Assembly: GCA_017417585.1 (NCBI GenBank)
Contig: JAFPYX010000036.1
Span: forward strand, 10,948 to 74,947
From: Victivallales bacterium
Lineage (GTDB): Bacteria; Verrucomicrobiota; Lentisphaeria; Oligosphaerales; Oligosphaeraceae
Length of the DNA: 64,000 nt
Reading direction: 5' to 3'
In this document: positions 1 to 64,000 of the stretch, piece after piece
Layout of the letters: each line of letters begins with the position of its first letter
How positions within the stretch are numbered: position 1 is the first letter of the stretch
Made by a program: the position numbers and the translations under genes
The notes under the pieces: generated by a model
Databases searched by the model: none
Told to the model about the DNA's origin: nothing
Seen by the model: only the letters and a program-made list of their open reading frames with translations

Positions 1-311
1 AGCTGGATGGCACCTTTGAAGTCGCCTTGGGAAATCGCATGCACGAAATCACGGATGGGCAGTTTCACCGGGCAGCTCTCGCGGCACGGCTGGCCCGGGC
101 ACTGAAGGCAGCGGTTCGCCTCGATGACCGCCTGCGCCTCGGTGTAGCCCAACGCAACCTCGCCGGTGTTGCGGCGGCGCGCTTCGGGTTCCTGGCTTGG
201 CATCTCCTGCGGCGGAATCGCCATGCGGTCCTTCGGCAAGACTTTCTCCAGTTTCCGGAAATTCTCCAGCAGGCCTTTCGCCTGAGAGTCGAGTTCTTCT
301 ATCGTCTTCAT
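1..311 (-). CDS. GltD/NfnB-type NADPH-dependent oxidoreductase (glutamate synthase small-subunit-like). N-terminal part only; the gene runs off the left edge.
   Basis: Not in the ORF track because it sits at the edge. Reverse-strand translation from the ATG at 311-309 gives MKTIEELDSQAKGLLENFRKLEKVLPKDRMAIPPQEMPSQEPEARRRNTGEVALGYTEAQAVIEANRCLQCPGQPCRESCPVKL. This is the typical N-terminus with the Cys cluster of GltD/NfnB-type proteins. It starts 17 nt downstream of the NfnA-like gene's stop codon. Confidence 0.7.
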   Translation of the reverse strand, partial: MKTIEELDSQAKGLLENFRKLEKVLPKDRMAIPPQEMPSQEPEARRRNTGEVALGYTEAQAVIEANRCLQCPGQPCRESCPVKLPIRDFVHAISQGDFKGAIQ

Positions 312-327
312 GGCGGAGTCTCCGCAG

Positions 328-1197
328 TCACTTGTTTGCCAGGGCAGTCTGTTCGGCCACATTCATGAGATGGCATGCATGGTCCATCATCCGACGTTCC
401 TGTGGCTTGAACGAGCCCAGGCGCTTCATCATTCCATCGAAGTCCACCTGGAGGCCGTCGAATTCCGGCCCGTCCACGCACACGAACTTGGTCTGTCCGC
501 CGACATTCACGCGGCAGCCGCCGCACATCCCAGTCCCATCCACCATGATGGTGTTCAAGGAGACGACAATGGGCACATTGTAGGGACGCACCGTCTCCAC
601 GCAGAATTTCATCATGATCGGTGGACCGATGGAAATCACCAGGTCCGGCGGCGTCGCGCTTTCGCACAGCTCCTTGAGCGGCATGGTCACCACGCCCTTG
701 CGGCCATACGAGCCATCGTCGGTGCAGACAATCACCTCGTCGGCATACGAACGCATCAAGTCTTCCATGATCACCAGCGATTTGGTGCGGCCGCCGAGGA
801 TGCAGGTCAGGTGGTTGCCTGCATCCTTGAGGGCGCGGGCAATGGGATTCAGCGGCGCGATGCCGATGCCGCCGCCCACGCATGCCACGCGGCCGACCTT
901 CTCGATACGGGTCGGACGTCCAAGCGGTCCGAAGACCACTGCCAACGCATCGCCGACCTCAAGTTCGGAGAGCTTCGTCGTGGTAAAGCCGACCTTCTGG
1001 AAGACCAGCGTGATGCTTCCTTCGTTCGCATCGGCATCTGCAATGGTCAAGGGGATACGCTCGCCATAATCCTCATCGACCGAAATCAGGACGAATTGCC
1101 CCGGCTTTCGCGCAGCAGCCACCAGCGGCGCGTAAACACGCATCTGGAAGACATTTTCCGAAAGCTGCCTCTTCGCTAGGATGGTATAGGGTTTCAT
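328..1197 (-). CDS. FAD/NAD(P)-binding ferredoxin-NADP reductase-like subunit (NfnA / sulfide dehydrogenase SudB / PyrK-like) with a C-terminal 2Fe-2S Cys cluster
   Basis: ORF 328..1236. The likely start is the internal ATG at 1197 (MKPYTILAKRQL...). Motifs: GQFVLISV, VGGGIGIAP, C-terminal DGTGMCGGCRV. It is paired with a downstream GltD-like gene. Confidence 0.75.
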   Translation of the reverse strand: MKPYTILAKRQLSENVFQMRVYAPLVAAARKPGQFVLISVDEDYGERIPLTIADADANEGSITLVFQKVGFTTTKLSELEVGDALAVVFGPLGRPTRIEKVGRVACVGGGIGIAPLNPIARALKDAGNHLTCILGGRTKSLVIMEDLMRSYADEVIVCTDDGSYGRKGVVTMPLKELCESATPPDLVISIGPPIMMKFCVETVRPYNVPIVVSLNTIMVDGTGMCGGCRVNVGGQTKFVCVDGPEFDGLQVDFDGMMKRLGSFKPQERRMMDHACHLMNVAEQTALANK

Positions 1198-1295
1198 TGG
1201 GTGGGAATCCTTAGGAATGAAAGGGAATATATGCAATATAATATGAAAGACCGTCTTTGCATAATCGCCCTAATAAAAAAGCCAAAAACGCGGGG

Positions 1296-1790
1296 CTATT
1301 CCGGCCAGCGCTGGCTCTGAGCCAGCGCGGCATTGGTGAAACGCGGGTCGCCAGTTCGTTCGACGCCAAGCCACTCCGGGCGGACGAAGTCGAAGTCCGC
1401 CGACGGGATCTCGATTTCGGCGGTGAAATGCCCCGCGAATGCGCCATGGTACTCGTCAATTTCCCAGCACAGTCCCGTTTCGGCGGCCGCGACGACGTGG
1501 CGCGTCTTCTCGATGACGCGCCCGCGGCAGAAATCCCGCAGCATCTCGCGGGCGTCCTCCACGGGAATGGGATATTCATACTCCAGGCGGCAAATGCCGG
1601 CGTCGTTGCTCTTGATGTTCAGATTCGCCTTGTCCTCACCGGAAATGCGCACCCGCACGGAGGCGCCGCCCTGCCCGGCGTCTGCGAAGTATCCTTGAAC
1701 GATGGGGAAGGAGCGGACCACCTGGCTGCGCCACGTCGCCTGGTCAGACCCCACTTCGAATTTGCGTTCGATTTCCAGCATGAATGTCAA
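1296..1790 (-). CDS. CYTH domain protein (CyaB-like adenylate cyclase / triphosphatase family)
   Basis: N-terminal EIERKF motif, alternating acidic/basic beta-strand pattern, size of 164 aa. Confidence 0.8.
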   Translation of the reverse strand: MTFMLEIERKFEVGSDQATWRSQVVRSFPIVQGYFADAGQGGASVRVRISGEDKANLNIKSNDAGICRLEYEYPIPVEDAREMLRDFCRGRVIEKTRHVVAAAETGLCWEIDEYHGAFAGHFTAEIEIPSADFDFVRPEWLGVERTGDPRFTNAALAQSQRWPE

Positions 1791-1896
1791 TCCTGTGTTT
1801 AGAGGTTATATTTAACCGCGATTTGCGTTTTTCGTCGGGCCGATGGCCCGTTACTATAACCCTTAAAAATCCAGCACCCCAATACCAGGAGAGAAT

Positions 1897-2694
1897 ATGT
1901 TCAAACTCGCCGCGCAGATGTACACCGTCAGGAAATACACCCAGACACCGAAGGACATCGCGGAGTCCTGCCGCCGGGTCAAGGCGATGGGGTATGACGG
2001 CATCCAGATCTCCGGTTTCGGCCCCATCGACCGGAAGGAGATGAAGGCCATCCTCGACGGCGAAGGCCTGGAATGCGCCGCCACCCACTACGGCCTGGAC
2101 AAAATCGAGAATGACTTCGACGGCTTCATCGAAGACCACCTCCTCTGGAATTGCCCCAATCCCGCCATCGGGGGATTCTTCCCAGGACTCGACCATTTTG
2201 ACCGCCCCACCTGGGACGCCTTCATCGAGCGCTTCAACCGGCTCGCCCAGCGCGTGGCCGACGCCAAGACCGGCATGCGCCTGGGCTACCACAACCACAC
2301 CCACGAATTCGTTGCGCTCAACGGCATGCCGCCCTATTTCCGGCTGCTGCGGGAACTCAACCCCGACACCACCTGGTTTGAAATCGATGTCTTCTGGGCG
2401 GCATTCAGCGGAGTTGACCCCGCCGGGCTGATCCGCAAGGTCGCCCACCGCATCCCGCTGGTGCATTTCAAAGACCTCAAACTGGAATTCAACCAGGATA
2501 CGCCGTCGATGAACGCCCCCACCCGAAAGATCACCGAGGTCGGCGACGGAAATCTGAACTGGCCGGCCATCGTCGAGGCATGCCGGTTCGCAGGGACACG
2601 CTGGCTCGCTGTCGAGCGAGACGACGGCGACCTTCCCCCCTTCGAGTCCCTCCAGCGCTCCATCGACAACCTCCACTATCGGATGGGACTGTAA
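1897..2694 (+). CDS. Sugar phosphate isomerase/epimerase (xylose isomerase-like TIM barrel)
   Basis: 265 aa. Contains MGYDGIQISGFG, YHNHTHEF and the AVERDD pattern typical of the AP endonuclease 2/xylose isomerase-like fold. Confidence 0.8.
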   Translation: MFKLAAQMYTVRKYTQTPKDIAESCRRVKAMGYDGIQISGFGPIDRKEMKAILDGEGLECAATHYGLDKIENDFDGFIEDHLLWNCPNPAIGGFFPGLDHFDRPTWDAFIERFNRLAQRVADAKTGMRLGYHNHTHEFVALNGMPPYFRLLRELNPDTTWFEIDVFWAAFSGVDPAGLIRKVAHRIPLVHFKDLKLEFNQDTPSMNAPTRKITEVGDGNLNWPAIVEACRFAGTRWLAVERDDGDLPPFESLQRSIDNLHYRMGL

Positions 2695-2788
2695 CAGAGT
2701 AGAGGGCAGAGGTTCCAGATTTTCTAGCGATTTTAGAACTTCTAGTTTTTCTGGAGCCTAGAAAACTCATCAACAACTGCAAACTCTT

Positions 2789-3589
2789 ATGAACATCCTT
2801 TTCATCGGTGCAGGTAAAATGGCAACCGCACTCGCCGGCGGGATCGCCCACAATCGGCTTTTCCCAAATGACCGCCTGGACGCGGTGGATCCCTCCCCCG
2901 AGGCACGAGACGCCTTCACCGCCACCACCGGCGTGGCTGCGCACCCCGCCGCCACCGAAGAGCTGGTCGCCGGGGCGGACATCATCGTGCTGGCTGTCAA
3001 GCCGCAAGTCGCCGCTGCGACCGTCGCCGCGCTGCCGCCCCGCAAGGATGGCGTGCTGGTGTTTTCCATCTGCGCGGGAATCCCCATCGCCAAGCTCCAG
3101 TCTTGGCTGGGCGATGTCCGCATCGTGCGGGTGATGCCCAACACCCCGTTGCTGGTCGGTCAGGGAGCCAGCTGCTATGCGCTTTCCCAGTCCGACGATG
3201 CGGCGGCCGCCGCTTTTGCGGCGAAGGTCCTCGGCTCGCTGGGCAAGGCCTGGCAGGTCCCGGAGGCTTCGCTGGATGCAGTGACTGCACTTTCCGGCTC
3301 CGGGCCGGCATACTTCTTCGCCTTCATCGAGGCGCTACGGAACGGCGGCACGAAACTCGGGCTACCGGCGGAACTCGCCGAGGAACTGGCAGTCCAAACC
3401 ATGGCGGGCGCCACCGAGATGCTCCGACAGAAAAAAGGCACGCCATCCGAACTGCGAATCGCCGTGACCTCCAAGGGCGGAACCACCGCAGCCGCGCTGG
3501 ACGTGATGGCCGCCCATGACTTCAACGGTCTAGTCGCCGAACTCATGAAGGCCGCCGCCGACCGCTCCGCCGAACTCGGCCGGGGATAG
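2789..3589 (+). CDS. proC: Pyrroline-5-carboxylate reductase
   Basis: FIGAGKMATAL Rossmann motif, VLAVKPQ, RVMPNTP, GSGPAYFF, VTSKGGTTAAAL. Confidence 0.9.
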   Translation: MNILFIGAGKMATALAGGIAHNRLFPNDRLDAVDPSPEARDAFTATTGVAAHPAATEELVAGADIIVLAVKPQVAAATVAALPPRKDGVLVFSICAGIPIAKLQSWLGDVRIVRVMPNTPLLVGQGASCYALSQSDDAAAAAFAAKVLGSLGKAWQVPEASLDAVTALSGSGPAYFFAFIEALRNGGTKLGLPAELAEELAVQTMAGATEMLRQKKGTPSELRIAVTSKGGTTAAALDVMAAHDFNGLVAELMKAAADRSAELGRG

Positions 3590-3676
3590 CCGCCCCGCGG
3601 CATGTCGCTGCGGACACCGGACTCGTTTGAATTACTCATTACGAATTAACCTCTTCCCTCTAACCTCTTCCCTTCC

Positions 3677-4642
3677 ATGAACATTCTCGTCACCGGCGGA
3701 GCCGGCTTCATCGGCTCACACTTATGCAGAACACTCCTGGATGAAGGCCACGAAGTCGTCGTGCTGGACGACCTTTCCACGGGGACCTACCAGAACCTGG
3801 AAGGCATCGAGGACGGCAGGCGCCTGCGGCTCATTGTGGACTCCGTCAACAACGCACAGCTTGTTGACCAGTGCGTCCGCGAGGCAGACTACGTCTATCA
3901 CCTGGCCAGCGCAGTCGGAGTGAGGCTCATCATCGACCAGCCTGTCCGAACCATCGAGAGCATCGTCGGCGGCACGGAGAATGTCCTCAAGTCCTGCGCA
4001 CGCTACCGCCGTCCCTTCCTGCTGACCAGCACCTCCGAGGTCTATGGCAAGGGTTCCAAAGTCCCCTTCACCGAAGATGACGACACCGTGATGGGTCCCA
4101 CCAGCACCCGCCGATGGAGCTACGCATGCGCCAAGGCGCTGGACGAATTTCTCGCACTGGCCTACTGGGTCGAAAGCCGCCTCCCGGTCACCGTGGTGCG
4201 CCTCTTCAACACCGTCGGTCCGCGCCAGACCGGCCAGTACGGGATGGTCATCCCCAGCTTCGTCATGCAGGCACTCCAGGGCAAGCCCATCACCGTCTAT
4301 GGCGACGGCACCCAGTCGCGGTGTTTCGCCCACGTCAAGGATGTCGTAGGCGCCCTCAATGCGCTGCGGGACTGCAAGGCCGCGCACGGCCAGGTGATGA
4401 ACATCGGCAACGACCAGGAGATTACCATCATGGAGCTGGCACGCAAGGTCAAGGAGATGACTGGTTCCGCCTCCGAGATTCAGCTCGTGCCCTATTCGGA
4501 GGCCTACGGCGCCGGTTTCGACGACATGCACCGGCGCGTCCCCAACCTCGCCAAGATCCGTTCGCTGATCGGCTACCAGCCCACCCAGAGCCTGGAGGAC
4601 ATCCTCCGCGATGTCATCGCCGAAAAACGCGCTAAGCTCTGA
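3677..4642 (+). CDS. NAD-dependent epimerase/dehydratase (extended SDR, UDP-sugar decarboxylase/epimerase-like)
   Basis: ILVTGGAGFIGSHL motif, STSEVYG, YACAK (YxxxK) catalytic motif, RLFNTVGPRQ. Confidence 0.85.
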   Translation: MNILVTGGAGFIGSHLCRTLLDEGHEVVVLDDLSTGTYQNLEGIEDGRRLRLIVDSVNNAQLVDQCVREADYVYHLASAVGVRLIIDQPVRTIESIVGGTENVLKSCARYRRPFLLTSTSEVYGKGSKVPFTEDDDTVMGPTSTRRWSYACAKALDEFLALAYWVESRLPVTVVRLFNTVGPRQTGQYGMVIPSFVMQALQGKPITVYGDGTQSRCFAHVKDVVGALNALRDCKAAHGQVMNIGNDQEITIMELARKVKEMTGSASEIQLVPYSEAYGAGFDDMHRRVPNLAKIRSLIGYQPTQSLEDILRDVIAEKRAKL

Positions 4643-4661
4643 AGCCAGTCCGGAGGAAGTG

Positions 4662-5672
4662 ATGCGTTCCTTGACCTGCCGTTGTTTCCTGGCGCTTCTA
4701 GGGTGTGCAGTTCTGCCATATCTGAATTCCTGCGCCACTTCCCACGGCGAGCGCCCGCTCCCGGTCGCACAGCTGTTGTATCCTGTCTCCGCAGAGCGTT
4801 TTGGCGGAGAGCTTCCCACACACCTGGCCGAATATGTTCAAAGCTGGCAGGGATGGATTGACGAGGCGCCGAACCACGACTCTAACCCGGCCGTCAAAAA
4901 CGCCCTCCCACCGTCTCCATCCCAGCTCGCTTTTGATGTCCAGCGCTACACCGGCACCTTCCCGTCGCTGTTGTTCGCCATGGCCTCGCCAAACCTGAAT
5001 GCCTCGCAGCGGGATTTCCTCCAGACCCTCTCGCTGTTGCATCAGCAACAGGCTTTCCTCGCGGGGATCTACCAGGCACTGGACGACCTCCAGCACTCCC
5101 GTCGCGAGGCCCTGCCCGTCCTGCTGGAACACACTCGTCTTCTTCAGGAATTTCAGAAGAGATTCCAGCGCAAGCTTCCGCGTGGTACCGCAGCAGCCGT
5201 CCTGAACGAACTGTCCACCTGGCTCGCCCTGTGGGAAGGCCTTGATCCCCTGGACGTCCTTCCCAGTCTTTGGCAGGCCACGCGGGAGAAGCCCACGTTG
5301 GAAATTGACGCGGACAAGGCAACTCCCTCCGTGGCGGTGCGTTTCACTGCGCTCTATTCCGAACGGCCCGCCAATTCGCTGCTTCCCGACGAGCTACGCG
5401 ATGCCAAACATCTCTGGCTACGACAGGACTTCACGACACCAGTGGTCGCCGAGGGACGGCTCGCATATCTGATATTGCCTTCCCTGCCAAATCAGGCGAT
5501 AATCCTCCTCAGCAACCAGCCTTTGAAGAATCCCCATCCGGGAAGGCCCTGGGCAATCCCGCTTACCCCAGAACTGGTTGGCGATGCCAAAACACAAACG
5601 ATACTGATTGGACTCCCCGCCTCCAAGGTGGGAAGTCCAATTCTCCCCGTCTGCCTCGCCGCAGGAGAATAG
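4662..5672 (+). CDS. Hypothetical lipoprotein
   Basis: ORF 4611..5672. The internal ATG at 4662 is preceded by GGAGGA and gives MRSLTCRCFLALLGCAVLPYLNSC, a signal peptide plus lipobox-like LNSC. No family recognised. Confidence 0.55.
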   Translation: MRSLTCRCFLALLGCAVLPYLNSCATSHGERPLPVAQLLYPVSAERFGGELPTHLAEYVQSWQGWIDEAPNHDSNPAVKNALPPSPSQLAFDVQRYTGTFPSLLFAMASPNLNASQRDFLQTLSLLHQQQAFLAGIYQALDDLQHSRREALPVLLEHTRLLQEFQKRFQRKLPRGTAAAVLNELSTWLALWEGLDPLDVLPSLWQATREKPTLEIDADKATPSVAVRFTALYSERPANSLLPDELRDAKHLWLRQDFTTPVVAEGRLAYLILPSLPNQAIILLSNQPLKNPHPGRPWAIPLTPELVGDAKTQTILIGLPASKVGSPILPVCLAAGE

Positions 5673-5791
5673 CAGGTTCCTCGGCAGCCGAATACCTCTT
5701 GCCGTCCATGATTATTCCCCTTTGATTTAGACAGGAAAATCGGGATTCCCAGGAGAGATTATATTAACGCAGTTGTTCATCCAGCATCTCC

Positions 5792-6313
5792 ATGGGCATT
5801 CTTTTCTTCAGCGACTTGCATGGCGACGCTCAGGCTGCCGCCGCGCTCCGGCGACAGGTGGAGTTCCTTCGGCCGGAACGCATCGCGTTTCTGGGCGACA
5901 GCCTGTCGCCGATGCGAACCGCCGTCGCCATGGAATTCCTGAACTCGCTAGCAGAGAGCATCACCGCCGTCGCGGGAAATTGCGACGGCGACCGAGAACA
6001 TGCCGCGCTGCTCTTCCCGCTCCACGAGGACTACGCGCTGCTCCAGGCGCCACCCCACCGCTTCTTCCTCACCCACGGTGACCGCTGGAACGCCGCGCAT
6101 CTGCCGCCCGCAGGACTCTGCGCTGTACTCTGCTTCGGGCACTCCCACGTCCCCATGCTCAGAAGACTCGACGATGGATTCACCCTCTTCAATCCCGGCT
6201 CCTGCGCCCTGCCCCGCTCCGCCTATGGCCCAACCTTTGGATACTACAACGGAACGGAACTGCAGCTTCGCAAAACGACTACCGGCGATGTCATCCTGTC
6301 ACTGGATATCTAA
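5792..6313 (+). CDS. YfcE/MJ0936-type metallophosphoesterase
   Basis: ILFFSDLHGD, FLGD, GNCD and GHSH motifs in the canonical order. 173 aa. Confidence 0.75.
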   Translation: MGILFFSDLHGDAQAAAALRRQVEFLRPERIAFLGDSLSPMRTAVAMEFLNSLAESITAVAGNCDGDREHAALLFPLHEDYALLQAPPHRFFLTHGDRWNAAHLPPAGLCAVLCFGHSHVPMLRRLDDGFTLFNPGSCALPRSAYGPTFGYYNGTELQLRKTTTGDVILSLDI

Positions 6314-6354
6314 TTTCACCTAGTTCCAACCAAAACATTAAAAATACACAATAA

Positions 6355-8016
6355 ATGTCTAACGTAGAATCACTTAAGAAATCATCTTGGCTTTCTGGGC
6401 GCAAAGGCCCGGTCCTGCTCGTGATCATGGATGGCGTCGGCTTTGGCAAATACGCCGACGGCGATGCGGTGGCGGCGGCCTACAAGCCGAACCTGGACTG
6501 GCTGATGGCCAACTGCCCCCATACCCAGTTGAAAGCCCACGGCGTGGCCGTGGGTTTGCCCTCCGACGCCGACATGGGCAACTCCGAGGTCGGCCACAAC
6601 GCGATGGGCGCCGGACGCGTCTTCGACCAGGGTGCCAAGCTGGTCTCCAACTCCATTGCGAACGGCAAGATGTTCGAGGACACCGGCTGGCAGGAGATCT
6701 CCGCGAATATCCTCCAGAACCACTCCACGCTGCATTTCATCGGCCTTTTCTCGGACGGCAATGTCCATTCCCACATCGACCACCTCAAGGCGATGATGGA
6801 ACACGCCGCCGCCCAGGGCATCAGCCGCATCCGCGTACATATCCTGCTGGACGGACGTGACGTGGGCGAGACCTCCGCCTTGGACTACGTGGTGCCCTTC
6901 GAGGAATTCCTCCAGGGCCTCCAGGCAAAGGGCTGCGATGCGCGGATCGCCTCCGGCGGCGGCCGAATGTTCATCACGATGGACCGCTACAACGCGGACT
7001 GGTCGATGGTCGAACGGGGCTGGAAGACACACGTGCTTGGCGAAGGACGGCTCTTCCCCTCCGCGCAGAATGCCATCGAGACCCTGCGCAGCGAGACCCA
7101 CGCCATCGACCAGGACCTCGGCGCTTTTGTGATCGCTGGTGAGGACGGCAAGCCGGTCGGCACCATCAACGACGGCGACTCGGTGGTCTATTTCAATTTC
7201 CGTGGCGACCGAGCCATCGAAATCTCCCAGGCCTTCGAGGGCGGTCCGGAGTTCGGCCGCTTTGACCGCGTGCGCGTGCCGAAGGTCTGCTACGCGGGCA
7301 TGATGCAGTATGACGGCGACCTCAAGCTCCCCAAGCGCTTCCTGGTCTCCCCCCCCGCCATCGACCGCACCAGCGGCGAATATCTCTGCGCCACCGGTCT
7401 GAAGACCTTCGCCTGCTCCGAGACCCAGAAGTACGGTCATGTGACCTACTTCTACAACGGCAACAAGTCCGGATATATCGATGAGAAGCTCGAAAAATAC
7501 GTTGAGGTTCCTTCGGACATCGTGCCCTTCGAACAACGTCCCTGGATGAAGGGTGCCGAAATCACCGACGCGCTCGTCGCGGCCATCAAGTCCGGTGAAT
7601 ACGACCACCTGCGGTGCAACTTCCCGAACGGCGACATGGTCGGACACACCGGCGTCTTCCAGGCCGTGAAGATCGGCGTGGAGGCCGTGGATCTCTGCAT
7701 CGGACGCCTCAAGGCCGCCATCGACGAAGTCGGCGGCGTGATGGTCATCACCGCCGACCACGGCAATGCGGACGACATGCTGGAGCATGGCAAGGACGGC
7801 AAGCCCAAGCTGGGTTCCAACGGCAAGCCCAAAGTCAAGACCAGCCATTCCCTCAACCCCGTCCCCTGCATCATCTACGACCCGGGCTACGCGGGAGAAT
7901 ACGAGCTTGTCCTGCGCGAAGGGCTGGGCATCTCCTCCATCCCCGCCACCATCATGAATCTTCTGGGCTACGAGGCTCCCGCCGACTACGACTTGTCCGT
8001 GCTGGTGAAGAAATAA
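6355..8016 (+). CDS. gpmI: 2,3-bisphosphoglycerate-independent phosphoglycerate mutase
   Basis: MDGVGFG, GNSEVGHNAMGAGR, ADHGNAD and HS motifs. 553 aa, the long iPGM type. Confidence 0.92.
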   Translation: MSNVESLKKSSWLSGRKGPVLLVIMDGVGFGKYADGDAVAAAYKPNLDWLMANCPHTQLKAHGVAVGLPSDADMGNSEVGHNAMGAGRVFDQGAKLVSNSIANGKMFEDTGWQEISANILQNHSTLHFIGLFSDGNVHSHIDHLKAMMEHAAAQGISRIRVHILLDGRDVGETSALDYVVPFEEFLQGLQAKGCDARIASGGGRMFITMDRYNADWSMVERGWKTHVLGEGRLFPSAQNAIETLRSETHAIDQDLGAFVIAGEDGKPVGTINDGDSVVYFNFRGDRAIEISQAFEGGPEFGRFDRVRVPKVCYAGMMQYDGDLKLPKRFLVSPPAIDRTSGEYLCATGLKTFACSETQKYGHVTYFYNGNKSGYIDEKLEKYVEVPSDIVPFEQRPWMKGAEITDALVAAIKSGEYDHLRCNFPNGDMVGHTGVFQAVKIGVEAVDLCIGRLKAAIDEVGGVMVITADHGNADDMLEHGKDGKPKLGSNGKPKVKTSHSLNPVPCIIYDPGYAGEYELVLREGLGISSIPATIMNLLGYEAPADYDLSVLVKK

Positions 8017-8145
8017 TGATGTCCGCTCTGGCAAAATCGCCGGAACAGGCTACATTAATACAGTTTACGTCTGAGTCCCTCTCCAGTTTTGGAGAAACCC
8101 GATTTCCATTTCCACCGCAAACAGGCCAGAAGGGGGTGAATAAAC

Positions 8146-8307
8146 ATGCCGGAAGTCAAAGTCCGCAAGACTGATCCAATCGATCGCGCCCTGCGTCATC
8201 TCCGCAAGAAGATGGACAAGGAAAATACGCTGGACGAGCTTCGCGCCCGCGAATGCTTCATCCCGCCGTGCGAGGCACGCCGCCGCGCCGCTGGAATCAT
8301 CCGCTAA
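8146..8307 (+). CDS. rpsU: 30S ribosomal protein S21
   Basis: Absent from the ORF track (53 aa). My translation is MPEVKVRKTDPIDRALRHLRKKMDKENTLDELRARECFIPPCEARRRAAGIIR, which matches the S21 pattern (MPxVxV..., ALRxxxKK, ELRxRE). AGGGGG lies upstream and an intrinsic terminator lies downstream. Confidence 0.85.
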   Translation: MPEVKVRKTDPIDRALRHLRKKMDKENTLDELRARECFIPPCEARRRAAGIIR

Positions 8308-8334
8308 GGCGACTCCCTGAAAGCACTCCAAGAA

Positions 8335-8370
8335 AAAGCGAACAGGTCGAAATCTGTTCGCTTTTTCTTT
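8335..8370 (+). terminator. Rho-independent terminator after rpsU
   Basis: Stem aagcgaacag / ctgttcgctt with loop gtcgaaat, followed by a T-rich run (ttttcttt). Confidence 0.7.
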
Positions 8371-8377
8371 GTACCTG

Positions 8378-8470
8378 CGGCATGCCGCCGCAGGCACCGG
8401 ACCACCCCAACGGCATGCCGCCGCAGGCACCGGACCACCCCAACGGCATGCCGCCGTAGGAACCGAACCA
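8378..8470. repeat. 33-bp tandem repeat, about 2.8 copies
   Basis: cggcatgccgccgcaggcaccggaccaccccaa occurs at 8378-8410 and 8411-8443, plus a degenerate third copy. Each unit starts with the palindrome cggcatgccg. Confidence 0.85.
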
Positions 8471-8497
8471 ATCATTTTACATTCCAAATTTTATAAA

Positions 8498-10003
8498 ATG
8501 CTTCCCTTTGACAACGAAAAGTATCTCGCGGCCCAGACCGAGCAGATTCTCAAACGCGTGAATGCCGGCCAGGGTCGGCTTTTTCTGGAATTCGGCGGCA
8601 AGCTCATCGGTGACTTCCATGCCGCGCGAATCCTTCCGGGCTTCGACCCGGATGTCAAGTTGCATCTACTGGAAAAGCTTGCCTCTCAGGCGGATATCCT
8701 CATCTGCATCAACGCCGACGACATCGAGCACCAGCGTGTGCGCGCGGATTTCGGCATCACCTACGACAACGCGTCGCTGAAGTTGATCGACGACCTTCGT
8801 GCCCACGGCATCGACGTGACCGCCGTAATTGTGAACCGTTTCCATGGTCAGGCCTCGGTGAAAGCGTACCAGGACCGCCTCGCCCGCCATGGCATCAAGG
8901 TATATCTCTGGAGCGACATCGCAGGGTATCCGAATAACATCGAGCATGTGGTCAGCCCAGAAGGCTTTGGTGCCCAAGAATATGTTCCCGTTACCAAGCC
9001 GCTGGTGGTGGTGACCGCGCCAGGGCCGAACTCCGGCAAGATGAACGTCTGCCTCACCGAGATGTACCACGAGGCGAAGCGCAACGGAGCCGCCCGATAT
9101 GCGAAATTCGAGACCTTCCCCGTCTGGAACCTCCCCCTGAGCCACCCCGTCAACATCGCCTACGAGTCTGCCACGGCCGACTTGATGGACAACAATGCGA
9201 TGGACAACTTCCACTACGACGCCTACGGCATCGCGGCGGTCAACTACAACCGCGACTTGCAGGCCTTCCCGCTTCTGCGGACGCTGATCACCAAGATCAC
9301 CGGCTCCACCGAAGGCTACCAGTCCCCCACCGACATGGGAGTGAACTGCGTGGCGCAGGGCATCGTGGACGACGAGAAGGTCCGCGAGGCCGCCAACCAG
9401 GAGATCATCCGGCGCTACTTCCAATACAACGCGGACTTCCACCTGGGACGCGCCACCGAGCAGACGGTCCAACGCGCCGAGGACCTCATCCACAAGGCCG
9501 GGCTGGAGACCACGGACCGAAAGGTGGTGGCCGCCGCCCGTGAGGCCGCCCAACGCTGCGAGGAGGCACACGGCGGAGACCACGGCGTGTGCTGCGGTGC
9601 CGCCATCCAACTGCCCGACGGTTCCATCGTGACCGGAAAGAACTCCAGCCTGATGCACTCTACTGCCGCGATGATTCTCAATGCGGCGAAGAAACTGGCC
9701 GGCATTCCGGATGATCGGCACTTGTTGCCCGAGGACATCATGAACTCCGTCGCCGTTTTCAAAAACGACTTGGGGACCAACGAGCGCGTGAGCCTGAACC
9801 TCTCCGAGGCGCTCATTGTCCTCATCGTCTCCGCCGCACGCGACTCCGCCGCCAAATGGGCGCTCGACGCTTTGCCACGACTGAAGCGCTGCGACGTACA
9901 CCTCTCTCATCTCCCCGGCTCCGGCGATGCCGCCGGACTTCGCCGTCTCGGAATCTCCTTCACCTACGACCCGCTTCAGCCAACCAAGAAGCTCTTCCCG
10001 TAA
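8498..10003 (+). CDS. DUF1846 / UPF0371 family protein
   Basis: ORF 8369..10003. The conserved family N-terminus starts at the ATG at 8498 (MLPFDNEKYLAAQTEQILKRV...LFLEFGGKLIGDFHAARILPGFDPD). The upstream part of the ORF is only the translated tandem repeat. Confidence 0.85.
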   Translation: MLPFDNEKYLAAQTEQILKRVNAGQGRLFLEFGGKLIGDFHAARILPGFDPDVKLHLLEKLASQADILICINADDIEHQRVRADFGITYDNASLKLIDDLRAHGIDVTAVIVNRFHGQASVKAYQDRLARHGIKVYLWSDIAGYPNNIEHVVSPEGFGAQEYVPVTKPLVVVTAPGPNSGKMNVCLTEMYHEAKRNGAARYAKFETFPVWNLPLSHPVNIAYESATADLMDNNAMDNFHYDAYGIAAVNYNRDLQAFPLLRTLITKITGSTEGYQSPTDMGVNCVAQGIVDDEKVREAANQEIIRRYFQYNADFHLGRATEQTVQRAEDLIHKAGLETTDRKVVAAAREAAQRCEEAHGGDHGVCCGAAIQLPDGSIVTGKNSSLMHSTAAMILNAAKKLAGIPDDRHLLPEDIMNSVAVFKNDLGTNERVSLNLSEALIVLIVSAARDSAAKWALDALPRLKRCDVHLSHLPGSGDAAGLRRLGISFTYDPLQPTKKLFP

Positions 10004-10057
10004 GGATTGCTCTTCCACACCGCCAGGTTTGCTCGTCTGCAGACACCGGGCTTTATT

Positions 10058-10858
10058 TCACATTCGATAGATTTCCCCAGGTTTGGCGACTTGCGTTGCT
10101 AGCCGAGGATATTTAACGTGCATATATTCTGTGAAAAGCCACGGATCCGCCTGGTTGTTGGCGAACATATCGTAGTGCGCAGGAACGGTCAGTCGTGGCT
10201 TCAGCAGTCCCGCCAAGTCGGCGGCCTCCTGATAGGTCATGCAACCGATGCAGTCGTGAGTAAGCCGCCAGGCGTCCCGACCATTGATGGGCAGTAGTGC
10301 CAAGTCCAACTTCCATTGGCTGAGAATTATCACTTGTTCTTCGTAGCGGCAGCAGTCACCGCTGTGATAGACGGTCAGGCCATTGCCCTCAAAAATATAT
10401 CCTAAGTATGGATATAGACTGGTCTTGGAATCATAGTCCAGCAATTCGTGAGCAGCGGGAACGGCGGTAATCTTAACCTCGCCGATGGTCACGCTCTGTC
10501 CCGCATTGAGTCCTACCAGCCGACGTGCAGAGGCGCCGTTCAGCGGCGGGGAACTCTCCAGAACCGCCTGTGGCAAAACGAATTTTGCTCTGGGCGATGC
10601 CTTCGCCAGAATGGGCCATACAGGGCGGTCGATATGGTCGCCGTGGTCATGTGTCCCGCAGACCACATCCGCATTCGTGATTTCCTCCGCCGAAACCGGC
10701 GAGGAATACAGCCGAGCAGGATGCACCGACAAAAATGGATCGACGTAGATGACCGTGGCACCCAGTTTCAGAATGAAGCTATGCTGGCACAGACGGCAGA
10801 AGGCGCCTTCGCCTTGCTTCAGGCGCAAATTGGAAAAATCTTTAACGATTTTATTCAT
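10058..10858 (-). CDS. MBL-fold metallo-hydrolase (UlaG-like)
   Basis: THDHGDH metal-binding motif, HSGD, and a beta-lactamase-fold strand pattern. 266 aa. Confidence 0.75.
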   Translation of the reverse strand: MNKIVKDFSNLRLKQGEGAFCRLCQHSFILKLGATVIYVDPFLSVHPARLYSSPVSAEEITNADVVCGTHDHGDHIDRPVWPILAKASPRAKFVLPQAVLESSPPLNGASARRLVGLNAGQSVTIGEVKITAVPAAHELLDYDSKTSLYPYLGYIFEGNGLTVYHSGDCCRYEEQVIILSQWKLDLALLPINGRDAWRLTHDCIGCMTYQEAADLAGLLKPRLTVPAHYDMFANNQADPWLFTEYMHVKYPRLATQVAKPGEIYRM

Positions 10859-10883
10859 CGAATATTAAGTGGATTTCCCAGAC

Positions 10884-11645
10884 TTACTGCATGAGCTTGC
10901 CGGCGTCCACGACCAGATTCTGTCCGGTGATGGCGCGTGCGGCATGGGAGAGCAAGAACATTGCCGGACCGACGATGTCCTCGGCTTGCAGCAAAAAAGG
11001 CAATGCCTGGTCGCGCAAGAGATCCTTCTTGTCCTGTTCGCTCACATAGAGATCGAGCTGCTTCTGCGTCATCACCCAGCCAGGCGAGAGCATGTTTACG
11101 CGGATGCCCTCCGGACCGAGTTCGCGCGCCAGCGCACGGGTGAAGCCGAGCAGACCGGACTTTGCGGCGCTATAAAGCGTGAAAGGCGCCAGGCCGAGCA
11201 TCCAGTTCGTCGTGCCGAAATTCAGGATTGCCCTGCCCTTTCCAGCCCGAAGACCATCCAGCGCCGCATGGCAGACGCGGAATGCAGTCTTGAGGTCGGT
11301 CGCCACAAACTGGTCGAAGAGTTCCGGCGTGGCATTTTCGAAAGGCACGCGGTTGTCCGTCGCCACGCCATTAATCACGTAGTCAATCGTGCCATTGCAG
11401 GTCATTGCCTCGGCAATCAGCGCCTCAGCCGCGCCGTCCTCGGTGATGTCACAGCGGAAGTAGTGCCCACGTTCGCCGCAACCGGAGAGCGTCTCGTCCG
11501 CCGTAGGACGTCGCCCGCAGAAAAAGACCTCGCAGCCCGCCTGCGCCAAGTGGATCGCCAACGTCTGGCCAATCCCGCTGGAGCCGCCGGTCAGCACCGC
11601 GACCTTGCCTTGAAACTCGGAAGCACCATTCATTTTAACAACCAC
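10884..11645 (-). CDS. SDR family oxidoreductase
   Basis: VAVLTGGSSGIG (TGxxxGIG), NGVA, YSAAKSG (YxxxK). 253 aa. Confidence 0.85.
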   Translation of the reverse strand: MVVKMNGASEFQGKVAVLTGGSSGIGQTLAIHLAQAGCEVFFCGRRPTADETLSGCGERGHYFRCDITEDGAAEALIAEAMTCNGTIDYVINGVATDNRVPFENATPELFDQFVATDLKTAFRVCHAALDGLRAGKGRAILNFGTTNWMLGLAPFTLYSAAKSGLLGFTRALARELGPEGIRVNMLSPGWVMTQKQLDLYVSEQDKKDLLRDQALPFLLQAEDIVGPAMFLLSHAARAITGQNLVVDAGKLMQ

Positions 11646-11671
11646 CCAAATTGCTAATTGCTAATTGCTAA

Positions 11672-12718
11672 TTACGGTTCCGTCACATGGATCATCACCT
11701 TCTTGTGGTTACGCTCGCCCATCGCCTTCACCGCCTCGTGGATGTCCTTCAATGCAAAACGATGGCTGACAATCTTCGCGGGATCCACCAGATTCCGTTC
11801 CATCAGGCGGATCGCCTGCTGCATCGCCAATGGCGTGGTGCCAAACGAGGCGTCCATGCGCCCCTCCAGGAAGTGCGTCTGCCCGCCGTCCAGCTCAAAT
11901 TTCTCGTGCGTGGTAATGCCGAAGACATTCCAGCGCGTGCCGCGGCGGCGCAGATCCACCATCGTCTTCACGGCGGCGATGGGACCAGCCGCCTCAATGA
12001 CGAGATCGGGTCCGGCGGGCATCTCGCGATAGACCTGCTCCTTCACATCCGGTGCCAGTGCGTCAATCACCTTGGTCGCCCCGCCGATCTTCAAGGCGTT
12101 TTGGCGTGCGTACTCTGAGGCGTCGATCGCCACGAGATGACCTGCGCCCGCCGCCTTGGCGACCATCATGCACAATAGCCCGATTCCGCCGGTGCCGATC
12201 ACCACCACGTCCTCGCCAACTCGGATTTCGCTCTTCTGGACCACGCCCTTCCAGGCGCCGGAGAGCGGCTCGGTGAGTGCCGCCGCCTCAAAGGAGAGGT
12301 TCGCGGGCTTGTGGAAAAGGCACTCCTGACCAGTGACCATATACTCCGCGAAAGCCCCCGGCCGCACGTCGTCCGGCCCGTCACCGCCAGTAGTGTAGGC
12401 GTATTTGCAATAGTGCGTGAGTCCCGCACGGCAGTATTCGCACTGTCCGCAGTAGCCGGAGGGCTGGCAGATTACCGCATCGCCCACCTGAAAATCGCCT
12501 ACCACGCCAGGCCCCAACTTGTCAATCACCCCGGAGGGTTCGTGGCCAGGGATCAACGGGAAGGTCACATTGCGGCGAAGACCGACAATCGCCTTATAGT
12601 CCGTCTGACAGAAACCGCAATCGACGATGCGCACGCGCACCTGCCCTGGTCCCGGCTCCGGCGTCGGAACCTCCTCCAGGCGGAAGTCATTGAAATCGTG
12701 GAGAACTGCTGCAAGCAT
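11672..12718 (-). CDS. Zinc-dependent alcohol/polyol dehydrogenase (MDR family, sorbitol/threonine dehydrogenase-like)
   Basis: ORF 11672..12757. The likely start is the ATG at 12718 (MLAAVLHDF...). Motifs: GHEPSG, the structural-zinc Cys cluster CGQCEYCRAG, and VIGTGGIGLL. Confidence 0.85.
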   Translation of the reverse strand: MLAAVLHDFNDFRLEEVPTPEPGPGQVRVRIVDCGFCQTDYKAIVGLRRNVTFPLIPGHEPSGVIDKLGPGVVGDFQVGDAVICQPSGYCGQCEYCRAGLTHYCKYAYTTGGDGPDDVRPGAFAEYMVTGQECLFHKPANLSFEAAALTEPLSGAWKGVVQKSEIRVGEDVVVIGTGGIGLLCMMVAKAAGAGHLVAIDASEYARQNALKIGGATKVIDALAPDVKEQVYREMPAGPDLVIEAAGPIAAVKTMVDLRRRGTRWNVFGITTHEKFELDGGQTHFLEGRMDASFGTTPLAMQQAIRLMERNLVDPAKIVSHRFALKDIHEAVKAMGERNHKKVMIHVTEP

Positions 12719-13155
12719 AGTAAGGAATGAAAACTGAGATTTTTTAACCCGCCGCAAGGATAACAGCCACGGCGATATTCCTTACTATAACTTGCCCCAG
12801 ACAACCCGGCGGAATCAGAGAGCAATTTGGACGATTCTTCAGAAAACGAATATATAGGTACAGACTGCGCTTTTTTTCGTGTCTTTCGTGTGTTTCGTTG
12901 AAAAATCTCCATTGCCCATGAATGTTGCTGGAAAATCATGACGGCAAGTTAACGGTATCATTCCCAAAGTATTCACCTAACTCATGGATATAGTTCCTTT
13001 TTTTCGTGCAACGGCTTGTAAATATCGAAATTGATGGCATATTAAGAATGTCTTCAAAACTGACGGCAGCAATGCCTATGCGACATGCGTACATGGTGCA
13101 TGACGCAAACATCACTGGTCAGTTGAGACAAGTGACGCTTGGTAGCGTCGGGCAC

Positions 13156-13193
13156 GCAGGCATCCGGTCCCACCCGGATGCCTGCCTTTTTTT
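13156..13193 (+). terminator. Strong rho-independent terminator on the plus strand inside the AT-rich island
   Basis: 12-bp stem gcaggcatccgg / ccggatgcctgc with a 6-nt loop, followed by cttttttt. The T-tract overlaps the stop codon of the minus-strand mini-ORF. Confidence 0.6.
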
Positions 13194-13254
13194 ATCGGCG
13201 GATTTCAATCCGGATGATGATGACAATCGCAATGACTGCAATCCAAATGCTCAT
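13192..13254 (-). CDS. 20-codon hydrophobic mini-ORF (MSIWIAVIAIVIIIRIEIRR). Candidate type I toxin-like or small membrane peptide.
   Basis: ATG at 13254 with GGAGG 9 nt upstream (gagaggaggtgaaagccgATG). One hydrophobic helix plus a charged tail. Below the ORF-track threshold. Coding status is unproven. Confidence 0.4.
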   Translation of the reverse strand: MSIWIAVIAIVIIIRIEIRR

Positions 13255-13334
13255 CGGCTTTCACCTCCTCTCCCGCCCTTCGCGGGACCTGGGCTACAAC
13301 CAATGACGCGGTCGGCATTTGCTGCCGTCAGCAC

Positions 13335-13366
13335 TTATAATATACTGCCTGACACGACTATTTCAA
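13335..13366 (-). promoter_or_regulatory. Sigma70-like promoter candidate for the mini-ORF transcript
   Basis: The minus strand reads TTGAAA, then 16-18 nt, then TATATT/TATTAT (fwd tttcaa 13361-13366 and ttataatata 13335-13344). The predicted start falls at the 5' arm of the inverted repeat. Confidence 0.35.
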
Positions 13367-13640
13367 ATCAAAATTATCTAAATTATATTTGTATATAAAA
13401 TCAAATACTTTATTGATATTTTATGAGATTTTTTGGCAGATTTATATAAGAATATATGCAAAAGAGGCACGATTCGGCAGCGGCCGGTGTGCCAATCGCG
13501 TCAGCCAACAGTCCCTGTGTCCTCACGTCAAACTCCCCCAAAAGGATTGCCGCCGCGCTCGCTTCCGTGAAAACATGCAAGTTTCTCGACCGAACGCAAC
13601 GGCAGTCCAAGATTCAGGTTGCTACAGCAACGATTTGGAA

Positions 13641-13844
13641 TCAGGGCAGATTCACCCAGCGGCGGTAGCTCTTGCAGCTGCCGCCATGACCCACACCCAT
13701 GTTGCTGCCTTTTCCGGCATTGCAGGGTTTGTACTCGTTCAGGGGAACTTCCACGATGCGGCCGCCCTGGATGATCTTCCGCTCGCCTGTCCAGAACTGG
13801 CAGGTTGCACAACTTTGACGATTGCTTGGGATGTTTGAAGCCAT
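13641..13844 (-). CDS. Hypothetical 67-aa four-cysteine protein
   Basis: Internal ATG of ORF 13641..13988, preceded by AAGGAG (aaccaaggagcaaccATG). Product: MASNIPSNRQSCATCQFWTGERKIIQGGRIVEVPLNEYKPCNAGKGSNMGVGHGGSCKSYRRWVNLP (CxxC...C...C). A candidate hairpin plus T-run lies about 150 nt downstream (13464-13493). Confidence 0.5.
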   Translation of the reverse strand: MASNIPSNRQSCATCQFWTGERKIIQGGRIVEVPLNEYKPCNAGKGSNMGVGHGGSCKSYRRWVNLP

Positions 13845-14320
13845 GGTTGCTCCTTGGTTATGGTGTAGTTTCGATTGCGTCCCACTTCGGGACAGCGGCT
13901 TTTGGCCTGCCATTTCTACAATAGCAAATTGCATACCACCGCAATCCCTGGAGGGAAACCGAGTGAAAATCCAATGGCCACTGTTCAATACTTTACCCCT
14001 GCGTCACTTTTTTTACCACTCCAGGTACGGTTTCCCACAAACAATAGGCTTTCAATAATCTGTGTTCCCCAAGATGTGCACCTAGTCTTAAGGCTGTGGG
14101 GAACACAGGTTTAAGCTTTAGGCTATAGCCATATTCCCCGTGATGGCACTTAACTACGCTGTTTTTTCAAGCTGCAGGGGGACGGGGGCGGCAGCGCCCG
14201 TAGAATTTGTAGAAGTGCAATCAGGTACCTTCTTGTGTAACAAAGCGTACCACAATCCGTAAAACCAGGCATGGCGGGACGGCAGATGGAATTTTAAGTA
14301 ATTAATTTATAATAAGCAAA

Positions 14321-17300
14321 TTATTGCAATAGAAACAACCGTGTGGAACGAGGTGCGAACTCTACCGTGAAAGCACCTTCCGCATCCGTCGTGAAGACCT
14401 CGCCGGAGAGTGCGTCTCGCACTTGGCCGGGGGACTTCAGGAAGATGGTCTTGGGACCGCCTTCGCGGACGCAGATGCCCAGGAGCCCACGTGTCGCCCA
14501 GACTTGGTCGTCGCTTTCGATATAGCGATGGACGCCCGCCTTCTTCATCGCGGAGAGCAGAAGTTCACGCGGCGGCATCGTCACTGCGCAGTAGAGCGCG
14601 GTCCAGGCAGGATGCTCCTGGACAGCGATGGCGCCGCCGGAGTTGGGGAAATGCGCCAACACCAGCGTCTTAGCATCGGGTTCCACGAATGGGCACGGCC
14701 GATATGGCGCATGATTCGGGCGATCCGCCGCAAAGACCGCCCCCTGCATTTCGAGCGGCAGCCATCTTCCATCCGGGAAGTCCACTGTCGCCTGGGAGGG
14801 AACCTCGTCGACGACCACCCCGAGCGGGAATCCCGTGAACTCCCGCATCGCCTCGACGGGCGTCTGACCTTCACGCCACGGGAAGACGCCGGGGGCATGC
14901 AGGAAGAGGATGACCCGGCCATCGGCCTCAAGTTTTCGCAACGCCTGAAGCTGTGCTTCGTCTGGCGCTATCGAGGTGCCCAGGACCACCAGCCGGATGC
15001 GTTCCGGAAGGCGCTCCAGGTCGGAGGCGAGATAATACTCCACCGTGGTTCCCAAGCGCTCCAGCAATGTGACATTTCGGGTGACGCCTTCAAAGGCCAG
15101 CCGCGAGCCCACGCGGAAATACGGCATGCTCCCCTCGTCCACGACGTATGCGATTTGCGCCTCGGGCGTGCGGTCGCACTTTCGCACCGCCTCGTCCATC
15201 GCCCGTGCCAATTTTCCGACATGCTTCATCAACACAGGGTTGGAGTAGTTCACATAGCCGACATCGAACCACCATTGCGCCAATCCGGAGCAGAGAGTGT
15301 GGATGGCGACCTTGTCTTGCTGGAGCAGGTCGCCCTCGAGGTCGGCAGGCTTTCCGCAGTATCCGACTGGTCCGTCGGTCTCGCTGGTGCGCACATCCAT
15401 CTCCACAATCCAGAACTTGTTGTGGAGGGCAAGGCTGGCGGCGGGTCCCATGTTCATCGGCACGCCGTCGCCGCCGACCTCTCGATAGGCGTAGCTCAAC
15501 GGGCTGGCGAAGAAGTCGATTTCCGGATTCTCCAGCAGCCTGCCGACCGCCGTGTGGCCGGAGTTGAGCAGGCGGTGGCCGAAGGCAAGTTCAAAGAGGT
15601 ATCCGTAGAAGGGGCCGACCAGCATCCGCCCGCCTGTCGCCTCCTTGACCACATGCGCGAAGTAAGCAATCGTCTCGGCAGTGCGTTCGGCATTCCATCG
15701 ATAGTAGTCCACGCTTTTAACCTCTGCGCCAACCGAGAGGTCTCGCAGGTCTGGAGAGTTTGGCAGCACCGCCGCCCGCTCGGCACGCGTGGGCATTTCG
15801 GCGGTGTCAAAAGTCGCCTCCGGTTCCTTCCAAGCAGACTGGAGTGCCGCTTCGTCAGCGTAGTTCTGCCGCAGCCACTGTCGGAAGTGCGTCTGGGCTG
15901 CGGGCGAGTAGTCGCCCCAGAGGTTTTCGTTGTCACCCCATGCCATCCACTCCTCGGTGGTTCCGGAGGCCAGGAGGATGCCGACAATGCGATCCGCATA
16001 CGCGGAATTGCGGATATGCTCCAGCATTTTGCGAAGCCCGTTCGCGGTGTATTCCCGCCAAGCAGGGCTGGACCAGCTGGGAACGGGGCGACCGCCGACA
16101 TAGCGCATTGGGTGCCGAGAGCCATCCTCTTCCTCAATCCATACGCAATCAGCGGGATGCGCCTCGCACCACCAGATTGGTGCGCCCAGGAAGACGCGTG
16201 GAATCAGCCATGCGTCCGGGGCCTCGGAGAGGATTGTCTGGGCATAGTCGTCCAACAGGCTGAAATCATATTCTCCGGGCGCGGGTTCGCTCAGCGTTCC
16301 GCTATGATAGGCATGAAGATTGGGCGTGGCAGTGAAGGCGAAGATCTTGACACCCTCCTGGGCGAAGGCACGCCAGCCCAAGGGACCCATTGCATAGGTT
16401 GCTCGCATCACGCCAGGGAGGATCTCGCCGTTGCAGCGGATGGTCGGAGCGCCTTTCCAGTTCACCACTTCGCACTGCGAAAACTCCTGCGGCACACGCC
16501 CTTTCACCATGACTTCCATGCTGCCCTGCCGCATCACCGCCTCGCCGCAATGAAGGCTCACAACATATTCCCCGGAAAGAAGATACTTGCTTACAGGCAA
16601 TTCCTGTTCTGGAATCAACAATCGCATTCCCGTGCGTTCCACGTTCGCCAACGTTAGACGTACTGGCGCCTGTCGGCCCGGCTCGCCCTGGAACGTCAGC
16701 TCCAGCCACACCCGGTCGTCAATCGGCATCCGATGGCGGAACTCCACACGCATCGGCCCGAAACTCAACCGCTCACCTGCGACAATCTCCGAAGGCAGCG
16801 CAAAGGCGTTCTCGCATTTTCCCTGCGGCACCAGGTCGTCCACCAGCTCAATGCTGCGGATCTGCAGATGCACCGGCTGGCCCGCTTTGACATTCAGCAA
16901 ATACAGCGCGAGCGAATCCAGCGGATATTGTCCAGAACCACCCCTCCCTTCCGGCGCGTAATTGAAAAACACTTCATGCCAGGCGCCATCCGAAGGAACC
17001 ACCGGCCGTTCGGACGAATCCCAACCTTTCCATACGCGAAAGCCCGGCCCTCCTTCCACACCGCTCCAAGCCGCCGCAAACAACTTCAAAGGTGCGTCAC
17101 CCAAGTTGCGCACCGTAAACACCACACGCTCCGCCGGAGGCATCGCAGGACGGCCATACACCAGTGCGCATTCCGTCTCAGGACCACCCGCGCGAAGCTG
17201 GAACTGGAAATCCAGTGCACCGGCCTTTGGGTCATATGAGAACTGACCGTATTCCAAAATCTTAGAACGATTCTGCACATCAAAGCAGTCCGACCAATGG

Positions 17301-17410
17301 TTTGCCGTGGCACCATCGTACCAGACCTGCCGCTCCTCTGCACAGACAGTCGCGAAAAATGCGGCGAAGAAAAAGACAAAAAAAACGTTCCTTTTAAGAA
17401 ATTTATCCAT
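14321..17410 (-). CDS. Large secreted glycoside hydrolase-like protein with a GH42-like beta-galactosidase-type central domain (family assignment tentative)
   Basis: Signal peptide MDKFLKRNVFFVFFFAAFFATVCA. The central region (PAPGEYDFSLLDDYAQ..., HFRQWLRQNYADEAALQSAW) resembles the GH42 TIM-barrel N-domain. Coding status is confident; the family is not. Confidence 0.55.
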   Translation of the reverse strand: MDKFLKRNVFFVFFFAAFFATVCAEERQVWYDGATANHWSDCFDVQNRSKILEYGQFSYDPKAGALDFQFQLRAGGPETECALVYGRPAMPPAERVVFTVRNLGDAPLKLFAAAWSGVEGGPGFRVWKGWDSSERPVVPSDGAWHEVFFNYAPEGRGGSGQYPLDSLALYLLNVKAGQPVHLQIRSIELVDDLVPQGKCENAFALPSEIVAGERLSFGPMRVEFRHRMPIDDRVWLELTFQGEPGRQAPVRLTLANVERTGMRLLIPEQELPVSKYLLSGEYVVSLHCGEAVMRQGSMEVMVKGRVPQEFSQCEVVNWKGAPTIRCNGEILPGVMRATYAMGPLGWRAFAQEGVKIFAFTATPNLHAYHSGTLSEPAPGEYDFSLLDDYAQTILSEAPDAWLIPRVFLGAPIWWCEAHPADCVWIEEEDGSRHPMRYVGGRPVPSWSSPAWREYTANGLRKMLEHIRNSAYADRIVGILLASGTTEEWMAWGDNENLWGDYSPAAQTHFRQWLRQNYADEAALQSAWKEPEATFDTAEMPTRAERAAVLPNSPDLRDLSVGAEVKSVDYYRWNAERTAETIAYFAHVVKEATGGRMLVGPFYGYLFELAFGHRLLNSGHTAVGRLLENPEIDFFASPLSYAYREVGGDGVPMNMGPAASLALHNKFWIVEMDVRTSETDGPVGYCGKPADLEGDLLQQDKVAIHTLCSGLAQWWFDVGYVNYSNPVLMKHVGKLARAMDEAVRKCDRTPEAQIAYVVDEGSMPYFRVGSRLAFEGVTRNVTLLERLGTTVEYYLASDLERLPERIRLVVLGTSIAPDEAQLQALRKLEADGRVILFLHAPGVFPWREGQTPVEAMREFTGFPLGVVVDEVPSQATVDFPDGRWLPLEMQGAVFAADRPNHAPYRPCPFVEPDAKTLVLAHFPNSGGAIAVQEHPAWTALYCAVTMPPRELLLSAMKKAGVHRYIESDDQVWATRGLLGICVREGGPKTIFLKSPGQVRDALSGEVFTTDAEGAFTVEFAPRSTRLFLLQ

Positions 17411-17465
17411 TAATCACTATATAAAAATGAGTTATCTTATTATTCATTTCCCCAGGAAACAACTT

Positions 17466-17488
17466 TTAACCAATTGCATATTGGTTAA
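17466..17488. promoter_or_regulatory. Operator-like palindrome in the divergent region between the GH42-like gene and dnaB
   Basis: ttaaccaat-tgcat-attggttaa: 9-bp perfect inverted arms around a 5-nt centre. Confidence 0.3.
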
Positions 17489-17551
17489 TATAGCAGTCTG
17501 GAGGGATATGCACCCGTTTGCAAAAAAGATAATCCGGCTTACATTCTCATC

Positions 17552-19000
17552 ATGTCCAACTCCACCTCCACTCAGTCCAATTCTTCCTCCGGCACATCCA
17601 CCTCCTCTCGTGGCACCGGCATCTTCTCCTTCGACCGTCCCAAGCCACACAACGAGGACGCGGAAATCGCGGTGTTGGGGTCGATGCTGATCGACCCCGA
17701 CGCGGCCGCCATCGCCCTGGCACGCCTGAACTTCGAGGGTGCCTTCTACCGTCCTGCCCACCAGATCATCTTCGACGCGATGGTGGCACTCAACCCGAAG
17801 GGCGAGGCCGGCATCGACCTGGTGGTGCTGGGCGAATATCTGCAGAAGAACCACCTGCTTGACCAGATCGGCGGGGTGAATTATCTGCAGATGCTCATGG
17901 ACAAGGTGCCGACCTCGGTCAACATCGAGCACTACGCCGAAATCGTCAAGCAGAACGCCGTCCTGCGCCGCATCATCGCGACGTGTTCGGACGCGGTGCT
18001 CAAATGCTATGATTCGGACGGCGAGGTGGAGCCGCTATTGGACCTCATCGAGCGCGAGGTATTGGAAGTCAGCAAGATGAACCAGGCGCGGGATTTCCAG
18101 CGCATCGAACCGCTGGTCGTCGATGCTCTCAAATACATCATCGACCTGCTCAAGAAGGAGGCGGATGTGCAGGGGCTGCTGACCGGCTACGAGACCCTTG
18201 ACCACGCGATGACCGGCGGACTCAAGCCGGGGATGCTCTTCATCCTGGCGGCACGTCCGTCCATCGGCAAGACGGCGCTGGCGCTGAACATGGCCACCAA
18301 CATTGCACTGAACGGCGACGGCAAGACTCCCATCGGAATCTTCTCCCTGGAAATGTCCGCCCAGCAGCTCACGCTGAGGCTCATCTCCTCCCAGGCGCGG
18401 GTGAATATCAACCGCTGGGCCTATGAGAACAACCCGCCGCAGGGAGACCTGAACGCCGTGCGCAACGCCTGTGCGCAATTGCGCAACGCGAATATCCTTA
18501 TTGACGACACGGGCGCCATCGACATCCAGGAGCTGCGCGCCAAGGCCCGCCGAATGGCGGAGCAGCATCACATCCAGGTGCTCTTCATCGACTATCTGCA
18601 GCTCATCACCATCAATTCCGCCAACAACGCCAACCGCGAAAACGACGTCGCGCGCATCTCTGGCGCCCTGAAGGCGCTGGCAAAGGAACTAAACATCCCG
18701 ATCGTCTGCCTGGCGCAGGTCAACCGGAAGGCCGAAGAGGGCGACGGCAAGCCGAAGCTCAGCAACCTCCGCGAATCCGGCGCCATCGAGCAGGACGCCG
18801 ATGTGGTCGCGTTGCTGCACCGCAAGCGAGAAGAGCAGTTCAACCGCAGCGAGAACGCCTCCGACGGCGTCGAAGCGGAGCTGATCATCGCCAAGAACCG
18901 CAACGGTCGCACCTGCACCCAGATGCTCACCTTCTTCCCGCAGTTCACCCGTTTCGACGCCCGTGCCGACAGCGTGGACGAAAGCGACATGCCTCGTTAG
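17552..19000 (+). CDS. dnaB: Replicative DNA helicase
   Basis: DAEIAVLGSML N-domain, Walker A ARPSIGKTALAL, IFSLEMS, FIDYLQL, LAQVNR, LRESGAIEQDADV. It has a Ser/Thr-rich N-terminal extension. Confidence 0.93.
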   Translation: MSNSTSTQSNSSSGTSTSSRGTGIFSFDRPKPHNEDAEIAVLGSMLIDPDAAAIALARLNFEGAFYRPAHQIIFDAMVALNPKGEAGIDLVVLGEYLQKNHLLDQIGGVNYLQMLMDKVPTSVNIEHYAEIVKQNAVLRRIIATCSDAVLKCYDSDGEVEPLLDLIEREVLEVSKMNQARDFQRIEPLVVDALKYIIDLLKKEADVQGLLTGYETLDHAMTGGLKPGMLFILAARPSIGKTALALNMATNIALNGDGKTPIGIFSLEMSAQQLTLRLISSQARVNINRWAYENNPPQGDLNAVRNACAQLRNANILIDDTGAIDIQELRAKARRMAEQHHIQVLFIDYLQLITINSANNANRENDVARISGALKALAKELNIPIVCLAQVNRKAEEGDGKPKLSNLRESGAIEQDADVVALLHRKREEQFNRSENASDGVEAELIIAKNRNGRTCTQMLTFFPQFTRFDARADSVDESDMPR

Positions 19001-19057
19001 ACCGCTTTCGTCCAGGGCAAAAGCCATCTCTTTTATTGTCTGCCCCCCGCCCCAGGC

Positions 19058-19963
19058 TCATTCCAAAAAAACGTTCACCATCAGGCCGGCCAGCAGGGAA
19101 AAGCACGCCACAAAAGCGATATAGATGGCGAAATTACGGATTCCCAAGGCTGTCTTCAATGCGCCCAGGTTGGTGATTTTGGTGGCAGGTCCGGTGATCA
19201 TGAATGCGGTGGCGGATCCCAGGCTCATGCCATCTGCAAGCCACTGCATCAGCAGGGGTATAGTGCCGCCGCCGCAGACATATAGCGGCACGCCGATGGT
19301 GGCGGCCAGCAGCACGCCAAACCCTTCATGGCGTCCAAAAAGTCTTCCGACTGTCTCGGCTGGGACATGGGTCTGGAAAAGCGCCGACAGGAACACCCCC
19401 AACAGGAACCACGGTCCCGTCGCCCGCAGATTCCGTCCGATATTCTTTAGCAGCCTCATCCACCATCTTGGGTCAATGTCATGGTTTTCTGGTTCCTGGA
19501 ATCCTTTGAAATCGAAGAAATTACGTCCACGGAAGCCATAGTGCACCAAAGCGCCGGCGGTGACTCCGCAAAGGAAACAGCTGACAATACGCACGGCAAG
19601 CACCTTCGGCCCCAGGGCAATGCTGTATATGACAAGCTGGGGGTTCAGCAGTACGGAACTCATCATGAACGCCGCGAGGAAATCCTCCTTGATCCCCTTT
19701 TGCGAAAACGACGCGCAAATCGGCACCGTGCCGTACATGCACAGCGGCGAGGCGATGCCAAGCAGGCTGCCCAGCAACCACCCCGTCCCACCGGAGAGGC
19801 GCTTCCCCAGACGTTCACAGAAAGCATGGAGCCGCGCCTTGACAAACACCGACACCAGCGACCCGATGGCGACTCCCATCACCCAGTACCAGAATATCTG
19901 CCGGACCAGGATGTCGGTGTAATACCACAGATAGATTGCTTCCCGGCGAAGAAACTCCCACAT
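19058..19963 (-). CDS. Permease family membrane protein (DUF318/ArsP-like)
   Basis: About 8 predicted transmembrane segments. Cys-containing motif SPLCMYGTVPICASF, typical of this permease family. Confidence 0.65.
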   Translation of the reverse strand: MWEFLRREAIYLWYYTDILVRQIFWYWVMGVAIGSLVSVFVKARLHAFCERLGKRLSGGTGWLLGSLLGIASPLCMYGTVPICASFSQKGIKEDFLAAFMMSSVLLNPQLVIYSIALGPKVLAVRIVSCFLCGVTAGALVHYGFRGRNFFDFKGFQEPENHDIDPRWWMRLLKNIGRNLRATGPWFLLGVFLSALFQTHVPAETVGRLFGRHEGFGVLLAATIGVPLYVCGGGTIPLLMQWLADGMSLGSATAFMITGPATKITNLGALKTALGIRNFAIYIAFVACFSLLAGLMVNVFLE

Positions 19964-20125
19964 CGTAAACGGCTCCTCCTGCCACGCAGTGACTATGAAC
20001 CTGACAGGTTAATTTCGAGGGCTGTTCGTTTCTGCCAAATCCGCGAAGGGCGCAGCGGGGCGCGGCTCCCCCTGCCACTTCTCGCCAAATTCACTTTGTC
20101 AGAATAATGGCAGTTTTCCGTCGCC

Positions 20126-21181
20126 TTACAATTCATCGACATTGACAAGTCGGTAGTACCGTTTCCCGACCTGGAACTGTTCACCGTAGTCCAGAGTATG
20201 AAGTCCCTGGCGGCTCTCGATGCGTTCACGCAGTTTCGCCGAGTCCGGCTGCGCATAGACCATGTCGATGCTGCACTGGTCGATGGCCAGCGGGTCGAGC
20301 GAGGCAACGATTCCGATGTCATGCATGTCGGGTTCGGCGGGATTGCCATTGCAGTCGCAGTCCACGCTCAGCCGATTCATCACGTTCACGAAGGCGATAT
20401 TCCGGTAATGGTCCTTGGAGTCGCAGACCGCCCAGGCTGCCTCGACCATCGACTCCAGAAAGTCGATTTGGTCGCCACACCACGGGTTCGTCGCGCTTTT
20501 CCCGCCGGAGTGGATCAATGCCTTGCCCGAGACCTTGGAATCCACATTTCCAGAACCAAAGCCGATGGAGAGATTCTTGACGGCGCCGCCGAAGCCCGCC
20601 ATGGCGTGCCCCTTGAAGTGGGAAAGGACGAGGTAGGAGTCGTAGTTGGCGAAGTGGCTTCCCACGACATCTTCCTTAAGGTGTTTCCCCTTCGGGATGG
20701 GCAGGCTCATGGTGCCCTGTTCATCCAGCAGATCGAATGGTGCGATTTCAAGGAAGCCATGGTCCTTGACAACCTGGTGGTGCATTGCCGAGGAAGCGCG
20801 GCTGCCGCCATACGCGGTGTTGCATTCCACAATGGTCCCGCCGAGATGCTGCACCAAGTCCTTGATGAGCTCGGGGCGCAGGTAGTTTGATGCCGGGGGT
20901 TCGCCCGTGGAAATCTTGACGCCCACCTTGCCGACGGGGCTCCACCCCATCGCTTGATAGACTTTCAGCAAACCTGCCGGAGAGATGTCCCGCGTGAAAT
21001 AGACCACCGGTGCCTCCGCATCATCGGTCTGATGAGGCAGTTTCTCCAGCGGTGCCGGTGCGACTTGCGCTTTTCCAAGCGACTCCGCGTATGCTTCAGA
21101 AGATGACGGCTCATCCTGCCGGCAGCAGGATGCCAGCGTCAGCACCACGGCAAATAGCATTGTCCACAAGAACTTCTTCAT
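20126..21181 (-). CDS. DUF362 domain lipoprotein
   Basis: ORF 20126..21454. The likely start is the ATG at 21181 after GGAGGG, giving MKKFLWTMLFAVVLTLASC (lipobox). Contains the DUF362-like core LSHFKGHAMAGFGGAVKNLSIGFGS. Confidence 0.7.
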   Translation of the reverse strand: MKKFLWTMLFAVVLTLASCCRQDEPSSSEAYAESLGKAQVAPAPLEKLPHQTDDAEAPVVYFTRDISPAGLLKVYQAMGWSPVGKVGVKISTGEPPASNYLRPELIKDLVQHLGGTIVECNTAYGGSRASSAMHHQVVKDHGFLEIAPFDLLDEQGTMSLPIPKGKHLKEDVVGSHFANYDSYLVLSHFKGHAMAGFGGAVKNLSIGFGSGNVDSKVSGKALIHSGGKSATNPWCGDQIDFLESMVEAAWAVCDSKDHYRNIAFVNVMNRLSVDCDCNGNPAEPDMHDIGIVASLDPLAIDQCSIDMVYAQPDSAKLRERIESRQGLHTLDYGEQFQVGKRYYRLVNVDEL

Positions 21182-21511
21182 GCTTCCCTCCACAACAAGA
21201 CGATGACTTCGGTCAAGCCGTTGCAAAAAAACATGCCTAAATATACCTCCGCAATCGCGATTTGGAAGAAGCGACTCAATACATTCGCCGGAACAGAGGC
21301 AAAACGGAAGCGTTTCCACGCAAGCAGAAGAGACGGGCGGTGCGCCACGCATCTTCATAGTCCCATTTTTCACTGGGGAAACAGCCCCGTGCTCACGATG
21401 ACTGAAGCATTCCAGACCGTGAACCATACCTTCAGGGCGCTGTTTCCACCGCAACGCATTTTAGCGGCGGGAACGTCTCCCAACCCGAATTCACGTCGGC
21501 GGCCAATCGGC

Positions 21512-21623
21512 AAAAAAAAGAGGATGGCGCCGGATCGAATCTGCTCTGCAGAGTTCGCTAAGATAGAGCCTTGAGGCTCCGAATGCAAGTATTGTCCAGA
21601 GTGCCAGGTCACGGCGGCCATCC
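21512..21623 (-). terminator. Structured element closed by a 10-bp stem and followed by U8. Either the gpsA terminator or a 3'-UTR-derived RNA.
   Basis: The minus strand reads GGATGGCCGCC (21623-21613), then about 80 nt with internal hairpins (gagcc-tcaa-ggctc), then GGCGCCATCC (21531-22) and TCTTTTTTTT. Confidence 0.4.
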
Positions 21624-21706
21624 AATGCGTACAATACCACAGGATTGCCGTTTTGCAAGGACGGCGCTGCCAAATCCCCGAGAATAGGCCCGCCTTCGGC
21701 ACCTTC

Positions 21707-22729
21707 TCAGCCGAATTCATTCCAGGGGATTTTGACCGTTGCACCCTGGTTGATGATCTCGTCCAGATGCCTCAGAAGCGGGAACTTGTTGAAATTCGCG
21801 GTCCCCAGCTCGTGGCGTTTTCGCAACGCGCGGGCGGCACGGGTGATGATGGGAATCGACTCCAGCGTCATGCCGGGGAATTTCGCCAGGGCTTCCTGGA
21901 TGGTCAACCCGGAACCCAGCGCCTCGCCCAGGCGGCGGTTGCGGCCGGAATTGATGGTCACATAGAGGTCGCTGGTGGCATAGATCACGCTCTCGGTCTG
22001 CCCGCCCAGCAAATGCACCAGACGGAGCATCTCGCGGACGGACTGTCCGAAAAGTGACGCCTGGGGATTGCTCATGACCGTCCCCTGGCGCTGTGCCAGG
22101 CCAATCGCCAACGACACCCCGACCGCGTATGCGTTCTTCATTGCCACCGCGCATTCGATGCCGATGACATCGCGGGTGGGATGGATATGGTAATAGGTGG
22201 TAATCAGCTGCGACTTGATCCAATGGAGGGTGTCGGAGTCCTCGCCGCACAAGGCCACGGAGGTATGGTGCCGCTGGCACAGCTCCGAGCTGATGCACGG
22301 CCCCCCGATTGAGTTGATCGAAAGCCTCCGTCCGGGGGCGAGCTTGTATTTGTTATACGCGATGGAGATGGGCACCAGCGTTCCGTCCGGCTCGTCCTCC
22401 AGGCCTTTGGTCAACGACAGGACCACCAGATCGTCCGGAATGCGCGAGAGGACATTTTCGGCAAACCAGTCCACTCCGAACGACGGCACGCCGGAGACCA
22501 GCAGGTCGGAACCTCGGAGCGCCTCGTCCAATTCCTCGAACTGGCATGCCTTCACGCCTTCGGGAAGCTGACAATTCAGTCTTGGGTGGAAACGGTCCTG
22601 CTGGATTCGCTGGATGACCTCGCGGTCATACGGTGTGCCGACCAGTCGAATCTCATGGCCATTGTCCGCGCAGGGAAAACACATGGCGCTGCCCATCATG
22701 CCGGCACCAACTATGGTAATCGTACTCAT
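21707..22729 (-). CDS. gpsA: NAD(P)H-dependent glycerol-3-phosphate dehydrogenase-like protein
   Basis: ORF 21707..22783. The likely start is the ATG at 22729 (MSTITIVGAGMMGSAM Rossmann motif). Motifs: LTKGLE, GGPCISSE, ECAVAMKNAYAVG, INSGRNRRLGEALG. It is divergent from canonical GpsA. Confidence 0.72.
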   Translation of the reverse strand: MSTITIVGAGMMGSAMCFPCADNGHEIRLVGTPYDREVIQRIQQDRFHPRLNCQLPEGVKACQFEELDEALRGSDLLVSGVPSFGVDWFAENVLSRIPDDLVVLSLTKGLEDEPDGTLVPISIAYNKYKLAPGRRLSINSIGGPCISSELCQRHHTSVALCGEDSDTLHWIKSQLITTYYHIHPTRDVIGIECAVAMKNAYAVGVSLAIGLAQRQGTVMSNPQASLFGQSVREMLRLVHLLGGQTESVIYATSDLYVTINSGRNRRLGEALGSGLTIQEALAKFPGMTLESIPIITRAARALRKRHELGTANFNKFPLLRHLDEIINQGATVKIPWNEFG

Positions 22730-22804
22730 GCCCAAAATATAAACGCAAAAGGCGGCTTTTTCAATTGCTCCTGCGGTTGTCAAGGGATTTTAAGGGCATT
22801 TCGA

Positions 22805-22832
22805 TTGCAATACCGCCGTCAGGAGATATATT
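22805..22832 (+). promoter_or_regulatory. Sigma70-like promoter candidate for rpsB-tsf, with a long structured leader
   Basis: TTGCAA (22805-22810), 16 nt, TATATT (22827-22832). The leader contains an 8-bp hairpin gacacgcc/ggcgtgtc at 22901-22924. SD GAGGAG lies before the ATG at 22962. Confidence 0.35.
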
Positions 22833-22961
22833 AATGGGATTCACGCCCGCGCGCCAGCCAGGCACGGGGCGTCACACCCAACCCCAAATCGGAATTTCGA
22901 GACACGCCTTTCGCCTGGCGTGTCCTGGTAAAATCCCGAGCAACGAAGAGGAGACCCGACC

Positions 22962-23714
22962 ATGGCGAAGATTACCATCACCGACCTGCTCGAAGCTGGC
23001 GTCCATTTTGGCCATCAGAAGCGCCGCTGGAACCCCAAGATGAAGAAATACATCTACGGGACCCGCAATGGCATCACCATTTTCGACCTGGGCAAGACCA
23101 TGCAGCAGCTGGCCATCGCGTGCGACTTCCTGACGGAGACCGCCGCCAAAGGCGGGCAGATCCTCTTCGTTGGCGCGAAGCGCCAGGCTCAGGAATGCGT
23201 GAAGGCTGTCGCGGAGTCCGTCGGAATGCCCTACATGTGCGACCGCTGGCTGGGCGGCACGCTGACCAACCAGAAGGTCGTGCTCACCCGCATCGCCTTC
23301 ATGAAGAAGCTCCGCGCACAGGTGGCGGACGGCACGCTGGAGAAGATGCCAAAGAAGCAGGTCGCCGGCCTGAAGCGCGAGCTCTCCAAGCTCGAGACCT
23401 CCCTGGGCGGCATCGCCGACATGCCCAAGCTGCCGGCCGCCATCGTGGTCATCGACGTGGACCGCGAGCACATCGCCGTGAAAGAGGCCATCAAGCTGGG
23501 CGTGCCAGTGGTCGCCCTGGTGGACTCCAACTGCAACCCCGACGGCATCGACTATGTGATTCCCGGCAACGACGACGCCCTGCGCTCCATCAAGGTCGTC
23601 ATGGATGCGCTGCAGGCCGCCGTCCAGGAAGGCAACGAAGTCGTTGCGAAGAAGAAGGCCGCGAAAGCCGAAAAGGTCGAGAAGGCCGCAGAACCCGCTC
23701 CCGCCGAGGCATAA
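22962..23714 (+). CDS. rpsB: 30S ribosomal protein S2
   Basis: LLEAGVHFGHQKRRWNPKM, ILFVGAKRQA, VIDVDREHIAVKEA, DSNCNPD. Confidence 0.95.
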   Translation: MAKITITDLLEAGVHFGHQKRRWNPKMKKYIYGTRNGITIFDLGKTMQQLAIACDFLTETAAKGGQILFVGAKRQAQECVKAVAESVGMPYMCDRWLGGTLTNQKVVLTRIAFMKKLRAQVADGTLEKMPKKQVAGLKRELSKLETSLGGIADMPKLPAAIVVIDVDREHIAVKEAIKLGVPVVALVDSNCNPDGIDYVIPGNDDALRSIKVVMDALQAAVQEGNEVVAKKKAAKAEKVEKAAEPAPAEA

Positions 23715-23803
23715 TCGGATTTGCGGAAGAGCATTTCCGGGGGCGTCTGGCGTTCTCCGGTATCGTTTTCAACTTCAACCATATCTAGATAGGAATTTTC
23801 AAA

Positions 23804-24628
23804 ATGGCAGAAATTAGTGCGAAAGATGTGATGGCGCTGCGCCAGAAGTCCGGCTGCGGCATGATGGAATGCAAGAAGGCCCTGGTCGCCAGCAATGGCG
23901 ATGTCGAAGGCGCGATGGAATTCCTCCGCAAGGCCGGCGCCGCCAAGGCCGCGAAGAAGGCTGACCGCAGCACCAACCAGGGCCGCTGGGCCGTGGCGAA
24001 GAATGGCAACGAGGTCGCGCTGGTCGAGGCTCTCTGCGAGACTGACTTCGTCTCCGCCACCGCAGAGTTCAAGGCGTTCGCACAGGCCGCCGCCGAAAAG
24101 GCCGCGTCCTACGCGGGAGAAGATGGCGATGTCTCCGCCAAGCTGGCCGCCGACATGGACGCCGACCTGAAGGCCCTCATCGGCAAGCTGGGCGAGAACA
24201 TGTCCATCCGCCGCGCCATCCGCTGGATCCCTGCCGCTGGCAACCAGATTGGCTACTACCTCCACACTGCACAACCCTTCGCCGCGCTGGTGGAAGTCGC
24301 CGGCCCCTGCGATGCTGACCTGCTCCTGAACATCACCCTGCATGTGACCGCCAGCAACCCCACTTACATCAGCCGTGACGACGTTCCGCAGTCCTTCATC
24401 GACAAGGAACTCGAGATCGCCAAGGCTGACCCGAAGCTGGCCGGCAAACCCGAACAGGTGCTCAAGGGCATCCTCCAGGGCAAGCTCAACAAGCGCTTCA
24501 CCGAAATCTGCCTGATGGAGATGCCGTGGATCGACGACGAGCACAGCTGCCTGGCCAAGGTCGCCCCGAACGTCAAGGTCGTGCGCTTCTTCCGCTCGCT
24601 GGTCGGCGCCGCCCTCGAAGACAAATAA
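23804..24628 (+). CDS. tsf: Translation elongation factor Ts
   Basis: VMALRQKSGCGMMECKKAL UBA-like N-terminus. Position immediately after rpsB. Confidence 0.95.
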   Translation: MAEISAKDVMALRQKSGCGMMECKKALVASNGDVEGAMEFLRKAGAAKAAKKADRSTNQGRWAVAKNGNEVALVEALCETDFVSATAEFKAFAQAAAEKAASYAGEDGDVSAKLAADMDADLKALIGKLGENMSIRRAIRWIPAAGNQIGYYLHTAQPFAALVEVAGPCDADLLLNITLHVTASNPTYISRDDVPQSFIDKELEIAKADPKLAGKPEQVLKGILQGKLNKRFTEICLMEMPWIDDEHSCLAKVAPNVKVVRFFRSLVGAALEDK

Positions 24629-24653
24629 GGTGACTGCCTGACCACCCAAATTC

Positions 24654-24695
24654 AGCCCTGTTTGGTTCTCCCAAGCAGGGCTTTTTCGGTTTTTG
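24654..24695 (+). terminator. Rho-independent terminator after tsf
   Basis: Stem agccctg / cagggct followed by ttttcggttttt. Confidence 0.65.
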
Positions 24696-24770
24696 CCCTA
24701 GAAGCACTGGAGTCACTAAAAGCCTGGAAAATCTAGCCTTTAACCTTTAACCTTTTAATTTTAGACTTCG

Positions 24771-26033
24771 ATGGATATCCTGTTGGTCGGCGGCGGTGGC
24801 CGCGAACACGCCTTGGCGTGGAAGATGATGCAGAGCCCTCTGGCGGACAAACTCTACTGGGCACCCGGCAACCCCGGCATCCCCGACGCCATTCCCGTGG
24901 CGGAGAACACCCCGGAGGCTCTGGCGCAGTTCGCGCAGGACCACAACATCGGCCTCACGATGGTAGGCCCCGAGGCATTGCTCTGCGAAGGCATCGTGGA
25001 CGCATTCCGCAAACGCGGTCTGCGAATCGTCGGGCCGGACAAGAAGGCCGCGCAGCTTGAAGGCTCCAAAGCCTTTGCCAAGGACTTCATGCACCGCCAC
25101 GGTCTGCCCACCGCCGACGCCGCCGTCTTCACCGACGCCCCCGCCGCGCTGGAGTATCTCCGAAAGCATGGTGCACCCATCGTCGTGAAAGCGGATGGCC
25201 TGGCCGCCGGCAAAGGCGTAGTCGTCGCCAACGACCTGGCAACCGCCGAACAGGCGGTCAAGGAGTGCTTCGCGGGCGCCTTCGGGGCCGCCGGCGCACG
25301 AGTACTGCTGGAGGACTGCCTGGTCGGCGAAGAGGCCTCCATCCTCGCGCTCTGCGATGGCAAGACCATCAAGCCGCTCGACTCCAGCCAGGACCACAAG
25401 CGCGCCTACGATGGCGACCAGGGTCCCAATACCGGCGGCATGGGCGCCTACTCCCCCGCCCCCGTCGTCACCCCCGAACTCTGGAAAATCATTGACGAGC
25501 AGGTGCTCCAGCGCTTCCTCAAGGGCGTCCAGGCCGACGGCCTCGACTTCCGCGGAGTCATCTACGCGGGACTGATGATCACTGCACAGGGACCCAAGTT
25601 GCTGGAGTTCAACGTGCGCTTCGGCGACCCCGAGACCCAGGCGGTGCTCATGCGGCTGGACTCCGACCTCGTGGATGCCCTCGCCGCCACTGCCGATGGC
25701 GAATTGGAGCGCATCGAACTCAAGTGGTCGCCGGAACCTGCCGTCTGCGTGGTGATGGCCTCCAAAGGATACCCAGGAAAATATCCCAAGGGACTCCCCA
25801 TCAAGGGCATCGCCGAGGCAGAAAAGACCGGCGCCGTAGTCTTCCACGCCGGGACCAGGCTGGACAATTCTGGACAACTTGTGACAAATGGTGGACGCGT
25901 CCTCGGCGTAACCGCGAAAGGCAAGACTTTGCGCGAAGCCGTGGACAACGCCTACGCCGGCGTGCAATGCATCACCTGGGATGGCGTGGAATACCGCACG
26001 GACATCGCGCACAAGGCCTTCGAGCACCAATGA
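24771..26033 (+). CDS. purD: Phosphoribosylamine-glycine ligase
   Basis: MDILLVGGGGREHALAWK, VVKADGLAAGKGV, GPNTGGMGAYSP, LEFNVRFGDPE. Confidence 0.95.
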   Translation: MDILLVGGGGREHALAWKMMQSPLADKLYWAPGNPGIPDAIPVAENTPEALAQFAQDHNIGLTMVGPEALLCEGIVDAFRKRGLRIVGPDKKAAQLEGSKAFAKDFMHRHGLPTADAAVFTDAPAALEYLRKHGAPIVVKADGLAAGKGVVVANDLATAEQAVKECFAGAFGAAGARVLLEDCLVGEEASILALCDGKTIKPLDSSQDHKRAYDGDQGPNTGGMGAYSPAPVVTPELWKIIDEQVLQRFLKGVQADGLDFRGVIYAGLMITAQGPKLLEFNVRFGDPETQAVLMRLDSDLVDALAATADGELERIELKWSPEPAVCVVMASKGYPGKYPKGLPIKGIAEAEKTGAVVFHAGTRLDNSGQLVTNGGRVLGVTAKGKTLREAVDNAYAGVQCITWDGVEYRTDIAHKAFEHQ

Positions 26034-26036
26034 GAG

Positions 26037-27578
26037 ATGTCGTTCAGCTACCCAACTGAGTCGTTGCGTGAATTCGACCGCCGGATGGACGCGAGCGGAA
26101 AATGCGGCGTTGAGCAGCTCATGCGCCTGGCTGGAGCCGCCGTGGCGGAGGCCGTGGAGAGCCTCCGTTCCCAGCGGGAAGGCGACAAATGCACGGTCGT
26201 GCTGGTCGGCAAAGGCAACAACGGCGGCGATGCCCTGGTGGCGGCTTCCATGCTGCACAATGCAGGCTGGGCGGTTCAGCTGGTGCTGGCCGTTCCACCC
26301 GAAGAACTCGCCCCCCTGCCCCGGCGGATTTGGGAGGAGCTTCCGGAGACGCTTCGTGCGCATGTCCGGACCGGACTGCCCGAAAACGCCCTCCAGTCCT
26401 CCTCGCTTTCCCGCGCGATGATTCTGGATGGCCTGCTGGGGACTGGTTTTGACGGGGGGCGTCCACGTGAGGCTCTCGCCTCCCTGATTGAAGCGGCCAA
26501 TGCCTCCGGCCTCCCCATCCTGAGCATCGACCTGCCCTCCGGTCTCAACGGCGATACGGGCAAGGCCGAACTCTGCATCCAGGCGACTGCCACCGTCTGC
26601 CTTTGCGCAGTCAAGACCGGCCTGCTGCACAACCAGGGCGTTGCGGCTTCCGGACGGCTCATCCTTGCGCCACTGCCGGGTGATGCGCTGCATGAAAAAC
26701 TGCCCCGCGGCCCTGAGGTCTTCGATGAAACGGATGCCAGGAAAATACTTCCGCGCATTTCCTTCGACGCCCACAAATTCCAGCGCGGAATGGTGACGGT
26801 GCTGGGAGGTTCACGTCAATATGGCGGAGCGCCTATCCTGGCCGGAAGCGCCGCGCTCCACGTCGGCGCCGGTCTGGTGCAGGTCGTGCTTCCGGGACGC
26901 TGCGAGACATTCTGCCAAGCGCCGCAGGCGCTCATCGTTCGCCGTCTGCCCGATACGGGGGCGGACGTTCTGGACGCGGCAATCTTGCCGTCCCTCCATG
27001 GGCTCCTCGCCCGCAGCAACGCCCTGGCAGTCGGCCCCGGAATGACGCATTCCCCCGCGCTCCTTCCCGTGCTTGCGGAGCTTCTCGGCCTAGATAAGCC
27101 GATGGTCCTGGATGCCGATGCGCTGAATCTCCTGGCCACTTGCCCTGCCCTGCTGGCGCATGACCGCCCCGCCCCGACGATTCTCACGCCACACGCCGGC
27201 GAATTCGCTCGCCTCCAGAAAGCGTTTGGCATTTCACCCGACTGCGACCGGGCGAAGGATGCACTCACGCTGGCGGAACGCACCGGCTGCGTGGTCGTCC
27301 TTAAAGGTGCCCGCACTGTCGTCGCCTCTCCGGGCGGCTCGTTCTCCTACAATCTCAGCGGCTGCGCCGCATTGGCCACGGCCGGAAGCGGCGATGTCCT
27401 CACGGGAGTAATCTCAGCCCTTCTGGCCAACGGCCTGAAGGCAGAGGATGCCGCCCGGCTCGGCGTCTGGCTCCATGGTGCGGCGGCCGAGCGCGCCACA
27501 CGCCCCGGCGCCCCCGTCGGACTCATTGCCGACGAACTTCCGCTTTTTATTCGTCAGACTTTGGCAGAAATGTACTGA
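26037..27578 (+). CDS. nnr: Bifunctional NAD(P)H-hydrate epimerase / ADP-dependent dehydratase
   Basis: N-terminal YjeF-N domain (GKGNNGGDALV) and C-terminal carbohydrate-kinase domain (HKFQRGMV, VLKGARTVV, GSGDVLTG). Confidence 0.9.
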   Translation: MSFSYPTESLREFDRRMDASGKCGVEQLMRLAGAAVAEAVESLRSQREGDKCTVVLVGKGNNGGDALVAASMLHNAGWAVQLVLAVPPEELAPLPRRIWEELPETLRAHVRTGLPENALQSSSLSRAMILDGLLGTGFDGGRPREALASLIEAANASGLPILSIDLPSGLNGDTGKAELCIQATATVCLCAVKTGLLHNQGVAASGRLILAPLPGDALHEKLPRGPEVFDETDARKILPRISFDAHKFQRGMVTVLGGSRQYGGAPILAGSAALHVGAGLVQVVLPGRCETFCQAPQALIVRRLPDTGADVLDAAILPSLHGLLARSNALAVGPGMTHSPALLPVLAELLGLDKPMVLDADALNLLATCPALLAHDRPAPTILTPHAGEFARLQKAFGISPDCDRAKDALTLAERTGCVVVLKGARTVVASPGGSFSYNLSGCAALATAGSGDVLTGVISALLANGLKAEDAARLGVWLHGAAAERATRPGAPVGLIADELPLFIRQTLAEMY

Positions 27579-27650
27579 GAGGCACGCTATATTAAGGCAA
27601 AGTCATTCTTTGAACCTAACCTTCATATCACCCATTAGGAAACACCAAAC

Positions 27651-28061
27651 ATGAAGCACTTTGCCGTTCTGACGCTCCTCGCTTCCCTGCTTTTCACCGC
27701 CAGCTGCATCACCCAGGTAGTGGCGCCGTCCAGCTCGCCCGTCGCCGTAACCAACCAGCACTATGGACTGATGGGAACCATGACCGCCGATCTTAACTGC
27801 AGCGCCTTCGAAGCCGACAAGGCCGTCCGCGCCGCCGCTGAAGCAATGAAGATTCTGGAGCTACATCGCACCAACGACCAATTCGGCGTGGTGTACGAAT
27901 ACAAGGATCTTTATGAGAACCGGGTGACCATCAAGCTGACCAGCGAGCCGACCGGCATTTGCAAGATCGCCATCAAGCTCGGCAAGACCGGTGACAAGAA
28001 GTTCTCCGAGAACTTCCTGGCTGCACTTGAGCAGGCGCTTCACGGCACCCCAGCGGAATAA
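27651..28061 (+). CDS. Small hypothetical lipoprotein
   Basis: MKHFAVLTLLASLLFTASC signal/lipobox. 136 aa. A terminator lies downstream. Confidence 0.6.
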   Translation: MKHFAVLTLLASLLFTASCITQVVAPSSSPVAVTNQHYGLMGTMTADLNCSAFEADKAVRAAAEAMKILELHRTNDQFGVVYEYKDLYENRVTIKLTSEPTGICKIAIKLGKTGDKKFSENFLAALEQALHGTPAE

Positions 28062-28091
28062 ACCTCCCCTAACCCGATATCTTGCTTGACA

Positions 28092-28130
28092 AGCGCCCCG
28101 GCTGACTCACCGCCGGGGCGCTGTTTTGTT
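28092..28130 (+). terminator. Rho-independent terminator
   Basis: 11-bp stem agcgccccggc / gccggggcgct followed by gttttgttgtt. Confidence 0.7.
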
Positions 28131-28606
28131 GTTGGGAATTGTGTTTTAACTTGCCTTGTTTGCTTGGATAAATGGGACGATTGGGAGCCGGAGGACGCTT
28201 GGAACGGTGGTTTGCATTGCCTTGTCCGTCTATCTCATCTGTCCCAGAAATCCTCCAGAGACCAGGAAAGTTAAAGATATAAATCCCCTCTAAAAAAACG
28301 TTTTCGCTTTCATCCCTTTCCCCGTCCTCCACTGCCCTAAATCATATTTCCCAAAATCGCACGGGACAAACTCGCTTCAGGGGCCCTCAGGCTTCCGCCA
28401 CGGTCTCTGACCGGCGGAAGCCATCCTTCTTGAACTGGGGCAAGCGCCTTCCACACCGCCTTCCCGCCGCACTTGAAACAGAACTTCTGCTCTTCGCGGC
28501 AGTTCCGACGTGATCGAGGCGCTGTTCAACGAACTGCTGGACTGATGTGGGAACGTAATGAAGGAAGGGTGTGTTGTCAGCAGGGGTGACGCCAGCACAT
28601 CAACAC

Positions 28607-29761
28607 CTACGAAAGTACGGCAAAATATGCCTCTGCAATTCTCGCGAGGAGCTGCTTGCCCAGACCGCCGGAGTGAGTTGCGTCACGGTTGTAGAATTCA
28701 AACGGCTTGCCGGAGGCGAAAAGCCATTTGTAGGCGGGCGTGGTCATGTCCCACAATGGCCAGCCATGATTGGAACATATATCATATAACTTATTGTATT
28801 CAAGAAAATTATATCCATTTCTACAACACTCCGCACGCTCCAGAGAAAACTCCATCGGCGCACACGGCGTGCCAGACGGAGTTCCTTCGGGCAACCGAAA
28901 GTCCTGCGCCAACGCGGGAGTCATCACAACGACCTCGGCACCGAGTTCCTCCGCGATGCGACGCCCCGTCTCCTCAATGCCCGTCACGCCATTCCACGGC
29001 GACTGCGGATGGTTCCAATGGGAGATTCCACCGATGAACACGCAGTCGGGACGATACGGCGATACATATTCGGCAAAATGCTCCGGTTCAGCATAATACC
29101 AACATCCCGTTCCACCCCGAACCGACACCAGCCACTCCATCGCCAAGTTGGGGAAATGCCGCTTCAGCAACGCATGGAACTGCGAGTGGTAGGTGTCCTG
29201 CATGATAGAGTCCCCCAGCATCAGCACCCGCCACGGACGGCCCTCTCGCAGCGCCTTCTGCGTGCGCGGTGCCAGCTCTAGCGGATTGCCCACAGGATGG
29301 AACTCCAGTGGCGGCAGTTGGGCGTAAACACGGTCGCAGTATTCGGCGGCATCCTCCCAGGACGTTTCGAAGACCTCGACATCCCAGGCCTCCACGCCGC
29401 ATGTCGTCTGGAAAAAGACCTCGATGGCGGCGGTGCCGGGCGTGGCGAAGACCACGCGGTCATACTCCTGACGGTCGCCGTCAAAGAGCACATCATAGTT
29501 GTCTGCCAACCACTTGCCGGAGGCGTCATAGAAATTCACCGCCTCGAAGCTGCGTTCGGGAGTCTTCGCCGAAAAGCGCAGACGGTAGTATTGACCGCCA
29601 ACCACGGGAATCTTCGGTGCAATCAACTTCCCGCCCTTGTCCGGATAATAGCCCTCGAAGGGATTGAAGGCAACGCCGCCGGAGGCATCCGACGGCTCGA
29701 AACGCCATCCGTCACCCTTTCCGGAAATCTGCCCTGAAGTAGCAAAAATCACCTTTCCCAT
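28607..29761 (-). CDS. SGNH/GDSL-type hydrolase (esterase) with an N-terminal jelly-roll/CBM-like domain
   Basis: VLMLGDSI (GDS block I) and NRDATHSG (DxxH block V) in the C-terminal half. ATG at 29761; the ORF-track start at 29770 is TTG. Confidence 0.7.
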   Translation of the reverse strand: MGKVIFATSGQISGKGDGWRFEPSDASGGVAFNPFEGYYPDKGGKLIAPKIPVVGGQYYRLRFSAKTPERSFEAVNFYDASGKWLADNYDVLFDGDRQEYDRVVFATPGTAAIEVFFQTTCGVEAWDVEVFETSWEDAAEYCDRVYAQLPPLEFHPVGNPLELAPRTQKALREGRPWRVLMLGDSIMQDTYHSQFHALLKRHFPNLAMEWLVSVRGGTGCWYYAEPEHFAEYVSPYRPDCVFIGGISHWNHPQSPWNGVTGIEETGRRIAEELGAEVVVMTPALAQDFRLPEGTPSGTPCAPMEFSLERAECCRNGYNFLEYNKLYDICSNHGWPLWDMTTPAYKWLFASGKPFEFYNRDATHSGGLGKQLLARIAEAYFAVLS

Positions 29762-29762
29762 C

Positions 29763-31487
29763 TCACGCAAACACCGTCGTCAGGCGGAGATTCTGCACGC
29801 CTTTGAAAACCACGCGCAGTTGCTGGATGGGCAGAGCGGGGTCGGTCTGGAAATTCTCGCCGGGAACCACGCTGAGTTCAAAGGGGGCATCGGAGGACAA
29901 TTTCATGACTATACTCATATCTCCTTTATATAGAATAACCTGTGAGTTATTTTTAACCTCAGTCCTGACCTCTGGTGCCAAGGTGAACTGCAAGGAGTAG
30001 TCGTGCGATTTCCCAGCCTCGATGGTGTCCGTGAGTTCCACGCGGTCAACTGCGCATTGGATGGAACGTGTCCACACCACATCTTTCCATTCGGGCGTGG
30101 TACTGGTCATTCGCGACTGGAAAGCATCACCCTGCCATGCACCGAATTGCATGGTGGAATGCGTGTCGAAGCCGTAGAGGCTGTAGTTGTGCGAATCCGG
30201 CGCGTTGTCCACCAGCAGGGACGAATGGCAGTCGGCCTGCTTGCATTGGCGGAAGCGCGGGTCGTCGTAGTTGCAGCAGCCCGGATCGTCCAGCAGAGCC
30301 TCTTTTCCTTTAAATAGTACCAGCGCGTTCTTTCCTCCGTGGTAGTGGGAGAATTCGCCAGTGAAGTCGGAGACATCCAGCGCGGCGTAGAAGCCCGCCG
30401 AGCGCCAGACCGCCAGTCCGCCATATTCCAGGATGGTGGTTTTCGGCAATTCCGCCACGGCAATCCCCAGCGACTCCAACAACGGATCGGGTTCCAGCGG
30501 ATAGGCATCGTTGAAGACCAAGAGCCGCCCATCGGGACGGCGATAGGAGGCCAGCACCCGCGCCGCAGCACGGAAGCGTTCTTCCGCAGTGGGTTCCATC
30601 GCCACGCCCAGGCGCTTGCCCAGTGCCAAGAGGTCGCGACCATGCCAAGTCTCGAAGGCGTGGTAGGAGGGCGAATTCTCGAAGAGCACGCCGTTGGGAT
30701 GGAAGTCGTTCAGAGCATGCCATCCACCGCGCTCGACGGCGAACTGCGCCCAGGCGCGTGTTTCCTCGTCCGCCGGAAATGCCGCGGCGGCGTGGAGCAA
30801 CCCGACCTGCCGTAGCGACTGGTGGTTACCCTCCCCGTTCGGCAGTTGCTTCTCCTGCGCGAAAATCACCCGACCATGCTCGCGAATGCCATCGTTGAGC
30901 GTCTGCGCCTCCGCCGCCGTGAACTCCGCCAAGTCCTTGATGAAGTAGTATGCGTGCAGGAAGTTGACGACGCGGGAGCCAGGCTGGAAGTCGTACCAGG
31001 TGTACTCCACGTCCGTCTCGTCCTTGCTGAACTCCTCGACGGTCTTGCGGTTGTAGTCATACTCCTTGCGGTAGTCCACCCGTTGCCAGTGCGCCAGAAT
31101 CTCCGCCTCGCCCTGCGGCGGAGGACAGGTCGCCAGAAAGTGCAGCATGGTTTCCTTGACCAGCTTCGCAAGCTCGCGGTCGCCGTCCAGCCAGGCGGCA
31201 TGCGCCATGCACGCCACCACATAGCATCGATTCAGCCAGCAGCTCTGCTCGATGGAGCGCCACCGCTCGAACCGATGAAAGTCCACGAACGGGAACTCCG
31301 CGATGGCGCTCAGGCGACCGTCCCGGATACGCCGGACAATCTCCCGGTCGTCCGTGGTCCCCAGAATCGCGCGGTTGATGAATCCTCCGCCGCCATCGAA
31401 GGTATAGAGTTCCAGATAGGAATATTTCCGCCACAACGCATCGGGAATGGCGGGACGGTACTGGTCGATGGCGATGCCGTTGTTCAT
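29763..31487 (-). CDS. Heparinase II/III-like polysaccharide lyase family protein
   Basis: ORF 29763..31568. The likely start is the ATG at 31487 (MNNGIAIDQ...). It has an alpha/alpha toroid-like N-half, an NHQS...ENSPSYHAFETW motif region, and a beta-sandwich C-half. Confidence 0.65.
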   Translation of the reverse strand: MNNGIAIDQYRPAIPDALWRKYSYLELYTFDGGGGFINRAILGTTDDREIVRRIRDGRLSAIAEFPFVDFHRFERWRSIEQSCWLNRCYVVACMAHAAWLDGDRELAKLVKETMLHFLATCPPPQGEAEILAHWQRVDYRKEYDYNRKTVEEFSKDETDVEYTWYDFQPGSRVVNFLHAYYFIKDLAEFTAAEAQTLNDGIREHGRVIFAQEKQLPNGEGNHQSLRQVGLLHAAAAFPADEETRAWAQFAVERGGWHALNDFHPNGVLFENSPSYHAFETWHGRDLLALGKRLGVAMEPTAEERFRAAARVLASYRRPDGRLLVFNDAYPLEPDPLLESLGIAVAELPKTTILEYGGLAVWRSAGFYAALDVSDFTGEFSHYHGGKNALVLFKGKEALLDDPGCCNYDDPRFRQCKQADCHSSLLVDNAPDSHNYSLYGFDTHSTMQFGAWQGDAFQSRMTSTTPEWKDVVWTRSIQCAVDRVELTDTIEAGKSHDYSLQFTLAPEVRTEVKNNSQVILYKGDMSIVMKLSSDAPFELSVVPGENFQTDPALPIQQLRVVFKGVQNLRLTTVFA

Positions 31488-31497
31488 GGGAAACGAG

Positions 31498-32907
31498 TTA
31501 CTTCTGGTCTTCGACAAAGGCCTTGTGAAGGACTTTCTGCGCACGCTGGAAATCGTTGCGGTCCACAATGAACTGCATGTTCACCTGACGCGGGGACTGC
31601 ACCACCGCCAAGGTGTTGATGTGCGCCTCGTAGAGCGCCTGAGCGGCTTTCGACAGGAAGCCCGGAATCTTCATGTTCGTGCCGATGACGCCAATCAGCG
31701 CAACGGGAATGGTGTTCACCGTGGCGGCCGGAATCCGGCGCTTGATGTCCTCCACGCAGCTCTCGATATGGAGCTTTTTGCTGGGCACGAAGTGCGTGAT
31801 GGTGTTGGCGTTGGTGGTCTTGGTGATATAGCTGATGCGGTGGTCCACCAGGCTCTTCATCAGGTTGTAGTCGTAGCCGACCTTCGAGACCATCTCGGGG
31901 TCGAAGACCTCGATGCCGATCACGTCCGAGCGGCCGCAGATCATCTCCACGCGCGGTGTCGGCGAGACGTAGTTGCAGGAGATCAGCGTGCCGGGGTTCT
32001 CCGGGTCGAAGGCGTTCTTGATGCGGATCGGAATCCCGCACTGCTCCATCTCCTTGGAGGCCTTTGAGTGAATCGCCTCCATATCCAGGTCGGAGAGCTG
32101 GTCGGCGATGTCGAAGTTGGTGTTGCCAATGATGCGAACCTTATCCGTACCAATCAGCTTTGGGTCGCCCGTGCAGAGGTGGTACTCCTTGTGGATGATG
32201 CCCTCGCGCGCCCCGGTCAGCACCGCCACCTTGCTGAAGGTAATCTCGCTGTATCCGCGGTCGAAGCGGGTCATGATGCCCTCGTCGTATTTGACATAGC
32301 CGGTCACGATCGGCATCACCTGACTGAAATCCATGCCATCGAAAGCGTTGTGGATGGCCTCCTCGAAAGTCGGGATCTTGTCGTTCTTCCAGCCGGTCAG
32401 ATCCACGAACTGCGCGTTCACGCCCTGGCGCTGCAGAATCAGCGCGGAGTTGAAGGCACTTTGCGCCTCGCCGACAGCCGACAACATCTCGCGCGTGGCC
32501 GGGAGGTAGGTCTTGTGGTCGAAGTGTCCGAAGGAACGCAAGTCCATCAGGTCGTGAAGACAGTCCTCGATGCCGTTCAGACGCGTGTTCACGAATTCGT
32601 CCGCCTTCTCCTGGTCCAGCCCGATGCTCACGAACGAGCGGTTGTACTCCAGCATCCGGGCGCGGACGGCCTCCAGCGCATCCTTCCAGGTGTCGTCATT
32701 GTGCGCAAAACGGCCATACACTCCAGGTGCCCCGTTCTTCTTGTCCTCCAAAAGCAGATTCGTAATCCCGCCGTAAGCCGAGACAATGAAAATGCGGTTG
32801 TACAACTCCGCGCCCTTCCGCTTGCCGATAATCACATTCTGCATGACCTCGCCGAAGCGGGACATCGAGGTGCCGCCAATCTTCTCGACTGTATGTTGTC
32901 TTGACAT
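31498..32907 (-). CDS. Aspartate kinase (monofunctional, long type)
   Basis: VEKIGGTSM, VSAYGGITN, SAVGEAQSA, TGDPKL, plus C-terminal ACT-like repeats. ATG at 32907; the ORF-track start at 32925 is TTG. Confidence 0.87.
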   Translation of the reverse strand: MSRQHTVEKIGGTSMSRFGEVMQNVIIGKRKGAELYNRIFIVSAYGGITNLLLEDKKNGAPGVYGRFAHNDDTWKDALEAVRARMLEYNRSFVSIGLDQEKADEFVNTRLNGIEDCLHDLMDLRSFGHFDHKTYLPATREMLSAVGEAQSAFNSALILQRQGVNAQFVDLTGWKNDKIPTFEEAIHNAFDGMDFSQVMPIVTGYVKYDEGIMTRFDRGYSEITFSKVAVLTGAREGIIHKEYHLCTGDPKLIGTDKVRIIGNTNFDIADQLSDLDMEAIHSKASKEMEQCGIPIRIKNAFDPENPGTLISCNYVSPTPRVEMICGRSDVIGIEVFDPEMVSKVGYDYNLMKSLVDHRISYITKTTNANTITHFVPSKKLHIESCVEDIKRRIPAATVNTIPVALIGVIGTNMKIPGFLSKAAQALYEAHINTLAVVQSPRQVNMQFIVDRNDFQRAQKVLHKAFVEDQK

Positions 32908-33011
32908 AGCTGCCTGATAAAACAAATGGTTGAAAAAAGACAGATGTTATAATTTAATCCCTGAAACGAAAACCGCAGGGAGAATCAATGGTCGTTCCAG
33001 CAGCTCTAAAC

Positions 33012-36239
<3,228 letters not shown>

Positions 36240-36253
36240 TCAGGGAAGGAAAC

Positions 36254-36850
36254 TTAGATGTCATAGGCACGGGGACGGGAGAGGACCTCGCGCAGCACCA
36301 GTGCGGAGCGCAATGCGGTGCGGCCGCGCTTCAGCTTCAGCTTCGGCAGCGCGGCATTGCCTACACGGGCACGGCGTATGGCGACCGTCGCGCCGGCCTT
36401 GACCGTCGCGCCGGGCGGCGGCGGAGCGACGGTGCCCTCCGGCATCTCCGTGCCAATGTGCTCCGCAGAATGCTCCACAGACGGCGCGGTTTCGGTGACC
36501 AAACTGGAATGGTACGGTTCGCCCATCGGTGTGACATGGCTCTCGCCCTCGATGGAATCGAAGTCTTCGCCATCATCCACGGCAACCACCTCGGCCACCG
36601 GGTCCTTCTGCCTCTGAAGGCCCATCACTACATCCATGCCATTGGCACGAGGATACTGCCGCGTCGGGGACGCATTCCTCCGATTTACCGGCCATCGTGG
36701 ACGCGGGACACCGCCCCCCCCCCTTTGCGCGTCGCTCCTGCGGTTGTTCGCCTTCACGACATTCGAGACAATGACCACCACGACAATGATGAAGAAAATC
36801 AACATCCCGAAGGGGTCGGAGGCCGCAAAGATGAGTCCTGCCCCAGGCAT
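36254..36850 (-). CDS. Hypothetical membrane-anchored, low-complexity protein translationally coupled to floA
   Basis: Its ATG (36850-36848) shares a base with the floA TGA (TGATG). It has one N-terminal transmembrane segment (MLIFFIIVVVVIVSNVV), then a Gly/Pro/Arg-rich and acidic disordered region. No family recognised. Confidence 0.5.
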   Translation of the reverse strand: MPGAGLIFAASDPFGMLIFFIIVVVVIVSNVVKANNRRSDAQRGGGGVPRPRWPVNRRNASPTRQYPRANGMDVVMGLQRQKDPVAEVVAVDDGEDFDSIEGESHVTPMGEPYHSSLVTETAPSVEHSAEHIGTEMPEGTVAPPPPGATVKAGATVAIRRARVGNAALPKLKLKRGRTALRSALVLREVLSRPRAYDI

Positions 36851-37845
36851 CACTTTTCCTCTTCGCCCAAGATGTTGCGACGCATTTCCGTATCGGACTT
36901 GAGGTTCTCCATGCGGTAGTAGTCCAGCACGCCGAGATTGCCGCTCTTGAGCGCCTCGGCCATCGCCAGCGGGACCTCGGCCTCCGCCGCCACGACCTTC
37001 GCCTGCATTTCCTGAACCTGGGCGCGCATCTCCTGCTCGGCAGCCACAGCCGCCGCACGGCGCACCTCGGCCTTCGCCTGCGCGACACGCTTGTCCGCCT
37101 CGGCCTGGTCTGCCTGAAGGCGTGCGCCGATGTTGTCGCCCACATCCACGTCCGCGATGTCGATGGAGAGAATCTCAAAGGCGGTTCCGGCGTCGAGGCC
37201 CTTCTCCAGCACGCGCTGGGAGATGTTGTCGGGGTTCTCAAGCACGGTGGTATAAGAGGGCGAGGAGCCGATAGTGGTCACGATGCCCTCGCCAACGCGG
37301 GCGATGATGGTTTCCTCGGTGGCGCCGCCGACCAGGCGGTCCATGTTGGTGCGAACAGTCACGCGGGCGCGAGCCTTGACTTGGATACCGTCCTTGGCAA
37401 CAGCATCCACGGTGAGGCGCCCCTTGGAGGGGTCGGGGCAGTCGATGACCTTCGGGTTCACGCTGGTCTGAACCGCCTGATAGACGTCGCGGCCGGCCAG
37501 GTCGATGGCGGCGGCGCGGCGGAAATCCAGCGGGATGTTTGCCTTGTCGGCGGCGACCAGGGCATTGACCACCTTGTCGATGTGGCCATGCGCCATGTAG
37601 TGCCCTTCCAGGTCGTCGGTGGAGACATTGGTGATGCCAGCCTTACGCAGCTGGATGTAGTGGCGTACAATCAGCCCGGAAGGGATTTTGCGCAACGACA
37701 TCCCAATGAGCTTCAGGAAGGAAATGTGCGCGCCAGACGCATACGCCTGGATCCAGGTGCTGAAGTAACTGATGATGACAATCACCGCCACGAAGGCGAT
37801 AATCACGGCGACAACGCCAAGAAATGCAGTAAGTGCAGAAGGCAT
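36850..37845 (-). CDS. floA: Flotillin-like protein FloA (UPF0365/YqfA, SPFH superfamily)
   Basis: N-terminal hairpin transmembrane segment, [29 protein letters not shown] core, and a C-terminal EA-rich coiled coil ([13 protein letters not shown]). Confidence 0.85.
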
Positions 37846-38052
37846 GGTAGTTCCCTTTTTAAGATGAGAGGTGAAAGGTGAGAGGAAAGAGGGAAGAGAT
37901 GGAGATCAGATATGGCAAAATGCCCAAAACGGGCGCGAAAATGGAAGGAATTTAAGAGACACCCCACTAGGCCCTATCCTATTCATCCCTTGTTATCGCG
38001 TTTATCCCATGCGTGGCCGGCGAAGGAAAGCTAGAATGTGAAATGGATGCGA

Positions 38053-38982
38053 TTATTCGTCGTATCCGCAGATGGTACGGAGCTGGCTCAGGGCATTGGT
38101 GCGACCAAGTTTTACAAGTTGTTCATTATTAACAAGTTGCAAATCATTCAGGTAATCCATGCATTGGGCGATGGGGGCACTGGCGCCAATCAGGCAATTC
38201 TTGGAGGGATTCCAGAACCTTCCGGAAGGCTCCAGCACGCCGTCGTTGCCGGCGAGGAAGTATTTCCCTGGCGGCAGTCCGGCGACGCTAGCGGCGTCGC
38301 TAGTCACGATGACGCGGTCCACGCCCTTGGTGCGGATGAAGGTCTTGATCAGTTCGGGTGGGAGATGCTGTCCGTCAGTGATGATCATCGCGGTCAGGCG
38401 GTCTTCACCAAGTCCGCTCCAGATGGGATTGTGATGACGGTCGAGCATCCCCGGACAGCCATTGCCAAGATGGGTGAGATTCAGCGCTCCGGCGTCCGCC
38501 GCTTTGCGGACATCCTCCGGCGTGGCAAGATGGTGGCCGACCGAGGGGATGACCTTCAGCCGCCGCGACTCGGCGATTGCCTCGTCCGCGCCGGGGACCT
38601 CAGCCCCCAAGGTGAGAAGGCAGAGAAATCCGCCACAGTAGTCGTGGAGTTTCCGCACCGCCTCGGCTGAGGCAGGCTGCGCCCACGCGGGGTTGTGCGC
38701 ACCGATGGCGCCTGGTGTGGGATTCAGGAATGGCCCCTCCAGGTGGAGGCCGGGAATGTGTCTCTTGAGACCGTGGCTCTCCACTGCCCGCCGGATGAGT
38801 TCACCATTACGGCGGTAAATTTCCCAAGGACTCGTAATGATGGTCGGCAAGAAGACCTCGGTACCCTGCGCAAGCGTCCATTCCGCGCAACGCAAAAACT
38901 GCTCTTCGGTCAAGGCGGCATCTGAAAAATCGACTCCCAGGCAGCCATTGACCTGCAAATCAATCCAGCCAGGATTGTTCAT
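38053..38982 (-). CDS. nagA: N-acetylglucosamine-6-phosphate deacetylase-like amidohydrolase, barrel-only short form
   Basis: GWIDLQVNGCLGVDF, HLEGPFLNP and GAH motifs, HLGNG, and a DG...G pattern. It lacks the roughly 50-aa N-terminal and the C-terminal beta-sandwich segments of canonical NagA. There is an in-frame TAA 8 codons upstream of the ATG. Confidence 0.7.
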   Translation of the reverse strand: MNNPGWIDLQVNGCLGVDFSDAALTEEQFLRCAEWTLAQGTEVFLPTIITSPWEIYRRNGELIRRAVESHGLKRHIPGLHLEGPFLNPTPGAIGAHNPAWAQPASAEAVRKLHDYCGGFLCLLTLGAEVPGADEAIAESRRLKVIPSVGHHLATPEDVRKAADAGALNLTHLGNGCPGMLDRHHNPIWSGLGEDRLTAMIITDGQHLPPELIKTFIRTKGVDRVIVTSDAASVAGLPPGKYFLAGNDGVLEPSGRFWNPSKNCLIGASAPIAQCMDYLNDLQLVNNEQLVKLGRTNALSQLRTICGYDE

Positions 38983-39068
38983 TGTAACAAAGAAAAGGAT
39001 TGCTTATTAGGATCTTCCGGATCTTCCGGACTTTCCGGAAAAGACTTCCAAGACAAGAAAAACGAATG

Positions 39069-39824
39069 TTATCCCTTAAACTCTTTGGTCAGCTTGGAAG
39101 CCGAGCCTTGATCGAGGAAGGTAGTGCAGTCCGGATGGTTGCGCAGGATGGAAGCCGCGACCATGTTGGTCACCGGCCCCTCCAGGGCCTGCTGGACCGC
39201 CCAGGCCTTGCGCTCGTCCGGAACCGTGTTGATGATCGCCTTGGACTTCATGATCTGCTTGCAGCTCATGGAGATCGCCTGCTTCGGCACGGAGTCCAGG
39301 GTGGGGAACCACCCTTCGCCGAGCTGCTGCTTGCGGCAGCGCTCCTCCAGGGTGATGACCAGGTAGGGCTTCTCGGTCTCCAAATCGGCTGGCGGGTCGT
39401 TGAAGGCGATGTGGCCATTCTCGCCGATGCCGATGAACGCGACATCCGTGGGGTATTTGGCAATCAGCTCACCAAGTTTCGCGGTGGTCTCCTCGGGATC
39501 CGGTGCCGAGCCGTTCACGGGGTAGAAGGCTGCCGGGGGCACCGGCAGCTTGGAGACGAAGCGCTCCCAGAGGTACTTGCGGAAGCCGGCGGGATGGTCC
39601 ACGGGCAGGCCGATGTATTCGTCCAGGTGGAAGATACGGATTCGGCTCCAGTCGATGTCCTTCTCCTGCAGCAATGCGGCCAGCATCTCGAACTGGCTGG
39701 CGCCGGTCGCCAGGATGATGTTCACTTCAGGCTTCTTCAACAAGGCTTCGCGGATCTTCGCGGCACCCAGTTTCGCGGCCGCGGCGCCCAACTCGAATTT
39801 GTCTTTGAAAATCTTGACTTGCAT
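39069..39824 (-). CDS. nagB: Glucosamine-6-phosphate deaminase
   Basis: ORF 39069..39896. ATG at 39824 (MQVKIFKDKFELG...). Motifs: LATGASQ, FHLDEY, GIGENGHIAFNDPPA. Confidence 0.9.
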   Translation of the reverse strand: MQVKIFKDKFELGAAAAKLGAAKIREALLKKPEVNIILATGASQFEMLAALLQEKDIDWSRIRIFHLDEYIGLPVDHPAGFRKYLWERFVSKLPVPPAAFYPVNGSAPDPEETTAKLGELIAKYPTDVAFIGIGENGHIAFNDPPADLETEKPYLVITLEERCRKQQLGEGWFPTLDSVPKQAISMSCKQIMKSKAIINTVPDERKAWAVQQALEGPVTNMVAASILRNHPDCTTFLDQGSASKLTKEFKG

Positions 39825-39869
39825 TGAATACTCCAGTTTGATGCAGCGAAACGTATCGCCGAGGGATGC

Positions 39870-39893
39870 TGCGGCGAAAGCGCCGCAGTAATT
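39870..39893. other. Stable GC hairpin between the GH36-like gene and nagB
   Basis: ctgcggcg-aaag-cgccgcag: 8-bp stem with a tetraloop and no flanking U-tract on either strand. Confidence 0.4.
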
Positions 39894-39938
39894 CACATGA
39901 CCGAATACTATAATTCCAAAAGGTACGACTACCCCATG

Positions 39939-41720
39939 TCAGTGGAGAAACGGCGAAAGATTCGAGAAATCGCGCAATCCGTCAGACTCGTCGTCTCCTG
40001 GTTCATCTTCGTCGAAGTCGCCTTTCTCATCGAAATCCTCATCCTGGTCGTCAAGGTCATCCAGAAAGAACCTTCCGTAGCCGCCGGGAGGGATGATGGG
40101 AAAGTCATCCGCCTCCTCCGGTTCCACCGGCGTGCCGTCATACTGGAAGACCTCCGTTTCGTCCTCGCACCAGATTTCCTGTGAAGAGAGGTTGAGGACG
40201 ATGATGGGCAAGTCACCCTCCCGGACGTCGGCCGCCTCGGCCAACCGCGCGGCATCGGCAAGAATGATGATATGTTCCTCCCCGCCAGTGACCCGTGCCC
40301 AAGTGCAGTTCCCCTCCGAAAAGCCGAATTCCCAGTGGCCAAAGTTCAGCGTGGACTGGTGCTCGGAGTAGAAGTCCATCCAATGTCGGATAATTGTCAT
40401 CGTCTCAGAGGGAAGTTTCTCCAAATCCATGGAAAGCATCGGCACACCGACCATCATTGCGAAGAAATGCCGCGCGATGTTCTCCGGCACCTCGTTCGGT
40501 GCCCAGTAGGCCGGGTCGGCATGGACGGGCACGCCGTCTCCCACACACAGCCGGATCTGCACGCACCGCTCGAAATTGAGGATGTAGTCGAAGGGTGCAT
40601 CAGACGCGCGAAACTGCGTGGCATACGGGAGCATCTGCGGGGTGTCGTAGTTCTGGCGGAACTCGATGAGTGCATTCGGCGACGCGGACTGCCGGATGGC
40701 ACCGCTAATGGCCTGGACCAGCCGCAGCGAGGCACGGCCGTTCGGGTTGTGCGGATCGTTGGGCACCACGTCAACGAAATCCACCTTCAGGCCGTCCAGG
40801 CCGTTCTCCGCAACCAGTTCGCCCAGTCGCCGAGCGATCGCGCGACCGGCCTCCTCGTGACGGGCGTCGAATTTCCGGCAGCTGTTCTCCAGCGGAAGCG
40901 GCGTCAGGGCCTCGGGATGTTCGGCAAACCTCTTGGAACGGGTGCCCCACAGCATCGCGGTGGTCCATAGCAGGTATTTCATTCCCAGGGCCTGGATACG
41001 CTTCACATGGGCAGGCATATCGGGGAACTTCGTCTTGTCCACCTCCCAGTCTCCAATGTCCTGGTACCAGTCCGGTAACGTCTCCGGGGAGACGCGCTTG
41101 TATTCCGGATAGCACCACCCGTCGTCCACGATAAGCGTGTGAAAACCGAGTCCCAACGCGATAGGCGCAGTTCGTTCCGCCCATGCGGCGTCCACCGCGC
41201 CATGCACCGCGTACCAAGTACAAAAGACTGGTTCCCAAGCGTCTTCCGGGAACCCCGGCACTTCCGGCATCACCTCGTCACGGGCCTCTGCGACAGCGTC
41301 CATCCATTGAACGGGACGACGGTCGAGCAGAAGATGAATCGGTCCGGTCTCTTCACAGCAGGCGATTTCGATGGTGACATCGTAGGTACAGGCTGCCTGG
41401 TTTACTTCGGCAAAGACGCGCGTGTCGTCCACCAAGTCATCCATCCCGAAAGTAAGGCGGTTTTCTCCCTCGCGGTTGAAGAAGCTGCACAGCGGGAATC
41501 CGCTCTGGGCACCGCAGAGAAACTCGAAGGTCCAGGAGAGGCGGTTGCAGACACCCTCAGTCTTCGGCAGCCAGTACTGCTGGATATCCACCAGCGGAAC
41601 GGAGAATTTCACAGTGCAAAGCCCGACCCCGCCTGGAAAGGGTAGTTCAAGGCGATCGCGGTCACCTTGGAACTCCAAAGACGGGCATTCGGCTTGATTG
41701 AAGAAAACACGGATTTTCAT
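39939..41720 (-). CDS. Alpha-galactosidase-like glycoside hydrolase (GH36/GH27 clan D) with a polyacidic C-terminal tail
   Basis: LIVDDGW, GMKYLLW and LDGLKVDFVD motifs. The last roughly 45 aa are DDLDDQDEDFDEKGDFDEDEPGDDESD-rich. Confidence 0.68.
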   Translation of the reverse strand: MKIRVFFNQAECPSLEFQGDRDRLELPFPGGVGLCTVKFSVPLVDIQQYWLPKTEGVCNRLSWTFEFLCGAQSGFPLCSFFNREGENRLTFGMDDLVDDTRVFAEVNQAACTYDVTIEIACCEETGPIHLLLDRRPVQWMDAVAEARDEVMPEVPGFPEDAWEPVFCTWYAVHGAVDAAWAERTAPIALGLGFHTLIVDDGWCYPEYKRVSPETLPDWYQDIGDWEVDKTKFPDMPAHVKRIQALGMKYLLWTTAMLWGTRSKRFAEHPEALTPLPLENSCRKFDARHEEAGRAIARRLGELVAENGLDGLKVDFVDVVPNDPHNPNGRASLRLVQAISGAIRQSASPNALIEFRQNYDTPQMLPYATQFRASDAPFDYILNFERCVQIRLCVGDGVPVHADPAYWAPNEVPENIARHFFAMMVGVPMLSMDLEKLPSETMTIIRHWMDFYSEHQSTLNFGHWEFGFSEGNCTWARVTGGEEHIIILADAARLAEAADVREGDLPIIVLNLSSQEIWCEDETEVFQYDGTPVEPEEADDFPIIPPGGYGRFFLDDLDDQDEDFDEKGDFDEDEPGDDESDGLRDFSNLSPFLH

Positions 41721-42071
41721 GCGCAGTTTCGTGGTTAAAACAGATTCTTTTGAAGCATGTCTCAGCCCACAATATAATCACCAAAACGCCTCCCACCGCC
41801 ACTGCCTTCCTGTCAATGTATCATTCACGAAACATACCGGACAGTAGCGTCACGACGCAAAAGTGTTTGGTTTGTTCCCCTGGGTAGCCTCTATTTCCAG
41901 CTGTCCAATGGCGGCCAGGCAGAAATGCAGTATGTTAAAGAAACACTCGCCTCCGATGCAGAGACGCAGGGTGTTCTGAGAATCTCAATGCACCTCCCCC
42001 TTCTTGACAACAGCGAAGGACGCACATGCGCGTACCCATCCCGTTAAACTTTTAACTTCAACCTTTTACCT

Positions 42072-43628
42072 ATGTCTCTCTCTATCATCCCACAACCCCG
42101 CAAGATTGCCGAGAACGGCGAATTCTTCCAGCTCAAGCCCACCACCCGCATCATCGCGGAAGGAACGGCGCTGCCCGCCGCCGAACTGCTGGCCGAGTAT
42201 CTCCGCACTTCGACCGGCTACGAACTGCCCATCGCCTCCGGCACCCTCCAGCCCGGCGATCTCTGCCTAGAGGTGACTGGCTCCGACTCTGCCGATGAGT
42301 ACGGCTTCTACGACGAGACCTACCGCCTCGAAATCACCGCCCAGGGCGTGAAACTCTCCGGTGCCTCCTGTGCCGCGCTCATCCGCGGCATCCAGACGCT
42401 CCGACAGCTCCTCCCCGCCGAAATCTACGCTTCATCAAAGCAGGAAGCAGAATGGACCGCACCCGGCTGCGTGGTCGAGGACTCCCCCAGCGTCCGCTGG
42501 CGCGGCGTGATGATTGACGTCTCGCGACATTTCTTCCCCGTCGCGCAGGTCTGCCGGATGATTGAACTGGCCGCACAGCTCAAGCTCAGCGTGGTGCATC
42601 TGCACCTCACCGACGACCAGGGCTGGCGCCTCGAAATCAAGAAATACCCCAAGCTCACCGAGGTCGGAAGCATCCGCAAGCGCACCATCGTCGGACACTA
42701 CTGGGACAAGCCGTGGAAGTATGACGAAACGCCCTACGGCGGCTTCTTCACCCAGGAGGACATCAAGGCCATCGTGGCTTTCGCCGCCAAGCGCCGCATC
42801 ATGGTCGTGCCTGAAATCGACATGCCCGGCCACATGGTCGCGGCCATCGCGGCCTATCCGGAATTGGGCAACTACCCGCAGCACCAACTGGAAGTGCGCG
42901 ACTGCTGGGGCATCAGCTACAACATCCTCAGCCCCAAGCCGGAGACCATCGCCTTCATGAAGGACGTCCTCGCCGAGGTCGTCGAGCTCTTCCCCGCGAA
43001 GTTCATCGACATCGGCGGCGACGAGGCGCTCAAATACGAATGGGAAATCTGCAAGGAAGTCCAGGAGGTCATGCACGCCCAGGGCATCAAGAAGGAGTCG
43101 GAACTCCAGCACTACTTCACCAACGAGATGGGCAACTTCCTCGCCTCCAAAGGACGTCGCACCATCGGCTGGGACGATATCCTGAACCCCGAAATGCCCG
43201 CCGACGCCGCCGTGATGAACTGGCATGGCGCGGACATCATCAAGGAGGCCGCCCGCATCAACCGCAAAGTCGTCCTTACCCCACACGAATTCACCTATTT
43301 CGACTACTACCAGGCCGATCCCAAGCACGAGCCGCTCGGCATCGGCGGCGATCTCCCGCTGGAGAAAGTCTATCGCTTCGAGCCGCTGGACAGCCATTAT
43401 TCGGACGCGGAGAAGGCGACCATCCTGGGCGCCCAGGCGCAACTTTGGGCGGAGTACATCCCCACTCCAGAGCATCAGGAATACATGGCATTCCCGCGCC
43501 TCTGCGCCCTCGCCGAGAAGACCTGGCTCTGCGGCGCCACGCCCGGCTACGCCAATTTCCACAAACGCCTGGCAAATTACTACGACATCTTCGCCCAGCA
43601 GCATGTCAACGCCAGACCACTGGAGTAA
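42072..43628 (+). CDS. Beta-N-acetylhexosaminidase, GH20
   Basis: IIPQPRKI N-domain start, RGVMIDVSRHF, HLHLTDDQGWRLEIKKYP, EIDMPGH, GGDE. Confidence 0.9.
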   Translation: MSLSIIPQPRKIAENGEFFQLKPTTRIIAEGTALPAAELLAEYLRTSTGYELPIASGTLQPGDLCLEVTGSDSADEYGFYDETYRLEITAQGVKLSGASCAALIRGIQTLRQLLPAEIYASSKQEAEWTAPGCVVEDSPSVRWRGVMIDVSRHFFPVAQVCRMIELAAQLKLSVVHLHLTDDQGWRLEIKKYPKLTEVGSIRKRTIVGHYWDKPWKYDETPYGGFFTQEDIKAIVAFAAKRRIMVVPEIDMPGHMVAAIAAYPELGNYPQHQLEVRDCWGISYNILSPKPETIAFMKDVLAEVVELFPAKFIDIGGDEALKYEWEICKEVQEVMHAQGIKKESELQHYFTNEMGNFLASKGRRTIGWDDILNPEMPADAAVMNWHGADIIKEAARINRKVVLTPHEFTYFDYYQADPKHEPLGIGGDLPLEKVYRFEPLDSHYSDAEKATILGAQAQLWAEYIPTPEHQEYMAFPRLCALAEKTWLCGATPGYANFHKRLANYYDIFAQQHVNARPLE

Positions 43629-43635
43629 ATTGTCA

Positions 43636-43698
43636 CCGGCTAGTCCCGCTAGTTCGGCTAGAGCGGCTAGTTCGGCTAGAGCGGCTTGTTCGGCCCAA
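43636..43698. repeat. Degenerate 9/18-nt tandem repeat directly after the GH20 stop codon
   Basis: ccggctagt cccgctagt tcggctaga gcggctagt tcggctaga gcggcttgt tcggcccaa. Confidence 0.7.
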
Positions 43699-43839
43699 TG
43701 GCAGAAGTCATCTGCCGGGCACATCGTGGAAATGGAACATTAAAAAAGATTAAAAACACTTGAAAAAATGTATCAAGATATTATTTTAAGCATAAATTAA
43801 TATTTCAAAACACTTTTTCTCTACATAAAAATACATAAA

Positions 43840-45045
43840 ATGGCCAATTTTGAGATTTCCGATTTAATCACCAGTTTTCAGCATCGCATTCGGGCAGTTC
43901 CGTTGACCTTCACACGTTCGCTGGCAACCGAAATCGACTGGGAAGACCGGCTCATCGGCATTCGCGGAGCGCGGGGTTGCGGAAAGACCACGTTGTTGCT
44001 CCAGCGAATCCGTCGGACATTCCCTGACACGAGGAAATGCCTGTATGTCTCGCTGGACAACCTGTGGTTTACCAATCACTCCCTGGAGGAATTGGCCGAA
44101 TACCATGTCGCGCATGGGGGAACACATCTTTTCCTTGACGAAATTCACCATCTCCCGGACTGGCAGACGGTGTTGAAAAACCTATATGATGACTTTCCTG
44201 AATTGCACATCGTCTATACTGGATCGTCGATGTTGAAGATTGACGCGGCACGTGGCGATTTGTCTCGCCGCCAGCTCCTCTATACCCTGCCCGGCCTATC
44301 CCTGCGGGAATATATCGAACTAGAGAACGGCATTGGATTGCCGGCTTTTTCCCTGGAGGAAGTGCTTTCCGACCATGTGAGACTTGCCGAACAAATTGCT
44401 TCCCGTTTACCAGTTTCCGGGTATTTTGACAAATATCTCAGGCAAGGCTATTACCCTTTCTTCCGCGAAGTGCGTCGTGGATACTACCAGCGACTCCAGC
44501 AGACAGTCAACCAGGTCCTTGAAAGCGACTATCCTGCTCTGGATGCCATCTCCGTTCCTACGATGCGAAAAACCAAGAAAATGCTGCAAGTCTTGGCGGA
44601 AAACGTCCCCCAGACACCGAATTTGAACGTACTCTGCGCAGAACTGGAAACCGACCGGAACCAGGCATTGAAGATGCTTGACGCGCTTGCGCGAGCAGAT
44701 TTGCTGGGGATTTTGACCAATCCGCTCAAAAATCTGAAACATCTGGGCTGGCCGGAAAAAATCCTCATGCACAATACCAACTTGATGTTCGCCCTGGGCA
44801 CTACCGTTCAGGAAGGAACCCTGCGCGAGACTTTCTTCTGGAATCAACTTCAGGTCGCACACCAGCTGAATGCTCCGCCCAAAGGAGATTTCCTCGTGAA
44901 CCGCAAATACCTCTTCGAGATTGGAGGGCGACGCAAGTCCTTCCAGCAAATTCAAGACCTGCCTAACAGCCATGTGGCCGCCGACAACCTCGAGGTCGGC
45001 CACGGAAACCGCATCCCCCTCTGGATCTTCGGATTCTTATATTGA
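43840..45045 (+). CDS. AAA+ ATPase with C-terminal DUF4143-like domain
   Basis: Walker A GARGCGKTTLL, Walker B LFLDEIH. 401 aa. Visibly lower GC than its neighbours, with an AT-rich upstream region. Confidence 0.8.
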   Translation: MANFEISDLITSFQHRIRAVPLTFTRSLATEIDWEDRLIGIRGARGCGKTTLLLQRIRRTFPDTRKCLYVSLDNLWFTNHSLEELAEYHVAHGGTHLFLDEIHHLPDWQTVLKNLYDDFPELHIVYTGSSMLKIDAARGDLSRRQLLYTLPGLSLREYIELENGIGLPAFSLEEVLSDHVRLAEQIASRLPVSGYFDKYLRQGYYPFFREVRRGYYQRLQQTVNQVLESDYPALDAISVPTMRKTKKMLQVLAENVPQTPNLNVLCAELETDRNQALKMLDALARADLLGILTNPLKNLKHLGWPEKILMHNTNLMFALGTTVQEGTLRETFFWNQLQVAHQLNAPPKGDFLVNRKYLFEIGGRRKSFQQIQDLPNSHVAADNLEVGHGNRIPLWIFGFLY

Positions 45046-45050
45046 CGAAC

Positions 45051-47135
45051 ATGCTGAAATTCAACCAAGACCATTTTCAAATCGATGGCGTCCGGCGCAT
45101 GATGTTCTCTGGGGAATTCCACTATTTTCGGGTTCCCAAGGCGGACTGGCGCAAGCGCCTGCGGCTCTGGAAGGCCGCAGGCGGCACGACCATCGCCACC
45201 TACGTGCCATGGCTGATTCACGAACCGCAAGAGGGATGCTTCGATTTCGACCTGCTCAGGGAGTTCCTGAAGGTCGTTGCCGAAGAAAAAATTGGGCTGA
45301 TTGTCCGCCCTGGCCCCTATCAATATTCGGAACTGGTGAATGACGGCCTGCCGGATTGGCTACTGAAATCCTATCCGCAGATTCTCGCACGTGACAAGCA
45401 GGGCAGGCCCTTCCGTAGCAGTTCGGTTTCCTATCAGCACCCGTTGTTCATGGAAAAGGTCAAGAACTACTTCGCGCAAGTTTGTCCAATTCTGTCCGAT
45501 TTTGTTCAATCCAAAGGCGGTCCGATTGTCTGCACGCAGGCGGACAACGAACTCTTCGGCATCCACGTGTGGTTCGGTGGGGTGGACTACAACCCGGAGA
45601 CCTTTGGCTTCGGGCGCGAGGATGGCCGCTACGCAAAGTACCTGCGGAAGCGCTTCAAGTCGGTCGCTACGCTCAATCAGCGCTACGGCACCGCGCACCG
45701 CCGTTTCGGCGAGTTCACCCTGGCTGACGAGCCAGCCGGAGGCGTTCCGGCCTTCCTGTGGAACCGCGACTACTTTGATTTCTACACCACGCAGGGCATC
45801 GAGTACCTGGAGACGCTCTTCGCGATGATGCGCAAATACGGCCTTGACGGACCGACCTGCCACAACAGTGCCACGCCATCGATGAATGCCTGGTTCCAGG
45901 GTGCCAACGAACACCTCGGCAAGGACTTCCTGCTCGGCAGCGACCACTACTACTGCCTCGACCAGAAGTGGCCTCAGAACAACCCCACACCGCAGTACTT
46001 CGTGCGGATGTTCACCTCCTGCGAGGAACTGCGGCTATTGGGCAACCCTCCCACCGTGCTGGAGTTCCCCTTCGGCAGTTATTCGGATTTTCTCAGTCCC
46101 ACTGCACAGGACATGACCGCCGCGCTATATTTGCACCTGGCCGTTGGCATGAAAGGCATCAACGGCTATGTCCTGACCGGCGGTCCCAATGTCCCCGGCA
46201 CTGGCGCTAACACCGACCTCTACGACTACAACGCACCCATCTCCGCCACTGGGGAAAAACGCCAAACCTACTTCGCGCTAAAGCACTTCGGAGAATTTCT
46301 CTCCACTCATCCAGATTTTGTGGACGCCCGCCCGTCCGTGGACTTCCAAATCCTCATGCCCTGGAGAGCCGCACGTGGAAACGCCCCTGCCCTACCGTCT
46401 CTCCAGCTGCCTGGTGCGCTCCAGCCGTGGGAACTCTGGGAGAACACCCTCCAGATGGGACTCCTCACCACCGCCTTCGCGGACGGAATGCTCCCGCACT
46501 TCGTGAAGGACCTCGCATCGGCCACCAAAGCCAAGCCGCTGGTCGTCCCCTGCGACGGCACGATGGCTAAGGCCGAACAGAAAGCCCTGCTTGAATACGT
46601 CAAATCCGGCGGCAAGGTCCTCTGCTTCCCGTTGCTCCCGCAATTCAACGAGGACTACCAGCCCTGCACCCTCCTTGCCGATGCCTTGGGTTTCACGACC
46701 GAGGGGATGATCAACCAGGAGCGCGAACGCCCGCGCATCAATGTGGGACCAATGGTCAATGTCTGTTGCAACCACGGCTGGGCACGGGCGAGCGCCCTCC
46801 CCGCGAATGCGGAGATCTTGGGCTATGAAGAGCATTCCGATGCCGCCGTCTGCGTCCAAAGAACGCTTGGCAAGGGCATGTTCATCTGGTTGGGAATGAG
46901 CTGGATCTACACCAACCGTGAACAGCACCAGATGCTTGCCTGGCTGCTGGAGCAGCTTGGGATGAAACGCCATTTGACCAAAGACGACAATGTAGTCTTC
47001 TGCACCATCTGCGGAAAATACCTCTTCGCCTGCAACCTAACCACCAGCCCGCGAAAGGTGAATCTCACCCTGCACGACGGTCGACAGCTCGCACTTCGGC
47101 TTCCGCCAATGAAAGTTGCAGTAGAAATGATTTAA
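45051..47135 (+). CDS. Beta-galactosidase, GH35
   Basis: FQIDGVRRMMFSGEFHYFRVPKADWRKRLRLWKAAGGTTIATYVPWLIHEP, GPYQYSEL, QADNE. ATG at 45051; the ORF-track start at 45042 is TTG and overlaps the ATPase stop. Confidence 0.85.
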   Translation: MLKFNQDHFQIDGVRRMMFSGEFHYFRVPKADWRKRLRLWKAAGGTTIATYVPWLIHEPQEGCFDFDLLREFLKVVAEEKIGLIVRPGPYQYSELVNDGLPDWLLKSYPQILARDKQGRPFRSSSVSYQHPLFMEKVKNYFAQVCPILSDFVQSKGGPIVCTQADNELFGIHVWFGGVDYNPETFGFGREDGRYAKYLRKRFKSVATLNQRYGTAHRRFGEFTLADEPAGGVPAFLWNRDYFDFYTTQGIEYLETLFAMMRKYGLDGPTCHNSATPSMNAWFQGANEHLGKDFLLGSDHYYCLDQKWPQNNPTPQYFVRMFTSCEELRLLGNPPTVLEFPFGSYSDFLSPTAQDMTAALYLHLAVGMKGINGYVLTGGPNVPGTGANTDLYDYNAPISATGEKRQTYFALKHFGEFLSTHPDFVDARPSVDFQILMPWRAARGNAPALPSLQLPGALQPWELWENTLQMGLLTTAFADGMLPHFVKDLASATKAKPLVVPCDGTMAKAEQKALLEYVKSGGKVLCFPLLPQFNEDYQPCTLLADALGFTTEGMINQERERPRINVGPMVNVCCNHGWARASALPANAEILGYEEHSDAAVCVQRTLGKGMFIWLGMSWIYTNREQHQMLAWLLEQLGMKRHLTKDDNVVFCTICGKYLFACNLTTSPRKVNLTLHDGRQLALRLPPMKVAVEMI

Positions 47136-47171
47136 TTTTTTTTGATAACTAATAACTTAACAATGATTGTA

Positions 47172-50100
47172 ATGAAAAAGTCTCTCGTTTTTGCACTTGC
47201 CTTGTTCTCTTGTGTTCTCTTTGCCGAAAACCTCCTTACGGGTGACTCCGGCTACGAGGCCGGGCTGGGCTATTTCAACCGCGCGTGGTACGACCGTGGC
47301 GTCATGCTGACCCATTCGAACGAGGGAACAGTGCCGCAGGGCCGCCAATATGCGACTTTCGAGCTGCCCGCACAGGCAAACTACTGCTACAGCGGAAACT
47401 TAATACGACTCACCGCAAAGACTGACTACGTCTTTTCATGCTGGATCAAGACAACGGGCAAGCTTACCGCAAAGCTCGGCGTGGTGAACTCACACTGGAA
47501 AGACACCCAATTCCACGACTTCACCATCAACTCCGAATGGACTCGCATCGAGGTGCCTTTCCAACCCATGCTTGACGATGAATACTGGCTGCTCATCGAT
47601 CTCTACAGCCAGGATGACGCGCCGCAGCAAGTCTCCTTCGACGCCGTCCAGCTGGAAAACGGCACCGCCGCCACCGCCTTCACCACCGACGCGCTGGTCA
47701 CCTCCATCGCCATCCCCTCCGAACACAACCAGGTCTTTTTCCCGGAGGAAATCCCCACGCTGCGACTCACGGCGTACGATGGCGGCGGAGACACCGCCGC
47801 GCCTATGGCCTTCACCTTGCGCGTCAATGACTTCCAGGGCAACGCCATCGTCGTCTCCGAACATGCGATCGCCTGGCAGGACCAGATCTTCCAGCAGGAT
47901 ATCCAACTGCCCGTCAAGGACCTCGGACTCTACACCGTCCACCTGACTTGGCAGGACTCCTCCGGGCAGCCGGTCGGCGAGGAACTGCTGGACAGCTACG
48001 CCGTGGTTCCGCACCCGCGCGCCACCGATCCTGAAGTGCGCCCCTACTTCGGCGTGAACAGCTCCATGCCGCGCGGCGTGGACCGCCTCGGCGTACGCTG
48101 GACCGAGGTCTGTGCCTGGTGGTGCACGCTCCAGCCTGACCGAAACCGCTACGATTTCGACTTCACCCTCCAGACCATCCGCGAACGCAAGGCCCGCGGC
48201 TTCCAAGTGAGGTTCACGCTGGTGCATCTGCCATGCACCCCCTACTGGGCCTGGCGGCCCGACGAGGTCGAAGAGGCAAAGTCCTGGGGCTTCGAACCCA
48301 ATTACCGCTTCCGCCCCTCTGAAGAGTCCATCCCCTTGTTGGAGCAGATGTTCGCGGACTTCCTCGCCGAGGCCGCACCCTACATCGACCTCATTGAAAT
48401 CGGTGGAGAGGACGAGCTGATTGGCGGTGCCGAGGCCTATTACCGCAAGAAGTACCCGGAGTTCATCCAGAACGGCTCTGTCAACGGCCCGGTCTGCGAG
48501 TCCATCGCCCAGATGGTGAACGCATGCATCCGCGCCGCCAAGCGCGTCTGCCCCGAAAAGCCCATCACCGTCGGACGCCCCTCGGGCGGCGACTGCTATT
48601 CCAACAACTTCGGCTTCTCACGCAATGTCCTCAAGAACATCACCGAGCCCTACGACTACTTCGGGATGGACTGCTACACCTACCAAATGCGCTACCTCAA
48701 CGCCGAAAACATGCCCAACATCGGTTCGCCCAACCGCGACTACCAGGGTGTCTTCGAGCGTGCCCGCGCCGTCACCGCCGATCTTGGCAAAGGACAGCCG
48801 CCCTGCGTTGCCGAATACGGCTTTGCCATTGACAACCGACTCGCGCCCGACGACCCGCTCCAGCAGGAAGAGACCGCACGGATGCTCGCCGCCGCCCTCA
48901 CCGCGAAGCTCCTCGGGTCGCCCATCTTCTTCTGGTTCAACACCGAAGGATGCATCGAGTCCAACTTCTTCGACTACGGCATGTGGCACCGCACTACCCC
49001 GATGCTCCTGATTCCCGCCATGGCGCAGGTCACCCAGGTCGTCGAGGGAGTCCGACAGACCGACGCGCGACTCGGCAACCCGGAGGGCAACCTCAAGCTC
49101 GGACTCTTCGGCCAAAAGGACCGCGCAGTCCTCGCGCTCTGGACCGACCATGCTCCGAACCCCGTGAAGCTGCAGCTGCCGGCGGACGCATACGGATTGG
49201 ACTTCCTCGGGAATTCCGCCGAACTGCCCGCCGACGGACTCCTCACCGCCACCATCCTTCCTATCTATATTGTATTGGACGGCGAAGATGCCTTCCCCAA
49301 ATTGCACGAAACGCTCGACTCCGCCCAAGACCAGGCATTCATGCTCTCTGCGGCGCTTAACCTCGACGCGCAAAACCGCGCCACGCTCGTCATCGACGGC
49401 CCCGCCACAAGCCACACCGCCGAACTCACATGTGAACTCCGGCTCGACGATGCGCCCGCCATCACCGCAGTAAAGTCCGCCAACCAGCCATTGCCCTGGA
49501 CGATTCCCGTCACTCTGCCAAAAGAACCTGCTCACCAACTAGATTTGACAATTATGAGCAATTCTGGACAAAAGCAGACAAGTTTGTTCCCATTGAGTTT
49601 CACCCAACTTGCCAACGGACGCAATCTCATTGATGATTTCGGCGACGCCAGGCAGGACATCGTGCCGCCCGATCCGTGGATCCAATGGAACGGAAAGGAC
49701 GACCTTGGCGGACAGGTATTCCTCACTTTCGACCAGAATACCGTCACCATTGATGCAATCATCACCGACGACCAGCATTTCCACAACAAAGACCGCAGTC
49801 AGCTCTGGGAAGGCGACTGCTTCCAGATTGCCTTCGCTCCGCAGGTGTCCATCGCACCGAATGCGCTCAATCTCGGCTATGCTCCAGGCGACTCGGAGTT
49901 CGTTTTCGCCTTGAACTCCGCAGACGGTCCTCAGTGGATGTCCTACGCCAAGGACTACCCCGCCGAACCGGAGTTTACCATTGTTCGCGATGAGGCAAAA
50001 CACACCACCACCTACCGCATCACCCTCCAGCGCAAATTGCTCGGTCTCGACAAGCCGGGGCAGTTCTTCCGCTTCTGCTGTGTGGCCTTTGACGACGACG

Positions 50101-50192
50101 AAGGCGGCGGTCAGTCCTACTACTACCAGCTCTCCCCCGGCGTCACCGTCACCAAGACTCCTTCGCAATTCCCCATCTTCCGCCTGCCGTGA
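47172..50192 (+). CDS. Large secreted glycoside hydrolase-like protein with an N-terminal CBM4/9-like module, a central TIM-barrel-like region and a C-terminal CBM9/DOMON-like module (family unknown)
   Basis: Signal peptide MKKSLVFALALFSCVLFA (ATG at 47172; an alternative ATG lies at 47163). N-terminal jelly-roll pattern. C-terminal region LWEGDCFQIAFAP resembles CBM9. Confidence 0.5.
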   Translation: MKKSLVFALALFSCVLFAENLLTGDSGYEAGLGYFNRAWYDRGVMLTHSNEGTVPQGRQYATFELPAQANYCYSGNLIRLTAKTDYVFSCWIKTTGKLTAKLGVVNSHWKDTQFHDFTINSEWTRIEVPFQPMLDDEYWLLIDLYSQDDAPQQVSFDAVQLENGTAATAFTTDALVTSIAIPSEHNQVFFPEEIPTLRLTAYDGGGDTAAPMAFTLRVNDFQGNAIVVSEHAIAWQDQIFQQDIQLPVKDLGLYTVHLTWQDSSGQPVGEELLDSYAVVPHPRATDPEVRPYFGVNSSMPRGVDRLGVRWTEVCAWWCTLQPDRNRYDFDFTLQTIRERKARGFQVRFTLVHLPCTPYWAWRPDEVEEAKSWGFEPNYRFRPSEESIPLLEQMFADFLAEAAPYIDLIEIGGEDELIGGAEAYYRKKYPEFIQNGSVNGPVCESIAQMVNACIRAAKRVCPEKPITVGRPSGGDCYSNNFGFSRNVLKNITEPYDYFGMDCYTYQMRYLNAENMPNIGSPNRDYQGVFERARAVTADLGKGQPPCVAEYGFAIDNRLAPDDPLQQEETARMLAAALTAKLLGSPIFFWFNTEGCIESNFFDYGMWHRTTPMLLIPAMAQVTQVVEGVRQTDARLGNPEGNLKLGLFGQKDRAVLALWTDHAPNPVKLQLPADAYGLDFLGNSAELPADGLLTATILPIYIVLDGEDAFPKLHETLDSAQDQAFMLSAALNLDAQNRATLVIDGPATSHTAELTCELRLDDAPAITAVKSANQPLPWTIPVTLPKEPAHQLDLTIMSNSGQKQTSLFPLSFTQLANGRNLIDDFGDARQDIVPPDPWIQWNGKDDLGGQVFLTFDQNTVTIDAIITDDQHFHNKDRSQLWEGDCFQIAFAPQVSIAPNALNLGYAPGDSEFVFALNSADGPQWMSYAKDYPAEPEFTIVRDEAKHTTTYRITLQRKLLGLDKPGQFFRFCCVAFDDDEGGGQSYYYQLSPGVTVTKTPSQFPIFRLP

Positions 50193-50199
50193 TATTTCT

Positions 50200-50225
50200 G
50201 AATTCGGGGCTTTCACCCCGAATTC
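50200..50225. terminator. 10-bp perfect hairpin just after the stop of the 47172..50192 gene
   Basis: gaattcgggg-ctttca-ccccgaattc. No clear U-tract. Confidence 0.4.
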
Positions 50226-50372
50226 ACCTTGTCCCAGTGTAGTGTCTGCTCAATTCGTCTCAAGTTTTGCCGGCATTCGGGAAGTTTTTGGCACCAATGC
50301 GACTACGTATAATAATTACGTAAGGAAGCTTTTACGAAAAAGCACCCCAAAGGGCACAAAAGATAAAGGAAT

Positions 50373-51296
50373 TTAGCAGACACCACACTGGAGTTCCTTA
50401 CGATAAGGAACGGAAGCCTGGGCGCCGGGGCGCGTCACCGAAATCGCGGCGGCATGCTGGGCAAAGGCTACGGCCTCTTCGCAAGGCATCCCTTCGGCGA
50501 GCGCGACCACGAAGGCGCCGTTGAAGGTATCGCCTGCCGCCACGCAGTCCACCGCCCTGACCTTGCGTCCCGGATGGAGTTTCCCCGTATCCGAACACCA
50601 GCAGCCCTTGGTGCCCATCGTAATCAGTATATGTTTCACCCCGCGCTTGCGCAGCACGGACGCCGCCTGAGCCGCCGACTTCGCGTCCGAGACCTTCACG
50701 CCGGTAAGTAGTTCGGCCTCGCTCTCGTTCGGCGTAATCCATTCCAGGCACCTGTAGAGTTTCGCGGGCAACTTTGCCGCCGGCGCAGGATTGAGTATCA
50801 CGGGGATGCCTGCGGCCTTGGCGGCCTGTGCCGCAAAAAGCACCGTCTTTAACGGAGTCTCCAGCTGCATAAGAAGCGCCGAGGCCGCGGGAAGGCATTC
50901 TTCCAGCGCGGGTTTTACATCCTCCGACGAGAGCGTGCCGTTCGAACCAAGCGCCACGGAGATGCAATTCTGACCATTCCTGTCCACCAGGATCAGCGCC
51001 GTTCCACTAGGCTCCTTCGCATCGACCACCAGCCGTGCATCAATGCCGTCCGCCTTCATCCGGCGTGCGGTATCGCGTCCAAAGAGGTCGTCTCCGACCT
51101 TGGCGACAAAGACGCACTTCGTCGTCTTGCCGCCCAGCCGTGCGACCGCGACCGCCTGGTTGGCGCCCTTCCCGCCCGGGTTCATCAGGAACGTCCCGCC
51201 TGAAACCGTCTCCCCCGGCGCAGGGATCTTCTTGCCCGAGACGACCATGTCGGTGTTCGTGCTGCCCAGGACGATGATGGTTTTCCTGGCGGGCAT
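50373..51296 (-). CDS. rbsK: Ribokinase family sugar kinase
   Basis: VLGSTNTDMV, GGKGANQAVA, GAGDTFNGAF-like AAGDTFNGAF. 307 aa. Confidence 0.82.
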   Translation of the reverse strand: MPARKTIIVLGSTNTDMVVSGKKIPAPGETVSGGTFLMNPGGKGANQAVAVARLGGKTTKCVFVAKVGDDLFGRDTARRMKADGIDARLVVDAKEPSGTALILVDRNGQNCISVALGSNGTLSSEDVKPALEECLPAASALLMQLETPLKTVLFAAQAAKAAGIPVILNPAPAAKLPAKLYRCLEWITPNESEAELLTGVKVSDAKSAAQAASVLRKRGVKHILITMGTKGCWCSDTGKLHPGRKVRAVDCVAAGDTFNGAFVVALAEGMPCEEAVAFAQHAAAISVTRPGAQASVPYRKELQCGVC

Positions 51297-51298
51297 GC

Positions 51299-53008
51299 CT
51301 ACATCTCCAGGATTGCCGGGTCGGGGCAGCGGCCATTCATCACATAGGTGTGATACATCTCCAGTTCGGGGAGATATTCGGCCAGGAACTCCTCGGTCAG
51401 CGTCATCCGTTTGGGCTCGTCAATCGTCTCGGCCAGCAGCAGATATCCCAGGAAGGAGATGGTCGCGATCCGGACCACGGAGAAGGCCATCTGGTCAAAG
51501 AATCGCGTATCGTCGTGGACACTCTCCACCTTCTGGATTGCCTCCTCGACCTTTGCGCGTGCCTCTGCCAGCTTCGCCGCCAGCTCGGCAGCCCGTCCGG
51601 CGTATGGCATCGCCGCCAGCTCGTCAAGACGGCCATTCAGCGTGCGCTTTTTGACGCCGGCGATGGCGGCGACGACCTGGAGCTGGGTGGTTCCCTCGTA
51701 GATATTGGTGATACGCGCATCGCGGTAATAGCGCTCCGCCAGATGGTCGCGCATATAGCCCTTGCCGCCGTGGACCTGAATCCCTTCGTAGGCCACTCGG
51801 TTGCACATTTCGGTATTGAACGCCTTGGTCATCGGCGTGAGGACATCGGCGAGCTGTCCGTACTTGCGCACCATCGCATTGTCCTCGTCGTTGCCGATGC
51901 CGCGGCGGATGCGGTCTTCATGGGCGTCGCGCAAATCCACGATCCGGCTGGTCTCGTAGAGCAGCGTGCGCCCCGCCAGCACGGCCGTACGCATCTTGAC
52001 CAGCAGTGCATTCACCGCGCCGATCTGGTCGATGGACTTTCCAAACTGACGGCGGTTCGCGGCATATTCACGGGCTGCGCGATATGCCGCCTCGCCAATG
52101 CCGACCGCCTGGGAGGCAATCGCCAGCCGCGCGCCGTTCATCAAGCTCATCACGTAGCGGATGAGTCCCATCCGGCGGCTGCCGACCAATTCGGCGGGAA
52201 CACGTTCGAAGGTCAATTCGCACGTGGGTGATCCGTGGATTCCCAGCTTGTCCTCAATTCCGCTGATCTTGAGCTGCGGGCAGCTCTCCACCAAGAACAT
52301 CGAGAGTCCGCGCCCGTCACGAGTACCCTCTTCGCTGCGCGCCAGCACCAGCAGCGCCTTGGCGCGCCCATTGGTGATAAAACGTTTCTTGCCAGTGATG
52401 TACCACTTCCCTGTAGCGGGATCCTGCTCGGCCTTCGTGGTGACCGACTGGAGGTCGCTGCCGGCTTCCGGCTCGGTCAGCGCCATCGCGCCATCCACCT
52501 CGCCGCAGGCGAAGCGCGGGAGCATCCGGTCGCGCTGCTCGTCGTTGCCGAAGCGGTAGAGCGTCTCGGCAATCGACTGGAGTCCAATCAGGTTCTGCAA
52601 CGAGGCATCCGCCCGCGAAATCATCTCGGTCATCATCGAATAGATGGTGGTCGGCAGATTCAGCCCGCCGTAGCGGCGCGGCAGGGTGACGCCATCCAGA
52701 TGGTTGTCCTGCAGAATCTTGAGATTTTCCTGTGTGCCATAGGGGTATTCCACCTTCCCGTTGGCCAGATGGACGTTGTCGCGGTCTACTTGCGTGCCGC
52801 GCGGTGCGAACTCCTCGCCGGAGAGCCTTCCCACCAGGTCCAGTTTCGCGCGGCAATTCTCCTTCGCCTCCGCTAGTGAACCAGGAGCATCCGGGAAGGA
52901 CGCCTTCAGGGTGAAGTCATCCTCGCGCATGCGCAGGACACCCGTCAAATCAGCATGCTCGAAATGGTATTGGAGATCGGAGTTGTCGAGATAGAAATTC
53001 GCGTTCAT
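51299..53008 (-). CDS. Acyl-CoA dehydrogenase (long form with C-terminal extension)
   Basis: ALTEPEAGSD, the GKWYITGKKRFITNG pattern, QVHGGKGYMRD, RITNIYEGTTQLQ. Confidence 0.87.
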   Translation of the reverse strand: MNANFYLDNSDLQYHFEHADLTGVLRMREDDFTLKASFPDAPGSLAEAKENCRAKLDLVGRLSGEEFAPRGTQVDRDNVHLANGKVEYPYGTQENLKILQDNHLDGVTLPRRYGGLNLPTTIYSMMTEMISRADASLQNLIGLQSIAETLYRFGNDEQRDRMLPRFACGEVDGAMALTEPEAGSDLQSVTTKAEQDPATGKWYITGKKRFITNGRAKALLVLARSEEGTRDGRGLSMFLVESCPQLKISGIEDKLGIHGSPTCELTFERVPAELVGSRRMGLIRYVMSLMNGARLAIASQAVGIGEAAYRAAREYAANRRQFGKSIDQIGAVNALLVKMRTAVLAGRTLLYETSRIVDLRDAHEDRIRRGIGNDEDNAMVRKYGQLADVLTPMTKAFNTEMCNRVAYEGIQVHGGKGYMRDHLAERYYRDARITNIYEGTTQLQVVAAIAGVKKRTLNGRLDELAAMPYAGRAAELAAKLAEARAKVEEAIQKVESVHDDTRFFDQMAFSVVRIATISFLGYLLLAETIDEPKRMTLTEEFLAEYLPELEMYHTYVMNGRCPDPAILEM

Positions 53009-53109
53009 GGAAAGCTATTGACTGGACTTGTGGCTAAAGGAGGAGGGAAAACTTAGGCGGGCAGTTAATATAAAGGCTGATGCGCCCAAATCTGCATGGC
53101 ACGGGATCT

Positions 53110-53571
53110 TTACTTGACGGGAGGCACTACGAGCACCGCACAGGAAGCGCGCGAGGCGACCCGTTCGGCGACATTCCCGAAGAAGAAATTCCTCAGCTTG
53201 GAATTATTGGCTCCTTGTCTGCCCAGGACGATGAGCGTCGCGTGGATCTCCTGGGCATATTCGAGGATCTTTTCGTAGTCGCGCCCAATCCGAAAAGCCG
53301 TCACGAAAGTCACCCCTTCGGGGATTCTAGGGCGGTATTCCTGGTCAACCCTTGCATCGATATCCTGTTTTGCCTTTGCGTCGACGTCGATGTCCGCCTG
53401 GTAGATATACGATTTCCAGAATTGGGAATCGGGTTCTGGGATGACATTGAGCAAATGCAACTGGGAATTTGGCCGCCGGGCGGCCGCATCCACCGCATAG
53501 TCAAAGGCCTTGGAGGCATTTTCGGAAAAGTCCGTGCAACAGAGGATGATGGTGTTTTCGTCTGGAGTCAT
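53110..53571 (-). CDS. Universal stress protein (UspA family)
   Basis: 153 aa. IILCCTDFSE, LIVLGRQG, and the C-terminal VAERVASRASCAVLVV pattern. Confidence 0.85.
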   Translation of the reverse strand: MTPDENTIILCCTDFSENASKAFDYAVDAAARRPNSQLHLLNVIPEPDSQFWKSYIYQADIDVDAKAKQDIDARVDQEYRPRIPEGVTFVTAFRIGRDYEKILEYAQEIHATLIVLGRQGANNSKLRNFFFGNVAERVASRASCAVLVVPPVK

Positions 53572-53576
53572 GGCAG

Positions 53577-54887
53577 TTATTTTCCCAGCATCAGGTTAGG
53601 CAGCCAAAGGGCGATTTGGGGGAAGACGGTCAGGATGGCGGCTCCGACAACCAGCACTCCGACAAACGGTATGCATCCTCGGAAGACCTTCTGGAGAGGC
53701 ACATCGCGCATCATCCCAGAGACCACATAAGCATTCAGACCGACCGGCGGGGTCAGGACGCCAATCTGGACCACCGTGACCACCATCACCCCGAACCAGA
53801 TGGGGTCGTAGCCCAGTTTCAAGATTACCGGATAGAAGATCGGGATGGTCATCAGCACCATCGCCAATGCGTCAACCACCGTCCCCATGACCACGAAGAA
53901 AAGCAGGATGAACGCCAGAATGCACCATCCGGGCAAGGGCAGGCCGGTGAGCGTTCCGGCAATGCCGTCCGGAATGCCGGTGACGGCCAGGAAGCGTCCG
54001 AAAATCATTGCCCCGGCGATGATGATCAGAATCATCACGCTGGTCCGCAACGTCTCCTGGATGGAACGGCAGAGGACCTTCCAGGTCAGGCGCTTCCGGA
54101 AAATGGCAATGGCCATGGCACCGGCGGCGCCGACCGCCGCGGCCTCCGTCGGGGTGAACCATCCCAAGAACATTCCGCCGATCACCAGCAGGAAAAGCAC
54201 CACAGTCTCGATGACTCCAAGCAGCGATTTCCAGCGCTGGAGCCAGCTCACCGGCGGGGCAGCCGGCCCCAGTTCCGGTCGCCGGGCACAGGTCCACAGG
54301 ATATATCCGGAAAAAAGCAACGCCAGGAAGATTCCCGGCACAATTCCCGCGATGAAAAGCCGTGCAGGGGACTGCTCCGTCATGATTCCGTAGGCGATGA
54401 AGACCACGCTGGGAGGAATCAGCATGCCCAATCCGCCACCGGCGGCCACGGCCCCTGCCCCCAATCCCATGGAATATTTCCTCTCACGCATTTCAGGCAA
54501 GGCGACTGCCGCAATCGTGGCGGTGGTCGCCGGTCCGGAACCGCAGATTGCGCCAAACGCGGCAGATGCGCCAATGGTCGCGATATTCAGTCCGCCAGGA
54601 AGAAACCCCAACCAGTCGTAGGCGGCCTGGAAAAGACGCTTCGAGATTCCAGAGTGATAGGCCAGCTGCCCCATCAGGACAAACAAAGGGATGACGGTGT
54701 AGTCATATTTGCCAAATGTGTCAAAGGTGCTGGTGACCATCAAGTGGTAGGCCGCCTGGGGATTGTGCATGACCGCCAGGAATCCCACGCAACCGACAAT
54801 GGCCAAGGTAAAACCGACAGGCTGGCTGATGAAAAGCAACGCCAGCAGGAAAAAGCACCCGATGATGCCGACAGCGACAGGAGACAT
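53577..54887 (-). CDS. dctM: TRAP transporter large permease
   Basis: 436 aa, about 12 transmembrane segments. Typical DctM segments: IPLFVLMGQL, GSGPATTATI, IPPSVVFIAYG, LNAYVVSG. Confidence 0.9.
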   Translation of the reverse strand: MSPVAVGIIGCFFLLALLFISQPVGFTLAIVGCVGFLAVMHNPQAAYHLMVTSTFDTFGKYDYTVIPLFVLMGQLAYHSGISKRLFQAAYDWLGFLPGGLNIATIGASAAFGAICGSGPATTATIAAVALPEMRERKYSMGLGAGAVAAGGGLGMLIPPSVVFIAYGIMTEQSPARLFIAGIVPGIFLALLFSGYILWTCARRPELGPAAPPVSWLQRWKSLLGVIETVVLFLLVIGGMFLGWFTPTEAAAVGAAGAMAIAIFRKRLTWKVLCRSIQETLRTSVMILIIIAGAMIFGRFLAVTGIPDGIAGTLTGLPLPGWCILAFILLFFVVMGTVVDALAMVLMTIPIFYPVILKLGYDPIWFGVMVVTVVQIGVLTPPVGLNAYVVSGMMRDVPLQKVFRGCIPFVGVLVVGAAILTVFPQIALWLPNLMLGK

Positions 54888-54951
54888 TTCTTAACTCTTT
54901 TATTACAAGAAAGTTGTAAATTGTTTCATCCGGCGTTTCAAAAGAAGCGCC

Positions 54952-57549
54952 TTAGGGACGAATCATCTCTTTTCCTGGATGCGTGAGATTGTAGACCACG
55001 ACCAGGATGCACAGGCAGAATGAAAGGCCCATGGCATAAAGCACCCAGAAGATCGGAACATTGAGCGAAAGCCCGACCGCATGGGTTTCGAAGAGTCTCT
55101 TTCCATGCTGAAAACAGCTCCAGGAAAGATACATGAAAAGCGAAATCACCAGCAGTCGATTGATCGTGTCCCAGAAGATGCGTGCCTTCTTTGGGAAGCG
55201 CTGGAAAAAGAACTCCACCGCGATGTGTCCCTTGACCGCTGTAACATACGGCATGGCGGCGGAGGTACACAGGCAGGCCAGAAGCTGAACGACATCCACG
55301 GCACCCTGAATCGGCCTGCCGATCTGGCGTCCAATGATATCCGCAAGAGTCAACGCCAGAAAAGCCATCATCGACACTCCGGAAAGCGCGGCAAGCACCA
55401 CACAGAGGAAAGCCGTGATTCTCCGGTAGCCTTCCCAAAAACGTTTTTGCGCATTCCCACCATAGATTGTAAAAAGCCCGGCCACCACCACAAGAGCAAG
55501 CAATGACACCAGTGCTGAGATGTGGTAAGGGTTCTCCATTGTCCCTTGCTCATCAAGCTCCGGCTGCAATTCTGGCAACTGGACCTCTTCTTCCTTCGCG
55601 ACTTGCTCTTTCAGGAATTCGAGCGCCTTTTTGCCCGGCAGTCCACGTTCCTCCACATTTTTGACCCATTCATCCAGCATCGGCTCGATTCGCCGTCGAG
55701 CGAGCGCATCCTCTTCCGGGGACAACGTTTTGACGGATTTGCCGAGTTGAAGAACAAACTCCTCCCCGGCGGCATCCGCCTCGTCCCAGGCCTTTCCATG
55801 CTTCGGAATCCACTCGTCATTGACCTGCATGATAATCTGCCGGATATCCTGGGGCATCTTTCGCCATGTATCCTGATTCATCACCACAAACATCGCGGTA
55901 GTGTAGCCGGCCGACGGGATTTTAACCACGGAATCGATCACCTCTCCCTGCCGCCATCCTTTCAGCGTCTCAATCGGGCAAAGCGTCCCCTCGACCACGC
56001 CTTTGCGAAGCGCCTCGTAGGTATCCGGCTGCCCCATTCCGATGGCATTGCCCTCCAATGCGCGAATCACCAGCGCCGAGACGCCAGTTCCACGGATGGA
56101 TTTCCCCTTGAGTTCGGAGATTTTCTCGGGATGCCCTTTGGCAGCCAGAACGCCAGGCCCGTGTGCATGAATGTACATCACCTTCACATCCTTGAGTTCC
56201 TCTGGCAGAAATGTCCGAAAGTAGGCATTGGCAATCCGGGTGGCCTGCTGTCCATCACGATATCCCAGTGGCAGGTCGAGCCCCTCCATCAAGGGGAACA
56301 TCCCGCGAGAATAGGAAAAGCAGCTCATCCCCAAGTCCGTGACACCCTGCACGACACACTCGTAATTCTCACCTGCAGCGGAAAGCACGCATCCGGGATA
56401 GACGTCGATCTTCACCCTCCCTCCGGTGCGTTCATAGACTTCATTGGCCCATTCGACCGCCAGCTGACTGTGAACATGCGTCGCAGGGAAGAAGACGCTG
56501 TAGGTCAGGTGGAACTCCGGCTCGACCAACTCTGGCAACGAATTGTCGACGTTCGTCTTAGCGACTTGCTCTTTCAGGAATTCCAACGCCTGCTTTCCCG
56601 GCAGTCCGCGCTCTTCCGCATTCCTTGCCCATTCCTCCAGCACCGGTTCGATTTTCTCCCTGGCGAGTGCATCTTCTTCCGGGGCCAGCGTCTCCACGGT
56701 CTTTCCCAAGGAGAGCACAAAGCTTTCGCCTTCGGCATCCGCCGCATCCCAGGCACGACCATGTTTTGGAATCCACTCGTCGTTGATCTGACGGATGACC
56801 TGCTGAATTTCCGGCGGCAGCTTTCTCCAGGCGTCCTTGTTCATCACCACGAACATCGCCGTTGTATAGCCGGCCGAGGGGATTTTCACCACGGAATCGA
56901 TCACCTCGCCCTGACGCCATCCCTTCAGCGTCTCAATCGGGCAGAGCGTCCCCTCGACCACCCCCTTGCGCAATGCCTCGTAGGTATCCGGCTGCCCCAT
57001 GCCGATGGCATTGCCCTCCAATGCGCGAATCACCAGTGCGGAGACTCCAGTGCCCCGAATGGATTTCCCGTGAAGCTCCTTGACCTGGACGACCCGCCCC
57101 TTGACCGCCAATATGCCAGGCCCGTGCGCGTGAATATACATCACCTGTACATCGTCCAATTCCTTGGGATGAAATTTCCGGAAGTATGCGTTGGCAATAC
57201 GGGTGGCCTGCTGTCCATCACGGTACCCCAGCGGCAAGTCGAGCCCCTCCATCATGGGGAACATCCCGCGAGAATACGAGAAGCAACTCATGCCCAGATC
57301 CGTGACGCCCTGGACGACGCATTCATAATTCTCGCCTGCGGAAGAGAGCACGCACCCCGGGGAGACGTCAATCTTCACGCGGCCATTGGTGCGTCTATAG
57401 ACCTCGTTGGCCCACTCGACCGCCAGTTGGCTATGCACATGCGTCGCCGGGAAAAACACACTGTAGGTCAGGCGGAATTCTGGAGATTCACCCCATGCCA
57501 GGGTCGTCCAGCACGCCAAAAGCAGAATTATCGGAAAGAGTTTCTTCAT
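54952..57549 (-). CDS. Fusion protein: signal peptide + two tandem DctP-type TRAP solute-binding domains + linker transmembrane segment + DctQ-type small permease
   Basis: Single open frame (ORF 54952..57639). The likely start is the ATG at 57549, giving MKKLFPIILLLACWTTLAWG. Two 321-aa units both start PEF[RH]LTYSVFFPATHVHSQLAVEWANEVY. After them come ISALVSLLALVVVAGLFTIY and a 4-TM DctQ-like part containing KGHIAVEFFFQRFP. Confidence 0.8.
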   Translation of the reverse strand: MKKLFPIILLLACWTTLAWGESPEFRLTYSVFFPATHVHSQLAVEWANEVYRRTNGRVKIDVSPGCVLSSAGENYECVVQGVTDLGMSCFSYSRGMFPMMEGLDLPLGYRDGQQATRIANAYFRKFHPKELDDVQVMYIHAHGPGILAVKGRVVQVKELHGKSIRGTGVSALVIRALEGNAIGMGQPDTYEALRKGVVEGTLCPIETLKGWRQGEVIDSVVKIPSAGYTTAMFVVMNKDAWRKLPPEIQQVIRQINDEWIPKHGRAWDAADAEGESFVLSLGKTVETLAPEEDALAREKIEPVLEEWARNAEERGLPGKQALEFLKEQVAKTNVDNSLPELVEPEFHLTYSVFFPATHVHSQLAVEWANEVYERTGGRVKIDVYPGCVLSAAGENYECVVQGVTDLGMSCFSYSRGMFPLMEGLDLPLGYRDGQQATRIANAYFRTFLPEELKDVKVMYIHAHGPGVLAAKGHPEKISELKGKSIRGTGVSALVIRALEGNAIGMGQPDTYEALRKGVVEGTLCPIETLKGWRQGEVIDSVVKIPSAGYTTAMFVVMNQDTWRKMPQDIRQIIMQVNDEWIPKHGKAWDEADAAGEEFVLQLGKSVKTLSPEEDALARRRIEPMLDEWVKNVEERGLPGKKALEFLKEQVAKEEEVQLPELQPELDEQGTMENPYHISALVSLLALVVVAGLFTIYGGNAQKRFWEGYRRITAFLCVVLAALSGVSMMAFLALTLADIIGRQIGRPIQGAVDVVQLLACLCTSAAMPYVTAVKGHIAVEFFFQRFPKKARIFWDTINRLLVISLFMYLSWSCFQHGKRLFETHAVGLSLNVPIFWVLYAMGLSFCLCILVVVYNLTHPGKEMIRP
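55558..57483 (-). repeat. Tandem in-frame duplication, 2 x 963 nt (diverged copies)
   Basis: For example, gcgacttgctctttcaggaattc occurs at 55598 and 56561, and ctgtaggtcagg at 56498 and 57461. The offset is exactly 963 nt. There are many scattered mismatches between the copies. Confidence 0.88.
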
Positions 57550-57580
57550 CGCATCACGATTCTTCAGCAGACAACAAGCC

Positions 57581-57586
57581 ATTATA
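57581..57586 (-). promoter_or_regulatory. Candidate -10 box (TATAAT) for the TRAP operon
   Basis: The minus strand reads ttgagTATAATggc about 32 nt upstream of the ATG at 57549. The -35 region is weak. Confidence 0.3.
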
Positions 57587-57733
57587 CTCAATATAATACA
57601 CCCCAAATTCCCAATAATTCCGCCAACTAATTTTTCCATGCAAATTTTGGCACAAGAGTTATTTTATGAGTCAAATCTTTGCTTTTCCATTTATGGCTCC
57701 ATGAATTCGCCCGCCATGTCTCTTCCGAAACCG

Positions 57734-59605
57734 ATGAAAAAAACGACCCCCTCACCCCTTTTCTGGCTCGCCTTGGTTCTCTGCTGTGTTTCCAGTGCGG
57801 CAGAGTCACTACTAGTCAATGGGGACTTTGAAATGGGGGACAAAGGCTGGAGCCTAAGCAAGCAAGCGGAAATCCGGTCGTTCTCAGGCTGCGACGGCAC
57901 TGCGGCGTTGTTGTTGCAGACTCACGCTTCTTCCATCCCAGAGCACACGGTCCAGCAATCCTTCCGCGGCGTTCCCGGTGACACCTATACGCTTGAACTC
58001 TGGTTGAAACTCGTGGAATTAAACCAAGGAGCCTTGCAGATCGACGTTTCGTTCTGGGACAAAAAGGATAAGCCGCTAAGCGGATATGAAAAATCATTGA
58101 CGGTGTCCTCGCCGAATCAGGTCTGGACTCCCCTAAACCTGGACTTCACCGTACCCCTTGAGGCATCCGTCTGCAGCCTTGCCATCTCTTTTACCAAAGA
58201 CGCGACTGGCACCGCGTGGATAGACAAAGTATCCATAACTCCTGCGGCACGGCCATTTTCACTGGCATTGATCCACCCCGTCCAAGGCATGCTGGACTGC
58301 AAGTACCCGCTTCTTCGCGTCGCCGTCTTCAAAGCCGGCCAGAGGAATCTCCAGGAGGCCTTGATCCAAAAAACACTCCGCTTATCCTGGAATGGACGCC
58401 AGGCTCTTCGTGCCGCCCAGCCAGTGGTGGAATTGAAACTCGAGCCGCCTCCGCCAGAAGGGCTGCTGAATCTTCGGGTCGAGTTGCTGGACAATGAAAG
58501 CCAGGCCGTCGATACCACTCTTCAGACGACTTTGCGCGTCCACTCCGGCGAAGACGACCGCGCGTGCCATATCGACTCGCGGCAGCGTGCCATTGTCGAT
58601 GGCCAGCCCTTTCTGCCGATTGGAATCGCCATTGGGAGGCCGACTCCCGATGCCATACCGCCGGCCGGCAACCTCCCTTTCAACTGTGTGCTGCTTGACG
58701 CTTCCTCGCTAGACGGCATCGCCTCTCTGGAAGAACTGTGCGCCGCACTGGATGCGTGGCGACAGCGCGGACTACGCGTGGTCTTTCCAGTGCCGGATGA
58801 TGGTGACCGCTGGTCGTGGTATACAACTCTTGGCCCCACGGAGGAAATGCGCAGGGAACGCCTTTTGCCAGAATTCGCCGGGCATCCGGCATTGCTGGCC
58901 TGGCAGCTTCATGCAACATCCCAGCCCGACGACGAAATTCACCGTCAACTCAACCGCATTGACGCAAACCATCCAGTCTGGCTGATGCTTAATGGCACCC
59001 GACTCATGCCAGAATTCCGCAGGGACGGCGATTTACTGGGAGCTGCGTTCGCGTTGCCAGCAACAACGGAGGAGGCTCCTGCCAGCCTTTCCCGGCTCTT
59101 GCGGACTTTGGAGGAGCTTGAAGAGACCAGGCTGGGCTTTTGGACATTGCTCGCTTTTCCTTCGGGCAATGGCAGTTCCTATGCCGATTCAATCCGTGCG
59201 GCCGTATTACTCATGGCAATGCGCGGAGCGAGAGGCATTTTCTTTGACCTCACCGGACACCAGCTGGACACCGCTGAATGGGGAACGATTTCAGAGGCGG
59301 CAACACTTCTACAGGACCTCTCACCCTACCTGCTTTCGAACATTCCGCCTCGTGAAATTCCGCTTCAGCAGAAGAAGGGAAGATCCACCGCCCGTGAATA
59401 TATGGACCATCACGGAAATCGGATTCTGCTACTGGCAGGCGGCTTTCAGGCCGGTAAGACCGAGGCGTTGTTCCAGTTGCCGGAAACCGCCGAACCGGTT
59501 TCACGGTTCGGCCACGTCCGAAGGGTTCGCAAAGGCACTTGGAGTTTCACCGGCAAAGGTATATGCTATGACCTGCTCCTGCTGCCCGCCGCCAAACGCC
59601 CGTAG
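57734..59605 (+). CDS. Secreted hypothetical protein with an N-terminal CBM4/9-like module (glycoside hydrolase-like, family unknown)
   Basis: ORF 57638..59605. The signal peptide begins at the ATG at 57734 (MKKTTPSPLFWLALVLCCVSSAAE), followed by the LLVNGDFEMGDKGWSL jelly-roll signature. Confidence 0.5.
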   Translation: MKKTTPSPLFWLALVLCCVSSAAESLLVNGDFEMGDKGWSLSKQAEIRSFSGCDGTAALLLQTHASSIPEHTVQQSFRGVPGDTYTLELWLKLVELNQGALQIDVSFWDKKDKPLSGYEKSLTVSSPNQVWTPLNLDFTVPLEASVCSLAISFTKDATGTAWIDKVSITPAARPFSLALIHPVQGMLDCKYPLLRVAVFKAGQRNLQEALIQKTLRLSWNGRQALRAAQPVVELKLEPPPPEGLLNLRVELLDNESQAVDTTLQTTLRVHSGEDDRACHIDSRQRAIVDGQPFLPIGIAIGRPTPDAIPPAGNLPFNCVLLDASSLDGIASLEELCAALDAWRQRGLRVVFPVPDDGDRWSWYTTLGPTEEMRRERLLPEFAGHPALLAWQLHATSQPDDEIHRQLNRIDANHPVWLMLNGTRLMPEFRRDGDLLGAAFALPATTEEAPASLSRLLRTLEELEETRLGFWTLLAFPSGNGSSYADSIRAAVLLMAMRGARGIFFDLTGHQLDTAEWGTISEAATLLQDLSPYLLSNIPPREIPLQQKKGRSTAREYMDHHGNRILLLAGGFQAGKTEALFQLPETAEPVSRFGHVRRVRKGTWSFTGKGICYDLLLLPAAKRP

Positions 59606-59611
59606 GCAATG

Positions 59612-60382
59612 TCATTCCGTTTGCGCGCCTTCGACCAGGAAGAGCGCCTGCTGTGCAGTGAGGTTGTGTTCCTCGCGATATTTCTCTACCTTGCCGTTGA
59701 CCAGCACACGCGCCTCCAGAATCCGCACCTTGTCCAGCAACGTCCAGTCCATAAAGTCATTGATGCTGCAGAGATGGATATTCGGTGTGTCGTGCCATTG
59801 GTAGGGCAGCGCCTCGGTCATCGGCATCCGTCCGCCCAGGCTGAAGGCCAGACGCACCTTCCAATGCGCGAAATTCGGGAAGGAAATGATGCTCTTGTGT
59901 CCCACACGAAGCAGCTGTCGAAGAACATTCATCGGGCGGGCGAGCGTCTGGAGGGTCTCCTCCAGGATCACATAGTCGAACGACTTGTCCGGGAAACTCC
60001 TGAGGCCGTTTTCCAAATCGCCATGGTAGGTCGGGATTCCGCGCTCGATGCAGCGCATCACCATCTCCTGATTCAATTCCAGACCCTGTACGGTCGCCTT
60101 GGTGTTCTCCGCCAGTCGCACTAGGAGATCACCTTCCCCGCAGCCGACATCCAAAATCGACGACTTCGGCACGACCAGCTCCTCGATCACACGGTCCTGC
60201 CAGCGGGGCGGCACGGGTGCGCCGAAGGCGTCGTCGCCCTGCGCCAACGCATCGTCCACAATCTTTCGCAAGCTGTCGAAATCGCTGTCGCGCGTACGTA
60301 CACCGAGTTTCTCCAGAAATGCCTCGACCTCAGGGAGACGCTCCTCGCGGTTATGGATGATGGTAGAATTCTTGATGGTCAT
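59612..60382 (-). CDS. metW: MetW-like class I SAM-dependent methyltransferase-fold protein
   Basis: ILDVGCGEGDLL, FDYVIL, SFPNFAHWKVRL, GRMPMTEALPYQWHDTPNIHLCSINDF. It is collinear with Pseudomonas-type MetW and has a roughly 60-aa N-terminal extension. Confidence 0.8.
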   Translation of the reverse strand: MTIKNSTIIHNREERLPEVEAFLEKLGVRTRDSDFDSLRKIVDDALAQGDDAFGAPVPPRWQDRVIEELVVPKSSILDVGCGEGDLLVRLAENTKATVQGLELNQEMVMRCIERGIPTYHGDLENGLRSFPDKSFDYVILEETLQTLARPMNVLRQLLRVGHKSIISFPNFAHWKVRLAFSLGGRMPMTEALPYQWHDTPNIHLCSINDFMDWTLLDKVRILEARVLVNGKVEKYREEHNLTAQQALFLVEGAQTE

Positions 60383-60436
60383 GGAATACTCCCTGTTTTT
60401 TACAAAGAATCAACTAGCCGGGCTAGAATCGCTAAC

Positions 60437-62854
60437 CTACTTCAATCTCACCAGTGTCACTCCTCCGCCACCAGTGTCACGCTGGTCGATGCCAGTTCGG
60501 AAGGAAACCACGTATGGCTGGGTACGGAGCCACTGCTGGAGTCCGTCGCGAAGGCGTCCTGACCCGAAACCGTGAACGACTCGGACCTCGTCGAGGCCGG
60601 CCATCACGCAGTCGTTGAGGTATCGCGCGAGCTGTCCGATGGCCTCGTCGACGCGCATTCCCACCAGAACAATTTCATGCGAGGTCTGTCCTTCGAAACG
60701 CGGCATGTTCACCGCGACCGTCGTGGCTTTCGGGGCTTCCTCCGGGTACTGTTCGGGAAAGACCTCGCCGGTCTTGAGGGTGAATGGCATCCCGTTAACC
60801 TCCACGACCAGCCGTTTGCCGTTTGAATCTACACTGCGGATGCGCCCGTGGGCGCCCAGGCGCTCCACCCAAATCCGTTTGCCAGGCTCCATTTTCCTGG
60901 CCTCCAATGGCCTGCCAAGTTGAGAGACGCTGGTCTGCCGAAGCCCTTGCTGAAGTTTCGTCTGCTTCTCCGCCAGCGTCGCCCGTGCCTTAACGACCGC
61001 ATCGGACACAGCATTGGCCCCACCAGAGGGATTTGCCTTGGCCTTCTCACGGATGTCCCGCACCAAGTTTTCAAGTGTGCGGCGGGTGTTGTCAACCATC
61101 GCGTCCGCGCGTTCATAGGCGTCCTTCATCAGCTCCCGGCGTTTCACGCGGAGGTCATCCAGCTGTTTCTTCAATTCATCGCGCTCTGTCTCCGCCTGTA
61201 CGCGTGCATGTTCCGCAGCGTCTGCACTGGCGGAGAGCTTCCGCTGGTCGCGGTCCATCTTCTCCAGAACCTCCTCAAGCTGCCGGTGGTCGCCGGAAAG
61301 AAACCCCTCTGCACGCTTCAGGACACCTGCGGGCAGGCCCATACGACGCGCAATCGCCAGGCCGTGGCTAGCACCGGGCCGGCCGATGTCCAGCGTGTAT
61401 TCCGGCTGGAGCGTCTCCACGTTGAAGCGCACGGCGGCATTCACCATACCGGGCGTCGCGTGGACGAAGTTCTTCACGCCTCCCAGATGTGTCGTGACGA
61501 CAGTCAAGGTCCGGCGGCTGGCAAGTTCGGCAAGGACGCCGCACGCGATGGCGCCGCCTTCGAGAGGATCCGTACCGGAGCCCAATTCGTCCAGCAGCGC
61601 CAGGGATTTCCCCTGTCGGGTCACACGGAGGATGTCGGCGATATTGGCGAGATGTCCTGAAAAGGTAGATAGGTTCTCCGCGAGTGATTGCTCATCTCCG
61701 ATGTCCGCCAAAACATTATCGTAGATTTCAAAGAGCGAGTCTGGCGCAACGGGGACTGGCAAGCCGCTCTGAGCGGCGAGCACGATTAGTCCGATGGTCT
61801 TGAGGGCGACCGTCTTTCCACCAGTATTCGACCCGGTGATGGCAAGCGTCTTGGTGCGTGGTGGCAAATCCAGACATAACGGAACCACCTTCCGTCCTGC
61901 CCCCTCATGACGAAACTGCGCCAGCAGCAGTGGATGCCGGGCACCGCTGAGTTTCAGGAAGCCGCCGAAGGATGGCAGCACGCAACCGTAGTCCGCGCCC
62001 CAACGGGCGACCGCCGCTGCAGCGTCCAGTTCGCTCAGTACCCTTTGGTTGGTTCGAAACGCCTCCAAATTGGAGCGCACGCCGTCTGAAAGCCTGGCCA
62101 AGATACGCCGGACCTCCTCGCGCTCCTCGGCCGCCAGCGTGGCAAGCGCATTGCCCAACGGAAGCGTCTGTGCCGGTTCCACGAAGAGCGTCTGCCCCGT
62201 GGATGACACATCGTGGACAAGCCCCGGCAGCGACTTCTGCGCATCGCGCTTCACCGGCACCACATAACGGCCATTGCGCTGGGTGACAAATTTCTCCTGC
62301 AAGGAGGACGCGGCATCCGTCTTCACCAGTTCCTCAAGGATGCGCTGAAGCCGACGTTCGGTCTCCGCCCGGCTGCGCCGCAATTCGCGGAGACGCTCGC
62401 TTGCAGAGTCCAGAACAGTGCCGTCAACGTCAATCGAACGCAGGAGCGCCTGACGCAGCGACTCACAGGAAGCAACTTGGCATGCCAGATTAAATAATGA
62501 CTTAAATTCTTTAATTTCAGTAAGTTGTATAAATTTATTAATCTCGCCGGCAACATTGAGCTGGGAGAGGCATTGGCGCAATTCCAAGCCGTCCAGAATC
62601 GCATCGGCGGGCTGGACACGCAGCAGCAGTTCATCCAGCTCCTCCACGCCCAGTCGCGGAAGCACCTCGGTGCGTTCCTGCAGTTTCAGCAGGTCTTCAT
62701 AAAGGCCGCGTTTCGCCTGGATTTCAGCAAGCTGGTTATGCGGGCACAGCGCCTCCACCCGCCGCCGTCCGGCTGTGCTCTGAGCATAGCCACCAATCAG
62801 CGTCAGTAATTGGGGATATCCAAGAATTTGCCTGGAATGGAGTGCACTGTTCAT
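60437..62854 (-). CDS. mutS2: Endonuclease MutS2 (MutS domain V ATPase + C-terminal Smr domain)
   Basis: Walker A ITGSNTGGKTV, DELGSGTDPLEG, a long coiled coil, and a C-terminal Smr domain (VLVGMRVDEA...VRVVHGFGSGRLR). Confidence 0.93.
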   Translation of the reverse strand: MNSALHSRQILGYPQLLTLIGGYAQSTAGRRRVEALCPHNQLAEIQAKRGLYEDLLKLQERTEVLPRLGVEELDELLLRVQPADAILDGLELRQCLSQLNVAGEINKFIQLTEIKEFKSLFNLACQVASCESLRQALLRSIDVDGTVLDSASERLRELRRSRAETERRLQRILEELVKTDAASSLQEKFVTQRNGRYVVPVKRDAQKSLPGLVHDVSSTGQTLFVEPAQTLPLGNALATLAAEEREEVRRILARLSDGVRSNLEAFRTNQRVLSELDAAAAVARWGADYGCVLPSFGGFLKLSGARHPLLLAQFRHEGAGRKVVPLCLDLPPRTKTLAITGSNTGGKTVALKTIGLIVLAAQSGLPVPVAPDSLFEIYDNVLADIGDEQSLAENLSTFSGHLANIADILRVTRQGKSLALLDELGSGTDPLEGGAIACGVLAELASRRTLTVVTTHLGGVKNFVHATPGMVNAAVRFNVETLQPEYTLDIGRPGASHGLAIARRMGLPAGVLKRAEGFLSGDHRQLEEVLEKMDRDQRKLSASADAAEHARVQAETERDELKKQLDDLRVKRRELMKDAYERADAMVDNTRRTLENLVRDIREKAKANPSGGANAVSDAVVKARATLAEKQTKLQQGLRQTSVSQLGRPLEARKMEPGKRIWVERLGAHGRIRSVDSNGKRLVVEVNGMPFTLKTGEVFPEQYPEEAPKATTVAVNMPRFEGQTSHEIVLVGMRVDEAIGQLARYLNDCVMAGLDEVRVVHGFGSGRLRDGLQQWLRTQPYVVSFRTGIDQRDTGGGGVTLVRLK

Positions 62855-62904
62855 TTATTCAGCACCGCATGTCGTGCGGTTGCACCATTCTATGAGACGA
62901 GGCT

Positions 62905-64000
62905 TTATCGCCAGGAACGCGGGGGCTTGTTGCGGCGGAATCCATCTTCACGGGAACCCCGTGTCCCCGGAGCCTGTTTTCTTCCGCCAGCACGCGCCGT
63001 GGTGCCCCGATTGGTTCCACGCGACACTCCTTCACGGTCACTATTTCGCGGGGAATGGAAATTATTGCGGCGGTCGGTGCGGGCGTAGCCGCCACGGCGG
63101 GGGACTTCATCGTAGCCATCTCGCGGAAAATCATCGCGGTAGCCGCCACGGCGGGGGACTTCATCGTAGCCATCTCGTGGAAAATCATCGCGGTAGCCGC
63201 CACGGCGGGGGATTTCATCGTAGCCATCTCGCGGAAAATCATCGCGGTAGCCGCCACGCGAGATGTTATCGCCGCGATAACGTCCGCGCGGTGAACGGGG
63301 TTCTTCATGTGCAGGTGCTGGAACATCGTCCTCCTCGTACCAAGGGTGCTGAGGACGTGCTGGGACCGGCGAGGCAGAGCGCCGGGAGCGGCGGGAGTCC
63401 TCCCGTTTCCCACGGCCTTCCGGTCCACGCAGCCCATCATCATCACGGTTCCCGCCCCGTGGAGACCTTGAAAGTTTGCGTTCCAGCTTTTCCTTGACCC
63501 AATAGGGCTTAGGCGGTTCGGCCGGGCGAGGACGTTCGACAATCTTGATGGGCTTCAGCGCCAGTTCGCAGTCGTGGGGAGACATGATCCGCCAGCTGCC
63601 AACCGTAAGTTTTTCGTCGAGTTCCAACTGGCCAATGGAAACGCGCCGCAAAAGTTTCACGCGAAGTCCCACATCCTTGCAAAGGCGACGGACTTCGCGT
63701 TTGCGACCTTCGCCCAAGGTGAAAATCAACGAACATGCCCCATATCTCACACTGATCTGTTCGACGTTGAGCGCATGAAGGAATTCTCCGTTGTCGTACA
63801 TTCCGTCCAACAGCTGTCGACGTATGGCGGTGGTGAAACGACCTTCGCATTCGACAAAGTATCTTTTGTAGATTTCGTGGGATGGATGGGTAAGTCGTTG
63901 TGCGAAATCGCCGTCGTTGGTCAAAATCAGCAACCCCTCGGAATCGCGGTCGAGTCGTCCCACCGTGAACACGCGTCCGAAGCGTTCCGGAATCAGCTGG
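62905..64000 (-). CDS. rluB: RluB/RsuA-family pseudouridine synthase with an Arg/Asp-rich repetitive C-terminal tail. The N-terminus lies beyond the right edge.
   Basis: The catalytic motif VGRLDRDSEGLLILTNDG lies at the window edge, and the frame stays open to position 64000. The tail contains 3 x RRGGYRDDFPRDGYDE[IV]P. Confidence 0.85.
   Translation of the reverse strand, partial: QLIPERFGRVFTVGRLDRDSEGLLILTNDGDFAQRLTHPSHEIYKRYFVECEGRFTTAIRRQLLDGMYDNGEFLHALNVEQISVRYGACSLIFTLGEGRKREVRRLCKDVGLRVKLLRRVSIGQLELDEKLTVGSWRIMSPHDCELALKPIKIVERPRPAEPPKPYWVKEKLERKLSRSPRGGNRDDDGLRGPEGRGKREDSRRSRRSASPVPARPQHPWYEEDDVPAPAHEEPRSPRGRYRGDNISRGGYRDDFPRDGYDEIPRRGGYRDDFPRDGYDEVPRRGGYRDDFPRDGYDEVPRRGGYARTDRRNNFHSPRNSDREGVSRGTNRGTTARAGGRKQAPGTRGSREDGFRRNKPPRSWR
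63085..63258 (-). repeat. 54-nt tandem repeat (3 copies plus a partial copy) inside the rluB-like tail
   Basis: gtagccgccacggcgggggacttcatcgtagccatctcgcggaaaatcatcgcg is repeated at 63085, 63139 and 63193 with 1-3 mismatches. Confidence 0.9.

What the first reader, a model, noticed from the sequence alone, without database searches (positions are those of the whole stretch)
13056..13366. Type I toxin-antitoxin-like module: 20-aa hydrophobic peptide gene, 5'/3' long-distance pairing and a convergent terminated antisense transcript
Seen in the sequence:
- The minus strand has TTGAAA-N16-18-TATATT/TATTAT (13366-13335). The likely transcript start lies at the 5' arm ctgacggcagcaaatgcc (13331-13314).
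- A small hairpin (cccgc-gaagg-gcggg) abuts GGAGG, followed 9 nt later by ATG.
- The ORF encodes MSIWIAVIAIVIIIRIEIRR, one hydrophobic helix plus a charged tail.
- About 115 nt after the stop lies the complementary 3' arm ggcattgctgccgtcag, followed by tttt (13076-13056).
- On the plus strand, a canonical terminator (12-bp stem plus T7, 13156-13193) ends a transcript that would be fully antisense to the 3' UTR and to the stop codon of the mini-ORF. A possible TTGTAA-N16-CATATT promoter lies near 13015-13042.

Established knowledge:
- Type I toxins (Ibs, TisB, Fst, BsrG, TxpA, AapA1, Hok) are hydrophobic peptides of about 19-50 aa.
- Several have antitoxin RNAs convergently overlapping the mRNA 3' end (txpA/RatA, bsrG/SR4).
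- Several keep the full-length mRNA inert through 5'-3' long-distance interactions (hok, aapA1).

Inference: the combination here fits that logic. Such loci are rarely annotated and are poorly known outside Proteobacteria and Firmicutes.
Basis: partly seen in the sequence, partly recalled or inferred. Interest (0 to 1): 0.6.

Follow-up and report, generated by a model that had tools for sequence, protein, structure and literature searches.

The report
New toxin-antitoxin-like RNA module, Victivallales

Summary

**A conserved family, not chance**
- The module has a second copy in the same genome, 82% identical.
- There are 12-13 copies across the four genomes of this Victivallales genus (rumen MAGs), and 14 more on rumen-type metagenome contigs.
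- Copies always sit between different neighbouring genes.

**What is conserved across copies**
- Two convergent sigma-70-type promoters: the hexamers are kept while the spacers vary.
- An AAGGAGG Shine-Dalgarno (SD) sequence and ATG.
- An in-frame Ile-rich ORF of 14-20 aa.
- The 5'/3' long-range helix, with compensatory changes and G·U pairs that are valid only on the mRNA strand.
- A ~145-nt antisense RNA with its own terminator, whose wobble pairs are valid only on the sRNA strand.

**New here**
- An invariant 5'-UTR element (CAUUGG) can pair either with the start codon or with a conserved 3'-UTR element that the antisense RNA would cover.
- Orphan antisense genes and broken ORFs exist, but no intact ORF was found without the antisense gene.

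**Limits**
- There is no homology to any Rfam or Pfam type I family.
- RBS (ribosome-binding site) occlusion is not stronger than in shuffled controls.
- The scan holds no look-alike DNA from other genomes, only unrelated modules of the same kind.

**Verdict:** a new type I TA-like family.

The parts
13367..13446 (-). AT-rich region upstream of the mRNA promoter; left-hand limit of homology between copies
   Evidence: The alignment of upstream flanks shows similarity between copies starting about 105-110 nt upstream of the 5' arm and none beyond.
13339..13366 (-). Peptide-mRNA promoter, TTGAAA-N16-TATATT
   Evidence: Found by the promoter scan. Both hexamers are conserved in 10 copies while the spacer sequence varies.
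13056..13333 (-). Predicted peptide mRNA (~278 nt); the 3' end is not mapped
   Evidence: Folds at -139.7 kcal/mol, z = -9.4. Aligned across 8 copies (A2) and 11 copies (A4).
13314..13331 (-). 5' arm of the long-range helix
   Evidence: 97% of cells paired with the 3' arm, 2 pairs changed on both sides, and G·U pairs valid only on this strand. Duplex energy is -27 to -34 kcal/mol in 11/11 copies.
13297..13309 (-). Anti-start element GCGUCAUUGGUUG (CAUUGG invariant)
   Evidence: Pairs with the start-codon region (90% of cells paired) or with the 3'-UTR element (95%). Both duplexes are possible in 11/11 copies.
13272..13286 (-). Small hairpin abutting the SD (cccgc-gaagg-gcggg)
   Evidence: 4 of its 6 pairs show changes on both sides, e.g. 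C-G to A-U in the C13 copy.
13264..13269 (-). Shine-Dalgarno AGGAGG, 9 nt before the ATG
   Evidence: AGGAGG and the SD-ATG spacing are kept in every copy that has the ORF.
13192..13254 (-). 20-aa ORF MSIWIAVIAIVIIIRIEIRR (candidate toxin)
   Evidence: An in-frame ORF of 14-20 aa is present in all full copies. Variable sites by codon position are 7/2/6. The 16-aa variants differ only by synonymous changes.
13110..13122 (-). 3'-UTR element CUGACCAGUGAUG, alternative partner of the anti-start element
   Evidence: RNAalifold consensus helix, columns 27-38 with 232-243, with compensatory changes.
13060..13076 (-). 3' arm of the long-range helix, followed by UUUU at 13059-13056
13016..13043 (+). 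Antisense-RNA promoter: TTGTAA, N16, CATATT preceded by TGg (extended -10-like)
   Evidence: The hexamers and the TG are conserved in most of the 12 copies, the spacers vary, and the distance to CTGACGG is nearly constant, shorter only in L020.
13049..13193 (+). Predicted ~145-nt antisense RNA (candidate antitoxin), fully complementary to the mRNA 3' UTR and the last bases of the stop codon
   Evidence: Fold z = -5.2. Alignment A3 and covariance model R1 find 12 full-length matches in the genus at E from 1e-26 to 1e-39. No Rfam family matches.
13156..13193 (+). Intrinsic terminator of the antisense RNA (12-bp stem plus T7)
   Evidence: U·G and G·U wobbles in the stem are valid on the plus strand and become C·A mismatches on the minus strand.

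Best explanation
This is one copy of a self-contained, multi-copy type I toxin-antitoxin-like module of about 450 bp (window ~12988-13446), carried by rumen Victivallales (phylum Lentisphaerota).

**Shown by sequence comparison**
- Two convergent genes are conserved as a unit.
- The minus strand carries a ~280-nt mRNA with a strong SD and a 14-20-aa Ile/Trp-rich peptide with a basic tail.
- The plus strand carries a ~145-nt terminated RNA that is perfectly antisense to the whole mRNA 3' UTR and ends opposite the stop codon.
- The mRNA is closed by a conserved 5'/3' helix.
- It also carries an invariant 5'-UTR element (CAUUGG) with two conserved, mutually exclusive partners: the start-codon region and a 3'-UTR element.

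**Inferred mechanism**
- The peptide is membrane-active and harmful when made.
- The mRNA is normally held closed at its start codon by the anti-start helix.
- The 3'-UTR element can capture the anti-start element and free the start codon.
- By covering the 3' UTR, the antisense RNA prevents that capture. It probably also creates a long duplex that is cleaved, as in the Bacillus 3'-overlapping systems.
For: - **Family and unit.** There is a second copy in the same genome at 82% identity. There are 12-13 copies in the four genomes of the genus and 14 more on metagenome contigs. Neighbours differ from copy to copy: Zn-ADH/GH42, ThiF/GH20, HemN, CsgG, SIS, DUF4143 ATPase.
- **Promoters.** On both strands the hexamers are kept while the spacers vary.
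- **Coding signal.**
  - SD and ATG are invariant.
  - ORF lengths of 20, 16, 15 and 14 aa all differ by multiples of three.
  - Variable sites by codon position are 7/2/6.
  - Replacements are V/I/A/S/M/F.
  - The two 16-aa ORF sequences differ only by two synonymous changes, although their UTRs differ.
- **RNA structure.**
  - The 5'/3' helix is 97% paired, with compensatory changes and minus-strand-only G·U pairs.
  - Helix 27-38:232-243 is 95% paired and the anti-start helix 90% paired.
  - All exceed slid and shuffled controls.
  - All three duplexes are feasible in 11/11 copies.
  - Terminator wobbles are valid only on the plus strand.
- **Effect of masking.** Masking the 3' UTR raises the cost of opening the RBS in 11/11 copies, by 0.5-5.3 kcal/mol.
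- **Asymmetry expected of a toxin-antitoxin pair.**
  - Orphan antisense genes exist (L058, L061a, L063a).
  - One ORF is split by an insertion (L023).
  - One copy has lost its stop codon and 5' UTR (L021/L017).
  - No intact ORF was found lacking the antisense gene.
- **Fit to the definition.** The sizes fit the T1TAdb definition: mRNA 150-400 nt, asRNA 60-200 nt, peptide about 20-60 aa (PMC8594479).
Against:
- Toxicity is untested.
- Peptides of 14-16 aa are shorter than any type I toxin I know of and cannot span a membrane as a single helix. Even the 20-aa form has only about 13 consecutive hydrophobic residues.
- The two most conserved peptide features (Trp4 and Ile-Arg-Ile) coincide with a predicted RNA helix, UGGAU/AUCCG. 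Their conservation may therefore be at the RNA level.
- The energy needed to open the RBS is not higher than with dinucleotide-shuffled flanks (z from -0.8 to +1.3).
- There is no homology to any known type I toxin or antitoxin family.
- The mRNA 3' end is not defined by a convincing terminator.
Confidence: 0.6

Rival explanations
1. The module is a cis-antisense-regulated gene for a small membrane or regulatory peptide that is not a toxin. The antisense RNA merely tunes its expression.
For: The peptides are very short (14-20 aa) and variable in length, which is unlike classical pore-forming type I toxins. Nothing in the sequence proves harm to the cell.
Against: - The module is multi-copy and patchily distributed in unrelated intergenic sites.
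- The layers of translational control are elaborate.
- Antisense genes survive without ORFs, but the reverse was not seen.

These features are typical of addiction or toxin modules, not of housekeeping small proteins.
Confidence: 0.2
2. The module is a pair of non-coding RNAs, or one small RNA gene plus its structured antisense partner. The mini-ORF is not translated, and its apparent conservation reflects RNA structure.
For: - The plus-strand RNA is the most conserved part and survives alone in several loci.
- Trp4 and Ile-Arg-Ile overlap a predicted helix, and the CGG Arg codon is invariant at the nucleotide level.
Against: - A perfect AAGGAGG sits at a fixed 8-9 nt from an invariant ATG.
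- Indels occur only in multiples of three.
- The second codon position is nearly invariant (7/2/6).
- Only synonymous differences separate two diverged 16-aa copies.
- A conserved helix aimed at the start codon makes sense only if translation occurs.
Confidence: 0.1
3. The unit is a miniature transposable element, and the 18-nt inverted repeats are transposase-binding terminal repeats, not RNA-pairing arms.
For: It is multi-copy, found at unrelated sites, and carries an inverted repeat CTGACGGCAG...CTGCCGTCAG.
Against: - The repeats are internal. Homology between copies extends about 110 nt beyond one arm and about 55 nt beyond the other, and ends without terminal repeats or target duplications.
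- The distal halves of the arms co-vary through G·U pairs that work only in RNA of one strand.
- Two copies lack the 5' arm yet keep the antisense gene.
Confidence: 0.04
4. The module is a leader-peptide attenuator, with an Ile-rich leader sensing Ile-tRNA and controlling a downstream gene on the minus strand.
For: 10 of the 20 codons are Ile. In this window a co-directional Zn-dehydrogenase gene starts about 300 nt downstream.
Against: - On the minus strand the hairpin after the ORF is not followed by a U-run.
- Downstream genes differ between copies and are convergent in some of them (AsnB, CsgG).
- No branched-chain amino-acid genes are nearby.
- The short variants have few Ile codons.
Confidence: 0.03

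Closest known systems
bsrG/SR4, bsrE/SR5, yonT/SR6 and txpA/RatA of Bacillus subtilis (type I TA with 3'-overlapping antisense RNA)
   Same: - The genes are convergent and the antisense RNA overlaps the 3' end of the toxin mRNA, not the RBS.
- The predicted long perfect duplex is a likely RNase III substrate.
- For SR4, antitoxin binding at the 3' end is reported to change the fold around the RBS, which is the effect proposed here. This point is from my own knowledge of the literature.
   Different: - There is no sequence or Rfam similarity.
- The host is a diderm PVC-group bacterium, not a Firmicute.
- Here the antisense RNA lies wholly inside the mRNA and touches only the stop codon. T1TAdb states that most 3'-side families overlap the ORF (PMC8594479).
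- The peptide is 14-20 aa, against 38-59 aa (my recollection).
hok/sok (plasmid R1) and aapA1/IsoA1 (Helicobacter pylori)
   Same: A long-distance pairing of the very 5' end with the 3' end closes the full-length mRNA. Alternative, mutually exclusive helices decide whether the start region is accessible.
   Different: - In those systems the antisense RNA targets the 5' or RBS region and acts on a 3'-processed mRNA. Here it covers the 3' UTR.
- There is no mok-like leader ORF.
- There is no Hok or AapA homology.
Ibs/Sib of Enterobacteria
   Same: [quoted passage not shown]
   Different: Sib covers the whole ibs ORF, whereas here only the stop codon is overlapped. There is no sequence similarity. 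The peptides here carry a basic, alternating Ile/Arg/Lys tail.

Membership tests
Type I toxin-antitoxin systems (generic definition, T1TAdb, PMC8594479) | Short mRNA (150-400 nt) encoding a small protein (about 20-60 aa) | tested here: met
   The predicted mRNA is 255-307 nt across copies. The ORF is 20 aa in the window, and 14-16 aa in some relatives, which is below the usual range.
Type I toxin-antitoxin systems (generic definition, T1TAdb, PMC8594479) | Antisense RNA of 60-200 nt that base-pairs with the toxin mRNA | tested here: met
   A ~145-nt plus-strand gene with a conserved promoter and terminator is fully complementary to the mRNA 3' UTR. This was met at the level of sequence only; transcription was not observed.
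Type I toxin-antitoxin systems (generic definition, T1TAdb, PMC8594479) | [quoted passage not shown] | not testable with these tools
   Needs inducible expression in a laboratory strain.
Type I toxin-antitoxin systems (generic definition, T1TAdb, PMC8594479) | The antisense RNA prevents synthesis of the toxin | tested here: inconclusive
   Masking the 3' UTR raises the RBS opening cost in 11/11 copies. However, the opening cost is not above shuffled controls, and there is no experiment.
Type I toxin-antitoxin systems (generic definition, T1TAdb, PMC8594479) | Both strands are transcribed | not testable with these tools
hok/sok | Hok-family toxin, mok leader ORF, and Sok RNA complementary to the 5' leader | tested here: not met
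   There is no Pfam hit for the peptides at E up to 10 and no Rfam hit. The antisense RNA lies 3' of the ORF. Only the 5'/3' fold-back logic is shared.
Known antitoxin RNA families in Rfam (RatA, SR4-type, Sib, Sok, IstR, RdlD, etc.) | Match to the family covariance model at its gathering score | tested here: not met
   cmscan of 12000-14500 on both strands at E up to 10 gave only a terminator-like hit to Atu_C4 (22 bits against a gathering score of 80) and a spurious lncRNA hit.
Miniature inverted-repeat transposable element | Inverted repeats at the element's termini, with homology ending there, flanked by target-site duplications | tested here: not met
   Homology extends about 110 and about 55 nt beyond the two arms, and there are no terminal repeats or duplications at the outer limits.

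The most novel reading that the evidence does not exclude
The antitoxin may work through a three-way RNA switch not described for any type I system. The mRNA's own 3' UTR would be an activator that pulls an invariant anti-start element (CAUUGG) off the start codon. The antisense RNA would neutralise the toxin by sequestering this activator rather than by touching the RBS. The effector peptides, down to 14-16 residues with an alternating Ile/Arg/Lys tail, would be the shortest type I toxins known, and would act more like cationic amphipathic antimicrobial peptides than like transmembrane helices.
Probability: 0.25. Interest if true: 0.7.

Novelty: new variant of a known kind. Interest (0 to 1): 0.52.

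Why it matters
A 2025 paper states that type I toxin-antitoxin systems have so far been found only in Proteobacteria, Firmicutes and Tenericutes, and adds a cyanobacterial candidate (PMC12390103, abstract seen). A well-conserved family in Lentisphaerota would extend the class to the PVC group.

Because it has about 25 natural sequence variants, the family is a compact natural experiment in RNA switching. It combines a 5'/3' closing helix, an element with two alternative partners, and an antisense RNA nested in the 3' UTR.

The very short Ile/Trp/Arg peptides would be among the smallest gene-encoded membrane-active peptides. The practical value is modest: better annotation of rumen MAGs, and possible parts for RNA-based regulation.

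Tried and rejected
- **Rfam** search of the region at E up to 10: no antitoxin or sRNA family.
- **Pfam** on four peptide variants at E up to 10: nothing.
- **Pfam** on the longer six-frame ORFs that overlap the module (13006-13398+, 13389-13838+, 12565-12939-): nothing; these ORFs were treated as spurious.
- **Wider distribution.** blastn and covariance model R1 found no convincing copy in 43 other genomes of the same family. The only hit outside the genus was one marginal R1 match (G031, E 0.004, 26 bits), which was not examined. blastn found none in 24 genomes of other families of the order, apart from a short spurious match. R1 also found none in the four genomes of genus g8, the nearest relatives of the metagenome subfamily.
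- **CRISPR-like mini-array** next to an orphan antisense gene in L058, L061 and L063 (two 28-nt repeats and a 33-nt spacer). This reading was rejected: no cas genes are nearby, and the repeats are part of a ~240-bp element with 33-nt inverted ends.
- **Thermodynamic claim** that the RBS is unusually occluded: rejected as stand-alone evidence, because dinucleotide-shuffled flanks give similar opening costs.
- **Alternative frame.** GTG-initiated MKADEHLDCSHCDCHHHPD is not conserved in the paralog.
- **Leader-peptide attenuator and MITE readings:** rejected.
- **Searches not run.** The large protein databases were not searched with the peptide. Gene callers do not predict ORFs of 20 aa, so a negative result would have meant nothing.

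Full report
**1.

Reading both strands and running the consensus scan confirmed each item.

Minus strand:
- TTGAAA-N16-TATATT lies at 13366-13339.
- The 5' arm lies at 13331-13314.
- The hairpin cccgc/gaagg/gcggg lies at 13286-13272.
- GGAGG lies at 13268-13264, 9 nt before the ATG at 13254.
- The ORF 13254-13192 encodes MSIWIAVIAIVIIIRIEIRR.
- The 3' arm lies at 13076-13060, 115 nt after the stop, followed by UUUU.

Plus strand:
- A 12-bp terminator stem at 13156-13185 with T7 at 13187-13193 is the only terminator-like site in the 2 kb scanned.
- TTGTAA-N16-CATATT lies at 13016-13043.

Folding:
- The minus-strand RNA 13056-13333 folds at -139.7 kcal/mol. This is z = -9.4 against 200 dinucleotide shuffles, with the two arms paired.
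- The plus-strand RNA 13049-13193 has z = -5.2.

Setting:
- The module sits in a 1.56-kb AT-rich non-coding stretch. It lies between a Zn-dependent dehydrogenase gene (11672-12757, minus) and a GH42-like 1029-aa gene (14321-17410, minus).

**2. It is a conserved, multi-copy module**

- The window is contig C3 of a 3.26-Mb MAG with 95% completeness and 8.5% contamination.
- The same genome has a second copy on contig C13, 82% identical over ~360 bp. Its ORF is MSIWIAIISIVIVIRIKFRR.
- blastn against 60 relatives, and a covariance model (R1) built on the plus-strand RNA, gave the same picture. R1 found 12 full-length matches at E from 1e-26 to 1e-39 in all four genomes of the genus. The 43 other genomes of the family gave nothing, except one marginal, unexamined R1 hit (G031, E 0.004). 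A 13th copy is cut by a contig end.
- A pattern scan of GTDB species genomes named the hosts: Victivallales MAGs from sheep rumen, buffalo rumen and buffalo abomasum.
- A scan of metagenome contigs added 14 copies on 12 contigs. These include a new subfamily with the 16-aa ORF MFTWIKIVIRITIIRK, and two contigs with tandem copies.
- A flanking protein of that subfamily is 67-70% identical to proteins of another genus of the same family. The reference genomes of that genus nevertheless lack the module. The distribution is therefore patchy.
- Neighbouring genes differ from copy to copy: ThiF/GH20-GNAT, a PurF-like ORF and an AsnB-like ORF (both named by eye, not scanned), HemN, CsgG, SIS, a pseudopilin-like gene and a DUF4143 ATPase. 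Their orientations also differ.
- Homology between copies runs from ~110 nt upstream of the 5' arm to just past the -35 box of the plus-strand promoter. It ends without terminal repeats or target duplications.
- The unit in the window therefore spans about 12988-13446. It is autonomous, and it is not a MITE bounded by the two arms.

**3. Two genes, each with strand-specific support**

- *Promoters.*
  - On the minus strand, (C)TTGAAA and TATATT/TAAATT are conserved at a fixed distance from GCTGACGG.
  - On the plus strand, CTTGCAA/TTGTAA/TTGACA and TGgCATATT are conserved.
  - In both cases the spacer sequences vary freely. That is the pattern expected of working promoters.
- *Plus-strand RNA.* Ten aligned copies share a 5' hairpin with a GNRA-type loop, two internal hairpins and the terminator. 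The terminator stem contains U·G and G·U wobbles in four copies. These are valid on the plus strand and become C·A mismatches on the minus strand.
- *Minus-strand RNA.*
  - The 5'/3' helix has 17 pairs and 97% of cells paired. Two pairs changed on both sides among the eight genus copies.
  - Its distal half is rewritten in the divergent copies: AAUGCC/GGCAUU, GGUGCC/GGCAUUU, GGCAGUC/GGUUGUC, GACACC/GGUGUUC.
  - Many of its G·U pairs would be A·C on the other strand.
  - Slid and shuffled controls fall far below the observed values.

**4. The ORF looks translated**

- All full copies keep AAGGAGG, an ATG 8-9 nt downstream, and an open frame ending at the TAA that overlaps the antisense terminator's T-run.
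- ORF lengths are 20, 16, 15 and 14 aa, so every length change is a multiple of three.
- Among eight distinct 20-aa sequences, the variable sites fall 7/2/6 on codon positions 1/2/3. Replacements stay within V/I/A/S/M/F.
- The two 16-aa ORF sequences differ only by two synonymous Lys changes, although their UTRs have diverged.
- The shared pattern is M-[SFR]-x-W-I, then a hydrophobic stretch of variable length, then I-R-I-x-x-[RHG]-[RK].
- Caveats:
  - The Trp and Ile-Arg-Ile codons coincide with a predicted helix, UGGAU/AUCCG, and the Arg codon CGG is invariant. Part of this conservation may therefore be at the RNA level.
  - 14-16 residues cannot form a membrane-spanning helix.
  - The alternating Ile/basic tails resemble cationic amphipathic peptides. 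This is my inference and was not tested.

**5. A possible switch**

- RNAalifold on the mRNA alignment pairs the invariant 5'-UTR element GCGUCAUUGGUYG with a conserved 3'-UTR element CUGRCCRRUGAYG. This helix is 95% paired, with compensatory U-A to C-G changes.
- Single-sequence folds instead pair the same element with RGCCRAUGA, which contains the start codon. This helix is 90% paired, and the hairpin next to the SD has four pairs changed on both sides.
- Both duplexes are possible in 11/11 copies. The energies are -9 to -14 kcal/mol with the start region and -15 to -22 kcal/mol with the 3' UTR.
- The antisense RNA is the exact complement of the 3' UTR, so it would remove the second partner.
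- In line with this, masking the 3' UTR raises the cost of opening SD..+6 in all 11 copies, by 0.5-5.3 kcal/mol.
- A control weakens the purely energetic argument. With dinucleotide-shuffled flanks the opening cost is similar (z from -0.8 to +1.3).
- The switch is therefore supported by conservation and covariation, not by energy, and it remains a model.

**6. Decay pattern**

- One copy (G003 contig C5) has its ORF split by a ~170-bp insertion with inverted ends. Its antisense terminator has also lost its T-run.
- Two orthologous copies (G003 C100, G002 C321) have lost the stop codon, the 5' arm and the anti-start element, but keep an intact antisense gene.
- Three metagenome loci keep only the antisense gene, next to a MITE-like element.
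- No copy with an intact ORF lacks the antisense gene. This asymmetry is what one expects if the peptide is harmful, but it comes from few loci.

**7. Comparison with known systems**

- The sizes and layout meet the T1TAdb definition (PMC8594479).
- There is no Rfam or Pfam similarity to any known family.
- The 3'-side convergent antisense RNA recalls the Bacillus families bsrG/SR4 and txpA/RatA.
- The 5'/3' closing helix and the alternative folds recall hok and aapA1.
- The tiny multi-copy peptide recalls Ibs.
- I am not aware that this combination has been described: an antisense RNA nested entirely in the 3' UTR and touching only the stop codon, an element with two partners, and peptides of 14-20 aa.
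- A 2025 paper states that type I systems are known only from Proteobacteria, Firmicutes and Tenericutes (PMC12390103). My literature search found no paper linking type I systems with Lentisphaerae or other PVC phyla.
- Earlier notes of this scan hold no look-alike DNA from other genomes. They do record several unrelated type I-like candidate families in other phyla. The kind is therefore turning out to be common, which tempers the surprise.

**8. Verdict**

- It is best filed as a new family, and an architectural variant, of type I toxin-antitoxin-like modules in Victivallales.
- Transcription and toxicity are still to be shown.
- Confidence in the toxin-antitoxin mechanism is about 0.6.
- The main alternative is a non-toxic small peptide under antisense control (0.2).

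Noticed in passing
L023 / L044 (G003 contig C5, about 21130-21610): The peptide ORF of this copy is interrupted after codon 3 by a ~170-bp insertion with inverted ends (GAGGCAATTGCAAAA ... TTTTGCAATTGCCTC). The same end sequence occurs beside another copy (L016 flank), so this may be a small mobile element of the genus.
   Followed up: partly
L063 3795-4038 (also L058, L061): A ~240-bp element with 33-nt inverted ends (TTTAAATCGCTCTTTTCCCCACGAGGGTAGGTA) sits beside an orphan antisense-RNA gene. It contains two perfect 28-nt direct repeats separated by 33 nt. It looks like a mini-CRISPR or CreA-like array, but no cas genes are nearby.
   Followed up: partly
window 14131-14246: This stretch is repeated elsewhere in the genome: 91% identical on C63, and in tandem arrays with a 68-nt period on C12 and C52 (core GGCGGCAGC.CCCGTAG.ATTTGTAG). 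No Rfam match; function unknown.
   Followed up: partly
window 12856-12966: A T-rich motif (tttttcgtgtctttcgtgtgtttcgttgaaaaatc region) recurs as ~23-26-nt matches on at least 15 other contigs of the genome, often within 2 kb of a contig end, and as a 110-nt match on C95. It may be a dispersed repeat or a promoter-like element.
   Followed up: no
window 14058-14110: A 12-bp inverted repeat CTGTGTTCCCCA...TGGGGAACACAG. Its TTCCCCAAGATG core resembles the ends of the MITE-like element seen in L063.
   Followed up: no
L061 809-1425 and L063 3652-4203: Two module copies lie in tandem about 435-500 bp apart, one complete (16-aa ORF) and one reduced to the antisense gene. Tandem arrays are a hallmark of several type I families.
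   Followed up: partly
window 13214-13223 and 13163-13182 (minus-strand mRNA): The ORF segment CAUCCGGAU is identical to the 5' half of the terminator stem and complementary to its 3' half. It could therefore compete for that stem in the mRNA. It is invariant in all copies, including third codon positions.
   Followed up: no

Follow-up and report, generated by a model that had tools for sequence, protein, structure and literature searches.

We describe what appears to be a DctP-type TRAP secondary transporter operon of a Victivallales bacterium (Lentisphaerota) living in the rumen or gut, in which a single gene encodes two tandem solute-binding units (DctP, P) joined covalently to the small membrane subunit (DctQ, Q) through an added transmembrane helix, TM0. 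This P-P-Q layout is real, conserved and rare. In the reading that we favor and consider reasonably likely, the two tethered binding domains are equivalent and serve one Q-M elevator at a 2:1 dosage, with no second specificity. The gene lies within a 64,000-nucleotide stretch of contig JAFPYX010000036.1 (positions 10,948 to 74,947, hereafter the window), and the coordinates of its parts and neighbors are given in Table 1.

Table 1. Features of the P-P-Q transporter locus, in window coordinates.
Feature	Position	Strand	Residues or length	Details
P-P-Q fusion gene	54952..57549	minus	865 aa	no internal stop
Sec-type signal peptide	57490..57549	minus	1–20	MKKLFPIILLLACWTTLAWG; A-W-G cleavage motif; read from sequence
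DctP unit 1, distal binding domain	56557..57483	minus	23–331	Pfam and NCBIfam; Arg is R165
Inter-unit linker	56521..56556	minus	332–343	TNVDNSLPELVE; unit alignment
DctP unit 2, membrane-proximal binding domain	55594..56520	minus	344–652	Pfam; Arg is R486
Acidic proline-containing tether	55522..55593	minus	653–676	EEEVQLPELQPELDEQGTMENPYH; predicted periplasmic, disordered
Added transmembrane helix TM0	55462..55521	minus	677–696	hydropathy and AF2
DctQ small membrane subunit	54952..55461	minus	697–865 and stop codon	four long helices
dctM, large transport subunit	53577..54887	minus	436 aa	64 nt downstream of the P-P-Q gene
Universal stress protein (Usp) gene	53110..53571	minus		5 nt after dctM; Pfam Usp E 5.5e-27

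A first-pass annotation of the window, made from the letters alone, had proposed an uninterrupted frame at 54952–57549 encoding a Sec signal, two DctP-like units, an acidic linker, a hydrophobic helix and a four-helix DctQ. The frame, whose strand the annotation had left unstated, is on the minus strand and does run for 865 codons without an internal stop. The product begins MKKLF. An in-frame ATG upstream, at 57639, would yield a protein of 895 residues; we infer that translation starts at the MKK/MRK position, which is the same in six orthologue clusters. No clear Shine-Dalgarno sequence was found at this start. Scans for promoters and terminators gave results at chance level, and the window has no tRNA genes or Rfam matches.

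Profile searches of the 865-residue product gave the expected domains, DctP twice and DctQ once. Pfam DctP matched in two stretches (E 1.5e-66; best stretch 355–629) and Pfam DctQ matched residues 731–855 (E 3.4e-17, model positions 2–126 of 132), while NCBIfam TRAP_S1 also matched twice, at 136 bits vs. a cut-off of 50. The parts follow in the order signal peptide, two DctP units, acidic linker, extra transmembrane helix and four-helix DctQ. The Sec signal at residues 1–20 contains an N-terminal helix in the AF2 model (residues 4–18). A lipoprotein anchor through Cys13, which sits in a 'lipobox-like' LLAC motif, was considered and rejected, as the context of this cysteine varies among orthologues. 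Because LLAC is not conserved in the orthologues, the signal peptide is presumably cut by SPase I.

In the AF2 models both binding domains are well folded (pLDDT 81–88 overall, ~80–90 for unit 1 and ~90 for unit 2) and are separated by disordered linkers at residues 334–343 and ~652–676. The inter-unit linker has a pLDDT below 50 at 334–343, as do residues 315–321 of a separate P1-P2 model, and the tether is predicted without secondary structure (pLDDT ~55). Since the linkers are disordered and the pTM reaches only 0.48–0.55, no fixed inter-domain packing is predicted. The tether is acidic, with no lysine or arginine and seven D/E among the 23 residues from 654 to 676, and its LPEL and NPYH motifs are kept across relatives. 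TM0 has a hydropathy of 2.65 and is placed by hydropathy at 677–695, ahead of the DctQ helices, and by AF2 at 677–696. The four DctQ helices follow at residues 698–742, 750–784, 787–821 and 834–856.

The first-pass annotation had also argued that the topology requires this extra helix. DctQ has four helices and a cytoplasmic C-terminus (PMC5812351), so its N-terminus is cytoplasmic as well, and an odd number of additional helices is needed to connect it to a periplasmic domain. TM0 is predicted to run from outside to inside and thereby to carry the chain from the domains in the periplasm to the N-terminus that DctQ has in the cytoplasm. The argument holds. TM0 and the loop after it are kept in all 13 genuine fusions examined. 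The helix is conserved in P0001–P0011 and P0023, and G39, T42, G45, G46, Q49, W53 and Y56 (numbering of alignment A1) are invariant. In the P-P-Q clade the linker is acidic with 0–1 K/R while the post-helix loop carries 3–5, and over all 13 fusions that loop carries 2–5. In all 13 fusions the distribution of charge fits the positive-inside rule, with the linker in the periplasm and the loop in the cytoplasm. TM0 is absent where related Lentisphaerota encode a standalone DctQ.

The dctM gene that had been reported 64 nt after the fusion gene was confirmed by Pfam DctM (E 1.6e-94, covering positions 3–413 of 413) and by TIGR00786 (328 bits vs. a cut-off of 268). All of the P-Q and P-P-Q loci examined have dctM next to the fusion gene. 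The Usp gene comes directly 3' of dctM in eight loci (L001–L004, L082, L083, L084 and L086), and the sequence of a further locus, L085, stops within the gene following the fusion. Usp is conserved as the operon's third gene and is likely a regulator; the gene order is [P-P-Q]-[M]-[Usp]. No ABC components adjoin the P-P-Q gene; the membrane parts identified by Pfam are DctQ and DctM. At the window locus an acyl-CoA dehydrogenase gene is found downstream, but it is missing from the orthologous loci L001–L004, where only M and Usp are conserved, so gene context is of no help in assigning a substrate.

Two 321-residue units exactly 963 nt apart had been described in the first-pass annotation, and both a direct repeat of exactly that spacing and the alignment of the units bear this out. 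The units are 82.6% identical in amino acids and 78.4% in nucleotides; of the codon differences between them, 103 are synonymous and 56 are replacements. By the Nei-Gojobori method dS is 0.98 and dN 0.10 (dN/dS 0.10); between species, dN/dS is 0.07–0.08 for the units. Both units are under purifying selection. The repeat had been interpreted as an old duplication and not an assembly stutter, and this interpretation stands: the units are diverged at dS 0.98 with dN/dS 0.10, seven clusters share the architecture, and at only 78% identity the two copies would not have confused assemblers, which excludes a stutter. The inter-unit linker repeats LPEL, a motif found in the membrane-proximal linker, so the duplicated segment comprises the P domain and the first 12 residues of the linker. 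Within a genome, dS between unit 1 and unit 2 is lower than dS between orthologues, a pattern that suggests an old duplication followed by some concerted evolution, or homogenization. A neighbor-joining tree of 20 units, made to tell a single duplication from repeated ones, gives bootstrap values of only 25–35% for monophyly of either unit.

The two units are equivalent in sequence. In seven P-P-Q orthologues, six of 309 positions are unit-specific (D/E, S/Y, S/A, Q/K, Q/R and S/G), all of them mild changes, and 140 of 309 columns, long blocks included, are invariant in every one of the fused family's 19 units. The blocks identical between units include the arginine strand and unit positions 138–215. 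The carboxylate-binding arginine is retained in each unit (R165 and R486) within the same motif, KSIRGTG, and R486 is invariant in an alignment of 18 homologues. In unit numbering this residue, R143, aligns by BLASTP with what we take to be R147 of SiaP. The role of SiaP R147 has been described (PMC4646407). P1 and P2 may well have equal specificity, judging from their sequences, and affinity could still be shifted if even one of the 56 replacements in the window genome fell in the pocket.

How widespread is the fusion? The P-P-Q architecture occurs in seven protein clusters at 90% identity, which come from assemblies made independently from rumen or gut; the six returned matches (P0001–P0006) are 865–867 residues long and the window protein falls in the P0001 cluster. 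It is also present on NCBI, ENA and Logan contigs, and is known from two GTDB species, both represented by rumen MAGs (water buffalo and sheep). Single-P relatives (P0007–P0011) are P-Q fusions with the same TM0 in a PQ-M-Usp operon. In other, related Lentisphaerota dctP and dctQ are separate, adjacent genes, which makes the fusion derived and narrowly distributed. A search of 1.84 billion representatives, covering relatives of the window DctQ, found a tether and TM0 in only three of the 150 closest DctQ relatives. A contrasting case is P0012, a P-Q fusion without TM0 whose junction still has a TAAGGAG ribosome-binding site and the methionine of dctQ; this fusion looks accidental.

P0012 raises the question of whether the window gene might itself be an artefact or pseudogene, owing to lost stops, to mis-assembly of the repeat or to decay of the operon. 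This is effectively refuted. The window gene does not retain the dctQ start and has a conserved 55-residue tether, TM0 and loop; the identical architecture recurs in seven clusters and many independent assemblies; and dN/dS, at ~0.1 for each unit and 0.04 for Q, indicates purifying selection. A processed polyprotein is quite unlikely for other reasons. Fusion would then ensure co-translation and co-export, after which periplasmic proteases would cut the linkers and free the binding proteins, and both linkers are indeed exposed and disordered in the AF2 model. However, TM0 and the loop after it are conserved and would be needless if the chain were cut, separate dctQ genes suffice in related genomes, and hydropathy reveals no internal signal-peptidase-type hydrophobic segment before unit 2.

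The first-pass annotation had suggested two specificities or affinities, with P1 and P2 diverged toward different substrates so as to widen the range of the transporter. The 56 replacement differences in the window genome speak for this, and GlnPQ, whose tandem domains SBD1 and SBD2 have distinct specificities, offers a precedent (PMC8025302). Yet the handful of unit-specific positions fixed over the seven orthologues are all conservative, the long identical blocks take in the arginine strand, and the low synonymous divergence within the genome relative to that between orthologues suggests homogenization and not divergence; we regard divergent function as unlikely. An obligate pseudo-dimer seems similarly improbable. 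It would be a fixed covalent dimer resembling the helix-swapped TakP, in which only the proximal domain docks and the distal domain captures and passes on substrate or acts cooperatively. Dimeric TRAP binding proteins do exist, and a hand-over model has been proposed for TakP (PMC1839085). The units here, however, have the normal DctP length of 309 residues with no apparent long TakP-type extra helix; their ordinary C-terminal helices (H290–313 and H318–330) lead at once into the disordered linker. The AF2 P1-P2 model also speaks against a fixed dimer (pTM 0.55, domain pLDDT ~88, linker below 50), although it was built from a shallow alignment of 18 sequences and is weak evidence.

The reading with two equivalent, tethered domains can be put as a sequence of steps. 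A cleavable Sec signal would direct export of the two near-equivalent DctP domains, and the binding protein would never be freed into the periplasm. The domains would instead be held, in an intact polypeptide, by an acidic disordered linker of ~23–24 residues and by TM0 at the cytoplasmic N-terminus of DctQ, which would pair with the separately encoded DctM. Each domain would bind one carboxylate through its conserved arginine (R165 or R486), close on it and dock in turn on the single Q-M elevator, resulting in ion-coupled uptake. P-Q fusion would have fixed one binding domain to each translocator (1:1), with a very high local concentration, and the later in-frame duplication of the P domain plus 12 linker residues would have raised it to 2:1, giving faster capture with no second specificity. 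The host is diderm, so the tether is not needed for retaining the binding protein. That tethering is selectively advantageous is a conjecture.

The structures nearest to the binding domains (7NSW, 7NR2, 7NQG, 5I5P and 4NAP) are found by sequence with E-values of 2e-39 to 1e-22; besides 4NAP and 5I5P, the nearest structures comprise TarP bound to coumarate, ferulate, caffeate, cinnamate and 4-hydroxyphenylacetate. Foldseek gives target-normalized TM-scores of 0.83–0.91 to aromatic-acid TRAP binding proteins. TarP-type proteins are the closest solved structures by both sequence and fold, but they are free in the periplasm, and at only 21–28% identity to the units the likeness is one of overall sequence and fold. 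By analogy the substrate is probably an aromatic carboxylate, for example a hydroxycinnamate or arylacetate, which is a weak guess given how low the identity to structures with bound ligand is.

The defining trait of TRAP transporters is a binding protein that diffuses freely and operates an elevator which is a monomer; the docking and stoichiometry of that binding protein are still studied mainly via models and engineered cross-links. The canonical systems (TC 2.A.56; DctPQM, SiaPQM and TarPQM) share with the window locus the DctP fold and its arginine, a four-helix DctQ, DctM and the P-Q-M operon order. They differ in having a free, separate P, soluble or lipid-anchored, whereas here P is in tandem and joined to DctQ by the added helix; and where canonical systems consist of P + Q + M or P + QM, this one is bipartite, PPQ + M. 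In Q-M fusions such as HiSiaQM and the TAXI systems an extra transmembrane helix likewise solves the topology of the junction (PMC5812351, PMC9352664). There it bridges the C-terminus of Q and the N-terminus of M; here it connects P, at its C-terminus, with the N-terminus of Q, and M is separate.

The claim of novelty in the first-pass annotation needs to be narrowed. P-Q fusions are mentioned in one line of a review (PMC8276074), and an M-P fusion has been published from Acidaminococcus intestini (G4Q5D7; PMC9352664). These also tether a binding domain to a membrane subunit, and P0007–P0011 are exactly of the P-Q type. None of them has been characterized. Our literature search for tandem P-P-Q or for Victivallales TRAP systems returned nothing, and nowhere did we see a pair of P domains in tandem described. 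The tandem form thus appears new to the literature searched, while the class of P-Q fusions had already been noted.

The closest parallel lies outside the TRAP family. In GlnPQ, the linkers are 14 and 19 residues long and both tethered domains deliver substrate (PMC8025302). As in the P-P-Q protein, tandem binding domains precede the membrane domain on short, flexible linkers (12 and ~23–24 residues here) and should compete for a single docking site. GlnPQ and the other PAAT or OTCN ABC importers with fused binding domains nevertheless belong to an unrelated transporter class with a different binding-protein family, so the likeness is one of analogy and not membership. GlnPQ is a homodimer with four binding domains, the two in each chain having distinct specificities, unlike the two near-identical domains on a monomeric elevator proposed here. 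There may be an even chance that this is the first recognized secondary-active transporter with two tandem membrane-tethered binding domains taking turns at 2:1, convergent with GlnPQ-type ABC importers.

If so, the usual excess of free binding protein would be replaced by a fixed pair of tethered domains per translocator, and the known mechanism of TRAP transport would be unchanged. The P-Q and P-P-Q proteins would indicate that in a diderm the binding-protein operator is able to function, or has been shaped by evolution to function, at set ratios of 1:1 and 2:1. With the P-P-Q form one can ask, for a transporter that is not of the ABC type, whether tandem domains compete, cooperate or simply double the capture rate. 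A natural single-chain P-Q could also help to capture the tripartite P-Q-M complex, which has been elusive, for structural work such as cryo-EM. In ecological terms, the operon suggests that rumen Victivallales scavenge an organic acid, probably an aromatic one, with high affinity.

An association of universal stress proteins with TRAP transporters has been noted for TeaD (PMC11574862). As in TeaABC-TeaD, the Usp gene here comes immediately after the genes for the TRAP membrane subunits, and by analogy its product probably modulates transporter activity as TeaD does for TeaABC; TeaABC differs in carrying ectoine and in having a free binding protein, whereas the domains here are fused. The window protein itself is already in NCBI as MBQ4480179.1, where it is named only 'substrate-binding protein DctP'.

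The protein deposited as MBQ4480179.1 ('MAG: TRAP transporter substrate-binding protein DctP [Victivallales bacterium]', on an 85-kb NCBI contig) carries two tandem DctP units, distal P1 (u1) and membrane-proximal P2 (u2), fused to the membrane subunit DctQ (P-P-Q). The uninterrupted reading frame and the adjacent dctM described in the first-pass annotation were both recovered, on the minus strand, together with a universal stress protein (USP) gene. In the 865-aa product, Pfam gave two DctP stretches (E 1.5e-66) and placed DctQ at residues 731-855 (E 3.4e-17), and NCBIfam TRAP_S1 matched twice; the 64-kb window holds no second DctP-like ORF besides this gene. All features of a TRAP system that can be tested in sequence were found, with one exception: here the binding protein does not form a polypeptide of its own. 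Translation from an in-frame ATG at 57639 would lengthen the protein by 30 residues (window 57550-57639, minus strand), to 895 aa. The 865-aa form is preferred because six orthologue clusters begin at the same MKK/MRK position; no obvious Shine-Dalgarno sequence lies upstream of its start. The upstream ATG is used in one ENA gene call (P0173) and abuts the start (57638) of a divergent plus-strand gene.

Features of the P-P-Q operon (window nucleotides) and of the encoded protein (residues)
Feature	Position	Strand	Remarks
P-P-Q gene	54952..57549	(-)	ORF without internal stop, 865 aa from MKKLF
dctM	53577..54887	(-)	436 aa, Pfam DctM E 1.6e-94; 64 nt past P-P-Q stop codon
Universal stress protein gene	53110..53571	(-)	5 nt past dctM
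Signal peptide	residues 1-20		A-W-G cleavage motif
P1	residues 23-331
Inter-unit linker	residues 332-343		TNVDNSLPELVE
P2	residues 344-652
Acidic linker	residues 653-676		EEEVQLPELQPELDEQGTMENPYH
TM0, extra helix	residues 677-696
Basic loop after TM0	residues 697-711
DctQ helices	residue 698 onward

DctQ has four helices and a cytoplasmic C-terminus (PMC5812351), so its N-terminus must also be cytoplasmic, and an odd number of helices is therefore needed to connect a periplasmic domain to it. The earlier proposal that the extra helix, TM0, serves this topological need is supported. Hydropathy places TM0 before the DctQ helices, and a full-length AlphaFold2 model (18-sequence alignment, mean pLDDT 81, pTM 0.48) has a helix at 677-696 followed by four long ones (698-742, 750-784, 787-821 and 834-856), which match the long tilted Q helices of HiSiaQM (PMC9352664). 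Both binding domains are well folded in this model, and residues 334-343 and about 652-676 are disordered. The loop after TM0 carries 2-5 K/R in 13/13 fusions examined (3-5 in the P-P-Q clade), and the tether linker of the P-P-Q clade has 0-1 K/R and 5-7 acidic residues, charges consistent with the positive-inside rule. As an LPEL motif recurs in both linkers, the duplication took in the P domain together with the initial 12 residues of the linker.

Both units lie in a direct repeat whose copies are exactly 963 nt apart. It had been judged not to be an assembly stutter, and the occurrence of the fusion elsewhere bears this out. In a search over 5.8 billion protein clusters, the P-P-Q layout was found in six (865-867 aa, 81-91% identical to the window protein), one of which, P0004, occurs on independent contigs from NCBI, ENA and Logan, all with the gene order P-P-Q, DctM, Usp. 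A single P fused to Q was found in five more (P0007-P0011, 543-555 aa, 62-77% identical); P0007 and P0010 lie in a PQ-M-Usp operon as in the window. When an alignment of tether, TM0 and Q was scanned against one GTDB genome per species (185,579 species), 77 loci were returned. The fusion is present at two, both P-P-Q and both in rumen Victivallales MAGs (water buffalo and sheep), while the remaining 75 have standalone DctQ in stop-to-stop frames of about 141-240 aa. The nearest loci in Lentisphaerota carry a closely related dctP and dctQ side by side as separate genes. When 1.84 billion representatives were searched with a profile, only three of the best 150 DctQ relatives covered the tether and TM0: P0003 (866 aa), P0008 (545 aa) and the P-Q protein P0023, which is 5'-truncated and has a longer linker. 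Given this distribution, the fusion is genuine, derived and limited to a small clade, of which the tandem form is a sub-clade.

P0012 (565 aa, 42% identical, from the same cluster search), encoded at L086:153-1850 on a singleton contig of GCA_029558215.1, shows the marks of an accidental fusion. Here a lipoprotein-type P is joined directly to Q without TM0, and at the junction (…CTTAAGGAGACAAATCCCAAGATG…) an AGGAG ribosome-binding site, 9 nt upstream of the dctQ Met, overlaps an out-of-frame TAA. P0012 is probably an accidental merging of two genes by a 1-nt indel or sequencing error, and its topology makes a functional fusion implausible. The contrast underlines that the TM0-containing fusions are adapted, in agreement with the initial view that the fusion looks functional. 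Three standalone DctQ relatives (P0027, P0032 and P0041, 206-228 aa) have an N-terminal extension with an additional hydrophobic segment, which in P0041 lines up with TM0 in the profile; these could be five-helix DctQ proteins, possible intermediates towards the fusion, or truncated gene calls.

Protein identity between the 321-aa units is 82.6% and DNA identity 78.4%, with differences at 103 synonymous and 56 replacement codons (Nei-Gojobori dS 0.98, dN 0.10, dN/dS 0.10), as expected of the old duplication first suggested by their silent and replacement differences. Identity is 81-94% for u1-u1 and u2-u2 between orthologues and 82-89% between units inside one protein, and in an NJ tree u1 and u2 did not separate into clades (bootstrap 25-35%). 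Between the window and the P0004 locus, dS is 0.98 and 1.12 within genomes, 1.38-1.45 for orthologous units and 1.51-1.54 for non-orthologous units; dN/dS is 0.07-0.10 across all unit comparisons and 0.04 for Q. At synonymous sites, same-genome units are thus closer than orthologous ones, and at unit codons 151-200 (56884-57033 and 55921-56070, minus strand) P1-P2 dS drops to 0.34, compared with about 1.0-2.1 elsewhere, suggesting gene-conversion tracts between the repeats. We read these values as one old duplication that happened before the two P-P-Q lineages separated, with purifying selection on both copies and some gene conversion.

Two specificities or affinities on one transporter, as had been envisaged, are not supported. 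Across seven P-P-Q proteins, fixed u1/u2 differences occupy 6/309 columns (D/E39, S/Y41, S/A48, Q/K113, Q/R227 and S/G258), whereas 140 columns are invariant in all 19 units of the fused family, including the blocks YSVFFPATHVH, GENYECV…DLGMSCFSYSRGMFP, IRGTG and GMGQPDTYEALRKGV…CPIETLKGW. Unit R143 (R165 in P1, R486 in P2) aligned by BLASTP to R147 of H. influenzae SiaP; R486 is invariant in 18 homologues, and this Arg, the carboxylate clamp, is found in about 97% of the family (PMC4646407). The pattern argues against functional divergence of P1 and P2.

The evidence best supports a mechanism in which two equivalent tethered binding domains serve a TRAP elevator (Q-M). P1 and P2 might instead form a fixed pseudo-dimer. 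However, AlphaFold2 modeled P1-P2 alone with good local confidence (pLDDT 88) but a pTM of 0.55 and a disordered linker, so no such dimer is predicted, and the unit C-termini are ordinary helices with no long TakP-type extension apparent. For the two tethered domains, GlnPQ offers a parallel: its linkers of 14 and 19 aa are similar to those here (12 and ~23-24 aa), and its tethered domains act largely independently (PMC8025302). The likeness is an analogy only, since the P-P-Q system has no ABC parts. With fusion there would be one binding domain per translocator (1:1), and with duplication two (2:1), a gain that we infer to be the selected effect. The conserved USP gene is reminiscent of TeaD with TeaABC, and a USP-TRAP association has been noted previously (PMC11574862).

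The closest solved proteins by sequence are 4NAP/4PGN (E 2e-39), 4N6D, 4P56, TarP (7NRR/7NSW/7NR2) and 5I5P, and Foldseek with the AlphaFold2 model returned the same set (target-normalised TM-scores 0.83-0.91). Ligands in the entry titles are coumarate, ferulate, caffeate, cinnamate and 4-hydroxyphenylacetate, one title reading 'specific for aromatic acid ligands'. Because identity to these structures is 21-28%, an aromatic carboxylate substrate is a lead and not a finding.

Q-M fusions with an extra helix are standard knowledge (PMC5812351, PMC9352664), and M-P fusions are rare, an example being A. intestini G4Q5D7 (PMC9352664). The existence of P-Q fusions has been noted in a review (PMC8276074). 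No characterisation of them was found, and the literature searched held nothing relevant on tandem or GlnPQ-like TRAP systems or on Victivallales TRAP systems. Tandem P-P-Q is a new form of a known but rare, uncharacterised P-Q fused TRAP transporter. It should attract TRAP and binding-protein specialists and be useful for structural work, without overturning the known mechanism.

DctP domains of the same clade occur in other fusions. P0022 (525 aa, ENA, on a truncated contig) joins the C-terminal part of DctM, a linker and a hydrophobic helix to DctP, an M-P fusion comparable to that of A. intestini. In P0016/P0021 (884-885 aa), P0020 and P0014/P0017/P0018 the partners are non-transporter modules: peptidase C14 (caspase-like) plus CARDB, trypsin-like protease domains, or a ~190-aa C-terminal extension (Syntrophaceae), suggesting recruitment to sensing or other roles.

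A 569-aa acyl-CoA dehydrogenase (51299-53008, minus strand) comes directly after the USP gene; it is missing at the orthologous P-P-Q loci L001-L004 (replaced by MarC and FolB in L001 and L004) and probably outside the transporter operon. The divergent gene (57638-59605, plus strand) encodes a 655-aa secreted protein that matches CBM_4_9 only weakly (E 1.7e-4). In L001-L004 a 625-aa ORF with no Pfam match, a neighbour that single P-Q genes lack, shares this position. A 702-aa antisense frame spanning the P-P-Q gene (55522-57630, plus strand) is most likely a shadow ORF of a gene with high GC3 (about 0.7), not a real gene.
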